DNA from: Klebsormidium nitens
Taxonomy: Eukaryota; Plantae; Klebsormidiophyceae
Assembly: GCA_000708835.1 (NCBI GenBank)
Contig: DF237163.1
Span: 74,673 to 138,672 of the forward strand
Reading direction: 5' to 3'
Length of the DNA stretch: 64,000 nt
Below are positions 1-64,000 of the stretch, piece after piece. Below the pieces are notes generated by a model. The model searched no databases. It had not been told where the DNA came from and saw only the letters and a list, made by a program, of their open reading frames with translations. The translations under genes and the position numbers were made by a program. Position 1 is the first letter of the stretch, and each line of letters starts with the position of its first letter.

Positions 1-3000
1 AGTCGATTCTTGGCGGAGTTGGACGCCGTCCGGCCGCTGGCGGCTAACTGGAAACGGTCTGATGGGCTCGGCCAATCTGAGTGCAAGCTTTCAAACTCTC
101 TCCGTTACCAACATAAAGGCGTTAAATTTCTGAGTTTCGAGCTACAGCAAGCTGCGCCCCACCCTCGAGAGTACTTGACGGGCCGGCACCAACTTGATTA
201 ACACGATTGTCTTCAAACCAAGTGTGCCACGTCCAGCCGCCCTTTTGAAAAGAGTGCATCAAACCCATTAATTCCAATGGCGCAGTTGACTGAACAGGTT
301 ACTTCGTTGAGCGCAAATCCACGCGCAGAGCTTTAATTTGAGCTTGCAGACAGCTTGACCTTGATGGTGTCTCAGACTCAAAGAACAGCAGAGTACCGCC
401 GGCCCAGTCACGGTGGTGCTTAGCTCGACTAATCAGGAAGCACGTCAGCCTTCTCCAGCATTTTCAAGAATTGTGCCCATTCCGATGGACATTCCGGTGT
501 GAATCGGTAAGAGTGCTGGTAAGGTTTGATACACTAGTAGATGGCACCAACAAGGGCAGCCCCGCTCAAAAGATGCTGGTAAAGGCGACGGATCAACGAA
601 ATGCAACACAAAGATCAGGATCTGAATTCGGCTCTGCGCTTTGCGACTGCAACAATTCAACATTGGCTGCCTGATCGCCAAGCTTGCGTAGACGTCCTTG
701 CCGGCTCGATCCAACTACAGACAGATCTACAATCATATGGTGACAAGCAAAGCTCAAGGCCATTCCAACGGCAAAGTACTCGGTACGTCTAGCGATTTCA
801 GATGGGCTCTTGCTGACAAAACGAAGGGTCTACTTTAACACTGAGAAAGCTCGCTCGATCCGAAAAGTACATGCAAACAGCTGGGAACATATATGAACAG
901 AACCTGAGATTAAATGGTGACCCGCTCGTTTGAAGCGGGCAAAAGAATAGGATGGGGAGCGTCAAAACTTTCAGATAATTTTCTAAGGGTGATCAAGGAG
1001 TTACCGTACGGCATTCATCACCCCAAACGTATGACCTCAACGCCAAGCCTGGTGGCATCGTCCTTGCCGCCTCCTTTAATCATCGAAAAGCAACCACCTT
1101 CCAAAATTTCAGCTGAAGCCCGGGGGCCAGGTAAACACAGAGCTGTCAAAGGAAGCTGTTGGATTCATCCCGGCCCCAAACCGATCTCCACTCAGGCCGG
1201 GTGCTTTAATTTCCTGGGCGCATTATTTTCGTCTCGAAACCACGGACCAGTGGCAGGAGCGACAAACATGAAAAGCCTGCGAGCGCCCGGCTTTTCCGCA
1301 AGCGGGCGCCCAGAGCAGGAAAAGACGTCCGAAGGAAAGAAACGAGTTGATCACTGCATATTAATAGATGTTGACTCACGTTCTGCCTGTCCAGTCAGAA
1401 CGGGGGATGACGTAGAACACCTGTATTCGTGTGTCCGTGTCTTTTGCTTCGGAATGAAGAGCTCGTGCATGAACTGAGCACATGAGAAACAATACACAAA
1501 TGTTTACGGCAAGGCTAGTTCGGCCTCCGGCCTCCGGCCTACTGGTTCTGGAACCGGCGTATAGTTGATATGGCGGGAAGGCTGACATAAAATCCAGCAT
1601 TGGGCCGTAGAGATGTCAGTTTTGCGCAGAATGCAAAACGTTTTTAAATGCAGTACACGGCTCTACCACTTTTGCTTGGGTGATCGCTCGCTGGCAGAAA
1701 TCCGCACTGCCAATCGCACCCGTCATCCTTTCCAGGACTTCGATTTGAGAGCACCTGCTGGAGAAGCGCGAGAAAGGTTTCCGTTGCCCCAAAACGTCGG
1801 TGAAATGGAAAAGAAGACTCTTCTGATTAGTCCAACTGGGAGCACGCCCCCAAGTCAAATGATGATGAAGCCGCGTGAGCAGCGGGCGTGCTTGTGCGCC
1901 TAACTTGCGCATTGGTTTTTTCGCTCTTTCTCTTGATGAAGTGTACAGTTGGTTGATAGATCAAACGTCCGTTACTTGTCGGACTGCCGTTCGGCAGTCG
2001 GGAAAACAATATTTCTGTATCCTGTACACAGGAAATGCAAGACATGATGTGTCTATCCGTCCATCTCCATATCTATCCGAGTCTTCAAGTCTTTCAAAAG
2101 CTTCGTGGGCAAATCTGGCGACCCGCGCCTGTACGCGCCCGGACGTTTACATACCCATGATGAATTGGAGATGGGAGCGTCGAAATAGATCGTAGAGAGA
2201 TCGAGATCCTTCACATGGTCGTTGAAGCTGGGTAATTGGGCGACGGATCAGAAAGGCGACTTTTGAGAGTACTTGAAAGCTTTCCCTCCTTCAAACATAT
2301 GGCCAAGAGCTTCTTCTGATCCCCTCCAAAGAAGCCCCTGGACCTCAGGACTGACAAGGTCTTGAGGGCTCCTTTGGAGGAGATTAAGCGTCGACTTCGG
2401 CCTGGCATGCATTCGACAAGTCTCGCTTTTATCATAGCGCAGAAAAAGGTGTAAAGCGACGTCTGAGTCCGTCATGACGCTCGTCGCCCATTGGCTTTTG
2501 GTAGGCCAAAGCCGGGAACGATTCTGTCCTTGCCATATACTTTCGAAAAGGTTACGCTAAAAGGATGAAAAGGGCGTTTCTGACAATTAGATTGGTCAAC
2601 CCGCAAGGTAGTATTGCGGCAATCAACATGCGGACACTGTACACGTTGATGTTCACATCAGCATAACGAAGGAACAGTAAAATTACATCATCCAATTAGG
2701 TCCATCTAGAAAATCTCGATTCGGTCCACGTGGCTACGACCGGGCAGCGCGCGAGAAACGTTTGTAAGCATGCGACACGGCCTGTTGGCACGTGGCCTCG
2801 GCAAAAGGAGCATTAACAAGGAAGATTGTCGGCGAAAGCACTGACCGGCGCCTGCATTAATATGTTATGCTATTGCCAACGTAAAGGGCATCGAGCTTCA
2901 ATGGACCAGTTCGTAGCAGACCATCAATTGTAGTAGACTAAACGTGGTGAGCCGCTTGCGCCGACCGCGAACGGACCGTTTTCATATAGCAGACCATCAA

Positions 3001-3679
3001 GGGTCTCGCTAGACGACACAAGCGGCTCGCGAAGCTGAAGAAATCTCGAATTCAATAAGATCCTCAAGAGACGTGACGGCAACCAGCAAAGCAAGATTGT
3101 GTTCAGCTCTGTGAGAAAAGTTCACCCCTGAACTCAAGCAAGGACTCCGCGTACAGATTCAGGCAGCAATGGCCAGCAGCAGAATTCTTTCTGGGCCCAC
3201 AAGTAGAAGAGAACAGTGATCGTTGACTCTTTCGTCGGAGCCACGCGCAATTTTGATTTTGAGAGTCCGTCTATATCAATCAAATCTGAAACGAATCAGA
3301 AAGAAGAGTCGTAAGCTGAGTCGACCCGTTCCAATCTTGGCGTCGCGGTCAGCAACGGTAAAGGCTTTGCACGCGGCTGGAGTTAGTCGCCTTCATACAG
3401 ATTGCGCACGTGCTTACATTTGCAGCAGCCTTCATGTTAGTGCGGCAACTCTAGTCACGATCGACGTTCCACTGAGCAGCTCTCCTTGCACATTACAAAT
3501 GTCATTACATATCATTACAGATGCCCCCAAGCAGAATCCAGAACAAAATCCACGAAAAAAAGGCGCAGATTGCTACAGGCGATCTGCCTCCGAGCCTCTA
3601 TCCAAGACATCGAAAACCACGAACTTCCCGCGGTGAAGCAGCACGCTCTCAGCTTCCGGCCTGGAAAGCGTCAGGGAAC

Positions 3680-3925
3680 CGCAAATGAAGCGCGGCCGGC
3701 CGCGCGGCCGATCGGGACGTCGCGGCAGGCCGTGTGGACGACTGGATTGCGGCCAGCGCGGCCCCGCATGCGTACGCAGGCGAAATGAATCGGCCGGTGG
3801 ACGTCAGTCGCGGGCGGCCGCGCGCAGAACGGCCACCTGGGTCGCGGCCGGCCGCCACGGGCGATAATGGAAACATACTTCTCAGCCGCGCGGAAAAAAT
3901 AGGTCGCGGCCGGCCACGCGGCTAT
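3680..3925. repeat. GC-rich palindromic island with three GGCCGGCC sites
   Basis: GGCCGGCC at 3694, 3846 and 3908; 16-bp palindrome GCGCGGCCGGCCGCGC at 3690-3705; 14-bp direct repeat GGTCGCGGCCGGCC at 3840 and 3902. Confidence 0.8.
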
Positions 3926-6900
3926 CAAGCTTGGTGGCCGCTCTGGCAGTGCGCCACACAACGATGTTGGGTGTCGAGTATGCTCACAAAACCATACACA
4001 TCCTTCCTGGCCACGTAGTAGTACTTAATGGTTCAGAAGAACGGAATGTGCGCGATGACTTCACGTGGCTTGGAAATCTATGTTGCGATCACACATTTGG
4101 CGATGCTCATTCGAACGTCTCTGGAACTCTTGTCTCGTCCTTGCCCAGGCACGCCGTGACCAGTGAATTGGCAGACCCCGCACAGAAAGGTCGAAACGAC
4201 TTCAGTGTATGAGTCGAATCCTACCAGGCAGCCCAAGCACACGACTCTGTTTCGATTGAAACGCTGCCCCAAGTGAGACCCACATCAGGTTGCGTCCTTT
4301 TCTGTAGAAGTACGCCGTTGCATTACCAGCTTGTTCTGCCTTGTCACGAAAGGAGCACGCGCCATCAAGAATTTGAGACTGCTTCGAGAATGAGAAAGAA
4401 AAGCTTCTTGAACACCACTGTCAAACTCAGAGTCGAAGATGACCATGTTTTGCCTCTTTACGAGTCTCTTTCAAAATCTTGGTTCAGGTCTATCACCTGG
4501 ACTGCCTATACACAGGAGCCGTGGTGGTGCTTACACAAAGGCCGACGTCACCCGATTGTTAAGACGTATAAAGAGGTGAGTAATCATGCTTGAAGCAACT
4601 ATAGGCGGTCTAACGTCGGGAATCTAACACAACGTCTTCAACAACTGGCCCTTACGAGGTCAGCAGGCTCTGTTGCGTCCTTGCCTGACGCATTCGCACC
4701 TAAAGATTGTAGCACGAAGGAACGGCAGTGGAGAGCTGAACGGGTGTCTTGCAGCGCTATCGAGTCGATCAGGTATTAATCTTGGATTCAAGGGCATTCC
4801 TCTGGGCATGAAGAGCAAGACAAGGTCACAAAGGGAATGAACAGTCCTCGGCTAAGAAAAGCACGGTGGCATCTGAAGCTTTCGAGAAGCCCGGTCTGGC
4901 AACAATGATAATGCCAGTGTATGTCGTCGCTGCCGCACCGGCCGGGTCGCGAGCACAGATTTCACTTCAGGGCCGCCTTACATGCGGGCAGAATAACATC
5001 CAATAAATCTGAAAGATTCAGCCGCCCTCATGGTTCGAACCTATTTCTGTTGTCGTAACAATCGAGGCAAACCCGATGCGTGTGTTCAAGTGAAGAGTCA
5101 CTGGTTTTCAAATTTCCAGAACGGGGCTACTGGGCACCAGGACAGGGACGATAAGGAGGCAGACGATTGTGCGCCGGTGCCTTTACGAGCACCTGAAAAG
5201 TATCATCCGATCCGAAGACATCATTTCGAATAGTCGGCGAAGCTGTCATGCCTAAAGCGTTCTCCAGAACGCTCACATGATAGGACATCAAACTTTCGAC
5301 AGCAGGTGCAGACAGGAGTGATTCTTGTAGTAAGGCCGCTTCATCTTAACATCAAAACTTCAGCCGGGAAGAGAAAAGAGAGCACTGTTTTGACTGACTG
5401 TCCAAGGCTTTACGGTCCCTAGCAAAGCTCCCCGTGTGGCAAGCTCTCTTCTGCCAAAGCAAAGTTGTCCCTGCCAAGACTTTACTGTAAGCTTCGAAAG
5501 CGCGTACTGCCGAACCGTTCCGCAAGAGCGGCCTAGTCCTCTCATCAAGTTAACGGTTAAAGGGAAAAATATCCAGTGGACACAGTTCTTGTCAATCTGA
5601 GATCGGGTTTTTGCTAGATCCTGCACGTGAGCTTCCTCGTGCACAAGAAGAACATAACAGACCACATGAAAGACTTAAGCTGCCAAAGATTTGTTCAAGG
5701 TCAGAAGTCGAGCCAAAAAGACGTTGCTTTATAGACTGCGGTACTAACGAAATAAGGGTGCCATCAATACGGTGGCAGTATGGCAGGAGACGCACTGCCA
5801 TGATTGGCAAGCGCCCGGTCAGCTTCCTTGGCATTCAAAAAGCAATCAACATGTCGGGGATTATGAGACCAAGAAATCCTCGTCACTTCCACCGGAATAT
5901 GCAGGATTCGGCCGATCAAAACAGCCCAGAACACCTGCTAGAGAGCTGATCCCGGCCGACTGACTCGGCTGACCTACAATGGCGGAAAGCACTGGAACGA
6001 CCTGCCTTGGATTGATTGCGGCGCGCAGAAGGTGGGGCGGCAACGGAGCTTGAGGGATGTGGCACACAGACGTACAATCCTCGGTACGGATTGGCAGAGA
6101 TGGGGGAACTAAACGGAAGGAAAACCGAAAATGGAACGGAGTTCATTCTGCAACGCGATGGTGCGTGCAATCCTGGTAGCGGCTGGTTCTGCAGGCAAAG
6201 TGCACGCGCGCTGCGTGCGCGAAACTTTTCCCAACAGGTCTTTGCTTATGAATGACCAGAGAGTCGCACGGCCTTTGGCAAAATAGGACACCGGCTGGGA
6301 TGCTGAAAGCCCGTTTCTTCATCGTGCTGAGCACCGAGGGCGATCAGCGAAAATGTTTTCCTTGCCGCTAAACGAAGAGGCGTGCCGGTACTCGATGAAC
6401 TCCTACAATGTAAATCAAAAAGGACACAAAAGCGCTCAACGTACTCACATCGAGTCGGAAAGTACTTAGATGCGGGCGCGCTTTGAAGCACGGACACGTC
6501 ACGCGCGCGCGCAAGCCAGTAAGGTCTTCAAGAAGGGCCAATTCGAGGATGACCGGGGTGCATGTTTGGAGCCAGCAATTGAGCCCACAGCTTTTTCTGA
6601 AAAGGGTGACGAATCTAAGCATAGCTTGAGATTCGCACAGAGTTAGGGGTTCAAGGTGTTGAGGTCAGCTGAAGAAAACGAATCCCCATTTGGTTCAAAG
6701 CATCGAAAGTGGTCAAATACGTGCAAGCCTGAGTACCTCAGGCTAGCTTAACATCATAACGTATATCCTCTATGTGGCATCAGTGAACGTCATCCGACAT
6801 GAGTCAGACATTTCATCACTCTTTATGAGACCAAACATAATCGTCCTCGCCACAACCCGGTGCCCAGACACGCAACACAAATCTTGACGCGAGCTCGCTA

Positions 6901-9900
6901 CCACCCTCGCGATCACTAGTGCTCTAAACACAGGCGTTAGATATCGATCCGCGGCATGGCTTAAGAGGCCCCTCATTCACAAGCAAAGACCAAGCCCATG
7001 ATTGTGCAGCAGAATATCAATCGTTCTCCTTTGCCATTCTGATGAAGGCAGATGTTCATGACCAAGTTCGCCTGCCGGGAACATTGCACGTCTGGGCGGC
7101 CGCCCACATTCTCCAAGAGCGCTTGATTTTTCAACCCGAAACGTCCCCCGTTAATTAGTCCCCCGTTCAATCCAAGTGAGGAGTTCAGTGGATTTATTGG
7201 TCCTGCATTGGTTCGCCGAACGGCTATCCGCTGCCAAAATATTCTAAACAAGGCAGACCACATAATAAAATTGTAGTACGAAGGAGTGAAACGTTGCCGC
7301 CTTATGGTGAAAAGCCGTGCGCATACCTGGCCCGGCATGCTGGCGCGCTAAGAACAGCCTTGGGCATAGAGCGCAAGGCGTTAGCAGAGCGACAACTGCA
7401 CTCAAGTCATACGGTACATGAGCCAAACGAGAAAGTAAGGATGAGTCGGATGTTTGGATACAAAAAACAGTGCCCGGTTTCTTAAAACGGTGGCTCGGGA
7501 CTTCCGGTGCAGCGGCGCTGAAAACAATGGGCCGTGCCAATTAGCGAATATCCTAACGCGCTCGTCCTTGCCGCTCACGGCATGAAAAGCCCCTTATAAG
7601 CACGTCCAATAAGTAGCTGTAAACCAGCGACGTCAGGTTGTGCTGGTTCAAAGAGTTCGACAGCACTTTTTCCGGAGAAGATTTGTTGAAAGGACGGCGA
7701 ATTAGGAGTCGAGGGTCAGATCACTTCCGAAGTTCCATTAGCTGTAAATGTTTCTTAAAGGCTTGTTCTTCAAAACGAGAAGCGTACTAGTTGGCAAGGC
7801 CCGAACCCACCTGCGCATACGCGCGTGTCATCGTTCACCTACCAAACTTTCAATTTAAACGGCGAGTTATTGTGGAGTTGCCCAGCTATCAGTCGACATC
7901 TTCAAACGGGAGCCCCAGATTGCGCTGATCAGAATCGTCATGCAGACAGATTGCCACGGATCCTGAGCCTAAACGTTTCTGATTCTTGCGTGGTTCCAAC
8001 GTTGACGGTACTCCGTTCTAGATGCCGCAGTGAATGTAACACAGTGACAACAATCGCTGCAAAGAGGCTTTCAACTAAATGTCCAACTTCTATCAAGCAA
8101 TAAACTAACACGAGTGACGACTAGAGGAAATGCTCGCCTAAACTCGAAAGGTTTTTTGAAACTAAGTAGACAGTTCGGAACCCAAATACTGGCTCTTGAA
8201 CTTTGAAGTCGTACGAATTGTAGCTTCAGAATCGCCGAAGCGCCCGTCTGGCTCAATGGCGTTGCCAGGCTTCACTCTTCTCGTCCTTGCCACACTCGGA
8301 AGCCGCCAAAGTGTGGAAACCTCTAATTGATGCCGACAAGACGCCCAATTTTATCTCATGCAGACGGTTACGATCCTGAATGAATCGGTCGAATGTCAAA
8401 ATACTTTCAATTATGATTCGAGAAGGGCGTGGAAGACCTGTGCGAACAGGCTCCGACTGCTTGGTCCTGCAATACAAGCGCGAGCAGTTTCACAGCCCCA
8501 GGACAAGAAAGAGCTGGCACCGAACCGCCACGTTTCTATTAGCTACTTTCCGTGCTATTCAAGCAAAGACGATCCTTCCATTCAAGCTCGATGACAGCCT
8601 GCCCAAAAAGGGAGAAGAAGTCTCCCAAGTCCATGTGCATTTTTGGGAAGACTTACTTCATGCACCAGTGGATCGACGTCAGCAAAACATGGGAAATCCT
8701 TGGATATGGCCCGTTCCGAGTTGGACGGTTTCCTGCTTTGAAGCTGATTTGAAAGCTCGTCAGCTGTTAACAGTACGGTCAGGGGAGAGAGGGCTTCAGA
8801 AGATGCCACGCCCCGACTGGAGACGCCTAGCAAGCATCTGGGTACACGTCGCTATATCCAACTTCTCGCCCGGCTTGTCTGGTAGAACGGCCAACCAGGA
8901 AGGTTGAGGGCCCCGGTTGAGTAAAAAGGCGCGCCGATATATCGACACCTCCTGAGCTAGGCAATCGCCGAATTTTGAGCGTAATTCAACCCGAGGCGAT
9001 TAATGTGCTGCAGGCCCTTCAGCGATTTGGTATGTAAAAAGCAGCAGATGCAGACAGATCATCGTTGGAAGCACTGTTGGTTGCTCTGAACATCAAAGCT
9101 TCTACGCTGAAGCAGTGTTGATAATAGTGCGACTGCAGGCTGTACGCAGCAAGCAAGCCCACTGGGAAGAAAGTGGTGCCCCATTTCATACCCCAGATTG
9201 TGAGCTGACTTGCAAACATCTTGCCGGCCGGGGAGGTGCGCCTGTCAAGAACTTGAATTTTACGCGGCTTCAGCCCGCCTTGAACCAGTACCAGTGTGTC
9301 GATCACGTTACGTCCAGAACGTGATCTTTCAAGGCTTCCCGTCCCAGCCACAGCTTATGTAACGAGTCAGAAATCTCTCCAGTCAACTAAATGCAGAATC
9401 AGAGACTTTCAGTCCCTTCACCGCTTGAGGGTTTTAGATTCAATCTGGTTAGTGGCGGTCCCGAGATCGAGCGGCCTCGTATTGAATCCTTACGACGGAG
9501 CGACGTGGCATCGATCTTCGTTTATTTCGACAACTCCATTTGCGACCGCAGAGCACAGTCTCGAAAGCATACAGCAAAAAATCATTCAGCATTCGCTGAC
9601 ACACTGTCTTTATGATGGAAGAACAAGTCTTCAGCCCGTTGGCGGCTTCATGCATGCATCGTGCTGAGGATTTTGTCCACCTTGATCGGCATCTCAGGAT
9701 TCTTCAGGAGCACTCAGCAATAATCCAAGACGCTTTTTCCATCTTCGACTTTAGTCAATCAAAGCTTCGACTGCTGCTGTGTTGCCGCTTGAAGCAGACA
9801 ATATTGAGCGGTGGTGACGTGGCTTCGCGCATTGAACTGGAAAACAAGATGGCAACAGAAAGTTGCCAGGATCCGTACGGGCTCGTCATAGCCACCCGCT

Positions 9901-11188
9901 TTTCAAGTCGACAAGATACATGCTTCCTCCAGACTTCTGTAGCCATAACTCCGGCCCTCTGCTCATGCCAACATGATATAATAAGGACGGTCTTGGATCG
10001 AAGAATGTGACGCAACACACGAAGGCCCGAAGACCGGACTACAGAAAACATACTTCTTTATCCAGCCAAGAATATCTGACCAGCGTGTACTCACGCCGAA
10101 GATGTCTCGTTAACGCTGGAAAAGTTTACCGTCCATACTCGAGTGCGAAATTGGAATACTAAAGGAGCTTTGAAACTTGCGCACCGGTGATCACGTCCAG
10201 CGCCAACAGAACGGTACGTGATTGAGAAATTTGGACGGTGAGGATCGCACAATGTTCAATCCGGCTTTGATCGTTCCGAGAAACGCGAGAAAACTTGCGC
10301 GGATACGTTGAAACGGAGCAGCTTTAGGCCGCGCAAAAACCGATCTCGATATCACAGAGGGAAGACGGCGGATTTTGTTTAGTGGAGGGCCTTTAGCAGC
10401 TCCCACTCATCAAAGCAGCCAGGTTGAGACTGATCCCGAATGATTCTTGCATGAGCTTCTTTTTAGCGAGCTGGACCGTCCGTGACAAGGAATGAATTAG
10501 CTACAGGAGTCTGAACTTGCGCGCGCGCATACATGAGGGCGGAGAAAGGCGCGCTTCTTCCACAAGGCGCGTCACAGATAAAGGACATGCATGAGAGGTA
10601 CGCAGCTGCTCGTCCAAGCACACACTATTGACTACTGAAAGTGGGCACCAAAAGAGCAAAAATGGGCCAAAACTGTGGCGTCCGTATACTGACTAACAAC
10701 ACAATAGGCTACCGCCAGGTGGTTCTCCGTTAAAACCATCATAGCGGCAACTTGCCGCAATGTCTGAGCAAGTTAATGGCCAGGGCAAGCGACGAGGCGC
10801 GCTGGTGCAGAGCCGCCGAGTTTTGTGGCTATCAAACTGAACGCTCAGCTTCTGAAGTGACAGATCAAAATGAAACCAGCAGCGCCCAAAAAGGAAGACG
10901 TTAAATAACACCGCAGACACACCAAGTATTGAGCGCCGCGTTGTGAGCTAGTGGGAAGTACCACAGAAAGGTCGAGTTTTTGAGCCTCAAGCGTGATTGC
11001 GACACAAGTGTGGCAGGTCAGAACCTTGCCACCCATTCGCACGTTCATTGGCCCGCAATGATCTCTTTGATGAAGTGCAGTTATGTATCGACCAAGAAAA
11101 AGGGGCTAAAGAACCCGCCCAGGTCTGGATTACTCCCATATCTCAATCAGGGCCTCAAGAAACCTTGAAGCCTCTCTCACTTTTGCAG

Positions 11189-11670
11189 GGTTACGTGCAG
11201 AACGTTTCTGTAGATGCGGCGAGCTTGTTCGAGACTTCCTACGAACTCTAAAGAAGCGAATAGATGTGCCCGGCCGGTCCCCGTATTGGTCACAAACAAA
11301 CGCCATTGCGTTCAACAGCTCATGCTTCCAACGCCACGGTCGAACAGCTACATGTTTTGTTTTGGCGTAGGTCCAAGGGCTTTCCATAAGAAAACCTCTG
11401 CGGCTTTCAAGAATACTCAACACCAAGATGACCGGCTTTGTGGCCAGCTGGTGATTTCATCCACCTCACCAATTATTCAGCACGTACGACTTTACGGACC
11501 TCCGGTCTGCACGGCTCGACAAATTTTGGAAACAGAACGACAGGGAAGCCTTGGCCAAAGCACGGCAATCGGCTGACTGCCCATCTCAAAAGACTCGACG
11601 AAGAACCGTTTCGTTTCTTGCCAAAACGCACGTGACGCAAGGCCCTCACCCCAAAAGTTTTCCTTAGACC
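11189..11670 (+). pseudogene. Decayed coding-like relic of unknown family
   Basis: After an acceptor-like TTTTGCAG the frames read ...CGELVRDFLRTLKKRID... and RKPLRLSRILNTKMTGFVASW*FHPPHQLFSTYDFTDLRSARLDKFWKQNDREALAKARQ, interrupted by stop codons. Confidence 0.3.
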
Positions 11671-12550
11671 TGGCATTATAAGAGCTCGAATGAATCCAAA
11701 TATATGGTAGGAAAGTGCGAAAAAAAGGGCTGAAGCTGAAGAATAGCGAACCCAGACAAAGCGTATCCGGAATCGATTGCAGACTGAGGGCCCAAAATTG
11801 CCATTCGAAAAGAAGGCAGCAGATAACGAGTTCTCCACGGGATCTCATATGTGACTTCGAAAAGCGCCAGGAAATGGTGACTAGCGTGCAATCGTCATAA
11901 TCTTTCTTCCTTGCCACAGCTTCTTGGCAGAGCACACTTGGAAAAGACCCCGCCCCTTCGAGACGCAAAAGTGGGTTCTGAACGCGACATAGGCGTGAAG
12001 CTGCTGAAAGAGTGAAAACGGGGCCTCTAGAATCAAGTCAAGGATTCGAAGAACCCGCTAGGAAAAAAACCCGTGAAAATTTTGATACCACAAGGCTCGC
12101 GATCTAACACACTCCTAACCTGCCTGGCAAGTAAGTTCTTGCCAGATGTTCAAATTCTCTTTGCCCCGGCAACTTAACGATCACGACGAGCAGATATACG
12201 TCAATCAACAATCGAGAGAGTCTCAAGGCCCCACGCCTGCGCTCGCCCATTCTAGCTAGGCCGAAGCAGGGGCAAATACGTCTTTCGCTCTTGCACCTGT
12301 GCGCTGATTAAGGGGCGCTGAAGTGACGTCAACGTTCAGAAAGCTCTCTCATGAGCAGAACTGCGCAATGCTGAGCTGAACAAGACGACATCTTTTCGAG
12401 CTTGATCAGCTTACGTAGTTTGATACTTTCAAAGGCAGGCTTCTCTGCACCGTCCCCGCATGGTTTTGACCCCTCCCCGCTCATGCAACGAGCTATTCTT
12501 TATGGCAAGAGTTAAATGCTTCTTTCCGAAAGACTCTACAGGAGCAGTAC

Positions 12551-12859
12551 CCATCTCGACTCTGAGCTATCAAAGTCGTCGCCTCTGCCAAACCAGCCCC
12601 CCGTTCCGAGATTCCAAAGTGACCGTCTACTGGGCTGCTCCGCCCCCTTGGACGAGGTCGTCGTGTCGTGCTTCTGGGGGGCTGCACCAGAGCCGTTCGG
12701 CGCCCCCCGCTTGCGTGCGGACCGGGCGCGGAGGGAAGTGTCGATGATGCTCTCTGGTTCGCTTGGGGGGGGGCACGTTCTGCGTTGTGGGCTCATCCGC
12801 AGGGGTTTCAGAAGGGGATGCGATAGGGGGCTTGAGCAAAGCCTCGCTCGCCGGGACAT
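12551..12859 (-). CDS. Possible first exon of an unassigned minus-strand gene (MSRRARLCSS...RSLWNLGTGGWFGRG...)
   Basis: ATG at 12859, an open GC-rich frame, a possible donor TGG|GTACTG at 12550, and telo-box-like AAACCCT motifs just upstream. I could not link convincing downstream exons. Confidence 0.3.
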
Positions 12860-12899
12860 CTTCCTGCCTGCGAAACCCCTTCTTTTACCGCCGCACTGC

Positions 12900-13110
12900 A
12901 GCCCTGGGCCGGCCAGGCGCGCGCCGGCCGGCGTTGTGCCAGCGCCGTGCGACTCGCGACTAGCGCTCGGAGCTGAGCAGTGGATACATTCTCCAGGGTT
13001 TGGGATTTCAGGGTTTAGGCTTGACGCGTACCGCGTACCTAGTAGTAGCGCGTAGCAGACTCGGATCCGCGGCACGCCGCGGCCATGTTGCGCGGCGCCG
13101 GGCCGCGGAC
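12900..13110. promoter_or_regulatory. Putative bidirectional GC-rich promoter with telo-box-like motifs
   Basis: CAGGGTTT at 12994 and 13009 (the second continues AGG, telomere-like), GGCCGGCC at 12907, TGGGCC at 12905, and high CpG content. It lies between ATG 12859 (-) and ATG 13390 (+). Confidence 0.4.
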
Positions 13111-13389
13111 AATGCAGCCTCAGGAGTCATGCAGGCCATGGCAGCTAGCTAGCCAGTCATTTCAACATTCTTACACAAATTATCTGCATTATGCACTAGC
13201 AGGAAACCTGTCTGGAGAGGCGCATGGGTCAACCATCAATGTAAAGCTCCGCTGTGACTCTGAGTGGTACTGCAACGAAAGCAAAAAGACTGCAACATCA
13301 GTAGTAGGACAGAAGAAGCTGTGCTGTTGCAAGGGCTGAACAGTTATTACCTTGATCTAGTTGAGCATCTGAGAGGCCTTCGCCGCAAG

Positions 13390-16300
13390 ATGCACGCAGC
13401 TACTTGCAGCGCTCGTTTAGGGCCTTCTGTCAGCCTCACAAATTTAGGATGCAAGAGGGGGTTACCTCATCACAGGGGGGGGAGCGCCAGACTCCTTCCC
13501 AGACAGGGTAGGATCAAGGGGAGAAACACAAAATGCAGCATGAGTAGAGGGGGGGACGATGCAGAGGTGGATGTTGCAGTGATTGGGGGGGGGCCAGGAG
13601 GGCTAGCAGCAGCATTTGCCCTTATTGCAAAGGTGCGATGCGTGTCAGACTGACTACTAACTGTATCAGCACCTTCTTTGTCTTCTACAGAGTCACTCTT
13701 AAGGTAGTTCCTTTACTTGGATACGAGATTGTTTGAGTGACAGGAGTCATTGCTCACGTGTGGAAGCTGGCATAGAGCTTTTGGCGCGGTCAAGTTTTCA
13801 AGCATAACCGAGTGACGCTTGAAAGTAGAAAGCTTGAACAGTAGACCGACAGTTCTGGGGCAGAGCTGGGAGAACACTTACAGCATAAAACATTGCAGCA
13901 AAAAACATCGCAGCAGAAAACATCGCAGGAGGACCACAAAACATCCTCTATTTCAACTTCTTTGGTTGTCTCCGGATGCTCATACCTGTCAGGCTCTTGC
14001 TCAGAGCTCCACGTTAGTGCCTCCTTTTCCTTAGACCACAGTATGCCATATGCCTTCAACCTGCTAAGGATACCAAGAAGACTGCTCCTGAAACTGTTTC
14101 TTGCTTCCCCCAGGGCTTAACAGTTCGTGTGTACGAAAGGAGTAAGGCCGTCCAACAGGTTGGGGCACTCCTCTCGCTGTTTCCAAACGGCTTGGAGGCC
14201 CTTCACAAGATCGACCCAACCACCTACGAAGCAGTGCTTGGAAAAGCGGAGCCTCCTTCCTCGTGAGCATCTTGGCTCAGGTTGCTGGCTACGACTTTTG
14301 CAATTCTTGCCAGTCTCTGTGATTCAAGTCAAGTCGAGTCGTTCTGTTCCACCTTGATCTGCTCTAGACTTCCAACGTCTTTTGCAAGTACAGGCAGTAC
14401 TTAAGCCAGCTTCACCATCATTGCTGACTGCCATTTGCCGTGAGGTTGTGTCAACTTTCACATGGTTTCTGACATGCAGCATGATCTACACATTCCGAAG
14501 AGAGCTTCGCACTGTGTACAGTGTAGAGTTCCACAGAGCGCTAGCAACCGTTCCTGGAGCACACTCACAACTAATTTTCAACGAAGGGAGCTGTACCAAT
14601 GTGTGATGCCCTTGCCAGCCTGCAAAAAGCGGCGGCCTCAGCTTGCGAAGCACCCTAAGCGTGGTGCCTGTCTGACTTCAAACTTGTCCATGGCTCCTGC
14701 AGGAGTGTCAGAATGGATCCCCGAGGCACCCTTCTCGGTCCGCCCGGCCCGCACCCCTTTAGTGCCATGGAGGGCAAGTACGGACACCCCTTTGTCAACA
14801 TTATATGGTACGAACTGACGGTAGGTCAGAGGGCTGACAGCAGTTGCTTTGAAAGCAAGACCTCCCCTTTGATGCTTCTCAGAGACGACCAGTGTGTGCA
14901 ACGAACATGAATCTTGGGCAATCTCGGAACTCCTTCAGCCCGCAGCCAGAGTGCGGCCTGCCAGATCATGTCAGCAGAACTCCCTTTGAGAAGACCTCAT
15001 TCTATCATAGGACGTTCTCCGCTCGAGGTTACCTCCAGGGACTGTTCATCTAGGCCACCGCTGCGTGGGGTTTGAAGACGCCGGCGCGCATGTTGCTGTG
15101 GAGTTTGAGAACCAAGCGACCGTGAAAGCGCGCATGGTCATCGGTGCAGACGGGGTGCGCTCTGTGGTCCGAAGTATGCTGCTCTCCGATGGGCCCCCGA
15201 CTTACACAGGTGAGCTCCGGTGGTGACAGGGAGTGGGAATACACTCTGCTGCATCAGCTTTCAGTGCAAAAGGTGACAGTGACCATAGTAGAGAAGATGC
15301 TAGCCTGGTTCATGCGAGCAACGTTGATCGGAACGGCGCCCCACGGAAGTCGAACCTCGTCCAACCTCCGAAAGCCGATTTTGGGGCACAGGTTAGGTAC
15401 TAGGAGACAGCAAAAGTTTCTTGCAGCATTGAGCTGCATCTTCTGTTGCCTGCAATGCGAACCTTCTAGCCAGCTGTACAGTGAACGCCTGCTCACGGGG
15501 CCGACCGTCGTCAGGATCAGTTCCTTGCACGCACTAACAACAGACACGTGTGTGCTCAATCAGTGGGATGAAGTTCGGAGTTCTCCAAACCTCCCGTCTC
15601 TGTGCCGTTTCCTTTGCAACAAAACAATGCGCCGGACCTGCCTCTCTTTTGGCCTGCTTGAGGCGAATCTTTTCCGACACCTTTTCTCAACCCCTGCATC
15701 GTTTCCCTTCCGCTGCAGGCATCATGAGCTGGCGTGGGGTGTTTGACTCGGATGCAGACATCCTGACCCCCAGCCGCCAAGCTTCGGTCACAAGTGGCAC
15801 CGACAAAGGCGGGCCGGACAAGCTCTTTCTCGCTGTGGATATTCAGGTCCGCCGTTCCCTCTTTCGTCAACCAAAAAGCAGAGAAACAACCTCGGTCGGG
15901 ACATAGCATTCTTTCGCATCGACACCCTTCTGACTTAATCGCAGTCTGGTCGCCGCGACTTTCCGCGGAAATTCAGAGTAGAGTTTAGCTTTCCAGTAGA
16001 GAAAGATGGGCTCACTCTTGAGCTCAAAAGGCAAGGTTCGGCCTGAGACGGTGGCGCATCGTGTAAAATCCGTCTCCTTTGTTGAGGACTGCCACTGTGT
16101 TCGGAGTGTCTGCTCACTCGAGCTTCAGCAGGACAAGTAAAGTTGGTCAGCAAGCGAGAGTTTCCAGCAGCAGCTCTTGCAACTGGGTTGCAACTGCTTT
16201 CGATGTGGACGAAATGAGGAAGCCCCGGCTCTGTCAAAGGCATTGATTTGGTAGAAGCGTTGTGTGCTCAAACTGCAAAGAGTGATAAAGTGTAGAGTAT

Positions 16301-18783
16301 TGGGACAATCTGACCAGAAGCACCCTCTATCTAAAGCATCACATCAAACCAGAGCACGTCTCGTTGACTTGCAGGCGCGGAAGACGGCGTGGGTCGCCTT
16401 CGTGCTTCAGGCAGAGGACCCGTCCGAAACACCCAAGCTTTCGGACGGTGCTGCTCATCTGGATCGCGTCCGAAGCCTCTTCTCGGACTGGGAGGCCCCT
16501 CTGCTGCACAGAGTCTTAGATGCAACAGACAGCGCGCGTGTGTTGCCGCTCGGGATCTTCGAGCGCTCCCCTGCTGACACGTGGAGCGGTGGGAGGGTGA
16601 CACTTGTCGGCGATGCGGCGCATGCGATGCAGCCCTGGCTGGGGCAGGGGACGAACTCTACCTTTGAGGACGTGCATACGCTAGCAGAGGTAAGAGAGCG
16701 TGACAGGTGTACGTCCGAATGCGCAAACTCCAGCGGATTTGAGGACACATTGATCAACGTTGATCGTTGAACATTGATCATTGATCAACGTCACAACTCG
16801 TGATGCAAGTTACACGATGTGATAAGAGGTGAGAAGCGCCCCACACCGCAACTCACCTATATATGAGAACGTACGAGTACACTATGGCGAGCAGCTTTTG
16901 CCCGCTGCATTGAACAGGTGTTTGAATGGAATTTTGCTTGCCAGATCTGACTTAGGTCTTTGCACACAGAGCGGGTGTTGTTTTCCTCATCTCGCCAAGA
17001 TCCGAAGGTGTTGTTATGCTCAAATTCCCCCAGTCACTCTGGGGGTTACCTTCCGCACGGAAAAGTGGCCCCGTGCAACGGTCAGATTGTCATCGTAAAA
17101 GTTTACTTCTTCACAAAGCTCCAGAGCATGGTGGAGATTGGAACACCTCGGTGTTTTTGCTACACAGGAGTTTTTGGCCCTTAACTATGGTTGGTTATGA
17201 GCTGCATATGGGCTGGTTAAAAAGTGATTATGTGTCCAATAAACAGACTTGGGCGGTAACCAGCCCCGGAACAAGTTTAAAGCCGGGTTATTTGTTTGGT
17301 AATCTGAGACTCCGTCCGGTAACCCGCCTGGTTGGCAGCCAAATTTCCCCGTGCTGATGTATTGCCGTACGAGGTCGGCAACTTCAAAACAACACCCTCG
17401 GTGTTTGTGCGGCGACGGCAGCGCGGCAATCGCTCAAATACCACAACACCCGCTTTGTTTGTAAAGACCCTTTGAGTCCTGTGTTCTGTTTTACGCTACG
17501 CTTCGGCAAAGATGCAAACTGGCCAACACTGGAACACTTTGTGCTGGGACACAGCCGAAAAGCGGGAATGTAGATGAGGCGCTGGGCGATCCTTGCGCTT
17601 GCTGAGAGGGATCCCTCCACTCCTCCACATTCTCTGGAGCTGGCGTACATGCTGCTGGGATACGAAGAACGGGCCTCAATCAAACAGATTCTAAGATGAA
17701 TCCTTTAATCGGTGAACCTATTGGCGCTGAAATTGTCATCCACGTTCATCCCTCGTCTTTTGACAACTCTTCGTCACAGTCACAATTACATTAACAATAA
17801 CAATAACAATATCGATATGAACAATGGTCGTTGGCCAAGCCAGCTCAAAGTCGCATGTGAGTGCCACAATTCCTCAATTGTCACTTCCTCACTGCTATGC
17901 CTCAGCTTTAGCAATCGTGAAGAAAGTAAGCAATCGTGAACAAAGTCACAGCGGTTGTAAGACCCACAATCCTGGTGCGTCGACGTGTTTGCAGTTGCTA
18001 GCGGCCGCTGGAGGGCCGAAAGTGTTGGGCGATCGGTCAGCTGTTGTTTCCGTGTTGAAAGAGTACGAGTCCAGACGGATACCGAGAACGAAAACCCTCC
18101 AAAGGTTAGCGCTTCCGCCGAACCCTGCTCTCTGCACACCGCAATCAACCCGTCCAAGTTTACCTGCGTTTTTTTTCGCCTGTGTGGGGTTGAAGCATTC
18201 AGGCAGACCTTTCCACCTCCACCTCCATGTTTTCGGGAGCCCCATTTGCCCGACTATCTGCGACTCTAGAGCAGACTCTCGGGTTTGACACCAGGCGCCC
18301 AGACCTTCGATTGCAATGGTTACGCAAGAAGATGTCCATACCAGCTATATGCATCGCTCCGCAACTGGGGATATCTGAGCTCTGATTATATACTACGTCT
18401 TCTTCTAACTTTCTTCCAATTGGATCTTCGGACTTGAGACACCTTTCTAAGGTCCGCATCTCGCTAGCTATAACGCTTCGGTTGAGGGAACGTTCAGTGC
18501 CTCCTTGTATCGGCTCCACCTATGTTGAGGGCCTGTGTCTTGGCCGTCGACTCCTATACGATGGGTCAGGTTCTTGCAACTTAGATATGCGAGGAAAAGC
18601 CGCAGGCCTCTGGCAAAGTCTGACCTATCCTTTGACCTATTGACCTGCAGTTGGAGCCAGTCTACGGTGCTCCGGCCATTGGATCAACCTCCACCTCCAC
18701 GAGCCACACAGTTCATGAGGAGCGCCGAGGAGGATGATTGGATGTATACGTATGACCACGCAGTGCTCACAAGTCTTGCGTAG
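13390..18783 (+). CDS. FAD-dependent monooxygenase (FAD_binding_3; salicylate hydroxylase/zeaxanthin epoxidase-like family), probably plastid-targeted, 8 exons, ~464 aa
   Basis: Exons 13390-13632, 14114-14262, 14703-14820, 15011-15209, 15719-15846, 16375-16689, 17995-18104, 18651-18783. All introns are GT-AG, phases are compatible, and the total is 1395 nt. Motifs: DVAVIGGGPGGLAAA (GxGxxG), VYER, IGADGVRSVVR (DG), VTLVGDAAHAMQPWLGQGTNSTFED (GD), and LKEYESRRIPR. The Ser/Arg/Gly-rich N-terminus looks like a transit peptide. Confidence 0.92.
13887..13931. repeat. 15-bp minisatellite x3 in monooxygenase intron 1
   Basis: AAAACATTGCAGCAA / AAAACATCGCAGCAG / AAAACATCGCAGGAG. Confidence 0.8.
16750..16790. 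repeat. TGATC(A) palindromic micro-array in monooxygenase intron 6
   Basis: Four TGATC units, including the perfect 14-bp palindrome GATCAACGTTGATC at 16752-16765. Confidence 0.7.
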
Positions 18784-21700
18784 GGATGAAGCGGCAGGAG
18801 AAGCATGCCGCACAGCCGCAACACGCCTTAGAGCCCAATCCTAGCTTAACAAGAGCACGATACAGTTCGGTCTCACCAGCTATACAGATGAGTCTAGGTA
18901 AACATCAAATCTGGGTAGACGTCAATTCTAACACGTGATGTGGGCAACGCTACGGTTCCTGACATGATCAAAAACGAGATCAATCAGCGCTTTCCTTGAT
19001 ACGCGCACACGTCAAGTGGCACATCCAACCAAGTTGCATGCGCAGACCTATCTTTTCATAAGTGGCGTACGTAAGTGATTCAATTTATCTCCTTGACTAA
19101 GACTTGTGTCTTCTTTATGAATTATACTTACACGCAGATGGTAGGGTGGAAAGAGCTTTCAAGCTCAACTCCTGAGTTGAATACAAACAGGGCCATGAAA
19201 ATTGCAGAATGATCTGCCCACCAAGAAGTGGGCACAGCGAAGCATCAACAACGGAAAGGAAAAAGAGGAAACTTCTTGGTACTTTTCTTTTGGCTCCGAG
19301 TCCACATGCACTCTGACCAATGCCCGTCATGAAGCACGTTGTCTCGCCCTTGCCGGCTCGAAAGCACTTAAAGCAGACAAAAAGCCGCCAAAACAAAGTC
19401 AGTTTCATGTTCTAAGTTGGACGCTGGTATGCCGGGCCCCCAGCTTCTCGATATACAGTTGGCCCTTCCTCAGTCGGATCCATCAAGACCTTCCTTTTTC
19501 CTTCCTCAGTCACCGCTCAAAATTCGAAACACGCGAGCTCGTTTCGCTCTGCATGAGACGGGCCGGCGTGCTTCCCGTTTCGGGGTTGAAAGTGGTGACT
19601 AATCCTTGGAATCCTTGTGCGTTTTTGCGACTAGCAGTGCAAGCCGGTGAAGGAAAGTCAGCCGGACAGACTCAAGAACCAAAACTGTTTTGGCGCACAC
19701 GCGCAAAGGACCAGATCTTGAGCCATCTGAGCCAACTCAATATCCGCCTTTTATGGACCCAACCGCATCACTGGAGGCAGGGCCCAATAGTGAATCAACA
19801 AGTAAATTTGCGCGTGGGCGCTCATTCACATCTTAAGGAGGTAGGCGGCCTCCAATATTTCACGCTACGCGCTGAGTTCGCTCCTGGGCGAAAGCAGCTT
19901 CCCGGCCATGGCGCGCTTTTGTCTGAAAGCAACCATATGCCCATACAACGAACAGCCCAAGAAAAGCTACAGAGACTACTTACTGCGGCAGACAGATGGT
20001 GGGCTCTCGAGTTGCTTATTGCTCATATGGCGGTTCTGTCCATCGTCAAAAAGAACGTGCATCTGAGACAGACAAATTAGTAAACTTTCCCATGCAAGGT
20101 CTAATTTGTCGGAACGTCCGTAGGATGGAAAGAACGATTCTTATAAAGATAAGGTCAATGGCACCTAAGTTGCAGCTTATTCAATTGTGCGCGCACACCG
20201 ACTAGACATCAGAAAATAGGATCTACGATACAAGTGCATATGGCGCGGCTACGCTGCGGCCTTTTGCAGGGTGGCCACCGTACGTCGGATGCATAGTCCT
20301 TGCCTGTCAGGCTGTACGGTTCGTGACAATATTCTCGACTATCAAACGTGCTTAGATTCAGCAGTCAATGCTCGTGGGGTTGCGCTTGCAGGAATTGGAA
20401 CGAAGGAAATCTAGCTCGAAACTGATGAGCTAGGTCGATTATAATTGCGAGCCTGCTAGATTGATCACAAACGTGAGCACCGCACTGCAGGAACAAAGTC
20501 TAATTACATGCAGACCTTCTTCTGAATCACGGGGTAAATTGGTCAAAGACCAACCGTTTCAATTAGCATATCTTTGTTTAGCAAGAGGGCCAATAAACGG
20601 ACTCGACTCTGTCATGTCATATCAAGTCCGCTTTAGCAGGTCTAAGCGGTCGAACGACCAATATCCTAAATGGCCCTTATCGAAAACCAAGGGCAGCCTT
20701 GTCTCTCAATTGAGTGCATGAGCAGCTTGGGGAAGATGAACCTAATAACTCTTTTCAACAGTCCCTCCAGCTGCGCGGTTTGCCACCATGCGCACTGACA
20801 GAAGCACAAGCAACGAAGTAACAAACAGTCAACACGCTGCACTTTTCAAATGACCAATTCCGACAGGCACTCCTGAACTGCCAGCTCGGCAGCTAGCTCA
20901 GTGGGCGCCCACCGGCCCATAGCCGACACAAGGCTCTCAACCTGCCCGGTTGACTTCAGCTCTTTCGTTCCGTACTCACTGAGAAGCAGACCCGGCGGAT
21001 TCACAAGAGACGAATCTTGGATGCGCACCGTTTGAGAGCCAAGACATCTCGAGACGATCAAGCACACGTCCAATTTGCGATGCAAAGGTCAGTCCGACGG
21101 ACCCTGACTTCAACTTCCACTACTAGTTGACAAAGCGGCCCAATGAAGCGTCCTGGTGCATCTGACCGATCAGATGTGCAACTTTCAAGAAAGAACCTAA
21201 GGGACGAAGTCGATTCAACTTTAAGACCGAGCGAACTATGATGGCACTGCAGACTCGGCAACGCACGGCTTCCAAACGGCAAAGAATGCTTCTTGCTATG
21301 ATTACAGCTGTCTTCGCTTAAGCCTCAAACCCTATGATCACGATTAACGCATCTGGAGTCCAATCCTGGAACTAATTCATTAGTTGAGCTACACGAAAGG
21401 ACCCCTTTTGACATTAAGTAGTAGCCTAAGGGGCCCTGCTTCGCTGGTGTGACCTACCCATAACCTGCCTCGCTACGCCTAGCCTCGATGGTTTTTGCAG
21501 CGTGTCGTTTCAAAACCCTGATCCTGAACAATCTTGAAGCTTCCCCAAAGCCTCTAAGACTGACGATCGACGCTCAAATCTACGAACGAAATGAACAACC
21601 GACTGATTTGTGACTTCACTGTGAAATGCGTGCTGCTAAGAAATCCTTGAACGACACTAACAAAGTCTAAGAACGAACGTACCGGAATCTAAACAACGTC

Positions 21701-22178
21701 AGCCCCATACGGACGCTCAGTGGACGGCCTATCTTGCAACGGAATGTCTTGACGAACAACGCGCTTTCGCGAAAACTCGTAAGGCAGGTGGCCTGGAAAG
21801 CGGCACGAACGAAGGGGATCAAGGGCCGGGCAAAAGATAGGCTAACGGACGGGTTAATAAAAGGGTGCAAGCGGGTTTCAAGGTGCATCGTCAGCTTAAG
21901 TCGTGCGGGACGATATGACGCTGAAGTCAAGAAGCTGTTCTTAATACAGCCCATCCTTCTCTGTATTCTTAGCAGACAGGTCTCCCTGTGCACACAACAA
22001 TTTGGACATTGGCGAACGGACTCGCAGGGTCAGAATCTGAAAGTTGAATTCTTGAGAAGCTCTACGGGAGGGTAGACCGCAGATGCACTGCATCACTGAA
22101 AGCTCACAGTCCTCTTAGGAGCCCAAGAAACGGGGGCTGCTTCGGACACAAAACCCGATGCACCAGTCGTGTTGGCCG

Positions 22179-25100
22179 TCATATTGTCCGCTTCGCAGAC
22201 CATGCGAAGCTGTCAGCCCGGGAACAGATCCCTACCGCTGAGTGGCAGTGATCGGAGACTTCTGGTGGCAGAAACACCAACCGAAAAAAAGACCAGTAAT
22301 GTGTGGGACACTCACTTTCGGGATCTGAGAACCTGGGGTAGTGTTGGCGGTACACGAAGTACGCAAAGAAGAAACCTGCAAAATGTTTACTCACGTCAGG
22401 ATCTCGTAGCACGAGAGTACACGCCTGAAAATGGTCGTGAAGAAGGTGCAGCAACGCCCTGAAATATGCGGAGAGAGAGCTGCGATAGTTGTGAACTGGT
22501 CTCGGGCTACGAGCCAGCAGGCTATTCTAGCAAGGTGTGGAACGATTCGAAACCAGAGCTGCCTCAAGTAAGGGGAGGACGTCTTGAATCGTCACCAGCA
22601 ACTCCTGAATGACTCTGTTCCTTACCCACGAGCAATCCCATGATGATATCCGTCGGATGGTGCTTGTAGTTGCAAAACCGGGTGTAGCCAACGAAGATGG
22701 CAGCAATGGACGGGAGTAGGACCACCACCAGCTTGCTGACGTGGCCCCGCCGGTCGCCCACGTGGAGCTTGCCCGCCAGGTAGAAGGAGAGATAGCCCAG
22801 GCCCGCCGCGCTCACTGCAGTAGAATGGATACATGCTCAGCATATGCCGACGTCATCTATCTAGCAATTGCTGGATTGAGGTACAGTCCTGAACGTGGCC
22901 AACAAAATCTACTCGACATACGTCTTGCAGACTTTGAACTTATGCTGAGCGACACCAAAATTGCTCTGCGGATGCAGCTGACGTCAGCTTCGGGATACCA
23001 AAGTCCTGGTGGCGCTAATTATGCTGCCATCGGAGTTCCTCCTTGCCAGGATCACACCTCACTTCTTCCATCAATCACGCGAAACAGACTTGCATTCAGG
23101 AGCGATGGCAATCATGTGACAAGAAACTCTAATGCCACAGAACCCAGCGTGGACAGCGTGCAATTGATGCGTGCGAAAGCGCTTGTCCAGTGACTCGGAA
23201 AGGCGACAAGGCAAGCAGGAAGTTGGTGTCATGGTCGCAAAGGAGGCACCCTAGAGAATAGGGCGTACGACGTTGCGGAGTGACAGACCCGCTAAGGACT
23301 GGCAGGACCCAAGAAAAGAGCGATGGGAACGTGAACAGCCTCAAAAGGAGGGGCGACTAGATTAAAGAACACTCGCAAACACCCCGCCTAACGAGCGAGC
23401 CACATCTCGCGTGCGTTTGCAACTCGGGAAAACGTTCCTTTCATACCCTAGAACAGCATGAAGCAAGGAAGCACACTGATTGCCTATCGTGTCTAGGATC
23501 CAAATCATTGACTTGAACGTCTGTAGACTCTGTGCTTGAGGTCGGAGGCATCAACAAACGCGCCACGTACTGAAGGGCTTTCGGCGTAGTCACACGCAAA
23601 AGATGCGACCAGCTAAACTATACACAAACGGAACTCAAAGTTTGTCGAATCCACACCTGCGTGCTGGCGCCTTACAGAGTATGCTGTCAAGAGTTCTAAA
23701 GCGTCACCGAGTAACAAGCCCTCTCAATAAGTGGTCCGACACAAACACCAAACGAAGCTTCGGTTGCCGTTGTGGACGAAACTTTCGGGGCTCCAAAAAG
23801 GGGAAGTCTAGGTAGAAAGGGTCGAGTAAAATCTCCCGCACCGTTCGAACACTTGCTTCAATACATCGCTCGACTCACATTTTAGCAAAGTACGTTATCT
23901 TTGAACTCGTAGCTCTTGGTTCAAACACCAAGTGGAAGCGGAATTGAGACGCAAGTCGCTAGACACGCTTTCTCTCCGTCACGAAGCGATGCGCATTCGT
24001 TCCTTCATTCTTCGAATGATTCAGGACCTTTCACCAAAGGCTTCCGCTCGGAATCCAAAATGAGCAGTGACAGCTTCATGTCACTACTTTCTATCGTCCT
24101 TGCCTTAATCACAGGTACCAAGCTACAAGACATGGCTCCGATGTGTCATGTTGGAAAAGATCCGCTAGAGAGACGGACCACAGCATCGTCCTTGCCATGA
24201 TGCCGCTAAGTGACAATGACGAAGCAGACACCACACGCATAACGTCCGCGTCCAGCGTTACTGTGCGAACGCCCGTTAAGAACTGCTCTCCGCATGCTCA
24301 GCGGAACGGTTTTAGGTTTGCGTTTCTTTTTCGGTTGTCAGGGTCCCAAGCGGCTGAACCAATACCAATTCACTACCAGTCCAAAGAGACAATTAAGACG
24401 GAAACAAGCGCCGCATGTTGCTCTCCGCATGCTCGGCAGAACGATTTTAGGTTTGCTTTTCCTTTTTGGATGTTAAGGTCCCAAGCGGCTGAACACTCCA
24501 ATACCTATTCACTAATAGTTTAAAAAGAGACAATGAAGATGGAAACAAGCAGCGCAATGAAGATATACCAATGCAAAACAGGGGGGAAAGAAAGAAAAAG
24601 AGAGAGAAACAAGCGACAAACATAGCTTCGTGAAGCATCCACCTTACTCTCAGATCACCCTCAAACAGCTTTTCAAGAATCTTCTTGCTAGTCAGAGATG
24701 CCCAAAACTTCGGATGGTCTTCTTGCCAGTAAAGGCTAGCTAAAGGAGCGTAAGGCACAATTGCGTGCGTAAACCAGATTAATCATATTTGTACAAATAC
24801 TGGACTGAGCAGGGTATTGGGTGGGCCACAAACCGGCTTCAAACCATACTTCGAGAATACGCCGACAAGGTCAAAAGGTCTTTCGAAGAAGACATAAAAG
24901 CAGAGAAAACGGGCAACCTCGCAAAAGACCGCCAGAAGCCACTCCAAAAGTAGAGCACTGTCCCTGTTCTAAAATGAGTCTGCTGCGAAGGCGAGCGGTT
25001 TCAACAGGTTGTCGTTATTTCCGGGAAAGGACTGAGGTTGCTGACTCTGTAGACGATTACTACTGGCAGTCAAGACGTGCCAACAGCGGTCTCTTCCCAG

Positions 25101-28087
25101 CCAACTCGCTTGTGAGAAGGGCTGCCAACAAGAAGCTTCCAAACGGCAAAAGAACTGATTTCCAGTAACCTTTCAAGCATGAAAAGGACGTAAAGGGACA
25201 GCAAAAGTTGGCCCGCAGAAGCTTTGCAACGAAGGCAGTCACAATAGAAATTGGCTCACAGCTCTTGACTGGCAAAGTGAAAAGTGCGACAAACGGAGAG
25301 CGATGGAAACGAATGCCACACATTGTCTGAAAGCTAGGCACGTCGTATCGGTGAGGAACTCAAAACGTCATGCGGGTCCTTGACCGACAATGAATGGCAG
25401 CTAGACAATTAATGGCCGCACACAAAACGAACCATGATCCGAAACGAGAAATTGAGTGGACAAAGGGACCACAACCGGACAGACCTAGAGGCAAAGAAAG
25501 CAACGCTAATCGACTGTTTTCTTTGACTCGGCATGCTCGTCTTCGAAGGAACAACGAAACACCACAATATGGACCCATGCAAAAAGAGTGCGAAGCTGAC
25601 CTGAAGAGTGACCGCTGAAGAAGCTCTGTCGCGCATCTCGTAGTTGCTTAGGGGTTGACACCAGATTGTTGCAGAGGACGTTACCATTCGAAGCAAACAC
25701 CTGGAGCAGAGCGGTTGAAAGCAACATTCAGTACCGCTTAAGACCTTGCTCAGCAGCCTTCCTAGACACATGAAATCCTGAACCCTGCCGTGAGGATTGT
25801 ACTTCGGACTTCAATGGAGAGACGGTGTGATTGTGCCTTCAGCCAGCAAGTCAGCACGGGTTAAATCGTTGGATGCTTCTCATTGTCCAGATCCGCGGTA
25901 AAGGGGCTCCTAATCAGAGCACTGCTGAAAACAGGATATTGATTCTCAATAGGTCGGGTTTGGGTTTGGCAGCACTTCAGAAGGCCATCCTAAGAGTCCA
26001 AAAACATTTAACCCAACAGAGTTCGAAGAGCGATTCGACTAAAAGCCGGCACACCGATCTCATGAGTTGGATGAGTTGTAAGCGGCGGTTGGGACTGACA
26101 TCGACGAATCAAAAGCGTCGGTTCGACTTGATAATTCTGACGCGAACCGAAGAAAATTGTAAACATGTGAACAGTATCTCTGTATCTCCTTGGATAAATT
26201 GATGCCTCTACTGCCACGATCGCAGAAGCGTCCTCTAAACAGCGCTCACCGGCTCTCCGTTCAAGAAGCAGACGGACATGAAATCCGGTCGGGGACGCCC
26301 AATGGTGACCTTGGTCAAGTTCGTGAGGATGCCAACGGTAAACACGGTGAACAGCAGACCTGCAAAGAAGGTGAGCGACACAGTGACCATCCCCACAGCT
26401 ATTCAAAAACCTTTGGCTACAAATGCATCCCTTCTTGCTTTCTTCAGATTTCTGGCTTCAAATGCATCCCTTCAATTTTCTTGCTTTCTTCAGATTTCTG
26501 GCTTCGCGCAAAAAGATTGCAATGGATGTATATCTGTGTCTGGAGTTTGGGGAAAGCTAGTAGAAATACTTGTTTATCTACTTATCCAAAAAAGAAGAGA
26601 GGAGGCCAGCCTGAAGTCAATGATCTTGTTGGCTAAGCCCCCTCCCGAACACTACTTATGTGCCAGATGTGCCTGCGCAAAGAACGAACCTGGGAACTTC
26701 AAAACGTTGTCAAATGGACCAATAGCACAGGTGGACAATGTCTATGGTGGGCCACTCACCGATGACTGCCTGATGGAAATCATGCCCACTGCGTACGAAG
26801 CAGGCGACAACGATGAAGGTCACAATAGGCACCCCAAGCGAGTAGACCTGCAAAAACCACGAACAATCAACCCCCTGTCTTGATCTTCTTTCCAAGCCTG
26901 CTTCTATCTGACGAATAAATGTGGATCAGGGAAACACACGGCGGCCATCATTGTCAGCTGCTTATGCGGAGGTGTACGGCAGAGGATAGGAAGTGCATGC
27001 TTGAAAACAGGCATAACCTTGTTTATGGTGGCACAACCAGAGAATACGACCCAGGACGTCCACAAGTCAACAGAGATGTTGCAGCATGCGTATATGACTG
27101 AATGTCTGCCTGCAACAGACTGGAAGCACCACCAGGAGACCAGTGGTACACTTACCGGAACACTCCACGACGGGATCGTATCAGCAGTGGTCGGGTAAGC
27201 GAGCCAGTGCGTAAGCTCGACGTCATAAATAAACCGCTCGTACGGGTGGATGAATGACGTCCCAACAAAGATGACCAGCATGAGGATCACGACTAAATAG
27301 TCGATCCAATAAGAGCGGACCAATTGAGGGTATGAAATCGTTCGGACAGTCTTCGCTCCTGCATGAAAACAGAGGCGATGCCGAAGTAAGCAATAATTCT
27401 GGCTCCTAATGTTAGGTTTGATCAAACAATTTCAGGGTGGCCCCTAGCGTAGGTGGACTCCTATAATACTTAGTGGTGACACTCAAAGGTTTGGGCTGAT
27501 CTTCTTTGCTACAAACGTTGCACCAAGTAACAAAGATGAAGGTCTATGAAAGGAGGCTTGCTTTGAAAGGATCGGGGTTCCCAGGGTAAGACACAGCTTC
27601 TGCGCATCTTGGTCAACCAAACTAATGAAACCATGATGGGGATCAGATGAAAGTACGCCCTTATCCTTCACAAACATGCGGAACTCAAAGATTGAGAAAA
27701 CTTTCCAGTCTTTCTGATAGCAAAGCCTTGCTACATGATTGCAAACGAAACCGCACCAGATATTTGATCGGGTTTATCTTTCATCCATGTTATCAGAGCA
27801 TGAAAACATAGCAGAAATGCAATTACGCTATTATTTCAGAATCTATTGCAATCGATGCTAGTGGCCTGAACATGTTCGACGCATGCCCTCAGCCCCCCTC
27901 ACCACTCTCTTCGCAGCAACTTGAATATATTTCCTCTATTGGAGAAGCAAATTCTGCATAACCTCCTTGCAACATACAGATGCAAGCCAACAGCGTGCAT
28001 GCACTCACCCGTCATCGTGCCGCCACCTTGCGAGCTGCCAGGAACCGTCTCGTCCAGACGCATAACCCCGTCTCCCCTTGCCATCAT
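22179..28087 (-). CDS. PAP2-family lipid phosphate phosphatase (LPP-like), 8 exons, ~303 aa; last exon uncertain
   Basis: Exons (minus) 28087-28009, 27358-27156, 26847-26760, 26359-26250, 25700-25601, 22814-22626, 22375-22316, and a tentative last exon 22261-22179. Motifs: C1 TKVTIGRPRPDF, C2 SFFSGHSS, C3 TRFCNYKHHPTD, plus several hydrophobic TM segments. Phases are consistent through exon 7. Confidence 0.9.
24284..24556. repeat. ~135-bp tandem duplication inside PAP2 intron 5
   Basis: TGCTCTCCGCATGCTC...TTTTAGGTTTGC...GGTCCCAAGCGGCTGAAC...AAAGAGACAAT..AGA.GGAAACAAGC starts at 24284 and again at 24419. Confidence 0.85.
26420..26505. repeat. ~40-47-bp tandem duplication inside PAP2 intron 3
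   Basis: CAAATGCATCCCTTC...TTGCTTTCTTCAGATTTCTGGCTT occurs twice. Confidence 0.8.
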
Positions 28088-28612
28088 AGAAGAACTCGCT
28101 GCGGCTCAACTTAAGAAGCTCGATGCGAAGCCCTACCAGACCCACCCTACTCTTTGTCGCTCTTTTCGCAACAAGGAAAGCAGCTTTTGGAGAAGGCCAC
28201 CGTGACCATATCGAGAAGGGGATTGCTGCCGCCATTTTGCCGCGAAGCAGCCACCAAGCTGAGCCTCCACAGGATCTGCCTCCCTAAGGTAGCACCCTTG
28301 CAAAGTTGCTGCTCGAATGCATATGCAAGTTGCTACGTGGAACAGTCAAGTGGAGCGGGGCTAGAGGTCTTCCGGGGCCAAGCGACCAGCAGGAACCCCT
28401 AGAAATCCCATTGAGAAGCCGCTTCTATCGAAGCTGAAGTGACCGTCGATACGTAAAATACCGACGGCTGCCACAAAAGCGCTGTTTCTGTAGTTCTGAA
28501 CCTTTCGATAAATCAAGATCTTCATCGACGGTTTGAAATCTAAGTCGAGGTCGATACGTGCACTCAACACGTGATCCACTCTTAGCCTTGCGATGGTCTT
28601 GTGAAACAATCT

Positions 28613-29073
28613 GTCGGGTTCACATTGGACTTTCTCAAAACTTTTATCGTGATTCGATAGCTTGACTTGCGTCACTCGGCGTCACCCCGCCAGAGTCGGC
28701 GAGCTAACGGTCAATTCTTCGAACTTCAAAAGTTATCGAAGTCGAAAACCTACTCAAATCCGGGAGGCTATCGAAACGCGGTCGTCGACCGCGTTTGGAT
28801 AGCCCAATCACGATGAGTACAGGTTGGATATCGTCACGCCTCAGCCTTTGCTGACGGTTTTGTGTACATAGTGTACTCAAGACGATTCACGTGGTCAGTC
28901 ACATGGCTCCAGACGAGAGTTTTGAATTACGAGACGTATTTCGACGGACCCAACTGCAATGTGAACCCAGTCTGGCTATCGTAATCCGGAACTGCTAAAA
29001 CGTCAGCATGGGTACTTCCAATTGCGAATCATGGCAGACCGAATTAGGGCAAAAAGTCCAATGTGAACCCGAC
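28613..29073. mobile_element. MITE-like non-autonomous DNA transposon (461 bp) with perfect 21-bp terminal inverted repeats
   Basis: 28613-28633 GTCGGGTTCACATTGGACTTT is the exact reverse complement of 29053-29073 AAAGTCCAATGTGAACCCGAC. A partial internal copy CAATGTGAACCC lies near 28958-28969. No clear target-site duplication. Confidence 0.7.
28766..28804. repeat. 39-bp near-perfect palindrome
   Basis: GGCTATCGAAACGCGGTCG-T-CGACCGCGTTTGGATAGCC: 19-bp arms, one mismatch, 1-nt centre. Confidence 0.9.
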
Positions 29074-29097
29074 CCAGGGACGGCCGAGTGAATCAAA

Positions 29098-29136
29098 GAT
29101 TCAAGGTTCGATTTTCGAAATCGAATCTTGGAATTC
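29098..29136. repeat. Imperfect inverted repeat/hairpin
   Basis: CAAGGTTCGATTT-TCG-AAATCGAATCTTG core: 13-bp arms with one mismatch, extendable with a gap. Confidence 0.7.
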
Positions 29137-29561
29137 AAAATCTGAGGCCCAGAATGCGTGAATGGCTCGGGGTTGTGCGACGGGACGTCACCCATTGCCA
29201 CAACCGATACGTCACCATGATGATCCCTGGCCGCTGCTGGCAAAGCACGTCGCAAGCCTTTTTCTGCTGCATGGGGTAATGCAAGGGGTGCCCTCTGCCG
29301 GGGGCCGGGGCGTCTCTTCGCTTTCCTGCTTGGAAGGAGTCCTGTTGTCAACAGCGTTCTTGTCATTTTCCAACTCGTCCTCTTTCTAGAGGGGGAATTG
29401 AATATTATTTCCAGCTGCAGCCAATTGTGCATTGCAGGGTGCATTGCTTTGCGGAGTAGGCGCTGACACAAGCTTGTGAGGAGATGTCTAGACGAACCAA
29501 TGGGTGCGGGCGGCGAGTGATACGAAGGAGGAGCGGGGCGAACAACGCAGGATTCTCAACC

Positions 29562-32500
29562 ATGGCCTCCCCTTTGCACTCCCAGTCCAACCAGGGAATT
29601 GACTCAACCGATGCGTCAGGAAGCAGCTCTGACTCTGACAGCGGAGCAGGTTCCGCAGATCTTGCTGGTGAGAGCGGAGGACAGCACAGTGACCCCTGTG
29701 GACACTACGAGCACTTCTCGTTCAGAAAGGAGGGCCTTAAGCGCGACTGGCTCTACGGTGTGGCATCAAGAAGCCTCAAACCGGCGCGGCTTTGCTTTAG
29801 GAGAGGAGGAGTGGCCGGCACTGCCAGTTTTCGCGCCTCAATCTGGAGCAAAGGCCGGTGTAAAGGCGGGCGGTGTAAAGGGAAGAAAGGCGCAGAGAAC
29901 AGGAAAGAAGAGTGGGGCCTCTAGCCTGACTGTTCTAGCTAGCAAGGACTTTGCAGTAGCGATAGACACGCGCGAGAACCTGAGGCTGACGATCGCAATG
30001 CAGAAGCGAGGAACCCCTGTACAGTGCCCCTCTGTCCTGGTACATAACGAGGAGGAGATTGACTTGAGCGGCACGTTCTTCGTGCGCCTTTTGGACGCAG
30101 AGTATGCAGAGATAGGGAGAGGGTGTGTAGAGTACAGCACAGCATTGGGGCCTGATGGCGCCTCTGTATATAACGTCACGGATGGTAAGGTGTTTGTGGG
30201 GTACTTCTACCCTCAGGTTTCGTTCCACAACTTTGAGCTGGGGTATGAGGCGACCAGGATCTGCCGCGAGCCAAATGCAGGGGGGCAATCGACGGTCTCT
30301 GAGGTGAGGCACTTTTTGCATGCTCGTGCTTTGAGCCAGAGACTGGAATGGAGTTTTTGCATCTATCCTCTTTGTCGAGCATGCAGCCACTTTTACAGCC
30401 TCCACAACCTTCTTCTTGTTCTCCTTGTTGATGCTTCTAAATGAAGAAGCCTCAGAAAGTCTTCGAATCAGAGCCTCTGAGCAACGATTTATGCAGGCAA
30501 TGAAGACATCTTTGCAGACCCTCTCAGCAATACCTGGCATTGCGCGATTGGCTCATGTAAACGATAAACCGCATGCATGTTTTCAGAATGTGCAAAGCTG
30601 ACATTCTCCTGCTGCCTTGCAGTCGCTGTCCGTGGAGTACTTCGTGCGCTCATTTGGAGGGACGAATGTGATCACTGAGATGGAGGTAAGCCCCGTTTGC
30701 AAGCTGACGTCCAACTTGTCTTGAGCCCCTTAACAGTACTCCAAGTCGTTATGATTGAAACACAGGATCTCAGAGGCTTCTCGACATGGCCCGGTAGACT
30801 ATTCATGACACCATGCCTATATAAAGAGAAGCGCCCTTCATTTAACGCCCTTTCAACCAGACTAATTGGGTCCTTCTGGCTGCATTTTAAGCTCTTGGAT
30901 TTCTTCATTGCCTCCCTGCATTTGGCACCGGTATCTTCTTGCATTGTTTGACTGTCACTGAGACTTTTCCTTGCTCCTTATCGCTTTTACCCTCTCTGCA
31001 TTCGTTTGCTCCTGAATCCATTTGACTCAGAAGAGCGCCTGTTCCAAATCTTTCCAAGTTTGGCATCTCTTGTTCAGGGTGCATACAGTGTTTTAAGTCA
31101 GAGACCACCAAAGAGCAGGTCGACTGTGGGCATGCATTCGCACACAATGCCACTGGTACAAACAGTCAGCTTTCCACACTACCTCAACTTGGTACAGGTA
31201 GTCGCAGTTTGATCCTTTATAAGGCACTTTTACCCTTCACTTGCGGCTTGGATGAATGCATCTGTACGTTTTAGTGACAGACTATGACTCTTTGCTTGTT
31301 CTCGCAGGTCGGTTACTGCAACCCCAACTGGAAGAAGGTGGATTACATCATCGACATCTTTGATACGCGCATGGGCGTCTCAGTCACACGCGCCATGTCC
31401 TACCCTAACCCCAGTAACTTCTCTGAGGAGGACGCCCGTCGCCTGCTGTACAAGAAGCTGTACGGACTGGTGAGCAACCGGTTTGTTGGCCGTTTCTCTA
31501 AATGAGGAAATAGAGTTTCTAAAGAACAGTATGACTCTGCCGACCATTCTGACCCAGCACTTCCTTGCATATCTGTCTTCTTCAATTTTTTCCATGACCC
31601 TTCCAGTCATTCAAGACCTTTTTGAGTCGAAACAGCCCACTTCGTACTGCTCGCTGGAATCTGAAAGGCTCCATTGGGTTGATTCAACGCCTTCCCCTTA
31701 GGAATCGCCTTGTGAGCTGACGCGATCGGCAATTATTCGCTCTGAAATTTTCAAAACGCCATGCTGGTCGGTTTGCGAAGGTGCTTGTATGGGCAGGCTT
31801 TTAGTGAACTGCCGGACCCTTTGCGTTGTCGATCTTTACACAGTTGTCTGAGCGAAGAGTTTTGAATTGAGGCTCTCTGCCACATGGTTTTGCACTCGTC
31901 CAGTCCAGTTTATGGAGCAGGTCTGTGTTTCCACATTATTTAGGAAACGGCAAAGGTGCTTGTCCTAGAAATCGGAAAGTGGGATTGGGATTGTTTTAGT
32001 CAACTCTGACCCTTGAAACTGGTTTTTATCTGCTGATTCCCTCTTTAGGAGTGAAAAATAATTGGCCTCTTACAGAACAGGAGGAATTGTGTTGTGCCGA
32101 ATAAAGTCAAACTCCGAATTGTTTTAATGGTCATGGACGAAACAACGAAATCAGAACACTTGCCGGAAATGACTTCGACAAACAACGGATCCAGAGGGCT
32201 CGCCCAGTTGAGGACAATGAAACTTCGAATTGCTCTTCATCAAGCTAAACGCTCATATGCTTGACGATTAACCAAAGCAGAGACACTGTTCTCGTTGTAT
32301 CGTTGAAGCGTTCTCATCATCTCTTCTCCATGGCATGCACAGGTCGTGGCTCAGCAGGGCGTCGCCGCTTCGCACACGTTCATGAACTCCATCCTGCACG
32401 TGTGGTGTGAAACGGCCCACACTGCGTCCATCCTCCAGCGGGTGTACCCCAAGGTCGCGATGGAACTAGACACGTCAGAAACGACGGTCGTGGTCTTGAC

Positions 32501-32642
32501 CGTTGCCGAGGGGCAGAAGGCGCGGCCCATTTTCTATGAGAATGTGCTGTGGAATAGGCAGAAGTTTGGGGTGGGGGATTTGGCACTGGCGGGGCAGACG
32601 CTGTGGCTGCAGTCGAGGGCCAAGTCGATATGCGTATCATGA
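29562..32642 (+). CDS. Uncharacterised AAC4-like protein (resembles the Dictyostelium AAC-rich clone AAC4 family), 5 exons, ~377 aa
   Basis: Exons 29562-29667, 29801-30303, 30623-30685, 31308-31469, 32343-32642, totalling 1134 nt in frame. The blocks PNAGGQSTVSESLSVEYF, TEMEV, KKVDY, GVSVTRAM, FSEEDARRLLYKKLYGL and ILHVW match my recollection of this family; not searched. Confidence 0.8.
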
Positions 32643-34532
32643 TGGGTAGGGGTTTCGGCTGTGGGGTAGTGTATAAAGGGGTTCGGGAATATGGGTGTAC
32701 AGATTAAGCGGTCATTGAGGTGGCTGGGTATAGAGGTGGTGGTTTTGGGTAAATGTATAGAGTTTGTACTATCGATTGAATGTGTTTGGGGTTGTGGTGC
32801 AGTATGTTCAGCTCGGCTAGAGGACATACTGCTTAGATTTTTGGTTCGTGTACAGTAGGAAAGGTCAGAATAGATACGAAAACAATTAAGCGGCTGGTGA
32901 CTTTGTCAAGATTCAAAAGCACACATACAACGGGCAATTAGCCAGGTGCAAAAGGTGAAACACCAATGCAGATGGAAACCTGGCCAACGCTTTCTTCCTT
33001 CCTGGAAACTCATGCACCAGATATAGCTGCCAAGTTGGGCGGATCATCTCCTGAGTGCAGTGCGCCGCGCTACTTCCAACGCTGGCCGGGCAATGCTACC
33101 GTACGTCACAGCCAGTGGTCTTTTCTGGCAGCCTGGCATGCAAGCCATATGTAAGTTTAAGCCATTTTGCTTGGCGTATGGCGGCGCGGCCGCCTTTGCT
33201 TTTGAGCGTACACCACCAGTGCGGCCCAGGCGCACCGCGTGGCTGGCCCATGCGGGGGCAACGACCGGCCGACAACTCTGGGTCCCGCCACGACAGTGGT
33301 GGACTCAAGTCAATATTCATATTGCTGCAAGCACTGGTCACTCCAGTAACTTGTAAAGCACTTTCTGGTCCTGAAGCCCCGATCACCTGCCCCTTCTGAA
33401 GTTGTTTTAGGTTAAGTCCGACACTTGCAAGCCAGATCTCGTTACGTCAATCCAACAAGGACTGTCTTAATTGCAGCACGCTTGCTTTAAAGTTCCACGT
33501 ACTTATTGTTTCCAGGAGACTCGGTTTAAAGACTCGTCCAGACAACCTACGTTGCACTGTCATTATTCATTGGTCAATCAAAATACAATCTATCAGGGCA
33601 GCTCAATGTCACCGGTTATTGATCAGTTTTAGCGGCTTGCGCGGTTTTAAGCTATTCCTACTCTCAGTCCGAGCATTTCCGACGAAAAGAGAACCAGCGG
33701 GCGCGACTCGAACCGACTTCTTCTTGTAGACTTGCTTCTCGGTCTCGAATCCTAGTAAGGTGCCGCTGGGGGCTACCCGGGATCTTGTAAGTGCCTGCCA
33801 GTCGTTCTCCTTGCCGTCAACCTCGTTTCGTTTCAATACATAGCCGATGCTCGGGCTTGCTCCTATAGCTATCTCAGTGGGGGGCGGTGCTACCAATGAC
33901 CCTGGCTGTTGCTGTGATAACCGCAGCTTGGAAACTTTTACTTGGGACCTGCATCTCGGAAGCAACGGAGTCACGATTGCGAACAAGTTTCAATCTCTGC
34001 TTGACAAAAACGGCTTTACTGGTAATTCCCACTTCACTTAAGATCCAATTGCTTAAGACATGACTTAAGATATGACCCGGGCACTCCGAAAGAGAAATTT
34101 ATCTCCCCCAAATATGAACGCGCTCCGCACCAAAACCCACCCGAAGCACCCAACCAAGTTCCCTCGTCTGCCGGGCGCCTATCTTAAGAAAAATGCCTCC
34201 AAAGTGAAATAGGCACTACCAATGTAACACGGCTCATAAACAAAAACAAAAGCTACAAAAGAGTAAGCATCCAAATTCGACGTGCCCCAGATGGACTTCC
34301 CGTTGCTTCAGGTCGCTCAAAGTTGGAGCGTCGACTTCTTTGACACTTCGAAGACGCAGATCCGGATCTGACAGGTGTGTCATATTTTACGATTAGATCT
34401 CAGCTGTTGCATCCAAGATCTACTGCTCACGCAATGGGCAACGGGCCACGGGGACGGGCAAACCGTCCGTCGCGCTTCCGAGCTCTACTAATGAGAAATC
34501 TGTCACACTTGACTTGTCAAACAATCGATCAC

Positions 34533-37500
34533 TCACTGCGCCACGGCAAGCTGGGCTTTCAGAAACGCGGCCGTCTCCTCCCAGTCTCGCTCCCGCTGTT
34601 GCAAGTCCACCCAGATCGCTTTCGCCGCACGCATCTCGTCCTCTAGTTGCCCCACTCGCGCTTCCGCCCGGTCTGCCCTTTGAGCCTGGCAACAGCACTC
34701 TTCCTCGAGCTCATTCATTCGCGCCTGCAGAATTCGAAAATGAAACTGTTTTTGTAATGAGAGATGGCCACCATTATTGAAATTTAGACTTGTTGATACG
34801 ACCCGGGAGGGATCGGCAAAGAAGGGTTTCAGTTTCCGAGAAGTGTCAAATCTTTGACTCATCCACCTGTCTTTCTCCGTTTGCCTCTTTCTGCTGCGCC
34901 ATTTGCTCGCGTCCCTTTGGAGATCTTCAAGGACTCCAGGTATGGAGGCAAAAATCTGAAGAGTGCCACCCTGAAATTGTGGACCGTTGAGTCGGTGACA
35001 TATACTTTGACAATCAGAGTTCCTTAGTATCTGACTGGTTCACGATCCGCACATAACGGTTACGAAGCTTCGAGGGTCAGCCATTCGGTTCCCACAAAAC
35101 TGATCGACTTCACACAGTTAACGAGCGCTGACTACGGGACGTTCCATCTTTTCAGCCCGATAAACCACTGTTCAGAGGTCGCCTCGTTCTATGGCAAGTT
35201 AACCGTCTGTTCCGGCTCAGTTCCGTCAGCGAAGGTTCAAAGCGTCGCTTCTAGTTATCAAAAACCCCTGGCATGCTCCGAGTGCAGGCTTCCAACTTCT
35301 GGCGATTGAACTGCGAAGCTAGTAATTGAGTGAGATGCGGTATTGAACACAACCGTTCTAGGTGAAAGAGCGAATGGGTGGAAGTTGGACAAAAGGTTCT
35401 GTTGTTCTAGTTCTGTTGCTCTTTCAAAAAGTTTCAAGTATGTCCGACTTTCCGCTGACTGCGGTCTGACTCCACTCAAGTATTAACTAATACTCTGAGC
35501 CGGCATCGACCAGAAAAAATCGCCAGCTTAAGAATCAAGCCGAGGCTCTTAGAAAAGATAGAAACGACATATCTAGCATCCCAGAGACACAAGTTTTAGA
35601 GGGCCAACATGCCAATTCCGCTATTATTTTGTAACCAGTGATCGATGCCGACCCTTGTGCAGTGACCTACCTCAGCCGTCGATAGCAGCCCCTCCAGATG
35701 CTCCGTCCTTGACGCCGACACCAGACGGTCCTCTCTCACAATAGCAGCCGCTTCGTCCATAGCCCGTCGAGCACTGTGGAAACGTCAATGTCCTTATAAT
35801 TCGGAATCGCACAGTGAAAGTCTCGTTTGCAGATCTCATTGTCCTTTACGAGCTTGCTTAGGAATGCTTAACTTCGCAGACTCTACTCAAATCAAGCGAA
35901 GCACTGCTGGTGTGAAGACTGTCTCCCAGCAACCGAGCAAAAGACCGCTTCGCACAACTCTGTCAGGACTCTTACATGATTGATTTAAACATTTCTGACA
36001 TCAGGAAAAGTTCAAGACCAATGATATGATGCTGCTCCAGCGTCCCCTTCTCTTCTGAGTTTGACGTGACTGGAAGAGCAACTCTAATTTCGGGACAGCT
36101 TGAATTATGCGGAAGAGAAGACGTTCTGGCTCACCGCTCTTCCCACAGTGCACGCTCCTGCTCAGCCTCAAGGGCCTCGATCTTAGCATCACGTAACGCA
36201 GACTCCACTTGTTGAATGCACGTTGCTTCCTCTGCGGTGCCAGAAAATAGTTCCTTTGAAGACCTCTGTCTACGCAACGCAAAGAAATACGGAACACCGG
36301 CATGTTGAGCTGGTTGTCACCAGACAGCAGTCTCCGCACACTACAAGACAGATTGGCCTTCAACGGTCGCTTTGCAGTTCAAGATCGGACCATATCTCCT
36401 GTGCTCCGATGAGCAGGGGAGCAAAGCTCTGACGATGATAGTTTGAAGCTCTTTAAATGCTGTCCAGTATTGCGGGGATGCCGGAGCTTCTTAGCACATA
36501 CTTACCTGCACAACAGTCCTGAGCAGTTGTTGCATCTGATCCAGCACTCAGACCTCGCACATGTAACAGCATCTTGTTCAGGACAGCAAGCTCTTGGTCT
36601 TGCTGCCTACTCCAGGCCACCTGCATTGTGGAAATCCTAGTAAAAGGAGGGCACCAGCCTGCTTATTGTGAGCTGCTTCTTTTAGTCTGGACAGATCTAG
36701 ATGATGAAAGCCATTGAAACATGTTCTTGGCCATAGGTCCTAGACCAATCAGTTGGTATGGACAGGGGGGCTTGACACCGACAGAAAAGATGAACAGCGG
36801 CATCTTTCTGCTAGATGCAGAATATTATATTCTGTGTGTCCAGTCGCTCCCAGGAGACATCCACTGTAGAAGGTCAATTGGTCAAACGGATTGCTACAAT
36901 GATTGTTTGTATGAGCTTACGCCGCCTTTAACTGGATATTAATCCTACAAAGAGAGGTGCTATTCAAAATGGTTTTGAGTTCTCCTAGTCTTCAAGTTCC
37001 TGAGGCAACCACTTCGGCAAAGCAGTCTGGTCCATGGCAAGCGGTGTTCACCTGTGTGTCTTCGAATGCTCGCTGCTCCTTTAACATGTGAGCGTGAAGT
37101 CCGTGTATGATTCCAGCTTGCACACTTATCAAATTCTGGTTTGCCGCATGCTTCTCTTGGAACTTCAGCGGCTCAGTCTGAAACACAGCAAAAGAGAGTT
37201 TATTAACACATAGAGGATGTTCTGAGAAGCCATCCAATTGTGCAGAAAGCTTTGTGGCAGTGCAGCAACCCATGCTAGCAACTGCCCTGTCAGCAAAGAC
37301 TAGTGCTTTTTGGAGCAACACATGTTGACTCCACTCAGCACCCTGCACCTTCTTCAGCAGCGTTATGTCTGAAGGGACATGAACTGAGCACAGAATCTTG
37401 TAGCTAAGAACTGCTATTAGCTGATGCCAGACCAGTAAAGTTCTACAAGTTTGGGGGATGGGCAGCCCATCTTAGGTGAGCTGTCAACTTGAATTGTTCT

Positions 37501-37563
37501 CTTAGACTGTCACAAAGTAGCAAACCTGGATTTAGAACTCAGAATGTTTGACTCACCTCTTGG
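34533..37563 (-). CDS. Hypothetical coiled-coil protein, at least 6 exons, start uncertain
   Basis: Phase-consistent exons (minus) 37368-37349 (20 nt), 37177-37052, 36620-36506, 36231-36135, 35773-35671, 34724-34533 (ends TGA). The translation is E/Q/R/A-rich and heptad-like (ESALRDAKIEALEAEQERALWEERARRAMDE; ARMNELEEE...VGQLEDEMRAAK). A phase-1 donor at 37556-37555 may close an upstream exon (MPR...). Confidence 0.7.
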
Positions 37564-37869
37564 CATTCTGGTTCTGCTTCGCCGCTTTCTGATGCAACAT
37601 CATTGCTGTACATCTTGAAATGCAGGCTAGGATTCCCTAAAACAGAAGGTTCCCTACCTTGCCCTCAGATTCTAATCCTCGCAAGCAGAGGACTATTTTT
37701 CTGGTCCCGCAGATCTAGTCAACTCCCTAATGTTTTCAAATGCTCCACAAGCCTTCTCCTTCCACCACCAATCCCCATCCACATCAAGAGAGGCCGGATT
37801 GGAAGCGCCTGGCCTCGCAAAGATTGCAAATTCCTCATGAAAATATGAACCCCACGCCTGATCGAGAAT

Positions 37870-37930
37870 GCACAAATGCGATCAGGGTTTCGCGGCCGCG
37901 CTACCGCCGGCCGCTGAAGGAACCTGGATG
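37870..37930. promoter_or_regulatory. Putative promoter element of the divergent coiled-coil/GT34 pair
   Basis: CAGGGTTT (37883-37890) directly followed by the palindrome CGCGGCCGCG (37891-37900) and then GCCGGCCGC. Confidence 0.35.
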
Positions 37931-38441
37931 AGAATGGGAGGTTTTAGAGAATTGCAGTAGCTAGTACGTGGCACCTGTTGCCGTGCTCGCGCACACCCTC
38001 CCAACCGTTTCGGTGTACACCCGCTTTGGGTCAATTGAAATGATACAAAGGATATGTAATGTACCGTACAGTAGCTCGTCTGCTCGTCGTACCGGTCCAG
38101 TAACTTAGTAAACTACTCTTCAATAACCCTTGAAAGCTCAAGGCAAAGCCCTCGCAAAGCAAGGGGCAAGGGTGCTTTTGATGCGCAGGAAGGTGGGCGG
38201 AGGAGTGGCTACTGAAGTAATATTCAACATCTAACGTAATTATTGACCATAGTCTCTGGTGACAGAGCTGGGTGAAGTTGGTATGCCTGAAGGCCTAGCA
38301 GGTCTGGTGTTATCTCAGATCTGAGGCCCAGAAAAGCTGAGACACTTACTGGAGCTGCTTCCATTCTCCCAGTGCACAAGATTTCCCCTGGTTTCTTCCA
38401 TCTGTGTACCACCAGCAAGCAGCTGCGCCTGAGCTCGAACC

Positions 38442-41400
38442 ATGGCGACGATGGAGGTCCCGAAGACCAGAGCCAATGTGTGGCTGATGATTCTCCTCGG
38501 CATAGCCATTTTCGCAGCCGGAGCTGGCATAGCTACTTTTGTCAATCTAGGGATTACATCCTTAGCTAGCCAGCACCAGCTAAGCCAAGCCCGTAGCGCA
38601 GTTGCTTCAGCTTCTATCTTTGGGTCTTCAGGCAACAACCCCCACAGCAGCATTGAAAAAGATCCAATGAAGCTGGACGTTGAGCTCCAGGCTCAACGAA
38701 GGAACCTTTTAGAAGCTGATCTTGATGAGCTGGAGGGGTTGGTGAAAGAAGAGAGCCGGAAGCAAGCGGAGCAACTCCAGTCCGGGGTGCTCTCACCAGT
38801 TGCATCGGAGCAGACTGTGATGGACTTGAAAAATCAAGACGCTGCTGCGAGACACCCTGATGGGCAAAGAAGAAGGGTGGTGCTGCTGCACATGCATGAA
38901 AGCAGCAAGTTCCCAGAGTTTGAGCCGATTGGAGGGACTGCTCTTGAGAATAAGCGCAGGTGAGGCTGCATCAAGGGTTTCCTTCGGGTGGTGGATGCTT
39001 GTCATGCTTCAGTGATGAACATGGAAATAGCACTCCTCCAAAAGGCATACTAGCTGCTTCAGAAATACACTTAGAGCTGCAAGCTGGGTCTGCTTTTTCC
39101 ATAGCAGGTCAGCCTGAAGTAACCTCAGAAAGTGAATTTGCTTGCTGAGGTTGTTTGAAATAGTAGAATGTGTCAGTGCGGTCTTCTGCAATCAATTTTG
39201 AAAGTTGCAGCTTTCAAGTACAATCAGAATCATATAAAGGTTGCACACTGCGTTCGCATCCCATCCTGAAACTTGCAACTGACACCGAAGGTGGTGTGAA
39301 GAGTAGGTTTGAAAGAGATTGGAATTACACCACTTTGAGTGCAGACTTTGAATTCGATGGATTCTGACCCTGCAGTGGTGTGTCAGATGATGAAGAGAAG
39401 GGAAAGGGTGATTGATCGAGAAGAAACCTTTCGCAGGCGAACCACAATTGCTGGGATGCAGGAATCGCCGATCATTTAAGGGTCTAGTAATTCTGAAGCG
39501 CCACCTCGTACTCTTCAGATATGCCCGGAGGTGGGGCTACGAGATGGCCACCCATCTTTCCAGTGGCGCAGAGGGCCTGTTGAAGGAGATGCCGGACGGG
39601 AGTTTTGAACCTTACCCTGAGTGGTCCACTGACAAGGTGGGAAACACTGTGTGCCATTGCTGTAGTGCACAGCAGAGGGTTGGGGCGGCGGGTGCCTCGT
39701 CACCGTTGCGAAAATATGTTTTGACATCTAGCGGGGCGATTGCGGAACGAGCTTCGGTTTACGAACCCCTTTCCAATGCTGTGTTACAGCATGGCAAGCC
39801 AGTATCATCAGCGATCGCCAAACCCAATATTCGTAACGTTCATTTCTTGGGACCGCTAGTCAGCACATGTGCGCACGTTGCAGCAGTATGTTCTCACAAA
39901 CGAAATCGTTCTGCAGGATCGTCCATACAACTTCCAAAAGTTGAAGCTGGCCAGCGCTGCTTGCGTGGGCAGGCCCGACGACACGTGGGTTCTGTGGACG
40001 GACGCAGACGCCCTGATCATCAACCAATCAATTCCAGTGGCTGCCCTTGCTGATGACAACTTCGATCTGGTCATGGCTAGGGATTGGCTCACTATCAACT
40101 CAGGGGTCTTCTTCCTCAAGTGCAGGTAAGCACAAAGAGAAGAGCGAGTTGTTGTGGAACTTCGTAGATTCCTCAAATACAAGGAAAGCAGAGCTCGGGA
40201 TGGGTGTTCCAGAATTCAGAAACTGGCATTATTTCGATCACACTACCATTGAAGGCCTGGGGTACGCATGCGAACATATCCGCTTTCACAGTAGCTGTTC
40301 AAAGCTTCGCGGATGGAAAGGCCAGATATCCTCTGCTTCTGATGATGAGATCATTCGGCGTCTGCTTACGCTGAATCTCCCTGCTGTCTAGGTATCATGA
40401 AAGAAAGTACCGCAACCAATTATGTTGCGTCCTTCTGCAGCGCATGGGCACGTGACTTTTTGCAAAGGGCTTATAACGCCAGGGAGCACGACAACAACTG
40501 GCAGCTCGGCCCCGACCAAGCCGCCATTCTGCAGGCGCTTGAAGCGCCCGGCAGCGCAGAGAAAGTCAAGTACGTGGCGAAGCACGCTTGTAACGTTTAC
40601 CCAGAGGTAAGAAACGACTTCGAAGAGGAGCGCAGCCTTGAAACAGGAATGCTCTCTTCCTCAGTTGTGCTCGTGCACCTGATGCGGCCAAGGATGCGGC
40701 CAGAAGAACGGCTTCTTGGCCTTTGTCTAGGCGGAACAACGTTCCAGAGCTGAACTATTCCTTCACCACGCAAGAAGTACGCACTTACAAGTTCGTTTCA
40801 AAGTCTTTGTCTGGCGGCCGCTTTGATTTTCACTGGAGGCCAGGAGAGGACTCTGTGCCCAACCTATGAACCTAATATAAGCTGTAATTTATTTGCTTTG
40901 AACGCCGATGGTCGACTAACTGGTAAAACTGGACTCACAGGAGTACCGACCAGGCGACTACATCGTGCATCTGGCGGGCAAGCTGTACGCTGCCGGGATG
41001 AAGGGGTGCCTCGCCCTGACGCGGCAGTTCGACGCACTGTCGATCCTCGACAGCCTTCCGCACATCGACTCGTTCTTCAACGACAAGCACTTGTTGACCC
41101 TCCCCGGAAATCAGTTCAAGGTAAGAGCTTGCCGCAAGGAAGAATCGGATCTGCACAAAAGGTTTCAGTGCATTGGGCGCAGTTCCTTAAGGAAGTTAAG
41201 AGCAGCGAGCATCTGATGGAGCGTGAAACATCTTTCGCCCTTCGCGTTCGCAGATGGTCAGAAAGAGTAAAATCGAAACCCGAAACGATTGCTGACGGGT
41301 ATCCTTTGCAGCTCTTTTTTGTCCAAGGATATCTTTTGCCAGATCGACGGTCTTTCTTGTTCTCTCGAGAGCTCTACAGGAAATATTTCCAATCCCATCA

Positions 41401-41681
41401 CGTCCCAATACCTCTTTATTCAAAGCCCTCTCCTGGAAGAATTGCAATGAATCAGCTTCGCGGGTCAAACCCTGAAACTTTATCCTGGCTTGCTTCAGGA
41501 CGGTTTCGAGAACCTTCCCGAGCTGGAGTTGGCGAGGCCGCTGATCGACATCAGCTACCCCGACCGGTACTGGCACATTCGGCGCATGTTTCCCCACTTG
41601 CAAGACTGGTACGATCACTACGATCCAGACGCGGTGGCGGAGCGGGAGAGGTGGACAGAGTTGAACAGGGGCGAGCTGTGA
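38442..41681 (+). CDS. GT34 glycosyltransferase (GMA12/MNN10; xyloglucan xylosyltransferase/galactomannan galactosyltransferase-like), type II membrane protein, 6 exons, ~457 aa
   Basis: Exons 38442-38959, 39519-39636, 39917-40125, 40441-40606, 40941-41120, 41499-41681, totalling 1374 nt. N-terminal TM helix and stem, NKRRYARRWGY, WVLWTDADALIIN (DxD), INSGVFFLK, DQAAI, YRPGDYIVHLAG. Confidence 0.88.
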
Positions 41682-42847
41682 ACCGCGTTTAGTAGAGTTC
41701 TTGGCTTAATTCTTTGTGTCGCGTATGCAGCAGGAGAAAGACTCCGCTTGATTCATTCAGGATCCGACCGGAAGTCAACACGCTCTTTTCTTCTAGGGCC
41801 ACCAGGATCTGCTCGAGCCTCGCTCGAGCATGCCTCCCGTGAAAGTCTTCCTCGGGCAACAAGTTGCTTTCAAGAAACCAAGAAGATTGCATTTTGGCAG
41901 CTCTGCGTCACCGGTAATGGCGCACTGAATGTCTGAAACTATAGGAACAGTACGAAACGTGACCGCTACTTAGAAATGAAGTGAGATCCGGTACGTTTTC
42001 GATTGTCGGCCCAGCTAGCAGCAGATATGCATGACCCTCGAAAATGTATTTTGACGACCGCCCACGGTTCCTGCTTGCCGGTGAATTCGCTTAAGGCCAA
42101 AAAAAGCCGGTCCCGAATCCAAGACTCTGGATGAAGAATCATGTCGGAATGCTTTGCCACGCAAATTGGCGCGGCAGACGTGCGCGCAGACAACATGCTA
42201 CACCAGCTGGCAACTATAAGCTAGACGATCAAGTCATAGCTCATCGCGTTCACTGTCTCTTGGCGAAAAATATGATCATATCTAACCACCATTATAATTA
42301 GGGTGGACAGCAGGATTAGGCTAGGGGTGTCTCTTCCAAGCCTTATATGACGACGTAGCCAGGCCATGAACTCAGACGTCTGCATTATGGCATGCCAATA
42401 ACAATGTTGTGATACCTTGATTGATCTTACGCTTTACTACTACCGTCCGTTACTGATTATTGCAGCCGGTCGAAGCCTAGCGCGCTATTATACTACCTAA
42501 TCAGGCAATCTCAAAGGCTCAGCACATCGACTCGGTTCAATCCGTCTAAGATATATACTGTAGCTAAGCACTGGCACAATAAACACGATAGCACACTAAA
42601 ACAGACCAGGATCGGCCAGTGACGAGCCTGAACTGGTACTTAAATATTGCTTGCGGCGATGCCATATTTACTTGATCGACCGCGCCGAGATTCAAAATCC
42701 GGTTGCATGCGTTGTATCGGACGGCTCTCAGTCCTCAACTAGCTGCTCATCGGAGGGTACGTCATCGCAAATAATCTGCGCGAGCACTCAAACCTTTGTG
42801 TACTCCTCGTGTACAAAATGTGCATCACTCCCCAAAACCTGATAGGG

Positions 42848-43024
42848 AAAAACTTTAATAGTAACAAGGAACTTAAGGTACACGAGTACGGGTGGGGTTG
42901 GTTTGGTGGTTAGGGTGGGTTCGGGTGCGGAGCAGGTCATTTTGTCCTTAGGGTTTTAGTGTTGGTTAAGCCGAGAGATTGAGTACTTTCAGTACCTAAG
43001 ATCCTTATCACTATTAAAGTTTTT
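42848..43024. mobile_element. MITE-like element (~177 bp) with ~34-bp imperfect terminal inverted repeats and a G/T-rich interior
   Basis: Left arm 42848-42881 AAAAACTTTAATAGTAACAAGGAACTTAAGGTAC; right arm 42992-43024 GTACCTAAGATCCTTATCACTATTAAAGTTTTT. They differ by 3 mismatches and 1 gap, and the outer 15 bp are perfect. The interior has TTAGGG and GGGTGGGG tracts. Confidence 0.65.
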
Positions 43025-43472
43025 TGTTATAAAACCTGCGTCGGTGTTTAAGCTGTACCCAGCTGTACCTTGAATTTGGGAATGACAGCGCGATGCAATG
43101 GCATGCAGTAAAGTTAAACTGATGCAGAAGGACTGTTCATCTGAAACCACGCCGAGCCTGCGCTTGACAATTGATTCTGTTTTAAAAGACACATGAATTG
43201 CTGCGAAATACAGAAGTTGAAGCTGAGAAGCTAGTGTAGCTTCAGTAGTGATATAAGGGAGCCTGGCTCTGCTGTCGAGCAATGGCGAAGCCTTCATCAA
43301 CTCAGTACCTATAAGGCATGCTGCACAGTTCCCTGAAACAAGCTTGCTGTTTGAATGCTGAGCTTTTGATTGATGGACCCGCCACCATGCCGGCAAGGCT
43401 GCAAATACTAAGACCAACTGCATGCCCATTAACCCTGAGCAATAGACATAGGGGCAAAATCAGCAATACAGA

Positions 43473-46400
43473 ATGGCTCGTCACGCAGAGGAAGAACGGG
43501 ATGCGTCAAAGAATGCTAAACAGCACCGCTCAGCAGAACGAAAGACCGATGTGGAAGTGGAACCTACCAAGAAGCACAGCACTAAAGAAAAGTTTCACAA
43601 GGAAGAAGGGAAGGATAAGCGCAAAGAGAAGTCAAAAGACGAAAAGCGAGAGAGCAGGCATCGAGACGAGAGCGGTAAGGAGACGCGAAGGAATGGGTAT
43701 GAGGACAAGGATGCTCGTGAGGAAGTTAGAGCAGCCGCTAGGAGCTCCAATCGGCAAGAACAGCTGGAGGACAAGAGGGAGGACAGAACTGGGGACAAGA
43801 GCCAAAGGGAACATAGGAGGGAAGGCTCAAAAGACAAGAAGGATGATGATAGAAGTCCTCTAGAACCACAGAAGACCAATGCTGTCGAGGGAGAAAGAAG
43901 GAAGGCGAGCAAGGAGCTCATGTGTGAAGTTTGCGAGCATAGAGAAGCCACAATGTGGTGCGGTGACTGTGGGGACATCTTCTACTGTAGAAAGTGTGCG
44001 GATGCCGATCATTCTAGGGGGAAGAGAAAGGAGCATCTGCCCCTTCGAACAGCAGAAAAGGCGCCCCAGCGTGCAGCCACAAAAGTGGTCAAGTGCGAGG
44101 AGCATGGAGAGATACTGCGGGCTTATTGCGAGACGGACAGGAAGGCCGTTTGCAGCCTGTGTCTTCACATTGGAAACCATAAGGTGAGGTCACTCAGTGG
44201 CAACAGCGTTGAGGATGTGCGAGTCAGGTCACAGTGCATGGTAAATAACGAAGCTATACATCTTTTGAAATAACCAGTCGCGGCTGCATGAATTGTTGCT
44301 TTATCAAAGAGGTAAAACCTGCGCGCTGAATGCAGTATTGTGAGTATTCTTACTTATTCCAAAGAGTGCCTGTTTTACCGCTAGCGTTACAGTGCGTAGC
44401 AAGCGGATAAGCTCGTGCAAAACTCTCATACTACAACAAGATGCCAAATCGGCTACTTGCAATTGCCAGGGCCATTCCGCAGTCGAGCTTGACAAAGCTG
44501 TTCGAGCTGCAAGAGACTCCATCCGCAAGGAAGCTGGGGACCTTATTCTGGAGCGCCAGAAGGTGGACACATTCTTGGACGAAATGGAGGAGATGGCTGA
44601 GTCGTTGAAGAAGGTAAGACTTGCAAGCAGGAACTCAAAGGTCAGGAAATATCTTTGGAACCTACGTAAGCTTCCTTGTCTAAGGGAGTTCGGAGGCCTC
44701 AGGGCCATGCTGTTTTGCTGATTGTTCGGGCAGGCTGTGTAAGGGAAGTTGGAAAATATTAGTGTTTATTGCATACTGACGATCGTCTGCATACAGACCA
44801 CTCGGCAAAAGTGCTGGTGTTGACAAGCTTAGCATCCTGTGTGCAATCTCTCGATTCATCTCAAGGCCGACGATAATGAGGTCCCATAACACAATTGCCA
44901 GCGGCTCTCGCTAATTACTGCACCAGAATGAACGCAAACATGCTATGATGGAGAAGCACCTCCAAATCATTCTCTGCGTTTCTGCAGAACGGGGCGGAGC
45001 TTAGAGAACACCTGCGGACTGCATGCGACTCGTTCAGAGCAGTACTTACGGAGAGAGAGGCGGCGCTTCTGGTTCAGGTCGACGAGGTAAGGGCTGCTTA
45101 TACGGCTCTTGTGGCTCCGATAATCAAAAGTTCGTGCCAGCAACCGCCACAGTCTTGATTCCAAAGACATGCTGGTTAGATCAATTGGAACTTGGCATAC
45201 AGATCTGAACTTATAAGGGCTGCAGTCGTAAGGGAAGAAAAGACAGAGAAATAAAGTCTGGATTGGACTTATCACCGAACGTTGAGAACTCGAGACTTGG
45301 CCATTTTGACGATCGGTCAGCCCGCGGTCAGTCACTGACGTTGAGCCGCTACCATCGAATACTGTGCGCAATTGGGGATGTCCAGAAGCCTTTCGTTTGC
45401 GTCTTTCCATGCTGTCAAGCACAATACGCATAGGTGTCACTTTGATGTGCAGCGCGAAAGTGAGAAGACGAGTATCATCGGTCGACAGAGGGCGCGGTGG
45501 AAGGACACAGTCACCGAGGTCAATAAGGTGAGTACGCTTCTATGTAGAAACAATTCTTGACGCTCCGGGAGATTGTTCTATAGAAGAACAATCATCTTTT
45601 GCCAGAGATTGTTCTTGGAAAAGCGGAGACCCTGACGTGTATGACTTCTGTATCCCCCTTGAGTCCCGGACATTATACTCAACCTCAGATTCTTTCCCTG
45701 CTTTCTTGGCAGCTTTTCTAGATCCTGACCTTATGAGTTACCACCTTTAACCTTTTCTTTACTGCACTTGCACACTGCAGGCTCGGGACCTGGCTGAAGC
45801 AGCTCTCAAGGAAGCTGACCCAGTTGTGCTGCTGAAGAAGCGGGACGCCTTCGAGCAGCAGGTAAGAGGCGAGCGAATACTTTCATCAAACGATTACAAT
45901 CATATCTAGTAGGCTTTAAGAGCCTTCTGACTGGGAAGCATTGTGACTTTTTCCACTTTCAGTTCCAAAAACCTTCTCTAGCCACAATTCAGAGCTACAT
46001 CCCTCTCCGAAATGAAGGCACTCTTACTTTACCTTTCCGTGGCACCTGTTCGAACTCATCTTCCTTTCATCCAGGCGCACGCCCTCCGCATCGCGGCCGC
46101 GCGCCGCAGCGCGACGCCCGCTACCACCGCGTCCCTCGACCTGGCCCTGGAAGCGGACCCTTTCATCAATCTCATACGGGAGTCTCTAGTGTTCAGCTCT
46201 AGCGCATCGGCGAACAGGGCCTCCAGCGTGATCGCGCGGCTGCAGCAGGCGCAGAGTCAGAAAGCGAGCCTGACGGACAACACAGTGGTCGTCCTCCCAA
46301 GAGGCTGCTTGGAGGTGAGGAACGTGGCGCTACTGGAGAGCTTGGCTTATAGCATAATGAAGGTCGTGAAGCGCAATACAGTTGATTACAACCTCTTTTG

Positions 46401-49400
46401 GATCTTCGAGTTGGATATATTGGATCACAGACGCGTTTGCTGCTCGAGATTCTCAAACGCTCTCGTTAAGTCATCCTTGGCAGCGTTGAATGAGTTACGA
46501 AGTAGGGCAAGATAAATGCGTACAAGGATGCGGCACGAGACCCAGACACGGCGTGCACGCACGACAGAAACGGCTGCCGGGATAAGTTTTTGGGTTTCGT
46601 TGACTAAGATTGGCTACGTGCGCCTCCTTCTTTCAGGTCGCGCACGTCTCGCCCAACCTCGCCACCAATCACGACTCGTCCTCACCGGACGCCTGGATCG
46701 GACGGCTGTGGGAGCTCCGGGAACACGTGGCCGCATTTGAGGCGTCCAAAGCCGCCGCCTTGGAGCTCTCCAGAACGAAGCGCAAGGGGAGACGAGATCA
46801 GCCCGAGAAAGAGAACGACACCGCAATAAAAGCGGCGATGAAGATCCAAGCTCGGTGGCGGGGGGCAAGTCTCAGGAAAGCGAACTCGTTGGAAGTGCTT
46901 AAGGCCTTCCGGGGATGTGGGGTCAGGGGGAGTGTCGTCTACACGCCGGAAGGAGACTCGAGCGATGGCGCTGACGAGCGGTAAGACTTTAAATAAAAAA
47001 AAGACTGTATTCTTCCACAAAGAACTAGAACATTTTAAGGGCATTGGAACGGCGCTAAGTTCCACCATGATTTACAAAAGTAATAGGAGTGTCCTAAAGA
47101 GGGGAAAAGAAGGTCTTAATGGATAAAGTAAGAGAGGTCATGCAGCTTCGTCTTCTTCAACGTTTAGTCCTGTCGTTCGTAGCCAGTCTCAGAAGTGATT
47201 CTGAAGGGCATGGATCGCTCGTCCTTTTACAGATACGTCAAGACACTTGCCAACTTGGGCTGCTTGGTCGTGCTTGCCGGTCGCCAAGCGGAAGCCCCGG
47301 GAAAGCGCGCCCCTTCTTTATCGACACGGAACCCGTCCGGTCCTTCGCCGCTCGAAGCCTGGTGAGAGAAGCAAGCCCTGCTTTTATCGAAGCCCTGATT
47401 TTGTGTTCGGTTGAATGCAGATGCATCCGCAAAATAGAGTCCCCGCAGCTTTCTGTAGGCCCGCAATACACAAAATGCATTAGCAGCGGCGTGAAGAGAT
47501 CCTATCCATGCATCCTGCCTGCAATGAAAGACCCTGGCTTTGTCTTAATCTTTCCTGAGGCGTCTTTCGCGGGACAATGATCGGCTGCTTGAAACTTCAC
47601 CCGGTATCCTTTTCCGGACGCTACCGTTGTTGCTGATTTCCAGATCAGAACACTACCGCTCTTGGAAAGAGGACTTACCCTGCATTGGAAGCGCGTTGTC
47701 TATCTTTGTTAGGGCTTCCTTTCTGACTAGTCTTTTCCTGCCAGGCTTGAAGCGCAGGACCATGCGGACGATTCGGCCGTCCGAGAAGCCAAGGCGGTGG
47801 CCCAGATCAGCCACCTGGTAAAGGCCCTGCCTGCCTGCATCAGGTGAGAAGTTTGGTTCGGGATGGCGAGCCGGATGATCGAGAACATCGAATTTATCTG
47901 CAGTTTCCCTGCATCTTTCTGCATCGCGTTGACCTCTACTACAAAAGGTGTTGACTCCGTACGTGCGCTTTCTTGCTGCGTCATCTTTCTTACTCCCCGT
48001 GAACCGTGCAGGCAAAGCGGCGTTTTCTTGATGGGCCACGGTCGAGGCGGGGAGCTTTTGTCCCGTGCCGAAATGCAGAGATCCCTCCGCGAGCTGGTGA
48101 CCGGGACAATTCTCTCCGGTTGCAGCCAGCTTGGGACGGGGTTGGCAGGAAACGTCCTTGCTCTGGATTTCAAAGCAAGCGAGGTAGGCTCCGCTTCAGC
48201 TTTCCTATCACCAGCCGATTTTGGACCGAGTGCGGCAACTAGATCTTGCTCCTTAGTTGATGTTGCTTAGAGCCCTTGGAGCGCTTCATGGAGGATACTG
48301 GTCGAAAGTTTTTAAGCCCAAAAAGAACTTCATATCTTCCTCCTCCCGGTGTCCTCCAATTCAGTTGGCTCCGTGCCCCTGCTAAACAACAGGGGTACTG
48401 AGAAGCATGTTGCGCCAGCATTGGTTTGTCCAAATTCGCTTCTTAAGGTCGCAGACGACTTGTAATCACTCGTAGGCTGTGTCGAATCCCTCGTCATCAG
48501 AGGGAAGCGGCTCTTCTTACTAATACATCCATCTCAAAGCCATCATTTTTCACCCTCTCGTGATGATGTCGTAGCACTTTCTTATAGAGTTGTGTCGTTT
48601 TGATTTGCAGGCCACTCCAGCCTCATTCGAAGTCCTTCTTGCCGGCAACGTTGACAGCGGCCTCACCGCCACGCTGCCCGCTGACTTCCTGGAAGACGTC
48701 TCTACTTCGAAAGGTGAGATGCGAAGCGCTGCTCAAGGCTTGCCAGCTTGACCCAGCGCGATGTCGAGACTTTGGACGCCTGCCGAAAGTAGGTAATGTT
48801 GCCGTTGGAAATGCACGATCGAACGGTTCGAGCCTGCGGGCTGTCAAGCTTTTTGTCTTTCAATATTCTGTGAGCACCCCTTGTATCTGCCCGCGTCTTT
48901 GCCAAGCCATGTCCCCCATAAATGATCTCCTAGGTGGATCCCTCAGCATCTCAAGTCTCGTTTAATTATCGAGAATGAGCGCGCTTGCAACATTCTTTTG
49001 ATCCTAAAAACCGAAGCGAATCGCTCTGGTACCGTTCAAACCTGCTCCAAAAAAGTTCCGCCCGCTTTCCGTCCCCTGCAGACGGAATCCTCCGCGAGCT
49101 GCTTCTGACGTTCCTGTGCAAGCCCCAGCGGATCCACCTCCTGGACAAGCTGTGGGAAACGGAACCGCACCTGGCCAAACAGCTGACTGTCACCGGGCGA
49201 AAGTGAGAAGCAGGACACTAGCCCTGATTGTATTGCGGTCTAAAGGTGATCTTTCAGTTTGAAAAGACGAGCGTCAAGTACGCTGCATGGAGAGTGATGA
49301 AGCTAAAGAGGGACAACTCGAGAAGCCTCAAATTCCGGTTTTATAATCAAGACGATGCTCCTCTCTATCTGCGATGAGTCTGGCGACGTCACACAGAGAT

Positions 49401-50340
49401 AAGTGCAAGCAAGCCATGTACCCCCTTTCCATGCACTGATGCGTTTGTTTTGTGCAGAGGAAATGTGCTGTCAGTAAGCATCCAACCAACCGGCCGGACC
49501 ACGCGTCACAAACGGAACGGAGCGCTGGCACCGGAAAGCGCCCCCAAGAGCGGATCCCCTGCCAAAGAGGACCCGAAAGCGGGTGCTAACGGTTCCAAAT
49601 TGTTAGAGCGATCTGGGTCGATCCGTAAGCCGCAGCCCGTGAGCGAGGCACTTCCGGCGCAATATGGTTCCGGGGAGCTTCAGAAGCGGACGGAACCAGA
49701 AGCGGTGGAGACGAGCGGAGCGCCGAAGAACGAGGGGCCGTTGGCGGAAGTCGGGGCCAGTAGTCCCTCGCAATTGCCTTCTTCTACGTCCGGGGCAAAC
49801 CTTACCCAAAGTCTCAACCGAAACCCAAACCCAAACCCAAACCCGACTCAAGCTTCGTCTAGCAATCACCCCGGTTCCGCCCTTCCGGTTCCGGCGCCAC
49901 CTTCCGCAACAGCCCTGAATTCCCGGGCACCCACTCAGCCAGGGAGTACTTTCCTCTCAACCCAACCGGGGCCCCCTGAGACCACGCAACCGGGCGCGAG
50001 CCTCTCGTCCCGACCTTCGTTCAGCTCTTCCCGACCTCCCTTAGTGGGCTCGTCTTACACGACTCCAACGGCTCCAAACCCCGCGGTTTCTCCCAACCCC
50101 ACAGGCGCTTACGCGCCTTCGACGGCGGCTTCTTCGCTCATGAGCGCCTTGGGTAGCTCAGCATACGGACGAAGCGCGGCCGACGCGGCCGCGGCGCGCG
50201 TTCCCGCAGCCCAGCAGCCGCCTTTAAACGGGGCGTATGTCCCGGGTGCTTCGGCTGGGCGACTCGGGCAGCCGGGAACGGCGCCGTCCGCGGGTTTGCC
50301 CGGCGACCAGGGAGCACCGAGAAATGGAATGACGAGATAA
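43473..50340 (+). CDS. Multidomain protein: charged low-complexity N-terminus, B-box1, B-box2, coiled coil, IQ motif, alpha/beta-hydrolase-like domain, P/S/A-rich tail; 13 exons, ~1066 aa
   Basis: Exons 43473-44183, 44470-44613, 44988-45086, 45453-45527, 45781-45861, 46075-46314, 46637-46980, 47233-47361, 47745-47843, 48012-48183, 48611-48713, 49082-49202, 49458-50340. All introns are GT-AG and the 3201-nt total is in frame. B-box1 CEVC..CGDC..CRKC..H..H, B-box2 CEEH..CETD..CSLC..HKGH, IQ motif MKIQARWRGASLRK. The link from exon 7 to exon 8 uses CG|GTAAG at 46981; without splicing this frame stops at 46984. Confidence 0.8.
49821..49844 (+). repeat. (AAACCC)4 coding microsatellite (NPNPNPNP)
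   Basis: Four perfect AAACCC units in the last exon of the B-box gene. Confidence 0.9.
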
Positions 50341-50888
50341 GGTGCAACTTAACATGGCGAGGCTTCTAGGGAAGAGGTCAGACTTCACTGGCAGACTAGG
50401 GAAGCGGCGTTTATGAAGGCATAGAATGTCGGAAGGCTGGGGAGTAAGTTGAAAGGTTTAACCCAAGTTTGAGACGGTCTACGCAATGGGCACGTATAAG
50501 GCAAACTCAAAAGCGGAAAACCAAACGGACAGCTCTTCTTAAGCGATGCACGCGATTGGGCAATGCCAGTAGCTTGTATCTACATGGAATGTATGGATCG
50601 AATGGCAGTGGAGATGTTCAACGGTTGTTCATCGATCATGCGCACACACGAACCAAGCAACTCGCTAGCGGAGCTCAGTGACGGGGGACATCTCATTTGG
50701 ACGTCGTAGTCTACTTGAAGTCCGGCCAGCACTGCCGCCATGTCTTTACATGATGATGCGCTAGCTAGATCGAGAGATCCGATAATCTACCAAAGGTATA
50801 GACGTACCTCGTGTATCATACTCGATGGCATTCCATTTGCTGCCGCCCAAAATGGACTCAGGGGACGTACAATGATGAATATTTGATT

Positions 50889-51372
50889 CATGCAAACGAG
50901 CATCACTGGTTTTATAGGGTCTAGCATGCCAAACTGAGTGCGCGAGTTCCACATGCATGTGCCAGGACGGCGCGTGGCCTACGATGGATCCGCGACGCAC
51001 AAGGACGCATGTACCAGAACTGGGGGCACTCAATATAGTTTTAATCAGTCAGTGTGCAATCGATTATCAGACCAGTATGCAGCACATGCGTGGATTCAAT
51101 CATGCATGCACTCAGTGACCGTCGTGGCGGCTATAATCAATGGACTCGAAGTCCGACCGGACACCGTGGCCGCCACTGCAGACGCCTTCGCGGTCCGCAC
51201 TTTATTCAATAGCTGTACGTCGGATGTATAATTCAGGGGCCGGCTCCATGCAGCAACCAATAAGTCACGGTCCGCTCATGCACCGGCAAGTCAGATGAGT
51301 TGAGCGGAGCATTTGAGTCTGTATGCATGCCAGGTAGTATTCAATCAGTATATACCGTCGTGAATTCATGCA
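50889..51372. other. Cluster of CATGCA/TGCATG (RY-type) motifs between convergent genes
   Basis: CATGCA at 50889, 50952, 51101, 51105, 51247, 51277 and 51367; TGCATG at 51324. Confidence 0.6.
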
Positions 51373-51817
51373 GGAGCCTGGAGCATGGCTTAGCACGACG
51401 ACGGTAGACACGTCGATCCTCTGCACACGAGTCTTTATCCGCGACCAGCTCAGGTCCGGCGCATGGCGCAGAGCCCGGGCGGGGCCTGACCCAGTGAGTC
51501 CGGTCAAAGTTAATGATGGGCCTTCCGGTCATTGAACGACCCATGCTACGAGGATTGAGCAACGACATCACATCGTACGTCAGGATTCCGTTTGCCAAGT
51601 TGACAGACCATCATAGTGCGCACGTACGCGACAATGCGCGTGTACTAGCGCTGCTGGTTGCTCCAAATCAGCCGGTTAAGTTCTTGAGAAGCGATGTTGG
51701 GCATATACAGTCATGAGGCCAGTCGACCATGAACTGTTTTGCAAGAAACCCAATCTTGTGCGCAACTATTCACTAAGTTCTTAAGACAAATGTTTTTAAT
51801 AAGCAATAAGAGCAGTA

Positions 51818-54800
51818 TCATACCGCTCTACCCAAAGTTTCGGCGACAGTCACATGGAATGGATCTGCTAGATGGTCCACCAAGTTCTCGATGGGCCCAG
51901 TCTTTGTCACCAGGGCTTGCACAATGAAGCCAAGAACTGCTACCATGGCTAGCCGCCCTGCAGAAATAGACGTTTGCAATTGAAGATCGATGCACGGCTT
52001 ATTTGTGTCACTGCCAATGAAGCATTTCGGGCAAACGACGATGAAGCTATGAATGCTTGCTTGCTGCAAAGTCGAGAAGCGTGAACAGAGGAACACATGA
52101 AGTTCCTACTGCCTTTCTCAAAATACTTGGGGGGAAAGAGGGATGTTTGAGACCAAAGTCTTTCAAGCAATACCGTCTCAGGCAGCGAGAGCTCCATCTC
52201 GATCGATGAGATATTCTCTCTCAGCATTGCAAGCGAAGAGTCCGACTTCGAATCAGACTTTGACACAGACCTGAAAGACGCAAGCAAATAATCAGCTCAC
52301 CGTTCTTCAACTCCTTTGTTCGCATCTGGAATACGTCGTCTTTTGCAGTGATGCCTGTTCCGAGCCCAGTAATATTGAAGAACGGGCCACCCGGATAACC
52401 CGGCTCTAGGCCTTCAAGAGTGGCCTCTATTCCGAAGAACCACGCGTCTTTTTGGGAGCCCGGTTTCACGAAGTCGTAGTACCGTTTTGTTTCGACGAAT
52501 CTGCAGAGAATGGATTCTGCTTGAGCACGCTGACAATCTAGGCCGTTTCAGCAACATTTCTCCAGCCGTTTATGCTCTTCAAAGGTTGATGATAAGTATG
52601 TTGACGAACCCACCTCGCTTGTCAGAAGCGTTTGAGTACCAGCAACTACAGCAAAATCGTTGGGGTTGCAAAGTATCGACGTCTTCGCTTTTTGAGACTT
52701 TTGCCTGAACATTCAGGATCTCTCGGGACTTTGCTTCACTTATCGATAGCAGATACTGAGAGCAGCCTCAACCGCAACGACAGGTAACATCTCGACGACC
52801 ACTTTCCGCATCTGGTCTATCTGACCAACCCAGTGCATGTCAGACCTGGGCTTCCACATGTTCCACACGAAACACCTCCACGACTTGCTGAGGCGATGGA
52901 AAGTCAGTACAAAACAGAACTCGGGCACACCCCCCGTTCTCAGCGTGGAATTTCGTCACATGCAGCGCTCACCCCATCAACAGCAGCTGTACCAAGAAGA
53001 GCGTTCCGGTGGGGGCGAAGTACGAGGCTGCGCCCGCCTCATACCAGACAGGGATGTCCCGACCAGAAGCTCTGAGTAACTGCACAAAAGCAGCCAGTAC
53101 AAAGCAGATTGTAACCAGTCGAGTATTTTCCGTCGGCAGCCAGGACCGCATCTGGTGAAAGCCATTGACGGACTCCTTTCTGGGAGTGCGTGAGGCATCA
53201 CGAGAAGGGATGTTTTGTTTGAGTGTTGCCGGCTGTAAAGATCTTGACACATTAAGCATTTGCAACTGCTATCCGCTGATTGGTAGGCCCATCGCCCCAA
53301 TTCAAAACAAAGTTGCAGTCTTTCTATAGACTTCCTCTAACCTGCCAAGCAGTCGTTGTTCAAGAGAGGCTAAGGCAGATTCCCGGTTTAAAGTTGAGTT
53401 TCCGTAACCAGTCTTGGCCACGTCTGTTATGGCCTCGGGGGGTCTGGATTTCTTCAAGGGGAGGGGTCTGTGAGAGGTCTTGAGCATGAAGAACCAGGGC
53501 GAATCCAAACTTGACACCGCTTCAATGCTTGAGAAAATTCATGGGGTGTCAGGAGTAAGAGCCCACAACAGGGCAGCATAACTGGTTTGAACTAGCACGT
53601 AGCCAAGAACATTTGCAGGCTTCAGAGAGGTACGATGACATGGTCCGGTACCACCAAGTTTGTGTTGCCAGAAAGCACTCTGGAGCCTTGAAGGCACAAT
53701 TGATGAGGTGACGATGCTGAACAATATAGTATGCCTTGGGCTTGCGCGATGTGCTGAGTGGACCAACAAAGGCGAACAAAACACTCCATCTGGTGGCAAA
53801 GCGTCTCACCTCTTGCCCCAGAATGCCTGCTGCTCCCAGCATCGCAAAGCGCGCATGCACCAGCTCTGCCTGGACGTACCACGCCAGGTCTGCCGGGTCT
53901 GTGCCTAGGCCAAGAGGGTCGAAGCCAAAGTCACCAGGGCGCCTGGAGAAAAAGAGTTAACTTTTGAGAAAGAGCAGGAAAGAAGGTATGGAAGATGTTG
54001 CAGTGAGGTGGTAGCCATGGACACTGTTTGAAAGTGATCGGTGATTGGTCGTCGCGGAGCAGAAACCGAGAATGCTAAGATCAAAAGGTGCTGAAGGGGA
54101 GCACCCGCCTTTATTGCCGGAAGCAAGCATAATATGGTGCGGTGGTGAACTATCTCTTGACGAGGCTGGTGCAGACGGATGTTTTCCCCAAGCCAGTGCG
54201 TATTGAAGGCGTGAGCGGAATCAGGTGGCATCGTTTGATGGCACCATACCGAAGCAACTAAACCCTAACTTCAAATACCTGAACAATGCAAGTGCCTGGC
54301 TTCCAAAGCCTGACTCCTGAACACCGCATTGCACCTTAGGGCCAACGATCCACGTCCACCTTTACCAGAGGGAGCAGCTTGTTGATGGCAGCTTGCTTAA
54401 AAAAGTCCTCTTCTTGAGGTAATAAGTAAATGTAGGGCCGCCACTAGTCAAGCTGGACTCTAAAATCAGATCCATCTTCGTGATCGAACCAACATTGCTG
54501 TTACAAACGCAGTCACAGACCAACAGACAATTTGGCAGCCACCTCTACAAGAAGCAACAATCAAACAAGGAAACATTCAAGCTATGTGCAGGGCATTCCT
54601 ACGTTCCATCCAGGTGCTTTGCTGGCGCTGTCCCGGGTAGCCACACCGGCCTCTCTGCGCTCGCCGAAACCCTGAAGCCGGCCCTGTTCTTATAGGCTAC
54701 TCCTCCCCTTTTCCTGATTGGCTTGTTGAATTGCTGGAGGGGCGATGCGGAGTGGCGCCTCAGACCAGCTCCCCTGAATACTGCATTGCGAATGCAGGGG

Positions 54801-54886
54801 GCGGATCCCGAACAATGGCGGCTGCTGCCTTCCACAGAGATCCTCGATGTGGCTTGGATCTGGCTGCGCGCTAGCGTTGAAGCCAT
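51818..54886 (-). CDS. LHCA5: Photosystem I light-harvesting chlorophyll a/b-binding protein, Lhca5-type, 5 exons, ~287 aa
   Basis: Exons (minus) 54886-54603, 53942-53810, 53079-52973, 52500-52301, 51957-51818, totalling 864 nt. A transit peptide is followed by [87 protein letters not shown] and [10 protein letters not shown]. The [11 protein letters not shown] and QAELVHxRFAML signatures are characteristic of Lhca5. Confidence 0.93.
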
Positions 54887-55921
54887 CGATGCTATACGTT
54901 TGCAAGAGCTCCAGAATCAGATGGAACAGATATCGGCGCTGGAAAGGTTGGCAGACAAGAAGCGCTGGAGCAATGCTAATTGCGATTATTAAAGCGGATC
55001 AGTACACAATGGCGTCCTTTTCACTTGCTGCAGAGGTGCAACTAAAAGGTATCCAAGCGCTGCTTCTGTTGCAGCTACAGTTGCTAGATTTATAAAAGCT
55101 CCAAACAAATTTCAATGAAATGAACAAGCTCCCTGCCGCCCAACAGAGTCACTTGAAATGTTTCGCGCGCGTGCGCGCAGATTGAAGAGCTGTAACGAGA
55201 GCCTTTCGATGCGTCCAAGAGGCTCTCGAAACCGTTGATGGGGAACTTTCAAAGACGACAGCAACCGCTGGTAATGTCGGAGGCAGCCCTGTGAAACCGT
55301 TGATGAAGCAGGCTTCACTGCATGTGCCAACGCTTCAAAGCTTTGCATTCGAACTTGCAATTATGCTCACACTCTTACAAGCTTGAGTCTGCCCTTTAGT
55401 TCAACAAGCGGAATTGTGCAAATTGTAGCCACTCCAACAGCTGACATATTGACATACTTCCGGTGATCTTTACGTCCATCCGGGCTCTCATCTTGTGAGC
55501 TCACCGAGCAGGTTAAGATTGCATGCGGGCTGGATTCAAGGGAGCCCCATGCACTGAGGTGTCCCGCCTTTCGACTCATCTACGAGTCGATATTAGACAA
55601 CTGATCGAGAGTTCATTGATCAGACAAAAAGCGATAACTTCAGGCAGCATTGCCACAAGCGGGCGGCCGTCGAATCAGCTGGGTATGGTGAATACCGAAT
55701 ACGCTTTGCTAGATATTACAACAGCTTTCATATTCAAAGCTGAGTTGCTGAGTTGCTGACACACAAGTTGACACCTTTCCTTGTTGAGCTCTTTTTTCCT
55801 GCCATTAACAGCCCATCTCACAGGAGATATTCCTACACATTCACGTTCTTATGTCACCAGCTAGCAGCTCTTCAGCTTTCAAGCTCCACTTCAGCAATGC
55901 TCTAAGTTACCGTAATCAAAG

Positions 55922-58900
55922 ATGGGCCATTCAGCGGAGACTCTAAGCGACCTGCAAGTCTGCAGAGCGCTGAAGGGCTGCATTGCTGAGTTCCTGGCTT
56001 ACCATGGGCTTCAAACCACTCTCAAGGCGAGCCATCTTTTCCTCATGAGCTCTCTCTTCGCATCACCTGTTTCGATTCTTTCTTGACGGTGGTGAGATCC
56101 AATGCCTTGATTGGTTATGGTAGCGGCTAATCTTACTCAACTATTTCCACCACCTGATCCTCAAGGAATATGTTTGCCTTCGGACAGGGTGTAGCTCCAG
56201 ACACTTCAGCGCGCATAAGTACGGTCGGAAAGGAGAGCCTTGACCAGAGTGAGCAAAGAGAACAATAAAATAATCATCGAAATTTGTGTGCGCAAGAAAG
56301 CATACTCATTCGGCTACACTCTGCCCAGCACGGGGCATCTCAATTTACAAACTAAAGCTTGGAGTATCTTCTCGATGTGAGTGTCACCTGGCCGTACAGA
56401 GCTCATTTCACGAAAGTTGTCGAGATTGCTACCCACGACCCTCTTGCAGTCCTTTGAGGAGGAGTTCTACACCAAGCGCATCGCCAACGCGTCTACTCTT
56501 GCCATCCCCTTCGAAGCCAAGACCGCCTTTCTCCAGTTTTTCAAAGCGGGGGACGGCCCCTCGTTCTTCACTCTCTGGGCTGAGCATGCCCCCCCTGACA
56601 GCAGCAAAGCAATGCTCAGTCTGCGACTGGAGCTGCACTCGTACTTCCTAGTCTGGGGGCCCACAAATGGGGGGGTAAAAGAAGGGTTTGAGAGCTTTCT
56701 GGGGGAAAGCGGGGGACAGCTGGCGCTGGAGAAAGACCAGTTGCATTACTTTGCGCTGCCGCACGTGACGGAGCCGCAGTCGCACCCACTCTTTCAGGTG
56801 AGTGGAGCATCTGCGCCGTGTTAGACTGGTTAACATGGGCAGTGGATTGTCGGTGTGGTGCTGTTCTGACTCAGAACAAGGTCGAGATATGTGATTACAA
56901 GCAATGCGCTGTGTTCATTCCCTTCTGTTGCGCTTGATTGCCATGAAGAGTTGGGGCGCGTTGCATTACAAACAAACTCCTGCTGGCATTCGTAGCTGCC
57001 AACCTGTACTGGTGATAAGGGATCATGTCCGTAAGCGTTTCTCAGATCTGGAGCGATTTAGGTCCAGCTTTCAGACACAAAGCATCCTTCCCAGGTCCCA
57101 TAAGCCATCTCTGAGCCTCAGTTGATGTCCGTGCTCGACTATGCTGTACAATATCCAGTTTGAGCACCAAAGGGCCCACAAAGGTCCAATTTTCGACAAG
57201 CAGATAGACAACGAAGCATCTCACTCTCGCAAACTCGGCTCACAATTGGCTGACACTGTTCACAGGAGCTCTTCACTGTGGAGTGGCGCGAGGCCCTGCG
57301 TCAGAAGCTGGAAGCTTTTCTCGACTACCGCGATCCCACGAAGATGACGCCACTTCTCCACGATATGTACCGCGATTTCCACACGCGACTCGCAGAGGAA
57401 TTTGGCGACCCAGCGATTGCGTCGAGCTTCGAGCTGGCGGAAGCAGATGCGATGGGCGCTTTTCCACTGGGCGCTTCACCAGGGGAAGAGGCTGGTGTGA
57501 AAGGGCTCTCTGGTGGGGCCAACGTTGGAACGGGGGAAAGTGGCGGCTTGGGGAGTCAGGGTGACGTCAGAACCTCGACGCGCAGGAGCATGATAGACTG
57601 GCTGAGAAAGCTGGAGCGGGGGGGCCAGGAAGGGCAACTTGCCGGGGCTAATCAGCCCCCCCGGAAAGGTTCCGCGGCGGAGCCGACTGTCAAGCCGCTT
57701 GTGAGTGGCAAAAATTTGCTCGAAGATGGGAATGGGTTCACGGGACAACGGATTGTTGCCAAAATGGTGGCAGAAGACCGGGGCGGCTTCTTCTCTTCGG
57801 GGCAACAGTTGCAGCAGGGACTGATGCTCCCCGTCTCGGGCCGCCCGCTGAGCGCCCGAACTCGGCGTCATCTGCTGACGTCATCTGCTGACGTGGCGCG
57901 GCAGAGCACGGACTCTATTCTCAGCAGACAGGACGAACGAGCAGATCGTGACGGGTCGCCCGCCAACAATACTGTTAAGCGGCCCCTTAGTGCGTCGATG
58001 AGTGTGGAGTCCGCAGCCGCTTTATTCGGGCGGGCGGCTTTGTCGGGTTCATCCGAACAGAGGACGGGGCAGAATGCAAGTATAGAAAGGGGTCAGGGGC
58101 TGAGTGGATGGCAAGGCAAGCCCGGGTCCGTTTCTCAGTCCCTGGCGTTTACTCCGCGCGAGGGGGAGGGATCGGAGTCAAGGCCGATGACCGGAAATGT
58201 CAAGCGGCCGCCGAAGATGCCTCTTATTCAAGTGGGCTTAGATTTGATGAAAGTTGCGGAACAGGGGGGAGCGAAGTTGAGGGGCGACGAGGAGACCATT
58301 GACAGGAGTCCGTCCCCCAAGGTCCGAACCCCTTCCTTGTCTACAGTGCTGTACCCAGTTCGTTCCAAGTCATTGTTAAGGAGATTAGCTTTAGGTTTCG
58401 GAGTTCTCCACGACTTCTGGCTTCTTGTGCTCCTCTGAAGATTCTCCATATTAAACCTGCTTGTGTGTGCAGTTCCCATTTGTCATTGCTTTCAGCCCGA
58501 GCAAGCAGTTTCGTCCAACCGCTCGAAGCGCACAAGTTTGACAAGCTGTCACGTATTCACAACTTTGATGACGCTAGCCCGCGAATCTTGTCTTGACGTT
58601 GGTCCCTGCAAAGAGGTTTGGTCGCTTTTGTCGCCCACAATACATACCTGGCACTCCCAGGATGTCTTCAAACACTGTTCAGAACCCCCTAATAATATCT
58701 GCAATCCCATAGAGAATCCATTGAATCCTGCCTTTCAGGTTATTCTCAGCCGTGCATGGAATCTTGCCGTTCATTACACGCCTTCTGTCGCCCACAACAC
58801 CGTCCAAAGGTATTCTGCATCCCTTCGAAGACATATCCAAGATCCATAAAAACGTTCTCGGATCTACTGACCAGTATGTTCCTTACAGGTCGCTCCCAGC

Positions 58901-61900
58901 CGAACCAAGAAGCTGAGCCGGACCAACTCTCTCGGACGCCCCGACGCTGCCACCCGGACTTCCGAACTGTCCGCACAGAGAGCCCACCGGGGCAGTCGGA
59001 GCATGGACCTTTCGGACGCCCGGTTAAATCTCTCGGACGCCCGGTTGGATCGTTCGGACGCCCAATTGGACCTTTCGGACGCCCGGTTGGGATTTGGGGC
59101 AACCGAGGGACTCCAACCAGGGCCTTCTGCGGAAACGTTGAGGCTCGATGGGCGGTCGGGGCAGCTCTTCGGGGGGGTTGGGGAGGACGTGCGGGACTCG
59201 TTCCAGGCCCTGTGCAATGCGCACGAAGTGGTGAGTTGCAAGTTGCTCGACCATCTTAGTCTTGGTGACTTAATCTTGCGAAGGGCGACTGACGGTTCTG
59301 GCTTGTTGCATCCCTCGTGACACAGGCTCCGTGCCTAAGCAAGTTTTGAGTCGAGTATCGCAACGTAGTTCTGTATGGGCGCGTGATCCTCTTTTGTCTG
59401 AGAAGAAGAACTGTAGCCAGTACGAAAATGTCACCCCCGAAATCGTCGTTTCTTGTCTAACGCAAAAGTGCTTTGTGTCAGTACCAGGATGAAAGCCGGT
59501 TGCACTCAATGGCACATTCCCCCTTTGCTTCTGCCGAGCAACTAGACAAGCGTCTCTTTCTTGCCCTAGGTCCGGCGAAGCACCCACCTGACCCTAGACA
59601 GCATCGAGGACGACGTGAATGAAGGTGCTGACGTCAGCGTTGCTAATGTTGCCATGGACTACGATAAGATCCGGCATACTCTTTACGGAGGGTCCGACCA
59701 GGACGTGGCCGCCCTGCTGCAGGTAAGAGGCGCGCGCGCCAATTCTGCACATATCCAACGTATTCTCGCTCAAGTCTGCTGCGCATTCCATCTTACGAGA
59801 AGAAACAAGGAGTGAAATCGCAAATTCTAGGGGAACTTAGACGTGACCATCCTAACGGCGAAGGGCCTGAAAATATGTTCAGTAGAAGCCCGTACGTCTT
59901 CGACGATTTTAAGGCGACCATCAGAAGAAAAGAGGCAGCCAATGTCGATTTTTATGGCTGAAGTGTCTGGCGATCCGTCTTGTACGAGCAGCACATTGGA
60001 AGCCGCTGCTTCCACACTGAGGATAACATTCATCTCTTCAAGCACCAGAAACTAGACGAGCGAAATTTGCAGCACCTTGAATGTCATTTTTCATTTTTCC
60101 CGCCCACTTGCAGGACATCGCAAAGCGATTACTTAGCTCGCCAAAGACCTTTCAAGAAACGCTCGGCGGCGATCCGTTCTGTTTCCTGACCGGACGGAAG
60201 CAGCAGCGGCCTCTGCTGGCGCTGCTCGTGGAGCGCGGCGGTGGCGTTACGCGGCCGCTTGCGCGCGCGCTCAACGTGCTCGCGAGCGAAGAGTCTGGGC
60301 GAGGGTGAGTGCGTCAAAATGCGCAAGCGCGCCTCCGTCCCAGGTCGTCAAACGTCTCCAATTCTGGTTCGAATATAAGTTTTTAAGTTGAATGACAAGA
60401 ACAGTCAGAGTTTGAGTCTGAGAGGAGACTCGTACAGGACTTTGTGTAGCAATTCCAACAAGTGAGAGGACTTTCTAGCTCGACTTCGAAGTGCAAACTT
60501 TCTGGTAATCTATTCGCATCCGCGCTCAGAGGGTGGTCTGATTTGAACTGAGAACTCAGATAAGAACATTCAGAACGAATCGATGACTCTTACTTTGTTT
60601 CCATCCTCCTATCAGGCCTGCATAATGGGAGACGGCAGGCTTTCAACTCTGTGATATCCAGCTCTATTTTTGCGACGCGCTTAAATAGTTGGAAGATTAA
60701 GATCCTATTAGCAGTTACAGAAGCTTATCAACATCTAATCGGAGTGTCAGCTTACCTGTCGGGAACAGAAAGACCGTAGACTCGGAACTGCCCTGCAAGT
60801 CCTCTTCCGTATCAAAGAAAATACTTCAGAATCGGTGATTTTACCGGCGTGCGGGTTGTTTGGACCTTCTCAGTTCGTAATCGACTTCTTTGATTTTTCG
60901 CACAGATACCTCTTAACGAATGAAGCGGTCATTGTTGAGACCCTGGTCCGGATAACGCGCTTGGGGTGCGCCGATCCGGAGGCGGCAGAAGCGTTGCACG
61001 ACGGTTTGGAGGCCCTGCAGAAGCTGAGCGAAGGGCGTTCCGTCCAGAAGCTGATGATCCGGCACGGGGTGAGCGGAACAGCGGAAAGGCTGTTAGGGTG
61101 GTATTTATGTTAGTTACGAATGCCGACAGAAAGCGTCAGAAACTCTGGAAGGACTGATACTAAAATGCTTCAGACGTCTATGAGCCTCATGTCGCGACTT
61201 GCGGGTCGAAGACATGTGCAATCTCTATCTTGCGGATTTGCTGAAGCCCGCTCAAGATCGTCTTCGTTCGAGCACGAGTTGAAATCACTGGTAGGCATGA
61301 AGTTGGTCACAGGAAAAAGGGATCGATCTAGATCCTCTGGAAGGTCGATCCGACGATGTGCTTGCATCATACAGAAGCACCATGAAGGTTGAGGGACTTC
61401 GCCGGGATACTTGATAGACGCTGCCAGCTCTCAAAACATTGCCGCCGACACAAATGGAAACGTTTGTTAAGGAAGGGGCAGAGTTTTCGTGCCCATCGAA
61501 ATTATTGTGTCGATCAAAGTCGACCAGTTCGGCCCTGCTACCGCGTGTGCGTTGTGACTGATACTCATGAAAGGACTAATCAGGCTGACAACAGCTGTTT
61601 GGGCCTGCCAAATCTACACGACATATCCTGATTTCAATGTAAAGTATCTTCATTGGGGAACTCTCCAGATCGTTGTCGATCTGACGTCACTTATCAGCGG
61701 GCGCGCGCGCGGCGCGCTCGACGAGTACGGGCTCGAGCACGCGCTCGCGCTGCTGATGACGCTGTCGCTGCGCGCGGCCGGGAAGCGCGCGTGCGAGGCC
61801 GCGGCCGCGGAGCTCCTCGAGGCGCTGATGGAACTGCTCGAGAGCGACAGCCCACAAGTGAGCCGATCTAACTAGGTATTGATTTTGGGAATCTTTTCCA

Positions 61901-64000
61901 GATCCTGAAGCCATACACCGTACCGGAAGCAGCGGAACGTGAGTCGAAGAAATGATTGGGATCTCGCGGAGGCCCCTTGAGTCAATCCCCTAGTGAGCTC
62001 TGCCCTGCCCATCGGGACTCACGAAGTTTTTCATCGTCTCTCAAACCTGATGAGTTTGGCATTATGGTTCACTTGTCGAGAAATTCTGAATGAAGGGCGA
62101 GATAAAAGTTTTGGAATTGCAGAGGATTCGGCCTGCACCTCATGTGTGGTAGAACTGTCGGCGAGCTGCTCAGTACGGCTCAGAATGTTCACCAGAGACT
62201 TTTTAGAAGGAATCTGCTTGCGAACGACGGTTTCTTGTAGCACTCTGCTTCTGATTCGGCGAGAAATCAGACCCTATTTGGAGCCCCTGATTTCGCGCCC
62301 ATGTCTGCACTTTCTCGATTTCAGGAAGAGCGGGATTTTTAGTGCTCTTTAGCTCGCTTAGTGCTTCGTCGATGCACATGCACACAGGAAGAGACCTGAT
62401 AGAAGACTTTCAGGTTCGAACAGACCGATATGAAGATCTACATGGAATAGATGCTCCTTCTGCAGGTACGCACCTTCGTCAACGGTACCCTCTACTCCCT
62501 CCTCTCGCGGCCCGAGATCCGCGCAGCTGCGCGCGAGATGGACCTCCCCGCGCTGCTGCGCGCGGTCGTAAAGGGCGCTGACGCCACGTGTGCGCGCCAG
62601 ATTGGCCACGTGCTGACGCAGATGCACGGGGCCGCGGACGCGGCCGAGACGTCCGATTCGGGCGACAGCTCGGGCGGCGAGGTTTTGGAGCCCGCCAGGG
62701 TGAGGGCTTTTCAGCTTCTAAGTAGAGACAATCCGTCATGTAAAGAATTTCCATACGTTCATTGCTGAAGACATGAGAAACCGTGACTTCAATCATGGCG
62801 ATTTCGCCGTTCTGACCTAAGAATGAAGAGCACGTCAGTCGACTATTTTAGAACCAAAAGAAGAGCGGCCTGAATGGAGCAGAGTTCTCTCGTATTTCAA
62901 TTCATTTCACGGCGGCCGCCTTAACGGCGACCCGTGCATCCAAGCCTCGCACATGTTTTGCTTGCATATTCTAGTTCCTTCAAAGTGCCTGGAAAAACGC
63001 GAAGCATTTCCGTCCCAGCTGCTCAAGTCTCGCCGGCTAATTGCAATGCAACAAAGCATTAAAGCGAAACGAAATACGAAGCGCTTTACCTGCGCCGGAG
63101 TCTTAACACCAATTGTCTTCCCGACAGGTAAACGACCCAAGATCCACCAAATCAGCCTCGGCGCGGCACTCCCCCTCTGTCTCCCGCGTCGAACTCGGCG
63201 GCGAGAGCGGGCGCGGCGCTCAAAGCCAAGAAACTGAGCACCACCTGAAACCCTTGAGCCCCAACGTGAGTTGATTCCGTCAAGCCCGGCCAGCATTCTT
63301 GATTTCCAAACGTGCACAAGCGTAGTTGAGAACACGGTTTCCAAATGTGCACGCGACCGGAGCGTAAAGGGTCACGAACCGGACGAAGTTGTGCTCTTTT
63401 GCATTTCGAACCGAGTCGAACGACTCGGTGGGTGGATGCTGTGGGAAACAAGCGGCAGCGCCTCGTTGCACTTCGTCCTCATTGCGCAAGGGTACAGAAA
63501 ATCGGGGCAGGACTCAGAGGTGCGAAAAACAACATGGTCAAACAACCACGGTTTACAGCGTCTGCCGTAAATCGGTCAAGTGAGAAGGCGGACGGCCGAG
63601 CCGGCCACACTCGAAGCGTGGGCTGCACACTTGACCAGAAGAACTTCTGAGTTGCTGACATCAGTTTGCTTCAATAAAATGGGAGTTCAGAGTCTAAGCG
63701 CCATCATGATTAAGTAAAACCGGTGTCCGTCGGACCGCATGCCACTGTTGGTCATAGATTGCTAGCTCAATGTGCAGGTATGCGGAGCTTCGGAGCGGAA
63801 TGACGCCGCCCTTGCGTCAGGGACCAAAGCTACGGGGGCTTCAGCGAAGGCCTCCGGCGCGACTAACGGACAAGGAGCTCACAGAGAAAGTGTTGAAAAC
63901 TTGCCTGCGCAGCGGGGCGGCAAAAGACGGGGGGACTCCGAGGTGCGCCGAAGCACCGTCACGGAACAAGGAAAGCGGCCGGCAAACGTTCGGGCCTCTG
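55922..64000 (+). CDS. ARMC9: LisH domain/armadillo-repeat protein ARMC9 homolog (ciliary), runs past the window end
   Basis: Exons 55922-56026, 56450-56797, 57266-58321, 58889-59230, 59570-59722, 60114-60304, 60906-61068, 61669-61857, 62466-62699, 63128-63265, 63778->64000. LisH IAEFLAYHGLQTTLK|SFEEE; then YFALPHV..P..HPLF, MDYDKI, ARALNVLASEESGRGYL, ALQKLS, YGLEHALALLMTLSLR..GKRAC and VRTFVNGTLYSLL, which are hallmark ARMC9 blocks. Confidence 0.88.
59003..59089 (+). repeat. 21-bp coding tandem repeat x4 (heptapeptide LDLSDAR) in an ARMC9 exon
   Basis: Units ATGGACCTTTCGGACGCCCGG / TTAAATCTCTCGGACGCCCGG / TTGGATCGTTCGGACGCCCAA / TTGGACCTTTCGGACGCCCGG. Confidence 0.9.

Follow-up and report, generated by a model that had tools for sequence, protein, structure and literature searches.

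A predicted RING-less TRIM-like protein with an IQ motif and a putatively inactive hydrolase-like domain in the streptophyte alga Klebsormidium nitens

The analyzed window, a 64,000-nucleotide stretch of Klebsormidium nitens DNA, contains at 43473-50340 (+ strand) a locus that by its gene model is one gene of expressed type, under selective maintenance and belonging to a small streptophyte-algal family. Its product is likely to be a RING-less TRIM-like scaffold that combines, within this one gene, an IQ motif and a dead hydrolase-like end domain. The features of the locus, in window coordinates, are:

43473-44183, + strand: exon 1, encoding the N-terminal region, B-box1, and B-box2
43473..43907, + strand: N-terminal low-complexity region with the start codon, a disordered acidic/basic head (145 residues, 58% E/K/R/D)
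43923..44036, + strand: B-box type 1 (Pfam PF22586, regular expression, alignment with MID1 2jun)
44094..44183, + strand: B-box type 2, with its last zinc ligand, a His, encoded by codon 2 of exon 2 (44473-44475)
44470-44613, + strand: exon 2, the end of B-box2, followed by the strongly heptad-periodic beginning of the coiled coil
44988-45086, 45453-45527, and 45781-45861, + strand: exons 3, 4, and 5, a helical rod in which the coiled coil goes on
46075-46314, + strand: exon 6, a linker region with two conserved blocks
46637-46980, + strand: exon 7, encoding the conserved stretch WIGRLWELREH, the IQ motif, and strand 1 of the C-terminal domain
46844..46876, + strand: IQ motif core IQARWRGASLR (regular expression; conserved in relatives)
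46922..49202, + strand: C-terminal globular domain of ~230 residues (exons 8-12 together with the last part of exon 7)
46981-47232, + strand: intron 7 (252 nt), with an in-frame TAA (46982-46984) within the donor consensus
47233-47361 and 47745-47843, + strand: exons 8 and 9, C-terminal domain
48012-48183, 48611-48713, and 49082-49202, + strand: exons 10, 11, and 12, C-terminal domain
48034..48051, + strand: elbow G-H-G-R-G-G, with Gly where the dienelactone hydrolase (DLH) family has its nucleophile Cys (hhalign)
49458-50340, + strand: exon 13, an S/P/A/G-rich tail of 293 residues with the stop TAA at 50338-50340

Gene structure and relatives

A script check of the locus showed that all borders of the 13 exons are GT..AG and that the phase is kept throughout; the exons sum to 3201 nt (1066 codons plus the terminal TAA), in agreement with the ~1066-residue open reading frame of 13 phase-consistent exons proposed in the initial annotation. 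The start ATG at 43473 is the earliest in-frame ATG past a stop located 21 nt upstream, and the same Met-Ala-Arg start was present in two Klebsormidium-like genomes used for comparison, L001 (JGI 3300060284; P0002) and L002 (Logan SRR23617307). Given this conserved start and the position of the stop, a RING on an upstream exon was ruled out. Both comparison genomes contain all 13 exons end to end, as detected by tblastn, and all 12 intron positions (12/12) are shared among the three, with introns of varying length. Exon lengths in K. nitens are equal to those in L001 and L002 or differ by multiples of 3, and identity to the relatives was 64-93% in exons versus 25-64% in introns. The dN/dS ratio was 0.05-0.18 overall, with values of 0.05 and 0.07 for exons 2-6 and of 0.12 and 0.18 for exons 8 plus 10-12. 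That the full set of 13 exons recurs under purifying selection in both L001 and L002 places this arrangement far beyond chance. Exon 2 had a protein identity of 92-94% in L001 and L002 (dN/dS of 0.03), exons 3-5 exhibited dN/dS values of 0.02-0.12 relative to L002 with conserved splice sites, and exon 6 was 96% identical in L002 and 79% identical in L001; for exon 13, the identities were 67% (L002) and 39% (L001), with indels.

A gene model from Mesostigma viride, Mv00351 (P0006/P0127; 1070/1162 residues), is colinear with exons 1-8 and 10-12. It has zero indels relative to the 133 residues of exons 2-5, and blastp aligned exon 6 with its residues 203-248 and 370-401. (K. nitens, L001, L002, and M. 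viride are referred to below as the four sequences.) Outside K. nitens, the full architecture was found only in the Klebsormidium-like genomes and M. viride. Homologue searches among proteins of similar length returned Mesostigma itself as the sole match to the Mesostigma protein, using either the whole protein or residues 880-960, and the L002 open reading frame as the sole match to exon 13. Metagenome scans with the exon 12 alignment and the B-box alignment yielded no confirmed relatives, tblastn of the Mesostigma protein against plasmids yielded no match, and no relative was found in land plants.

The proposed 46980>47233 splice was borne out by its conservation in L001 and L002 and by the Mesostigma gene model that bridges it. 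Exon 7 ends in phase 2 with the donor CG/GTAAG, and intron 7, which is 245 nt long in L002 and 467 nt in L001, lies at an identical position and phase in both, with a sequence conservation not above that of the other introns. The in-frame TAA immediately 3' of exon 7, an A-rich AAATAAAAAAAA run shortly downstream of it in K. nitens, and an in-frame ATG (47210) shortly before exon 8 would all fit two neighboring genes that had been wrongly fused, i.e., a B-box/coiled-coil/IQ gene stopping at TAA 46984 and another gene comprising 47233-50340. We consider such an arrangement extremely unlikely. The TAA belongs to the donor G/GTAAG, which was found at the same phase in L001 and L002; these genomes possess neither the A-rich run nor the ATG, and their upstream in-frame stretch is free of Met. 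Exons 8 and 9 also are devoid of Met, yet are under purifying selection. The Mesostigma model reads straight across the junction, with the end of exon 7 at residue 539, the start of exon 8 at residue 542, and DE[R]YVKTLANLG of K. nitens aligned with DLRYCRMLAGMG. Furthermore, exon 7 already encodes strand 1 of the C-terminal domain (VRGSVVY), which is aligned to the DLH strand preceding the G-Y-x-V-x-x-P-D helix-strand unit. A separate downstream gene beginning at ATG 47210 was ruled out, as this ATG is not conserved.

B-boxes, coiled coil, and IQ motif

Pfam, zinc-ligand patterns, and alignment with MID1 agreed on tandem B-boxes, type 1 and then type 2, as originally annotated. B-box1 fits C-x2-C-x8-C-x2-C-x5-C-x2-C-x4-H-x7-H by regular expression, and B-box2 fits C-x2-H-x7-C-x2-D-x4-C-x2-C-x5-H-x2-H. 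The Pfam matches were zf-B_box (PF00643; E of 9.5e-11, best stretch 204-237) and ANCHR-like_BBOX (PF22586; E of 5.4e-8). The best solved relative was the pair of tandem B-boxes of MID1 (2jun; E of 3e-6), aligned at full length (residues 3-92 versus 3-92), and phmmer matched B-box2 with the B-box2 of TRIM72, TRIM21, TRIM5, and TRIM41. An AF2 model of the B-boxes had a pLDDT of 82 (about 90 for B-box1), and its top Foldseek rows were B-boxes, single or in tandem, with ZZ and RING fingers ranking next. The protein also proved RING-less, as had been claimed: no RING exceeded the Pfam threshold, with zf-C3HC4_3 alone appearing at 17.6 bits (below the 27-bit cutoff) in overlap with B-box1, and none was found in the Mesostigma orthologue.

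The predicted long coiled coil was confirmed in its location directly after B-box2 and in the heptads of exon 2, but its signal was weak past ~60 residues. The exon 2 translation displayed a 3.5-residue periodicity (z of 6.7-6.9) that was strong only over the ~60 residues past B-box2; the remainder, in exons 3-5, contains few Pro/Gly and gave no clear heptad signal. In the Mesostigma protein, residues 161-226 exhibited heptad periodicity with a z of 9.5, and this orthologue aligned with TRIM72 (9-116) and TRIM5 from B-box2 through 70-110 coiled-coil residues (E of 1e-5). The domain order with a globular domain and then a disordered tail was upheld; the exon 13 tail is 54% S/P/A/G and had no Pfam match.

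The IQ motif was sustained by its core consensus but not by its Pfam score. The pattern of IQARWRGASLR, which arises in 0.06% of exon 7 shuffles, satisfies [FILV]Qxxx[RK]Gxxx[RK], and IQxxxRGxxxR is kept in all four sequences (IQALWRGASLR in L001, IQRSWRGQRAR in Mesostigma). Pfam IQ (PF00612) scored 17.3 bits for K. nitens and 13.3 bits for Mesostigma, both below the cutoff of 20.3, and the hydrophobic residue that is usual 3 positions past the last Arg is absent. The motif is positioned ~15 residues ahead of the first strand of the C-terminal domain.

The C-terminal domain

The C-terminal domain is colinear with its Mesostigma counterpart, has a dN/dS of 0.12-0.18, and, on the basis of profile alignment, probably adopts a dienelactone-hydrolase-like alpha/beta fold. 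Comparison of the family alignment with a 16-sequence DLH profile by hhalign gave a score of 32.9, with a probability of only 30%. This score was greater than those of all 280 column shuffles (mean 13.7, SD 2.5, maximum 22.8) by more than 4 SD, with a z of about 7.7, and the reversed alignment scored 13.7. Of 42 controls compared with the same profile, PldB, a true alpha/beta hydrolase, was alone in scoring within the range of the family (34.9); the unrelated flavin reductase Fre scored 30.1, and other parts of the same protein scored 10.8-14.7. The 16-sequence profile took the place of a comparison with single E. coli proteins (n = 29), in which hhalign ranked YsgA first but not separated from the rest (20.9 versus 20.7). 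Except for two clusters without a name, the ESM Atlas rows listed belonged to clusters of DLH or other alpha/beta hydrolases, with values of 0.85-0.87 that, being <0.9, are leads only; the ten best matches having a family all fell in one family or clan. Exon 10 alone retrieved nothing from the ESM Atlas. MAFFT misplaced weakly conserved exons when exon translations were given as separate rows under Mesostigma, and this alignment was not used for folding.

The extended hhalign alignment was colinear with DLH over 180 columns, within which the domain follows the DLH family (PF01738; E. coli YsgA, carboxymethylenebutenolidases) through its strand, helix, and G-Y-x-V-x-x-P-D unit and on through the elbow (G-x-Nu-x-G-G) to the Asp strand and the loop of the His; at about 230 residues, the K. 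nitens version is also comparable in size. The K. nitens domain differs from DLH proteins in having no HMM-level match, in the replacement of Cys by Gly and the loss of the His, and in being fused behind the B-box/coiled-coil/IQ portion; the Mesostigma version additionally has long low-complexity inserts. It is rather unlikely that the domain is another three-layer alpha/beta (Rossmann- or flavodoxin-like) structure or a new fold in which the hydrolase-like motifs are coincidental. Such a view fits the lack of a hydrolase family match for either the exons or the Mesostigma orthologue in Pfam (E up to 5) and NCBIfam (E up to 10), the lack of a hydrolase among PDB matches to the exon 10 profile, the close score of the non-hydrolase Fre, the failure of YsgA to separate among single E. 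coli proteins, and the unusable AF2 model of the Mesostigma protein made without an alignment (pLDDT of 38). It is opposed by the family score lying above every shuffle, by the low scores of the remaining protein parts against the same profile, by the Atlas neighbors with a family, which all belong to the alpha/beta-hydrolase clan, and by the single 180-column alignment that sets elbow, Asp, and His on the DLH triad columns. The alpha/beta-hydrolase-like domain of the initial annotation is supported, short of proof, by the colinear DLH match and the Atlas neighbors; it had no HMM match, and it lacks the catalytic nucleophile.

Under the DLH-like assignment, the C-terminal domain is probably catalytically dead. 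The family sequence G-x-G-x-G-G aligned on DLH G-F-C-x-G-G, and each of the four sequences has Gly at the nucleophile column. The His column is occupied by Phe in K. nitens and L002 and by Thr in L001. Since Gly replaces the nucleophile and the K. nitens protein also is without the His, the domain would be a pseudoenzyme if the fold call is right, and it would then bind rather than cleave. Activity through a water-based mechanism or an unconventional nucleophile might be suggested by the Asp and His of Mesostigma, which fall on the DLH Asp and His columns, and by an invariant Glu that, in the Klebsormidium-type sequences, ends exon 10 at most 1 residue from the acid column. The invariant Gly of the nucleophile column and the Phe or Thr of the Klebsormidium-type sequences make an active hydrolase very improbable.

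Possible roles and comparison with known proteins

We propose that the protein may work as a RING-less TRIM, i.e., as the TRIM 'BBC' module minus the RING. The coiled coil would form an elongated dimer, the B-boxes could provide self-assembly or partner contacts, and the dead hydrolase domain would stand where TRIMs have their variable C-terminal recognition domain. At the domain entrance, the IQ motif might allow calmodulin or a calmodulin-like protein to gate the hydrolase-like domain; Ca2+/calmodulin coupling and ligand binding are offered purely by inference. Having no RING, a protein of this kind would be without ubiquitin ligase activity of its own. The similarity to TRIM/RBCC proteins (MID1 and RING-less members) lies in the order and spacing of B-box1, B-box2, and coiled coil and in the presence of a variable C-terminal domain after the rod, whereas the K. 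nitens protein is without a RING and its host is a streptophyte alga rather than an animal. To our knowledge, no TRIM class has an IQ motif plus a hydrolase-like C-terminal module, and this combination was present in 0/124 of the other nearest B-box proteins.

Plant B-box research has focused on BBX transcription regulators, and a nuclear transcription co-regulator in the style of BBX/CONSTANS, in which the B-boxes do the work and the rest is accessory, is an alternative that we judge improbable. The tandem B-boxes of CONSTANS and COL2 are among the best Foldseek matches and rank level with TRIM B-boxes by fold, the genome is of the green lineage, and the N-terminal region has many basic and acidic residues. 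By sequence, however, the solved relatives (PDB matches with E of 0.01 or better) were MID1 and TRIM proteins, and neither CONSTANS nor COL2 was among them. B-box2 begins with C-x2-H in the style of TRIM B-box2, and it is followed directly by a coiled coil; these features, along with the absence of CCT from the exons and the Mesostigma orthologue in Pfam searches, distinguish the protein from plant BBX/CONSTANS-like proteins. Among the 119 nearest B-box proteins, about 19 carry a RING, and CCT is not one of the 25 commonest of the 49 families that they match.

GID1, D14, and KAI2 are alpha/beta-hydrolase-fold receptors of land plants. By analogy, the dead hydrolase domain of the putative TRIM-like protein could be a small-molecule receptor mounted on an oligomerizing scaffold, with the neighboring IQ motif as the point at which Ca2+/calmodulin gates it. 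Such a system would have operated in early-diverging streptophyte algae and been lost before land plants arose. We view this idea as a long shot; if true, it would describe an ancient signaling device in these algae. TRIM-type B-box/coiled-coil scaffolds have been studied almost only in animals. The retention under purifying selection of a B1-B2-coiled-coil protein in two deep streptophyte-algal lineages (Klebsormidium-type and Mesostigma), with a recognition end that differs from known TRIM classes in its IQ motif and probably dead dienelactone-hydrolase-like domain, would represent a concrete case of BBC module reuse beyond ubiquitin ligases and, if the fold call is right, a new pseudoenzyme family.

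The B1-B2-coiled-coil arrangement, given in the initial annotation as the core of metazoan TRIM proteins, is not confined to animals. The B-box proteins ranked nearest by HMMER come from protists; among them are a RING-B1-B2 protein from the euglenid Ploeotia and an SH3-B1-B2 protein from Gefionella. TRIM37-like 'subfamily A' genes exist outside animals (Marin 2012, PMC3503706). These non-animal proteins are similar to the K. nitens protein in having B-box/coiled-coil modules; they differ in carrying RING plus MATH, RING, or SH3, and none has a C-terminal domain of the K. nitens type. The initial annotation did not recognize the whole architecture from any described protein, and we found no published description of the B-box/coiled-coil/IQ/hydrolase-like combination. 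B-box plus IQ recurs in protists. Those B-box plus IQ proteins (from Rhytidocystis, a MAST-4 stramenopile, and marine metagenome contigs) have no B-box2 by pattern match and no hydrolase-like domain, and possess several B-box1-like repeats and several IQ motifs; the features in common with the K. nitens protein are B-box1-type fingers and full IQ cores.

Gene structure and the exon 7/8 junction

Reading of positions 43000-51000, with a script check of the boundaries, gave the following gene model:

Exon 1: 43473-44183, + strand
Exon 2: 44470-44613, + strand
Exon 3: 44988-45086, + strand
Exon 4: 45453-45527, + strand
Exon 5: 45781-45861, + strand
Exon 6: 46075-46314, + strand
Exon 7: 46637-46980, + strand
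Exon 8: 47233-47361, + strand
Exon 9: 47745-47843, + strand
Exon 10: 48012-48183, + strand
Exon 11: 48611-48713, + strand
Exon 12: 49082-49202, + strand
Exon 13: 49458-50340, + strand

All introns are of the GT..AG type with consistent phases, the coding sum is 3201 nt (1066 codons plus TAA), and no other ATG lies between the preceding in-frame stop and the start codon at 43473. The window protein was searched exon by exon; what is said here of the entire product draws on these exon-wise results together with two related genomic loci and a Mesostigma viride database protein. When the B-box part of exon 1 was used as a HMMER query against 1.84 billion representative proteins, two ORF fragments were matched at 98% and 85% identity. 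These fragments derive from Logan run SRR23617307 (P0001; its contig is locus L002) and from JGI metagenome 3300060284 (P0002; contig L001). The same search yielded the 1070-aa M. viride protein Mv00351-RA.2 (P0006), for which a longer isoform of 1162 aa (P0127) exists.

In both L001 and L002, tblastn matched all 13 exons, each over its full length and in order, and all 12 intron positions with their GT/AG borders were kept. Exon lengths were equal to those of the window or offset by multiples of three; intron 7 measured 252 nt in the window, 245 nt in L002, and 467 nt in L001, and intron 5 measured 213, 279, and 790 nt across the three sequences. DNA identity was 64-93% in exons and 25-64% in introns. 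Nei-Gojobori dN/dS values were 0.05 (L002) and 0.07 (L001) for exons 2-6, and 0.12 (L002) and 0.18 (L001) for exons 8 and 10-12. Both halves of the gene thus code for protein in the frames assigned here, and purifying selection acts on both. Exons 1-8 and 10-12 can be followed in the same order along the Mesostigma protein, and the 133 residues of exons 2-5 align to it without any indel. The B-box gene of 13 exons and a single ORF, as described in the initial annotation, is thus confirmed. The two Mesostigma models, RA.1 (P0127) and RA.2 (P0006), differ only at the N-terminus; the RA.2 start falls inside B-box1, so that half of this domain would be missing, and the shorter form may reflect an annotation artefact or an alternative start.

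The splice 46980>47233 had been doubted, as two neighbouring genes, the first ending at the TAA at 46984, might have been wrongly fused by the model. Read in the exon 7 phase, however, this TAA (46982-46984) is merely part of the donor G/GTAAG (exon/intron), which recurs with identical phase in L001 and L002, and the codon split by intron 7 specifies Arg in all three sequences. Neither the in-frame ATG (47210) nor the A-rich run 3' of the TAA, both present in the window, recurs in L001 or L002; the open stretch 5' of exon 8 in these loci is free of Met, and no Met codon is present in exons 8 and 9. The Mesostigma protein continues through the junction, with the end of exon 7 at residue 539, the start of exon 8 at residue 542, and DE[R]YVKTLANLG aligned to DLRYCRMLAGMG; a caveat is that Mv00351 is itself a gene model. 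We consider the two-gene explanation very improbable and retain the splice in a single gene. The A-rich run, AAATAAAAAAAA, lies at 46985-47010 in intron 7, directly 3' of the in-frame TAA, and could allow an intron-retaining, early-polyadenylated isoform in the window genome that carries the B-box, coiled-coil, and IQ part only.

Tandem B-boxes, coiled coil, and IQ motif

Pfam searches of exon 1 returned zf-B_box in two stretches (E 9.5e-11) and ANCHR-like_BBOX (E 5.4e-8), and the zinc-ligand patterns are those of B-box type 1 followed by type 2, with the last B-box2 His in exon 2. Among solved structures, the tandem B-boxes of MID1 ranked first by sequence (2jun, residues 3-92 on 3-92, E 3e-6), followed by the B-box2 domains of TRIM72, TRIM21, TRIM41, and TRIM5. 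An AF2 model of the B-box part (pLDDT 82, 52-row alignment) matched mostly B-box folds in Foldseek, with ZZ and RING fingers ranked lower and E-values of only 1e-3 to 1e-1; the top rows were Toxoplasma pre-conoidal ring proteins (9ya0), the CONSTANS and COL2 pairs, B-box1 of PML and TRIM28, MID1, and TRIM5 B-box2. The zinc part of exon 1 is thus modeled as a tandem B-box fold. Because these matches include both TRIM and CONSTANS/COL2 proteins, the fold by itself leaves the two types undecided; sequence comparison favors the TRIM rather than the BBX type.

Pfam detected no RING in the window protein. Residues 1-145 are 58% E/K/R/D, and exon 2 downstream of B-box2 exhibited a strong 3.5-residue periodicity (z 6.7-6.9; 9.5 for Mesostigma residues 161-226). 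The heptad signal weakens past about 60 residues, and exons 3-5 are still poor in Pro and Gly. The Mesostigma orthologue aligned to TRIM72 and TRIM5 from B-box2 through 70-110 coiled-coil residues (E about 1e-5). The sequence IQARWRGASLR (46844-46876) fits the IQ core consensus, which arises in 0.06% of exon 7 shuffles. The corresponding sequence is IQALWRGASLR in L001 and IQRSWRGQRAR in Mesostigma; the Pfam score of the window motif, 17.3 bits, is below the 20.3-bit cut-off. About 15 residues separate it from the strand that opens the C-terminal domain. This putative motif might bind calmodulin. Both the RING-less order of B-box1, B-box2, and coiled coil (clear for about 60 residues) and the IQ motif hold as originally proposed. 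This one conserved gene encodes a RING-less B-box/coiled-coil (BBC) module, a conserved IQ core, and two low-complexity ends.

The pre-conoidal ring proteins of Toxoplasma gondii (PDB 9ya0; e.g., PCR4, TGME49_201220) gave the best structural match to the window's tandem B-boxes and were matched in sequence as well. Tandem B-boxes are thus also used to build a cytoskeletal ring in apicomplexans.

The C-terminal domain

The C-terminal domain matched none of the curated HMMs. Block alignment of the window and Mesostigma proteins revealed these conserved elements:

Strand: VRGSVVY (window), LRGVVVF (Mesostigma)
Helix-strand unit: YVKTLANLGCLVVLAG (window), YCRMLAGMGYLVIVPD (Mesostigma)
Helix, followed by GVFLMGHGRGG (window), GVFLMGVGEGG (Mesostigma)
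Final helix: GILRELLLTFL (window), GALRELLVTFL (Mesostigma)

In the ESM Atlas, the neighbours found for Mesostigma residues 575-960 belonged to dienelactone hydrolase (DLH) or other alpha/beta-hydrolase clusters, except for two without a name; the ten best family-bearing matches were all of one family or clan, with scores of 0.85-0.87 that are rated as leads only. AF2 prediction of the 1162-aa Mesostigma protein with no alignment gave a pLDDT of 38. For hhalign, a family alignment (insert-trimmed Mesostigma as the master row, Klebsormidium-type exon translations as separate rows) was compared with a profile built from Escherichia coli ysgA plus 15 diverse DLH genes carried on plasmids, yielding a score of 32.9 (probability 30%, pairwise E 5.5e-4) versus a mean of 13.7 (SD 2.5, maximum 22.8) for 280 column shuffles and 13.7 for the reversed alignment. 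At a looser alignment threshold, 180 columns were colinear (family 11-254 on YsgA 52-237). Control scores against this profile were 36.9 for the untrimmed Mesostigma domain, 34.9 for PldB (a true alpha/beta hydrolase), and 30.1 for the unrelated E. coli NAD(P)H-flavin reductase Fre; the other 38 proteins reached at most 24.2, and the remaining parts of the Mesostigma protein 10.8-14.7. The closeness of Fre to PldB against a 16-sequence profile calls for caution in shallow profile-profile tests of alpha/beta folds.

The alpha/beta-hydrolase-like domain of the initial annotation thus gains from the colinear DLH match and the Atlas neighbours, and loses from the Fre score and the missing curated match; a DLH-like fold is likely, with support that is good but short of conclusive. 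The family G-x-G-x-G-G aligned to DLH G-F-C-x-G-G, placing Gly opposite the Cys nucleophile in four of four sequences (window, L001, L002, and Mesostigma). In Mesostigma, the Asp of S-H-D-E-F and the His of G-A-G-H-D fell on the DLH Asp and His; the His column holds Phe or Thr in Klebsormidium-type sequences. Loss of the acid cannot be claimed because exon 10 ends in an invariant Glu that is no more than one residue away from the acid column. The domain is probably DLH-like without a nucleophile and, if the fold call is right, not a normal enzyme.

Relatives and proposed working

Known members comprise the window genome, L001, L002, a Logan fragment (P0128), and Mesostigma, the nearest full-length relative being that of a streptophyte alga. 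The C-terminal domain was absent from the other 124 B-box matches, protein searches with the Mesostigma query returned only that protein, and metagenome scans confirmed no relatives. Protists supply the nearest B-box relatives, namely Gefionella SH3-B1-B2, Amorphochlora multi-B-box, and Ploeotia RING-B1-B2 proteins. RING occurred in about 19 and a Pfam IQ match in 8 of the 119 nearest B-box proteins, and CCT was not among their 25 commonest families. The premise that B1-B2-coiled-coil marks metazoans was too narrow, because TRIM37-like genes have been reported in fungi, plants, and protists (Marin 2012, PMC3503706). Our literature search found no description of the combined B-box1/B-box2/coiled-coil/IQ/hydrolase-like architecture.

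The initial interpretation is partly supported: we propose a TRIM-like scaffold whose C-terminal module is undescribed and which is so far known only from early-diverging streptophyte algae. By analogy with TRIM proteins the coiled coil would dimerise, and the B-boxes would serve assembly or partner contacts. In place of the SPRY, NHL, or MATH domain of TRIM proteins, recognition would fall to the dead hydrolase domain, which calmodulin at the putative IQ motif could gate. Since RING is lacking, the protein itself would be no E3 ligase. The architecture is both unusual and conserved.

Ten proteins (P0020, P0023, P0034, P0035, P0040, P0056, P0097, P0110, P0118, and P0121) from Rhytidocystis pertsovi, a MAST-4 stramenopile, and marine eukaryote contigs carry several B-box1-type zinc fingers along with full IQ cores, which number from one to six. 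Because this protist set carries both, B-box plus IQ seems to be a recurrent, undescribed pairing outside the family of the window gene. In a protein of 1516 aa from the bacterium Stella/Allostella vacuolata (P0007, BBK40815.1), which has CHAT, STAND NTPase, and TPR domains, the B-box query matched seven stretches near the C-terminus (E 1.4e-9); these look like a B-box-like zinc-finger array on a bacterial STAND protein.
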